A stretch of DNA of 64,000 nt from Octopus bimaculoides (GCF_001194135.2 NC_068994.1:4774490-4838489); one strand, 5' to 3'. Positions 1 through 64,000 are shown, counted from the first letter of the stretch. Made by a program: numbers and translations. The notes: generated by a model from the sequence alone, not told the origin.

Positions 1-11439: not shown

Positions 11440-13902
11440 TCAACAGTCTAGATGTAGCATTTTTATTACCAGCGAAAAATATGTGCATTTATTAATTTCT
11501 TTCTTCATACACGTAATTAAATTTCATCAATCCAATTTAGTCGACTTTCAAAAATTATTTTAATTAAAAGACAACATTATTACATTACTAAAAAGTGAGG
11601 GACTTATTTGTCACATAAAAAAAGCAGTCCCTACCGAAATTAAGTCCGTCTGGAAATTAATACGCCGGATTATCTCCCTTTTGTTTACATTTCCCAAGCT
11701 TTGTAATCGACTCCTTTAAAAAGTTTCTAGTAAAAAAATTGAGTAAATAAAAACCTTAGCTTCGGCTCTGTCTGTGTGTCACGTAGTTCTTTCGCTCCTT
11801 ATCTCCCCCTTCCTCCTTCATTTTCACTCTCTTTCTCTTTCTCAGTCTCTTTCTATCTGTCTGCCTTTCTTTCTAGATCGGCCTGTACCTACATAATAGC
11901 GCGCACTCTACTTTCTCTCTCCCACCACGTTCGATCGACCGACCAACTGACATCGTCTTCATCCACATCTAAACTACTCTTAATCTGCCTGCTTTTTTTC
12001 TTTTCCTTTCTTCCTTCCTTCTCTCTCTCTCTCTCTCTATTTCTTTCTTCCTTCTACACTTTCTCTCTCTCTCTCACTTTCTTTCTCTCCTTGTCTGTCC
12101 TATATATACTCTCTCACTCTTTCTTTCTCTCTCTCCTTGTCTGACTGTGTTGCTGTCTAAAAACCACTCTCACCACTGCTGCTGCCCAGGTTGGTATTAC
12201 AGTTTCATCCATCCTCTATCCCTCTCTGTCCCTCTCTCATTCTCCTATATATCTCTCTCTTACTCCCTCCTCCTCTCTTCGACCACATCTTTCTCCTTCA
12301 CACCCTTTCTTTCTCCCCCTCCCCCGAAGTCCAGTTCTAACCATTCCAGCCAACTTTGCTTGAACTGGTCACTAGACTTTCTTCGCTCAAACTCTTCCCG
12401 CTCTCTTTAAACTTTCGGGAAGCTGAATTTAAAAATGGCAGGGAAACCACAAACTATCAAACACGAAAGAGAAAAAAAACATTACTACGTTTTTTAAAAT
12501 CTTTTTCTCTTTTCTTTTCAATTTAATAATTATTTATTTTGCCATTATTCATTATAATAATTTTTCTCTTTCTTCGTACGTGGTCTCCTGTAAATTTCAT
12601 TGTGTTTATGTCTACAATCATATACATATGTATATATATATGTATATATATATATATATATTATATTCAGTTATTTATCGCCAGGTCAACCGTGTTTATA
12701 TAGAGCTAGACTGCATTATCCCTTGTGTCTCTCCATTTTAAGACAATAGCATGTGATTTGAGGGAGATGTGGCTGTTATTCACATCCAAAGTCTTAAAAA
12801 CGGGAAGACACATTGGAAGATGTAGTTTCGAATACAAATACGGAATGGTCACCAGTTTAAAACCTTTTATTATCAACGGTATTCAGTCAGGACAAACCTG
12901 ATATTTATATACAAATACGTATTGTTGTTTACCCCAGGGTAAACCCCATGATCAAAGTGGTTCCAGCCGTGACCATTCCGTCCCTTTTGTGTACCAGAAT
13001 CTACATTGTCCTATGGTACATCTATATCTAAAATGCTAGGGGATGATTTGAGAGAGATCTAGCTGCTATTTCGAAACAACCACCTATCTAGCATTTGTAG
13101 TTTGCATTATACATATATATATATATATATATACACATACACACATATATATATATATATGTGTGTGTGTATGTATGGATAATTTAGAATGTATAAGAGT
13201 ATCGACTCATTAGCACAATTTAGTGATATCCTTATATTTTGAGGTTTGCTAGCGTGGATTTGGTGGAAAAGAGGAGTGGAAGACGTGTTAAATGAGTTAA
13301 TTATATGCAGCTAATTTGTACGAGGTTGAGTAATTACATAAAAGCATGTGAACCAGGCAGTCAACCCCATTAATTCTTTTGTGGTCAGCTTCTCAATACT
13401 TTTGACTTAATGACTCCGAGAAACAATCAAAAATAGTCAATAAGGAAACCGCATGTGTATGTGATATATATGTATGTCTATATATATATATATATATATA
13501 TATAAATGAAATATTCAAACACTGAGATTTGAAGTTAGATATATATATATATTGCGTGTGTTGTAAATGTACATTGAAACATGTATATATATATATTGTC
13601 TTATATATACCTATGGATATTTATGTATGCATATGTAGGTATGTCTATATGGATATAAGTAAATACATGCATACTAAGCTATATGTATATGTGTGTGTGT
13701 ATTATGTGCGTATGTGTATACTCAAAGTATATTACAACTATATATTTGGAAGCATGTATATCGGTGCTATGTGGATATATACGAATATTTATATAGACCT
13801 GTATGTATGTATGTATAAAGAGAAATGTATGCATATAACAGTATGTACACGCAATCACACAAGATAAAGGCATATATGTATGTATTTATATGCTTCTACG
13901 TA

Positions 13903-13943
<41 letters not shown>

Positions 13944-14921
13944 NNNNNNNNNNNNNNNNNNNNNNNNNNNNNNNNNNNNNNNNNNNNNNNNNNNNNNNNN
14001 NNNNNNNNNNNNNNNNNNNNNNNNNNNNNNNNNNNNNNNNNNNNNNNNNNNNNNNNNNNNNNNNNNNNNNNNNNNNNNNNNNNNNNNNNNNNNNNNNNNN
14101 NNNNNNNNNNNNNNNNNNNNNNNNNNNNNNNNNNNNNNNNNNNNNNNNNNNNNNNNNNNNNNNNNNNNNNNNNNNNNNNNNNNNNNNNNNNNNNNNNNNN
14201 NNNNNNNNNNNNNNNNNNNNNNNNNNNNNNNNNNNNNNNNNNNNNNNNNNNNNNNNNNNNNNNNNNNNNNNNNNNNNNNNNNNNNNNNNNNNNNNNNNNN
14301 NNNNNNNNNNNNNNNNNNNNNNNNNNNNNNNNNNNNNNNNNNNNNNNNNNNNNNNNNNNNNNNNNNNNNNNNNNNNNNNNNNNNNNNNNNNNNNNNNNNN
14401 NNNNNNNNNNNNNNNNNNNNNNNNNNNNNNNNNNNNNNNNNNNNNNNNNNNNNNNNNNNNNNNNNNNNNNNNNNNNNNNNNNNNNNNNNNNNNNNNNNNN
14501 NNNNNNNNNNNNNNNNNNNNNNNNNNNNNNNNNNNNNNNNNNNNNNNNNNNNNNNNNNNNNNNNNNNNNNNNNNNNNNNNNNNNNNNNNNNNNNNNNNNN
14601 NNNNNNNNNNNNNNNNNNNNNNNNNNNNNNNNNNNNNNNNNNNNNNNNNNNNNNNNNNNNNNNNNNNNNNNNNNNNNNNNNNNNNNNNNNNNNNNNNNNN
14701 NNNNNNNNNNNNNNNNNNNNNNNNNNNNNNNNNNNNNNNNNNNNNNNNNNNNNNNNNNNNNNNNNNNNNNNNNNNNNNNNNNNNNNNNNNNNNNNNNNNN
14801 NNNNNNNNNNNNNNNNNNNNNNNNNNNNNNNNNNNNNNNNNNNNNNNNNATATATATATATACATACATACATATACATATATAAATGTCTCCATTTCTT
14901 TTTTCTTATTCATACACACAC

Positions 14922-14964
<43 letters not shown>

Positions 14965-14992
14965 TACATACATACGTGTCTGTGTGTATGTG

Positions 14993-15042
<50 letters not shown>

Positions 15043-15684
15043 AAATGTTTTATTTATAGATGAGGGAAATGTGGAATTTTTGAGCTGAAATGCCGTTCCC
15101 ATGGAAATTAACGACTTAAATGAAGCTGTTCCGACCAGAAAGCGAAACCGGTTCATTAGTCCCTGGACGAACTATAAAACTAATTCAGCGGACTTCTGAT
15201 CAAGGACAATCCAGCCACGACTATCCCTTCCTTTCTTTCTCCCACTCCGGACACCTACTGCCGTATTATCCCTCTTATCTTTTATTGTTTTCAGGTAGTA
15301 GGGTGTAATTTGAGGGAGGTATTGAGTGCTATGTCGAGCAGCTTATGAGACCCACAGAAGTGCCCTCATAATACCCATATTTATTGGGAATCATCTCAGT
15401 TGTGCTTATATATATATCCATTTAACCCTACACACACATATAGAGAGAGACAAAGCACATTACATTCATACATTCCAAGGTGTCTACTCGCCAAGTCATG
15501 CTTAATTGAAGCTAATCTGTATAATTACATTTCAAGTCGCAGTCATCGCTTCCATCCTCTCCAGCCTTTCCATAATTTTAACCTAAAGACTGCACAAGAA
15601 TATATCACAAATAATTTCGTTCTTATCCACTTTGAAACCAATCATTCTCTTTTCATTTTCTAATTACTCGACGTCCGATGATGA

Positions 15685-15730
<46 letters not shown>

Positions 15731-17001
15731 GTTGTTGTTGTTATCATTTATTCATTTCATTTATTGCAAGGTGCCAGCTTCCTCTTTTAAATGACACGGT
15801 AATTAATGCCGCTGTGTGCGCCCTGCTTTTCTTTTTGCTTCGTTCTACACACACACACACACTCGCATTGTTACAGATGTATGTGTGTGTGTGTGTGTAT
15901 GCTCCAGCATGGCCGCAGTCAAATGACTGAAACAAATAAAAGAATATATATATATATATATATATATGATGTGATCACGCATTTTTATTGATGCACAAAT
16001 CCATGAGTCAATGGATCTCGGTCGGTTTCGACGGAGCGTACTGGCTTTCATTTATAGAATGATTAGGTGAGTACTCCTCACCTACATACATGTACCCTTA
16101 AAATAATTTCTGACAGAATCAGTGTGACAGTGTAATAAGGCTGACCCTTTCAGTTACGGGTATAGGTCCATCGGATAGACTTCTATCACTGGTAAATTTC
16201 GCTCAAAACGCTTGGGTCAACACATGCTTAAAATGGCCATACCGTGGGATCAAATCCTCGGACCTCAATGATTGCGAAGAGAGTTTCTTAAGCACTCAAT
16301 GTACCCAGACACATCCGATTTATTAAGCTGGCTTGGGCATACACCGAGATATACATGTCGTTATAACACGCACATACACACATGCATCCGTTACACTGGC
16401 ATACACATACAGACAGGATTGCATGAGAGAGAGAGAGGTGAGAGTTGTGGTGGTGGTGGTGGTGGACTTCCAGACGACGTTAATATATGATTGAATCACG
16501 CTTAAATTAGAGATAAAGAGAACGTTCGGCCTTCACAGCTGGTCAGTTTGACTTCATACATGTTGGGTCATTCAAATTACTCACTTCTCCAGACGAATCT
16601 CATTTACACTGACACCATTTCATAGTCTATATCTTCATTCACATATGTACATGTGTGTGTGTGTATGTATATATGTATATAATAATTCTTTAAGTTATAT
16701 ATAGGTAGATGGAAACTTAATTTTCCCTTTATTGAGTACTATCTTTTCTCTTTGTTTAAACTCTGCTCATCTACAGATAAATACAAATGATTTAGAAATG
16801 TATTCTGTTGTGTCTGGGGAGAGTCATTTTCTTTTAGTGCCTTAACACACTCACCGGTAAAATTTCCCCTCATTTACTTATTTCTTTAGAAATGAATTTC
16901 TATATATATACATAAGATTATGTGTGTGTGTCTGTGCATGTGTTTAAAATGTATGTATAATAAATAGTTATGTAATAAATATGTATTTAATGTATACATA
17001 T

Positions 17002-17318
17002 GTGGCTGTGTGGTAAGTAGCTTGCTTACCAACCACATGATTCTGGGTTCAGTCCCACTGCATGGAACCTTGGGCAAGTGTCTTCTGTTGCTTCGGGCTG
17101 ACCAAAGCCTTGTGAGTAGATTTGGTGGACAGAAACTGAAAGAAGCCCATCGTATATATATATATGTGTGTGTGTGTGTGTTTGTACCCACCAACATCGC
17201 TTGACAACCAATGCTAGTGTGTTTACGTCCCCTAACTTAGCAGTTTGGCAAAAGAGAGCGATAGAATAAGTACTAGGTTTACAAAGAAAAAGTTCTGGGG
17301 TCGATTTCTTTGACTTAA
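17002..17318 (+). mobile_element. SINE family A, near full-length copy
   Basis: gtggctgtgtggtaagtagcttgc...ggttcagtccc...ccttgggcaagtgtcttc...(TA)(TG)...gaataagtactagg. Confidence 0.9.
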
Positions 17319-18384
17319 GCATGTCTGTATATAATATGCATATATGTGTACAGGACATCACCAACTGTGCAAACAACATGAAATACGTAAACGAGAAAAA
17401 AAAAATATGAAAAGCGGGACAAGTAAACACAGAGAAAGGATCCTTCATGAGTTGTTGGCTGCCTATCTACTCCTCATTTCGAGCATTCAACAACAATAAG
17501 AGTCTTCAAAGACACTTGTTCCCATAAATTCTAAAATAAAATTCAGGATTTATGGAGGGTGTGATTTTCACTGTTGTCCCGAGCCATCCAAAACCTTGTG
17601 AATGGATTTGGTACATGCAAACTGACCGAAGTCTGTCTTTTATATTTATGCCTACATGTATGCACGAAGGTGGATGGCCTGTGCTTATGGTGCTGCACTC
17701 ATTATCGCAATATCATGGTTTTGATTCCCAGATTGAATGATGCGTTGTGTTCACTCTGCAATCACTTTGGCACCTAGTGTGTGGCACACTGTGCATCTGT
17801 ACAGGCAATGTCAGTTTGGTGGAGTGGATGAGCTCATGTGCAACACAAACATTTGATCACAATAAACGAATTGTGTGTGCGGGTTGCTTAGCAAGAAATA
17901 GTGGAGTCTTTATCTGTCATCTACAACAAGAGAGATCACAATGTGTGTGTGTGAGGTGTGTTAGTGTCTTCTTGCCGTGACTTTGTGTGATAGTTATAAA
18001 ACAAGTGCCATTGTCTTTTGTTTCCAATCTTCTGTGAAAACATGTCATAGGATGAATATTACCTTACCTGGAAACAAGTGAGAATTAGAACATTGATATG
18101 ATGATGATGATGACCGTTTAATGTCCCCCTTCCATGCAGGCATGGGGTATGTGCACATATATATATTGATAGCATACATAAAATCAACAAGCATTGACTG
18201 TGTAGTGTTTAATTATATATTTGTGATCATGAGGAAGGGTCTAAGAACAATGCCCTGATGGATACCTCTGTTCTCCAGATTCATTGTAGAACTCATTACT
18301 ATCTCTCATCTTGCTGACAGCATCTCTGTACGTTGTTTGCATGGTTCTCCTGGGCCATTATTTTATACCTAATTTTTGTAACAA

Positions 18385-19430
18385 CGGATCATGACACCCT
18401 GCCAAAGGCCTTCTCCAGCTCAAGTGAATGCTTGATACAGTGACTCTATCTTGTAACTTTTCTTGTTATTGTGTCTCTAAGTGAGTATGGGTTTTATTTC
18501 ATTCTGGCTCAAACCTGAAGCGTGTCTTGTCTCAGTTGATTCTCTTCCTAATCAACAGTACACCGTTTCCTTCTGTTACCTCCATAACTTGTCCCATCAG
18601 TTTCACACTGTTGAAACCGCTTCTTTCTAGAGTATCTCCTTGGCCCTTAGAACAAGATATGATGATGATGATTGATACTGCTCCACCATTACCATCTTTG
18701 TACTACCAGTCTGATTATGTAAGTGATTATAACGTGTCCTACTTTGCCAGATATTTTCACTATTTCACTGACTGTCCTTGATTGTCACTCACTTTACCCT
18801 CCTTTGTATCTTTAATCACCTTTTTGACTGTATAGCTGTTGACTTCAATAGCTGGACTTTCTGTTGGGTCTACTTGTGATAATCCATCTTTTCCCACATA
18901 ATTCTCCTTATTCAATGACTTCTTGTAAAGCTATTTTCTTCCTGCTGTCAACGAAGGCAAGCCGTACTCCTGTCATTCCACATATATTCTTTCACCAGCA
19001 ACACACATCATCCACATTGACACACTACTGCTATACAATCCAGAACATCTCTCACCTCTGATACTCTCATCACAGCTTGTCTCCTTGCCAACCATACCTG
19101 ACGTCCAGCCTCCTCTAACTGGTACTGCTTCTTTGGCCTTCCCTTTCTTTCAATCTTTCCAGGCTTGTCTCTTAGTTTTTGTTTCTGTCTACTCTACTAT
19201 TCCTCTACCATGTCATATTCTGATTCTATCCACAGATCTATTCTGCTGCCCATACTATGTTGTCTGCCTCATAGAAACTCCCAGTTGTTTTCTATGTTGC
19301 AAGTCTGTCTCTGCTATTTTGTCATACTTAGCTGCTACCATCCTCCTTTGGTTGAAGTGTCTTCAAGTTTCCCTGTCTTCATTCTCCAGATGGTTTGGTT
19401 TCTTTGAGTTTGTCCTTCCTAAAAGCCAAC
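18385..19430 (-). mobile_element. Decayed RTE-clade LINE, endonuclease-RT linker and N-terminal RT region
   Basis: By-eye translation of the minus strand across stops and frameshifts gives RQAWKD..KE.YQL.REA.RQV.LAR, PAIEVNS..V.KVIKD.K.GK, KG.GD.LER and AF..LEKAF.RV, typical of RTE ORFs. Confidence 0.7.
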
Positions 19431-20349
19431 CATGAAACATGTATATAAAACTTACACAAGTAATTCTTTGAGTGTCAACATCACTGCTGTGTCTCTCATC
19501 ATAAATATTCTCATTGTTCAACCACTGAGCTTCCTAAAGGCTGTTGACCTTCTGGGAATGTGTCTAGAGCAGTGGCACTCAACCTTTTTAATATCCAGGC
19601 CAGATTCAAAACCTGGATCTCTTTAGTGGGGGGNNNNNNNNNNNNNNNNNNNNNNNNNNNNNNNNNNNNNNNNNNNNNNNNNNNNNNNNNNNNNNNNNNN
19701 NNNNNNNNNNNNNNNNNNNNNNNAAAAAAAAAAAGTAAAACAGAAACCAATTAAAGAGAAATTTGTTATGCTTATAGAGGGAAGACAGTCAAGGGCTGCT
19801 TCGAGGATGCTTGAAGGCTGCAGTTGAGAATCGGTGGCCAAAGCAGAGAGACATGTGTCTGCATCTTATTATCAAGTACTCTACAAAGCTTTGCTGTCCT
19901 GTATCCTCATCCTCATTATCATCATCATTTAACCTCCATCTCCTATACTACCATGCATCTGTGGATTTGATTGGATCCAATGTGCCAGAGAACTGTGATG
20001 TACTCCAATGTCTACTTTGGCATTGTTTCTATGACTGGATGCCCTTCCTAATGCCAATCCCTTTACACATAGTTTGTGAGTCAGGAGAGACATTAAAGGG
20101 TCAGCTAGAATACTTTGTGGTATTCCATCCTAGCTATTTCTGATCTGAATTCAGATTCTACCAAGGCCATCTTTGTCCTTCATCCTTTTGGGGTTGATAA
20201 ATAGAATAAAAGTCCAGTACTGGGGTTGATTTCTTCCATCTTTCTGGTAAAAAATTGGCTCTATTCAGACTTGCAGAGAGAGACGAGACCCACCAGATTT
20301 AAAACACTGAAGACAACTTATATCACAACAGCAGTCCTATGACCCCATC

Positions 20350-20382
<33 letters not shown>

Positions 20383-21379
20383 TGCAAATGTAGGTTTGTG
20401 ATTAAGAAATTTGCTGGGTTCCTGGTTCAATCAGACTGCATTGTACCTTGGACAAGTTTTTTTTTTTTTCCACTGTAACCTTGGATTTATATCTGAATGA
20501 TAAAAAGTACTGTGGTTGATTGCTTCAATCCAGTGCTCCAGCATGGCTGCAGTCCAATAACTGAAACAAGTCAAAAATAGAAGATTAGGTGTTGCCTGTT
20601 TGAGGGTCACGGTTGGAATATGGCTTTTGTCTTTGTGAATAATATGAAGGGAATGTTACATTGGTGGAATAATTACAGCTTTATTTTTGAGAAATTTTAT
20701 GATGTATGATGTTTTGTTTAATGTCTGCTTTTCCATGTTTGTATGGGTTGCACAGAATTGGTTGTGGTGGAGTTTTTTTCTATGGTTGGAAGCTCCTCCT
20801 GTCACCAACCTTCATCTGTTTCCAAGTAAGGTAATATTTCTGCATGACCAAACATATCTTTACACATACACAAAGCGCATGCATACACATGTGCACACAT
20901 ATACTATGGGCTTCTTTCAGTTTTCATTTACCGAACTCACTCCCAAGGCTTTAGTTAGCCTGGGTCAATATTAGAAGACACACAGGGTCTGAGACCAGAA
21001 TTAAATGATTGGGAAATGGGCTTTTTAACCATACAACCATTCCTGCATCCACGGATATTAATGAAATGAATTCTAATTTTCCAAATTAAAATATTAAGTT
21101 ATATTAAGATAATATACTCGTTTATATATTTGTAATAGATATATATTATGGACAATAATGATGGTGCTTAACTATATATTAATTACAGATGTAGAAATAC
21201 ATGATGCTATTAAACAGTGGCAAAAGTATGTTCCTAATATATTATGTGTCATATGATGTATAGCACTGTAGTTAGAATATGATAATCAAGGGAGATAAAT
21301 CTAAGATCAGAGTTATCTTTCCTTGGGGGGACAGAAAAACAGAAAGAGAAATACTGCCAATTATATTAATATTTTCTAT

Positions 21380-21585
21380 TATCTTTTACTTGTTTTAGTC
21401 ATTTGACTGTGGCCATGCTGGGGCATGGCTTTGAAGGGTTTAGTTGAACTAAATGACCCCACTACTTATTTCAAAGACTAATATTTATTCTATCAGTCAT
21501 TTATGGCAAACTGTTAAGTTACATGAATGTAAACAAACCAACACCAGTTGTCAAGCAGTGGCAAGGAACAAATACAAAGATACAC

Positions 21586-21669
<84 letters not shown>

Positions 21670-21762
21670 GATGAGCTTCTTTGAATTTCCATCTTCTAAA
21701 TCCACTCACAATGACTTTGGTTGACCCAAGGCTATGGTAGAAGACACTTGCCCAAAGTGCCA
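21380..21762 (-). mobile_element. SINE family A copy with a long internal (TA)n
   Basis: Same tail and middle as the other copies; the (TA)n spans ~21588-21663. Confidence 0.8.
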
Positions 21763-22427
21763 CATAAAAGGCACCTGTACTGGTGCTGCATAGATGCACC
21801 TGTGCCAGTGGCACGTAAGCAGCACCCAACACATTCTGTTAAGTGGTGGGCATGAAGAAGGGCATCTTGCCATAGAAACCATGCCACAACAGACAGTCTG
21901 GACAGCTCCCTGCTAGCCTGCTCCATGTGAAATTGTCCAACCCATGCCAGGATGGAAAGCAGACATTAAATAATAAGCAAGCTGGGCAGTGCTTATCCAA
22001 ATTAAATCAATAAATATTACTCACCAAATATAAGAAGTAATTTCCAACTCATTATAATGCAGTAAATGGCTGATATTTCAGACATGTTAGACGGTCACAA
22101 TATCAGCCGCCTTTTAGCCTGTATATATGAGATGTAAAAGCTATTAATCTCATTTCCAAGGAGTTCAGTTTCATAAGGCATACAATATAGTGTCAAAGAA
22201 ACAGAATAACATCTACTTACGTTTAGTGTCATTACAAAACTGTGAAGTGTATGCATGTGTGTTTGCCTCTGGTGAATAAGCTGATTTTCACAGGCATTTC
22301 ATTGTGTGTGTGTGTATTTTCATTTTGGTTGAATCAGTCTGTTTTTACTCTGAAGTTTGCCTGTGGTTACACAGTGTCCTCAGGCAACAGATATATGTGT
22401 ATGTGCATATATGTATATATGTAAAAT

Positions 22428-22657
22428 ACACCATTTCGAGCATGACCGTTGCCAGTACTGCCTGACTGGCCTTCGTGCCGGTGGCACATAAAAGCACCCA
22501 CTACACTCTCAGAGTGGTTGGTGTTAGGAAGGGCATCCAGCTGTAGAAACTTTGCCAGATCAGATTGGAGCCTGGTGTAGCCATCTGGATCACCAGTCCT
22601 CAGTCAAATCGTCCAACCCATGCTAGCATGGAAAGCGGACGTTAAACGATGATGAGG
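22428..22657 (+). mobile_element. RTE LINE 3' UTR fragment (family C) with (GAT)n tail
   Basis: gtggttggtgttaggaagggcatccagctgtagaaac...gtccaacccatgctagcatggaaagcggacgttaaacgatgatg is the same 3' end as follows the RT ORF at 50.5-50.96 kb. Confidence 0.85.
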
Positions 22658-24099
22658 ATATATATATATATATATATATATATAGGTGTGGCTGTGTGGT
22701 AAGAAGCTTGCTTCCCAACCACATGATCTGGGTTCAGTCTCACTGTGTGGCACCTTGGGCAAGTGTCTTCTGCTATAACCTCCGACCAACCAAAGCCTTG
22801 TGAGTGGATTTGGTAGATGGAAACTGAAAGGAACCCATTGTATATGTATATATGTATAAATTTATGTGTGTGTGTGTGTAATCAGATTTTTAACACCAAC
22901 TCTGCCTTGCTTGCAAAGGTCTCTCGGTTTTAGATTTCCTGTGGCCAGATGCTCTTCCCGTTGCCAACCCTCACCTATTTTCCCCATGGCCAAATACATT
23001 TTCACAGAATATTGGAAATGAACGACACTGCTTGTATAACAGTGACATTCATTTACAACTCTCGTGCAATGTCAAGATATGGAGACAACCCTCTCCCCCA
23101 TACATACATATGCTTCATCGTGATCATCACATAATGTCTGTCTTCCAGTTTCATGTGAGGATGGGATGGGTTACTTAAGCCTTCCCCACTTGTGCTGGTT
23201 CTGTGTCATCTGATACACATAACAGAGATAAATAGCCAGTTTGTGTTGGTGTTCTTGTATGACACACATTTTTGCCTGCTTTCCACGGATGAATGTGCTT
23301 CCGGTCACCAACCACTTTACATTCTTTCATGCCACAAACTCTACTGAGATTTTCTGCAATCGTCATCATCATCACCATCATCATTATCATCATCATCATT
23401 ATCATTCAACATCTGTTTTCTATGCTGGCATGAACTAGAAAGTTTGACAGGAGCCTATTAAGGCCAGGAGCTGCACCAGGGTCCATAGTCTGTATTGGCT
23501 TGGTTTCTATAGCTGGAAGCCCTTCCTAACGCCAACCACTTTACAGAATGTACTCAGTGCTTTTTACATGACACCAGCACCAGTGCTTTTTACGTGGCCC
23601 CCATATCTGGTTCTAAAGGAATCCCTCTACTTTTTATCCAATTTTATTTAGTTACTGCTCACCCAAATGAATTGCCTCTGCTGTGGCTTCTGGAAGACAC
23701 GTTTGCACCATTTCTTTCATATACGGCATAGGTTTCCCATCTGGATGCTGCCCTTCTTGTCACTGATACTTAACGGTGTGGACTAAGTATATTTCATTGT
23801 GACACCAACTCTAGAGAGATTGAACTTTGGTCTTTGTGGTTGTGAATTGAAGTTCTTAACCAATCAACCATAGCTACACACACACACATTTATGCTCGTA
23901 GGTTGATGTGTTTACATCTCATTACTTAGCAGTTCAACAAAAGAAACCAATTAAATACCAGGCTTTAAAAGAAAAAAAATAACTCAGGTTGATTCATTCG
24001 ACTAAAATTCTTCTAGGTGGTGCCCCAGCATGGCCAGTCTGTGTGTTACATAGAAATCTGTATGTGCTTTTTATAAATATATATTATATGCACATATCC

Positions 24100-24285
24100 A
24101 TCCGTCTATCTATCTATTCATCTATCTATCTCTCTATCTATCTACCTACCTACCTATCTATATCTATCTCTCTATCTACCTACCTACCTATCTATCTATC
24201 TATCTATCTACCTCTCTATCTATCCATCTATCTATCTCTCTCTCTCTCTCTACCTATCTATCTATCTATCTGCCTGTCTACATAT
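24100..24285. repeat. (CTAT)n-type tetranucleotide microsatellite
   Basis: Direct reading of imperfect tatc/ctac repeats. Confidence 0.9.
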
Positions 24286-24311
24286 GTGTGTGTGTATGTT
24301 TAAAACCACAT

Positions 24312-24355
<44 letters not shown>

Positions 24356-25209
24356 CACAGAAATGCACAAAAAAGACCTTTGGATGTTGTGTATTAAATT
24401 ATATTAAATTCACATGTAAATGAAATCAATGCAGTTGTAAATATGATACAATTCCACATATAACTGGAACACCACCACAACTTACACTGACACACGAACA
24501 TACAGCCTCATTGCAGCTCACACACACACATCCACATACATGCATACACAAAGAATGGCATGCCTTGTTTTAAAGACTTCAAATTCTGAGAAGGGATTTA
24601 AAATGTCCAGTTTTACAGATTGTTAGTGAAGTAGGGCATAAGAGATAGGGGAAAGGCGAGAGGGAAAGAAGGAAAGTGAAGGGATGATATTGAAGATAAG
24701 GTGTATGGAGAAGCTTAGAATCTGTGCTGCTGCTGCTGGTGTGATATTAATAGATGGGTGGAGTCCCTTTGTCAGGGGAGACAAGGATGTATTAAGGGGT
24801 TGCACTACTTTTCTATATACGTCTGTCTGTCTGTCTCTTCTCTTCTACACTTGCTCAAAAATCAGGAGCCCTGCCTTAAACACTGAATGTATCTTGTGTA
24901 TATATGTGTATATATACATTTTTACAGTGTATCATTTTTTTTTTTTTGGTTTCAATCATTAGACTGTGGCCATGCTGGAGAAACCCCTTGAAGAACTTAT
25001 AGTCAACTGAATCAAACCAAGAGCTTTTCTTTCTTTTTTGTTTAAAGCCTATCAGTCTATTTTGCCTAATTGCTAAGTTATGTGGGATGTAAACACACCA
25101 ACACCGGATGTCAAGCAGTAGTGGGGTGGGGGAGAGACGAACGAAGATACACCTTATAATTCTATATATATATATCTGTAAAAATATCTGACACTTATTC
25201 GGTAGCCAT

Positions 25210-25272
25210 GACAAAACTCCGAGTTTCGGATGCCAGGGTGGGAGGGTCCACTCCAACATCTCTTCAGTTATC
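25210..25272 (-). ncRNA. Type I hammerhead ribozyme motif, left arm
   Basis: The minus strand reads GATAA-CTGAAGA-GATGTTGG..16 nt..CTGGCATC-C-GAAA-CTCGGAG-T-T-TTGTC. Stem I is 5 bp, stem II is 8 bp with G.U pairs, stem III is the palindrome ACTC-G-GAGT, and NUH = GTT. Confidence 0.75.
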
Positions 25273-25318
25273 CAGCCACTAAAAATTCCTTTGAAGAATG
25301 AGGAATTTACAGTGGCTG

Positions 25319-25380
25319 GATAACTGAAGAAATGTTGGAGTGGACCCCCGACCCTGGCATCCGAAACTCAGAGTTTTATC
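25319..25380 (+). ncRNA. Type I hammerhead ribozyme motif, right arm
   Basis: GATAA(25319-23)-CTGAAGA(25324-30)-AATGTTGG...CTGGCATCC-GAAA(25363-66)-CTCAGAG-T-T(25375)-TTATC(25376-80). Stem I extends via GTGGC/GCTAC. Position 10.1 is A instead of G. Confidence 0.7.
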
Positions 25381-25706
25381 ATGGCTACCGAATAAGTGTC
25401 AGATATTTTTACAGATGAATTCCTCTATTTACACAATATCGAGGTCTCTTTCTTTCTTTTGTTGTCCTTGTCAATATATATATATATATATGTATATATA
25501 TATTTTATTAATTCCTCTTATTTCACAATTAACATGAGGTCTTTTTTAATATTCTTTCACTTGCCTGCTTTCAGCCATGTGTATATTTATCCGGAGTTTT
25601 TGGGAGTTTTTTGAAGGTCTATGCACCTTAAGCATGCTTCAGATGGGTCGTTTTCGCCCTTGCTCCCTGTTATAATTATATACATATGTATATTATTATT
25701 AATTTA

Positions 25707-25741
<35 letters not shown>

Positions 25742-26659
25742 CGATGGGCTTCTTTCTATTTCCCTCTACCAAATCCTCACACGAAGCTTTGACCCAGGGC
25801 CATAGTAGAAGACCCTTGCCCGAGGTGCCATGCAGCGGTTCGGCTAGGAGAGACTAATAAAATATGTTCCACAATAAGTACTGCCGTCGATTTCATGACA
25901 GTCTCCTAGTACTACAATTGTCCTGTGACAGAAACAAGCTCGAAAAAAAAAAAAAAGAATTTTTATTATTATAGAAACTAGATTTTCGTTTCGAAATAGA
26001 CTTAACATTACAGAAAGTCAATTATTTCTTGCATATTGTGTATTGTCAATGACACAAACGACCGTCAAAAAGTATGGTGCACAGAGCAAATGACAGCTGA
26101 CGATGTCGTCTGCTCATCGACCTTCTGGAAAACGTGTCTATAAGCAGCTGAAAAATAGTTACTAAAAAAAAAAAACTCTAGAAGCTGTTTCAATAAAGAT
26201 TCCGTATTGAACCGAATGCCATTTAATGATAGATATATATGCTTTCTGAGTTTGCCCTGAGGAAATATGTAAGCTTTTGATACGTGTTCGTCTGAGGGTA
26301 AAAGGTGAACAATCTCGATTCTCTTGGAAGACATAGCGGGTGGAAGGGAGATAACTGCTGTCGTCTCGAAAGAGATTTTTCAAACGTGTATATATATGTG
26401 TGCGTGTGTGTTTGTATATATTCTATGTATATGTATTGGTGTAATATGTATATACATATATGTATTTATGTATGTATATATCTGTGTGTATGTAGGCGCA
26501 GGAGTGGCTGTGTGGTAAGTAGCTTGCTGACCAACCACGTCTTCTACTATAGCCTCGGGCCAACCAAATCTTTGAGTGGATTTGGTAGACGGAAACTGAA
26601 AGAAGCCTGCCACAGTTCTGGCATGCTGGGAAAAATGGTTCACAGCGTTTCTTCAGTCT

Positions 26660-26820
26660 TAATGCTCATGAGTTCAAATTCTGCTGAGTTCAACTTTGTC
26701 TTTCATCCTTGATAAAAGGGTTGATAAAATAAGTACCAGTTAAGCACTGGGGTTGATGTAATCAGCTTGCTCCTTCCTCCAGAATTGCTGGCCTTGTGCC
26801 AAAATTTGAAACAAATATCT
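26660..26820 (+). mobile_element. SINE family D fragment (Meta-domain-like core)
   Basis: gagttcaaattctgctgagttcaactttgtctttcatcct...gataaaataagtaccagt matches the copies at 32.9, 51.7, 52.9 and 53.1 kb. The resemblance to the MetaSINE core is from memory. Confidence 0.75.
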
Positions 26821-27022
26821 TTAAGGTTTAAATTCTATGTTTTTCTATATGATTCTTTAGAAACTTCATAAGCCAGCAGTTTCGATGGAGGGCTTCCCCA
26901 ACTTTTGGACAACATGCGCCATGTTAGAATCACTAATGGTTTTATTTCTTTCTAAAGTGTAATTGTGTGATTTCTTTATGCCTTTGTCAACAGACTTTGA
27001 TTTCAGTGAACAAATAATTCTA

Positions 27023-27083
<61 letters not shown>

Positions 27084-27405
27084 ATGTTACTTCACTCTCT
27101 AATGTGTTTTCCTTTGTTGTTATGTTTCAGATTCCCTGGCTTGAAGTGTTACTTCTGTAAACATCCTCCACGTTCTCTCTTTAACAGTCTCAGAAAAAAA
27201 AAAACAAAAAAAAAAAAACAAGAACAAAAACAACGGCATCAACAACAGGAACAACAACAACAACAGCAACCTTCGTTGTTTGCAAGAATGAATTTAAAAT
27301 CTCATTCTCTCTCCCATTGCTATCATCCTGTAACTTAAAGCTTTTTAATCCATATTGTCATTTGAAACACCAGATCATCTGATATAGATACATACAGATA
27401 CATAC

Positions 27406-27453
<48 letters not shown>

Positions 27454-27785
27454 ATACTCATAGGATTGCTTGTTCATTTTCTCTCAGTGTCACCAGAAGT
27501 TTTTTCCTTTTAAACAGAAAGATACATTGTTGCTTGTATCATATTTTCGTTCCTCTCTTTTAGTTTTTCTTGTTTCATTAAGGTTAGTATTTGAGGATTT
27601 ATGAGTGGAAATCATGTCGAGGTGACTCAGACTAAACGAAGACTTGTATATACATTTATACACACATACACACACACACACATATATATATTCCCTAAGG
27701 AACATTCTGGGACAATTAATTTACAGTTGTAGCACTTTCACTACACCACTAGTGTTGAGTTGGCCATTCCAAGAACTGTCTAATC

Positions 27786-30186
27786 ATGTATCCGATACAA
27801 CCAGTTTTTCCAATGAATTTCAACAACACTTCCGGCTTCTACGGTCAGCCGATCTACAACCCTGGCTGCCATTTAAAAGTCCCTGATAAGTCACAGATTA
27901 TGAACATTCTTGATAAGAACAATGACTTGTTGTGGAAAGACTTCAGTCCAGCAAACGGTGCCAATGACGGCACCAGCGGAAGCCATGGTGCAGACAACAA
28001 CAGTGGTAGTAACAACATGTGCATGACTAACAGCGGTGCTGCTTCAACATGCAGTAGCCCTGGCAACAATACTGGTGGTGGTNNNNNNNNNNNNNGGGGC
28101 TGGTGGTGGGGCTGGTGGTGGTAATAGTGGTGGTGATGGCAGTAGTGGTGGCAACACCAATGACAACAACCAACCAGATGGAGACAGCATGCGAAACAGT
28201 CAAGGTGGAAATGAGAAATCTTTCTTTTGTACATTTTGTAAGAAAGGATTCACCAACCAGTTCTTCTTGAAGAACCATGAGCTCACACACACAGGCGTTC
28301 GACCATTTGACTGCAATTCTTGTGACAAAGCCTTTACGCAGAAAATCAATCTCAAAAACCATTTAAGGACCCATTCAGGGGAGAAACCTTTTCAGTGTTC
28401 CCTTTGTCCAAAGGCCTTCAGTCAACAAGGTAATCTCAAACTCCATCTTAGAACACATACGGGAGAGAAACCATATTCTTGTGAAGTCTGTGGTAAAAGT
28501 TTCTCCCAAAAAATCAATTTGACTTACCACAACCGTATTCACACTGGAGACCTTCTCTATTGTCAGTTCTGCAAGAAACCATTTTCGAATGAGTTCTTCC
28601 TCAAAATACATGAACGTATACATACAGGCGAGAAACCTTTTCATTGCCATTTCTGCAACAAGTGTTTCTCACAAGAGACAAACTTGAAAAACCATTTGAG
28701 AACACACACTGGTGAGCGACCATTTTCCTGTAGTGTTTGTTCGAAGGCTTTTAGCCAGAGAGGTAATTTAAAGCTTCACCTTAGAACGCACACTGGAGAG
28801 AAACCATTTGCCTGTGATGTCTGCGGGAAAGCCTTTTCACAAAAAGTAAATCTAAGCGACCACAAAAGGCTACACACTGGAGATCTGTTCTATTGCAACT
28901 ACTGCAAGAAACCGTTTTGCAATCAATTTTTTCTGAAGATTCACGAGCGGACGCACACTGGAGAACTTTACAAATGTACATTTTGTCCGAAAGATTTCAC
29001 ACTTTTGATCAACCTGAAGAACCATCTGAGGACTCATACCGGAGAGAAACCATTTCATTGCAGTATGTGTTCAAAGTCTTTTAGTCAGCAAGGAAATCTT
29101 AAGTTACACATGAGAACTCACACGGGGGAAAAACCATTCAAGTGTGACCTTTGTGAAAAGTGTTTCTCCCAAAAAACTAATCTTGAAAATCACCAACGTG
29201 TCCACACTGGACAATTGTTTAAATGTGACTATTGCACCAAAGAATTTACTTTGCAAATTAGCCTGAAAAACCACATCCGGGTCCACACTGGAGAAAAACC
29301 TTTCCATTGCAGCTATTGTAACAAGCTCTTCTCACAGCGAACTGAATGGCGTAACCATGAGAGAACCCACACAGGAGAAAAACCATTCCAATGTCAGATT
29401 TGTTCGAAGGCTTTTTCTCAAGCTGGAAACTTGAAGTTACACATGAGGACACACACGGGTGAGAAACCATTCAAGTGTGACACTTGCAACAAGTCGTTTT
29501 CGCAGCGAGCCAACTTAAACAACCACAAAAGGACTCGAACGGGCTGCGAACTTTTCACCAAGCAGCCACCGTTGGCCTCTACTGCTTCCTCATCTGCCTC
29601 TCATGGCTGTATGATGTACTCCAAAGACTCCAACCTCTCGCCTCCAATGCCAGGTTCGGACCCTCTCCCTGTGATGGGATCATCCATGATGATGTCATCT
29701 GAAGACAAGAATGATAGTGACAACCATCAACACCATGAAAAGAGTGGTTTGTCCTCAGCTTCTCAGACATCCACATATAACTGTGATACGAGTGCATCGA
29801 AACCTCAGCAGCAGCAGCAACAACAACAGCAACAGCAGCAACATCAGCAACAGCAAGCCCATCAGTCTTCCATGTTATCATCAAATTCCAACAAGCACAA
29901 CATGAAAACTAACAAACACCATCAAGAACATTTACCAAATTCCCATATGGGACGGTCAGAGCAACACCTTCATCCGGCTCAACAAGATTCCCAGACTGGA
30001 ATGCGACTGCACCCCTCAAATCTGTCTCGGTTTAATTCTGCTGCATATCTGCACGAGATGTCACAGAACTGGGAGACCAACTACCTCTGGCCCAGAGGCT
30101 ACCCTATGCCCACGTTGCTCGGTTCCAGCTGGCCAAACATGCCTACGTCTTACTCTAGCGGCAAACACGGTAAACAGAACTCGTGA
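27786..30186 (+). CDS. C2H2 zinc-finger protein (ZNF-2), ~800 aa, 16 fingers, Gly-rich N-terminus, polyQ and Trp-rich C-terminus
   Basis: ORF 27786-28124 (MYPIQPVFP...NNTGGG) and ORF 28036-30186 (GAGGGAGGG...fingers) join across a 13-N gap at 28083-28095, whose estimated length shifts the frame. The start mirrors ZNF-3 (MYPVQ). The finger array spans ~28228-29547; the last finger has His replaced by Arg. Confidence 0.9.
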
Positions 30187-30891
30187 GCCAGCCTGCAAAC
30201 TCTGTTCGGACACTCTACGGATTCCGTTGGGAATCTCTTGCATCCAAACTGACACATGTGACACGAGGACTTGTAACATTTCTTAAGACATGTCTTAAGT
30301 TGTCTTATTAATCATTAGCCACATGTCGTCTCCAAGCTGACAGAACTCACCAACGGCTGTTCAACTAACTTCCTCAAACATGTCAGGCTCTTTACGATCT
30401 GTTTGTCAGGTTTCTGTGGAATTTTTCAGGTCAATTGGCAAAAATTCATTTTTGTATTAAAAGAAGAAAAATCAAGAACAAAACAAGAAGAAAATAACCC
30501 AAAAGAACTGGATTGTGATGGTGCAAATAGACAAAAACAATAGTCAGTCACATTGTAAAAATTTGACATTGAAAACTTTTCAGGGATCCTTTTCCTAAGA
30601 ATTTATTTTTGGATCCTTGTACGTTGTGTGTTCAAATTTCACCGGAATTCACTTTGCCTGTATCATCGTCTTTCAGGGATTGATATTAAAACAAAAACAA
30701 AACAAAAGTACCAGTCATATGCTGGGGCAAGTTTTAATTGAATGCACCCCCTAACTATAAATCTCTGGCTTGTCTCAATCTGAGAAATCATTATGACAAT
30801 GATGATGGTTATTGTTACTTCTATTAAAATATCCCTTAGCAGTTCAAATATCAGAAGCACTGGATCACTCCCTGACATTTATGCTACCATT

Positions 30892-30947
<56 letters not shown>

Positions 30948-31006
30948 CATATATATATATATATATATATGCCTACACACACGCATATATATAAACACAT
31001 TGTGTA

Positions 31007-31048
<42 letters not shown>

Positions 31049-31327
31049 TATATATATATATATATGTAATATATATACTGTTTTAAAATATAGTGATGAT
31101 CACTGAATAAAATGCTCTCTCTCACACACACACACATACTCTGACAGACACAGTATTCATATCTTGAGAACTTATGATGAAATGCAATAGTCAAATGTTG
31201 GACAACACCAGCCTCACCCAATGAACACACATACACACACACATACACCTACCATCACTGGTTTTATGTCTACCTTTCAGTGCTTGTATGAGTCAGACAA
31301 GACTACTTTGGAGCAGAGTCACATATA

Positions 31328-31358
<31 letters not shown>

Positions 31359-32705
31359 GTTGCTTGCATGCATATGCCTTTTGCATGTATTTGGATTGTA
31401 AGTTAATGCTCTAGTAATAATAGTTTTAATCATGTTGACTTTGTCCATTAAGTATAACATCTGCATCAAGAAGATATTTGTGTGTCTGAGGAGGTAATTT
31501 GTACATGTGTGTGCATGTTGATGCCCATGGGTGCGAGGGAAGAGAGGTGTGCACTGCTTCCGTGTAACGAGAGAAGAGTGGTGTTATTATTCATTGTACA
31601 TAGTGTTGTAGACTTCCAAACCGTTTTTCTCTCTCTCCAAACTGCTTATTTATATACTCCTACCAGCACAATGCCATGCCTCAGCCTTCCCCCAGTTATG
31701 TCATCTGTAATTTTATCAGCTGAGCTTTACAATACTTTATTGGTAAATACTGTCACAATGTGCACACCGATGCATCATTGCTGCACCATGGCAAGTGCAC
31801 TTGCAGTCAGTTTGTCATCATGGTGTAATTAGTTGTTATTTATTTTTTTTTATGTATTGTTCTTGTTGTTGTCAGTCTTGTGGCTAACCTCATCCCTGCC
31901 CTCTGCCCATCCCTACCCTCTGCCCAGCCTCACTTGTAGCCCCACACACTTTATGATCCACACCTGGCAGTGAGTTAATAAGGTGGATGTCGTTAACCTG
32001 TCACGGTGTCTTAGATACTATAAATGTGAAATTGATGAATGTATTAAAATGCGTCACAGGTTTTTGAATTCTAATATCCAAAGTTAATTAAAATACCAGT
32101 GTTGTCTCTTCCTGTTTAATTTTTTCTTTCACCAGAATTATTCAATAAGAAAATGATTTTTGTCACCTTCAGGTTGTAGCTTTAATTAATAAACATTTTT
32201 TAGGCTGACTACATTAAACATGGTCATACCTACTACAAATATTTTGCTGTGTCTCCTTGGGTACTACACTTAATTTCACATGTTTTACTTTACATAACCT
32301 CGGCTCACCTTAGCAAGTAATGGTACTTATACTGCAGTGATGCAGTATTAGTACTAAGTTACAAGGTTCTGTGTTCAATCCCAGGGTGCTGTGTCTTGGG
32401 AAAGTGTTCTGTTGTGGTTGCCCCCAATTTTTTGTGAGTAATATTTAGGAGATACAAAAACTATCTGCAAGTTCATATGTGTGCGAAGGTACTTAGGGAG
32501 TTACACTTGCAGTTATAGGTCAATGGTTTCAATTCCTGGACTGGGCGTTGTGTTTTATTCATGAGCAAAATATTTAATTTCTTGTTCCAGTCCACTCAGC
32601 TGAAGATTTGTACCAGCAACAGCTGGGAGATTAACCCTTTGACAGACTGGTGTCTCATTCAGTGTGTGCATGTGTCTATATATAATGCATATATATTTAT
32701 TTCTT

Positions 32706-32896
32706 CGGCACGTAAAAAGCATCCACTACACTCTCTGAGTGGTTGGCGTTAGGAAGGGCATCCAGCTGTAGAAACTCTGCCAAATCAGATTGGAGCCTGG
32801 TGTAGCCATCTGGTTTCACCAGTCCTCAGTCAAATCGTCCAACCCATGCTAGCATGGAAAGCGGACTTTAAATGACGATGATGATGATGATGATGA
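32706..32896 (+). mobile_element. RTE LINE 3' UTR fragment (family C) with (GAT)n tail
   Basis: Same 3' end as 22428-22657. Confidence 0.85.
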
Positions 32897-33118
32897 TTGC
32901 CCACAAGGGGTTTAAACATAGGGGACAAACAAGGACAGACAAAGGGATTAAGTCGATAACATCGACACCAGTGCATGTCTGGTAATTATTTAATCAACCC
33001 CGAAAGGATGAAAGGCAAAGCCGACCTTGCCAGAATTTGAACTCAGAACGTAACGGCAGACAAAATACCACTAAGCATTTCGCCTGGCGTGCTAATGATT
33101 CTGCCAGCTTTCCACCCT
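32897..33118 (-). mobile_element. SINE family D, near full-length
   Basis: The minus strand reads agctggcagaatcattagcacgccaggcgaaatgcttag...gagttcaaattc...gctttgcctttcatcctttcggg. Confidence 0.8.
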
Positions 33119-33768
33119 ATAATACATATATACTAATAAATGCATTTACACATAAACACACAGAAGCTAATTGGTAAACTCGGACATATACACACATCAA
33201 CATATTCACATAACAGACATAGGTCACAGGTTTAATAGCTGGTCCCTTTATTTTTACACCACCACCTTCTGTGCCTTTTAGCAGGGTCAGGCCTTGCAAG
33301 GCCACAAGAGGCTGAAAAAAGGTTCAAAAGGTGCTATCTTTCTTTCTTTCTCTCTTTCTCACTCTGGCCAAGCCATCTAAAAATAAACACCCTCATTTAA
33401 CCTTGTGGTGTGTGTGTGTGCATAAATCACTTCCAGTTTATATTAATTCTCCTATAAATAAAACTATTTATTTCCTGTCCTGCCAAACTCTGCTGACGGC
33501 AGCTTTTGTCACACGTGACACTGGAAACAAGGACACTGACCTTCTTTTCCCTGTTCAGTGTGTCTGTGTATGTCACCAGCTACAGCCTGTGTGTGTGTGT
33601 TCACATGCTCTTGTGTCTATAATTAGCATTATGTGTAGCTTTGTGGATCTTGTAAACTACATTTTTTAAATATCTGGTATTAAGTAGTATGTGTGTCTCT
33701 GTGCACACACACACACTCGTGCATGTAGATTGTACATATGTATGTGTTTATAGTTATTTAGCTGTAAG

Positions 33769-33806
<38 letters not shown>

Positions 33807-34897
33807 GTATGTATAAACTCATGTATACATATGAGTATATATATGTGTATCTACTCATATATATGTATACATATAAATGAGTATATATATATATGTGTGT
33901 GTATACTCATATATGTATACAGATAAATGAGTGTGTGTGTACATATGTATATCTTTATATGTAATTGTCGTAGTGTATGTATACATGTGTGTATATTTGG
34001 TTCTGTTGTCTATTCCGACGTATGAATGTCCAGTTGTCTGATCAACTAGACGACCTACTCATTGATTTAGCATGTAATGTGGCTGAGTATTCCATAGACA
34101 CGTATCCTTAACATCATTCTAAAGTAGAATTGGTGAGACTGACGAAGCTGACCTTTTTAATTACTGGTACAGTCCATCTGGAGGGCTTCTAAGCAGTCAC
34201 CGTCTACCTAATTTCAATCAATGTTTGGGTCCACCTGAGGATGTGGTAAAGACACTTGCCCAAGATGCCACACTTTGGGATCAAACCTGGGTCCTCATGC
34301 TTACAAGCTGAACTTTTGAACCACTCTGTCTACATACAAGTGTGTGTGTGAATGTGGAACCATTAATCCCCCAATTTTTTTTTTATCTGTCTCCTTTTTT
34401 TTCTTTCATCCCTTTTTGTTGAAGTGTGTGGGCTTCATATGTCAAAGACTTTTCCATTCTTCCTTCCTGAGCATCCAACTAATACACCTGTCTGTTGTTC
34501 CCTCACCTGTCTTTTGTCTTCTGTACATTTGAACCATTATGTGATAGCCAGGATTATATTATACCCTCAATCTATATGTATCTCTGTGTGTTATTAGGTT
34601 AGTGTTATCATATTTAATTTAAGGGTCAAAAATTTCATTACAAAAATCATGTACTAAGGGAAGGACAATACTGGGTCAGGGACTAATGTGGTCATTCAGC
34701 CTGCTAAAAATAGCAACCAAATATACTTTTGACTATAGGTCTGTCATGTCAGAGCTAAACAACTGTCCCAGCAGTAACACGGTATAGTATAGTCCGAGAT
34801 ATGCCATGACTAAAAAATATACAAGAAACCTAGAATAGTCTTAGATGGAACAGATCTCTAATGAGATATGGCCTATAGGAGTTAATTATTCCAGTGT

Positions 34898-35352
34898 GGA
34901 GGTGCATGGCTTAGTGGTTAGGGTGTTGGATTCATGATCATAAGATTGTGGTTTTAATTCCTGGACTGGGCAGTATGTCATGTTTTTCAGCAAAACACTT
35001 CATTTCACGTTGCTCCAGTCCACTAAGCTGACAAAAATACATAATCCAGCAATGGGTCAGCATCGTGTCCAGTGGGGAACCAGGAAACTGGCCCTTAGCC
35101 TATATAACTTGGGAAGGATCTTTACCCTTTTTTAATTATTCCAACCCCAATATGGTTGAAGATAAGGCAGGATGGTCATGGTGGAACGTCTTTGATTGTA
35201 AATCTGCTGTATCAGAGCTTAACAACAATCCCAGCACTAATATTGTATGATATAGTCTTAGATAAACTATGGCTGTAAAACAGACAGGATGACCATTGCT
35301 GGAATGGGTTTGATCTTCACCTCCTGCATCAGAAATAACCCCTGGTTAAACA
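34898..35352 (+). mobile_element. SINE family B, diverged near full-length copy
   Basis: tggcttagtggttagg...ggttttaattcc head, then gcaaaacacttcatttcacgttgctccagtccact, then an F-type tail. The boundaries are approximate. Confidence 0.65.
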
Positions 35353-36299
35353 ATGGCAGTAACAACTCTTAGAACAGCCCCAAAAATGCATGGATAAGTT
35401 TGGTGTAGCCGCCACATGTTTGTGTTGTAACTGCATTTCTACTGTAAAACTAAATGTGTTGTCTAGTTTGGAGTTTTATTGAGAAGACTTCTGCATGGTA
35501 CGACCAATTAGTTAGTACAGATATATCCCTTCTGTGGTGGGTGTACATATTTCAACATACATGTATTGGTCTTCTTTGTGTTTGTATATATCTTAACATA
35601 AATGTGGCATCAGAGCTTTAACATATATACATCATATTTCTGAAGCTGTATATAAAATATATGTATATATATATATATATATGTGTGTATGTGTGTATAT
35701 ATGGATATGAGTGCGTGCATATATATATATATATATATATATTTCTGTATTTTAAATATGGGTGTGTATGTATGTGTAATAAAAATATAGTTGTTTTGTA
35801 AAAAAATGTTTGAATATACAATAATAATTATAATAGATGTTAGAAGCATTTGATGTAGAATCTGATTACAATTTCTAATAAATGAAATTATTGTAAACTA
35901 TTTTTCATAAACTATGAAACAAAACAAAACAAAACAAAACAAAAAAAAAAACGAAATGTAAATATATGCGAATTTCATTTCCTTAAATGGATGTTCAGTT
36001 GCTCTGATATGAAACTGCAATAAACTAATGAATATAATGAATATATGTATCTATATATATATATATGTATGTATATATATATATATATATATAATATATA
36101 TTGAAAAATAAAAAAAGCCCAAAAAAATGTGAAACAAAGAAATTGTTTTCTGTTTTGATTTGATATGTATGTGTGTATATATATATGTATGAAATATATG
36201 TATGTGTGTGTGTATGGTACCAGGATCACTCCCTAGTTCATTCTTCCCCTCAAAAGAGTCAAAGAAATAGATTTTGTGTCAACCCTGTTTTTTTTTTCT

Positions 36300-36349
<50 letters not shown>

Positions 36350-36736
36350 TAGTATGACATGTGACTGTCAGTCTATCATGTGATGGACATGAAATTATAT
36401 TTGATATTCTGTCTTGCTATGTATTTTGTCAATGACAAATCTGGTTTGTTACCATTATGTCAATATTCAAACCGTCAAACCTAGGCCAACATGGAGGCAG
36501 ATGTTACACAACAATGATGATATATATTTCCTGGCTTTTGGTAAAAGAAAATACAAGAGAATCAGTTAATTACGATTTTATTCAACTTATTCCCCTCTCA
36601 GATTCACACACTTATTGCAGCAGTCCTTCACTTCTTCTTAGGCCTGTAAAAGAACTTGGAGGGTTGGGCCTCCAATCAGGCCTTTTGTGATACCCTTAAA
36701 GCCAGGAACATTTCAGCACCCCCTTATGTATATATT

Positions 36737-37085
36737 TTATCTTTTACTTGTTTCAGTCTTTAGTGTGTGGCCATGCTGGGGCATTGCATTTGAATTTTAA
36801 GTTGAGTGAATCGACCCCAGTACTTATTCTATCGGTCTCTTTTGCTGAACTGCTATTGCATGAAGACATAAACATACCAACACCAGTTGTCAAGTGGTGG
36901 TGGGGGATAAAGACATACACATATATGATGGGCTTCTTTCAGTTTCCGTCTACCAAATCTACTCACAAGGCTTTGGTCAACCCAAGGCTATAGTAAAAGA
37001 CACCTGCCTAAAGTGCCACTCAGTGGGTCTGAATCCAGAACCATGTAGTTGGGATGCCAACTTCTTGCCACACAGACATGCCTAT
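36737..37085 (-). mobile_element. SINE family A copy
   Basis: Tail, middle and head match 4411-4806. Confidence 0.85.
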
Positions 37086-37155
37086 GTATGTGTGTGTGTA
37101 TATACAGTAAAGTGTATAAATATGTATATATATATATATTATATATATATATCAG

Positions 37156-37675
37156 TCATCATTTAACGTCCGTTTTTTATGCTGGCATGGGTTGGACGGT
37201 TTGACTGGGGACTGGCAAGCTAGAAGGCCACACCAGGCTCCAATCTGATCTGGCATATTTCTACAGCTGGATGCCCTTCCCAACGCCAACCACACCGAGT
37301 GTATAATGGGTGCTTTTTACATGCCGCCGGCACGGGAGCCAGTCAAGCGGCACTGGCATTGGCCAGCCACGTTCGGATGGTGCTTTTTACGTGTCACTGG
37401 CACAGGGAGCCAGTCAGATGGCACTGGTATCGGCCACAACTACAATTTCCATTTGNNNNNNNNNNTTGATTGTGATTTGATTTGAATTTGGTTTTGATCT
37501 TACTTGACTCAATAGGTCTCCTCAAGCACGGCATGTTGCCCGAAGATTTAAAGGTACATTCTAAATGGGCTGGTTATGCGACACTGGTGTAGGCTACGGC
37601 TGTGATCTCACTTTCTTTGCCGGGTCTTCTCAGTCACAGCATATCTCCATAGGTCTCGGTCTTTCGTCATTGCCG
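37156..37675 (-). mobile_element. 5'-truncated RTE LINE (ORF end plus 3' UTR)
   Basis: The minus strand encodes AMTKDRDLWRYAVTEKTRQRK*, then a 3' UTR with two ~66-bp units and the family C tail. Confidence 0.85.

Positions 37676-63915: not shown

Positions 63916-64000
<85 letters not shown>
63916..64000. repeat. (TA)n microsatellite, representative of dozens of (TA)/(TG)/(TATG) tracts that flank most assembly gaps
   Basis: Direct reading. Confidence 0.95.

Follow-up and report, generated by a model that had tools for sequence, protein, structure and literature searches.

A tryptophan-rich C-terminal block paired with an N-terminal block in a small subfamily of coleoid C2H2 zinc-finger proteins

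The C2H2 repertoire of cephalopods is among the largest known, and no accessory or effector sequence is tied to these genes in the two studies consulted (PMC12513265, PMC10547256). A locus of Octopus bimaculoides raises the question of whether such a sequence exists, since a sequence-only reading of it had proposed that a Trp-rich block near the C-termini of two zinc-finger proteins, ZNF-2 and ZNF-3, may be the cephalopod equivalent of KRAB, SCAN or ZAD. The window, i.e. the whole stretch of 64,000 nucleotides analysed, lies on chromosome CM046614.1 at roughly 4.774–4.838 Mb and contains three long C2H2 ORFs, ZNF-1, ZNF-2, and ZNF-3 (Table 1).

Table 1. Features of the zinc-finger genes in the window (positions counted from its first nucleotide)
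Feature	Position	Strand	Remarks
ZNF-1	1349-3316	-	C2H2 ORF
ZNF-2 CDS	27786..30186	+	single exon; N-terminal block located by tblastn at 27786 and by translation
ZNF-2 N-terminal conserved block	27786..27890	+	begins at Met1
ZNF-2 C2H2 finger array	28228..29535 (end approximate)	+	Pfam matches, regex count
ZNF-2 small upstream block	29983..30015	+	family pattern [RK]DSQ...R[LP][QH]
ZNF-2 Trp-rich core block	30046..30147	+	34 codons
ZNF-2 distal-block remnant KHGKQNS, then TGA stop (30184-30186)	30163..30186	+	
ZNF-2 in-frame open extension after TGA, 21 codons, ASLQTLFGHSTDSVGNLLHPN and stop	30187..30252	+	
ZNF-3 CDS	43225..45942	-	905-aa single-exon ORF recorded in GCA_001194135.2
ZNF-3 N-terminal conserved block MYPVQSSYPIGSQQGINSQSLYQNHHLKG	45856..45942	-	
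ZNF-3 C2H2 finger array	43801..45615	-	20 fingers by regex
ZNF-3 small upstream block KDSQVTTPIRPQA	43453..43491	-	
ZNF-3 Trp-rich core block YIHGMPQSWENNYLWSRGFAVPPLIGSAWPSVTC	43318..43419	-	
ZNF-3 distal block KQNKQNAWGNLQGMHSSRNTSEDISSSK and stop, with fourth Trp and C-terminal Lys	43225..43311	-	

The block shared by ZNF-2 and ZNF-3

The ORF of ZNF-2 was first listed as 28036-30186 on the plus strand, while its true start is the ATG at 27786. The conserved N-terminal block situated there is in another frame, which stays open up to a 13-N assembly gap (28083-28095) within a GGT repeat, the only break in the coding sequence; ZNF-2 is therefore one ORF, and its apparent frame shift results from the arbitrary length given to the N gap. 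Its array comprises 15 canonical fingers up to 29454 and a last, variant finger ending in HKRTRTGC. The minus-strand ORF of ZNF-3 (43225-45942), which corresponds to about 4.82 Mb of CM046614.1, holds YIHGMPQSWENNYLWSRGFAVPPLIGSAWPSVTCASKQNKQNAW.

The translation of the Trp-rich motif of ZNF-2 (30052-30186, plus strand) is identical to that read earlier, and its counterpart in ZNF-3 (43288-43413) is correct on the minus strand only, the plus strand giving nonsense. Common to the two proteins is a block of 34 residues, Y[LI]H.M.Q.WE.NYLW.RG[YF]..P.L[LI]GS.WP, present in the window in exactly two copies (tblastn with either block: E about 1e-14; next best E > 1). The post-array tails of ZNF-2 and ZNF-3 match each other in BLASTP with an E value of 1e-14, the identity being all concentrated in the block. 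The alignment of the two, described earlier as gapless, is indeed so in the core of about 30 residues, but not in the stretch elided from that description, where the lengths differ by 3 residues. Similarly, the extent of about 30 residues applies to the core, while the conserved region is longer: ZNF-3 and its relatives run on as KQ.KQ..W..LQ.MH......K followed by the stop, and an extra small block, [RK]DSQ...R[LP][QH], is located about 20 residues upstream of the core. The three Trp residues to which attention had been drawn are invariant in 9/9 sequences gathered. Together with a fourth one they are spaced W-5-W-13-W-14..19-W, the first and the fourth being flanked by small residues (SWE and AWG/TWN/SWT, respectively). 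In ZNF-3 and in a related gene, gene A of octopus and cuttlefish (see below), every Trp sits in the block.

The stop codon of ZNF-2 deserves a separate comment. The TGA at 30184-30186 aligns with the TGG codon of the fourth conserved Trp in ZNF-3, gene A, and cuttlefish genes A and B. The frame that follows is open for 21 codons, for which the chance probability is about 0.2 (an estimate from the base composition of the window, 35% G+C), and the second TGA aligns with the stop of gene A; the extension itself resembles the family only faintly (S-L-Q ... H). Most simply, this TGA reflects a truncation by a TGG-to-TGA change, or else a sequencing error or polymorphism. In principle, the codon could be decoded as Trp owing to A-to-I editing (UGA to UGG) or to readthrough. 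ADAR disfavours G as the 5' neighbour of the edited A. Since G is the neighbour here, and since the RNA around the stop has a fold of ordinary stability (z = +0.64 versus shuffled sequences, with no local hairpin supporting an ADAR substrate), editing at this site is disfavoured. In coleoids, the editing of stop codons to Trp (UAG to UGG) and a "harm-permitting" editing that restores the sequence after G-to-A mutations have been described (PMC8382921).

Relatives and common layout

A profile built from the two sequences was run with hmmsearch, exhaustively, against 1.84 billion representative proteins. Five of the clusters obtained are true (E 3e-20 to 1e-8), and two are false positives of low complexity. 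Each of the five consists of C2H2 proteins in which the block lies close to the C-terminus. Cluster members named by source come from O. bimaculoides, O. vulgaris/O. sinensis, and the cuttlefish Acanthosepion (Sepia) pharaonis only, and the coleoid-only distribution rests on these source-named matches and on a two-sequence profile of limited sensitivity to distant copies. Clusters P0001 and P0008 contain proteins of O. vulgaris/O. sinensis and O. bimaculoides annotated as "zinc finger protein 2 homolog/ZFP2"; the other members are three A. pharaonis records and several sequencing-run (Logan) assemblies, two clusters being composed of run assemblies only. The census covers cluster representatives, and members may go unseen where clustering at 50% identity has placed them under a representative devoid of the tail; ZNF-2 and ZNF-3 themselves are missing from the collection searched. 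Word-index protein searches (with the motif alignment, with the full tails, and with N-plus-C concatenations of ZNF-2 and ZNF-3) returned nothing useful, the full-tail search yielding solely a sequence already in the query; they missed known members, so these negatives carry no weight.

P0008 represents gene A, which lies on the chromosome of the window at a distance of about 150 kb, and O. bimaculoides has at least three block-bearing genes within about 210 kb. Three such genes were found in this species and three in A. pharaonis. The cuttlefish genes A, B, and C, read from their loci, each consist of one uninterrupted ORF (714, 791, and 867 aa), the deposited gene models being truncated or mis-spliced; no KRAB domain stands behind the "KRAB" in the names of A. 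pharaonis records, as judged by Pfam hmmscan.

All complete members share one layout. The N block, with the consensus MYP.QP.[FY]P..GN..N...Y....LK.PEK, starts at Met1 and is followed by a long finger array that evolves very slowly; a fast-evolving linker of low complexity then leads to the Trp block, close to the C-terminus. In ZNF-2, ZNF-3, octopus gene A, and cuttlefish genes A, B, and C, the N block, the array, and the Trp block are encoded in one single-exon ORF. Across the family the core widens to Y[LI]H.M.Q.WE.NYLW.R..[FY]P..P......W[PA]. The distal part, KQ.KQ..W..[LIF][QP].[MI]H......K-end, is usual, but not universal. It is missing in ZNF-2 and cuttlefish gene C, and therefore not the whole block is indispensable; the core can evidently stand alone, as in gene C.

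Clear one-to-one orthology between octopus and cuttlefish is seen for gene A only (898 bits). The nearest relatives of ZNF-2 are in the A group, which has the variant last finger and the junction sequence in common with it, while the orthology of ZNF-3 is ambiguous between cuttlefish C, A, and B. ZNF-1 has neither block and is outside the family also in all-against-all BLASTP (257-295 bits versus 385-900 within the family).

Candidate roles of the terminal blocks

The sequence-only reading had recognised no KRAB, SCAN, BTB or ZAD domain in these proteins, and the Pfam-A hmmscan of ZNF-1, ZNF-2, and ZNF-3 (E<=1) and of six relatives agrees with it, reporting zinc-finger models only. The match to an already described domain, looked for in Pfam and among PDB sequences, was found in neither: the N and C blocks had no Pfam match at E<=10, nor had the C-block profile any match among PDB sequences. 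The last 89 residues of ZNF-3, modelled with AlphaFold from a six-sequence alignment, have a mean pLDDT of 53.6 and no secondary structure. When ZNF-3 is modelled at full length, its fingers can be made out (pLDDT about 55-77), the pLDDT is below 50 at residues 1-105 and 731-905, and the sole element predicted in the tail is a 7-residue helix, ENNYLWS (851-857), at a pLDDT bump to 29-36; the alignments are shallow (5-6 sequences), which makes "disordered" a weak negative. The term "domain", in the sense of a folded unit, does not suit a segment with a pLDDT of 24-58 and that lone predicted helix.

Because there is no Pfam or PDB match and the modelled tail is disordered, a linear docking motif is preferred over a folded domain. 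There is about an even chance that the block is a short linear docking motif (MoRF-like) in the disordered tail of a small, old subfamily of coleoid ZNF proteins. Its aromatic residues would dock into a partner, e.g. a transcriptional co-regulator or another nuclear factor, which the slowly evolving finger array would carry to a conserved set of DNA targets. Both the binding of a partner by the block and transcriptional regulation as the outcome are inferred, by analogy with better known factors.

Short terminal peptides that dock a co-repressor are carried by slowly evolving C2H2 factors, namely SNAG by Snail, Gfi, and Scratch, and the NuRD-binding peptide by FOG, Sall, and BCL11A. They offer the closest analogy for the mode of action, the N block of the family likewise starting at Met1, and they make partner docking the most likely candidate role. 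Nevertheless, the family begins with MYP.QP, unlike MPRSF or MSRRKQ, and the C block has no counterpart there; in the whole family the start is MY[PS].Q and not the MPRSFLV of SNAG. Trp-centred docking peptides, recognised by pockets of a partner and situated in disordered C-terminal tails of transcription factors or adaptor proteins, include the Groucho/TLE-binding WRPW/VWRPY and eh1 peptides, and GW/WG repeats. The C block resembles these in being centred on Trp in a tail predicted to be disordered, with its first and fourth Trp beside small residues, but neither [WFY][RK]P[WFY] nor eh1 occurs in any member, and four Trp contrast with the many of GW proteins. Regular expressions for WRPW/[WFY][RK]P[WFY], eh1, PxDLS, HBM ([DE]HxY), LxxLL, and PPxY gave 0 matches in ten proteins.

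It is proposed, tentatively and with less confidence than the docking motif itself, that the N block and the Trp-rich C block form a new cofactor-recruitment system of coleoid origin, confined to a handful of deeply conserved ZNF proteins. The C2H2 duplicates of coleoid-level age are reported to be the highest-expressed C2H2 genes and have been linked to nervous tissue (PMC12513265).

Two other roles at the protein level have to be weighed against docking, both of them unlikely and to a similar degree. In the first, the N and C blocks would bind each other, within a molecule or between molecules, and serve an architectural function of the SCAN, BTB or ZAD kind. The occurrence of both blocks together in every complete member and their common richness in Tyr, Phe, and Trp-Pro are consistent with such oligomerisation or intramolecular contact, but in the full-length AlphaFold model, a weak one with no contact map, both ends have a pLDDT of 22-36 and give no sign of packing. 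In the second, the block would serve in sorting or turnover, i.e. as a nuclear import or export signal or a degron, setting the location or lifetime of the factor. It is short, it lies in a disordered terminal tail, and after it come a K-Q-x-K-Q stretch of mildly basic character and, at the C-terminus, a conserved Lys, all of which would suit this role; nevertheless, it does not match a classical basic NLS, and 34 residues with four invariant aromatic positions are long for signals of this type.

Distribution, selection and the comparison with KRAB

A KRAB- or FiNZ-like effector of the cephalopod ZNF expansion, recruiting a silencing complex, e.g. against transposons, is a less probable role than those discussed above. 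It would agree with the character of the block, a short conserved sequence on C2H2 arrays that matches no known family, and with the fact that every source-named match is coleoid; moreover, the FiNZ sequence is comparably short, 28 aa (PMC10547256). The numbers argue against it. Five clusters are all that was obtained among the 1.84 billion representatives, and the three genes found in each of O. bimaculoides and A. pharaonis are to be set against about 1,450 C2H2 sequences reported in O. bimaculoides (PMC12513265), while the tetrapod KRAB and cyprinid FiNZ families comprise hundreds of genes with fast-evolving arrays (PMC10547256). ZNF-1, next door to the block-bearing genes, is devoid of the block. 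The finger arrays are 85-100% identical between octopus and cuttlefish, and therefore no arms race is indicated. Finally, in contrast to KRAB and FiNZ, the block is C-terminal and has no exon separate from that of the array.

The comparison with individual modules leads in the same direction. FiNZ, compared here by description, and the octopus block are both short, lineage-restricted sequences (28 aa versus about 34 aa) that accompany C2H2 arrays and show no similarity to known domains. FiNZ-ZNF proteins are defined by a 28-aa, Glu-rich, N-terminal sequence with an exon of its own, present in hundreds of copies in cyprinids (about 700 fast-evolving genes in zebrafish), and none of these traits is found in the octopus block, which is C-terminal, shares the exon of the array, is rich in Trp and Pro, and is carried in each genome by about three genes, which evolve slowly. 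KRAB (PF01352), SCAN, BTB/POZ, and ZAD are also accessory modules on C2H2 arrays, giving them a regulatory output or an oligomeric state, but they are folded or partner-folded, 40-120 residues long, and represented by Pfam models, whereas the block is disordered by prediction and of narrow distribution. With about three genes per genome and highly conserved finger arrays, the suggested equivalence to KRAB, SCAN or ZAD is unsupported. As far as the incomplete census goes, the block is the signature of a small ancient subfamily and not the effector of the octopus ZNF expansion.

The constraint acting on the block is best seen in gene A. When octopus and cuttlefish are compared in windows of 20 residues, identity reaches 17/20 in the N block, 17-20/20 in the fingers, and 17/20 in the core, falling to 11-12/20 in the distal part and mostly to 1-9/20 in the linker. 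The contrast drawn earlier between the conserved block and the poorly conserved sequence preceding it is thus borne out, and the possibility that the motif is no more conserved than its flanks, raised at the same time, disagrees with these values, the block being far above the preceding linker. In the six-sequence alignment of the tails (332 columns), 10 of the 12 invariant columns are inside the core. According to the Nei-Gojobori counts for the 34-codon core, pS is 0.71-1.08, i.e. saturated, and pN is 0.10-0.33 in all pairs, both between paralogues and between octopus and cuttlefish. Saturation of synonymous sites combined with low pN indicates selection on the protein, and the suspicion that the block is under selection can be made more specific: the selection is purifying and operates at the protein level.

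Gene A of O. bimaculoides differs from that of O. sinensis/vulgaris by three replacements, one indel, and about 30 synonymous changes, the flanking DNA being about 85-92% identical. Its last 94 codons carry zero substitutions, as do other 150-nt bins of the gene. Since the whole protein is nearly identical, this comparison is uninformative on the block: the whole of gene A is constrained, and the block is not singled out.

The unchanged last 94 codons, together with the heavy editing of coleoid mRNAs (PMC8382921), might suggest that conservation acts on nucleotides, as an RNA structure, an editing substrate or a regulatory element. This is highly improbable, as the synonymous sites of the core are saturated with the amino acids kept, the absence of differences extends to those other bins of gene A, identity drops to about 90% right after its stop, and the RNA at the end of ZNF-2 folds no more stably than shuffled sequences. 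Chance similarity or the remnant of a recent duplication, suggested by the position of both genes in one cluster, 13 kb apart, can be practically dismissed in view of the E value of 1e-14 between tails with unalignable flanks, the saturated synonymous sites, and the presence of the block in cuttlefish. By these comparisons, the conservation of the block is old and of the protein level, and it reflects neither residual paralogy nor nucleotide constraint.

The motif is conserved and without a description in Pfam, the PDB sequences, PMC12513265 or PMC10547256, and it is most suitably classed as a new linear motif associated with zinc fingers and accompanied by another at the N-terminus. A general effector of cephalopod ZNF proteins is not provided by it, and it may serve as a caution that a conserved block beside a finger array is not automatically an analogue of KRAB. 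What it does define is a small, old, strongly constrained subfamily, the testable non-finger parts of which are two terminal peptides and four invariant Trp residues, and which offers a way into the question of what is recruited by the ZNF factors of cephalopods. If the recruitment reading is true, the four Trp would be a concrete handle on a cephalopod-specific regulatory partner.

Conserved blocks at the two protein ends

Besides the Trp-rich C-terminal block, members of the single-exon C2H2 family share a second conserved block at the extreme N-terminus, MYP.QP.[FY]P..GN..N...Y....LK.PEK, which begins at Met1 in all complete family members and has no match in Pfam. ZNF-1, in which a very long poly-Gln/Pro-Gln repeat precedes a 10-finger array, carries neither of the two blocks, and BLASTP scores place it as an outgroup to the family. 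In ZNF-3 and in gene A, the third O. bimaculoides member (L003 and its counterparts L004 and L005 in O. sinensis/vulgaris and L007 in the cuttlefish Acanthosepion pharaonis), all four Trp residues lie inside the C-terminal block, and none is found in the fingers or linkers of these proteins of 687-905 aa.

The conserved codon of the fourth Trp (TGG) is replaced in ZNF-2 by the stop codon TGA. Past it, 21 further in-frame codons are open, closed by a TGA aligning with the stop of gene A. The ZNF-2 TGA may have arisen by a G-to-A mutation that truncates the protein, may reflect an error in the assembly, or may be a stop read as Trp via editing or readthrough.

Positions of the family features and of ZNF-1
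Feature	Sequence	Position	Strand
N-terminal block, ZNF-2	window	27786-27890	+
N-terminal block, ZNF-3	window	45856-45942	-
N-terminal block	L003	10001-10126	
N-terminal block	L007	8615-8740	
N-terminal block	L008	9950-10090	
N-terminal block	L006	from 8147 onward	
Fourth Trp codon replaced by stop, with open in-frame extension, ZNF-2	window	30184-30252	+
Variant final finger, ZNF-2	window	~29455-29560	+
ZNF-1	window	1349-3316	-

Assembly gaps and gene models

The window contains 13 runs of N, totalling 2,728 bases. One of them, of 13 N (28083-28095), lies within a GGT/Gly-rich repeat and makes ZNF-2 seem to change frame, so that the ORF list has a spurious GTG start at 28036 instead of the true ATG at 27786; another, of 10 N (2768-2777), breaks the ZNF-1 repeat. 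Several "ORFs" of the six-frame list, including 151-1219 and 13825-15156, are artefacts spanning N gaps.

The deposited A. pharaonis models (GCA_903632075.3) at L006, L007, and L008 are fragments or mis-spliced, comprising 249 of 867, 252 of 714, and 503 of 791 aa, respectively; the full genes are ORFs without interruption. Two A. pharaonis models bear "KRAB" in their names, a domain not detectable in either.

Gene A and the variant final finger

The last 94 codons of gene A (595-688) show zero nucleotide differences between O. bimaculoides and O. sinensis/vulgaris, and 35-180 nt beyond the stop the identity is down to ~90%. Since further 150-nt bins within the array are likewise identical, the difference-free 3' end may be due to chance. 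Within the linker of gene A, C[ED]LF.K.PPLPQPPP..LS is a further conserved stretch. The final fingers of ZNF-2 and gene A (equivalents in L003 and L007) share a motif ending in [FY], in which the expected second zinc-binding His is replaced by Arg and a Cys stands six residues past the first His; this variant is kept between octopus and cuttlefish.
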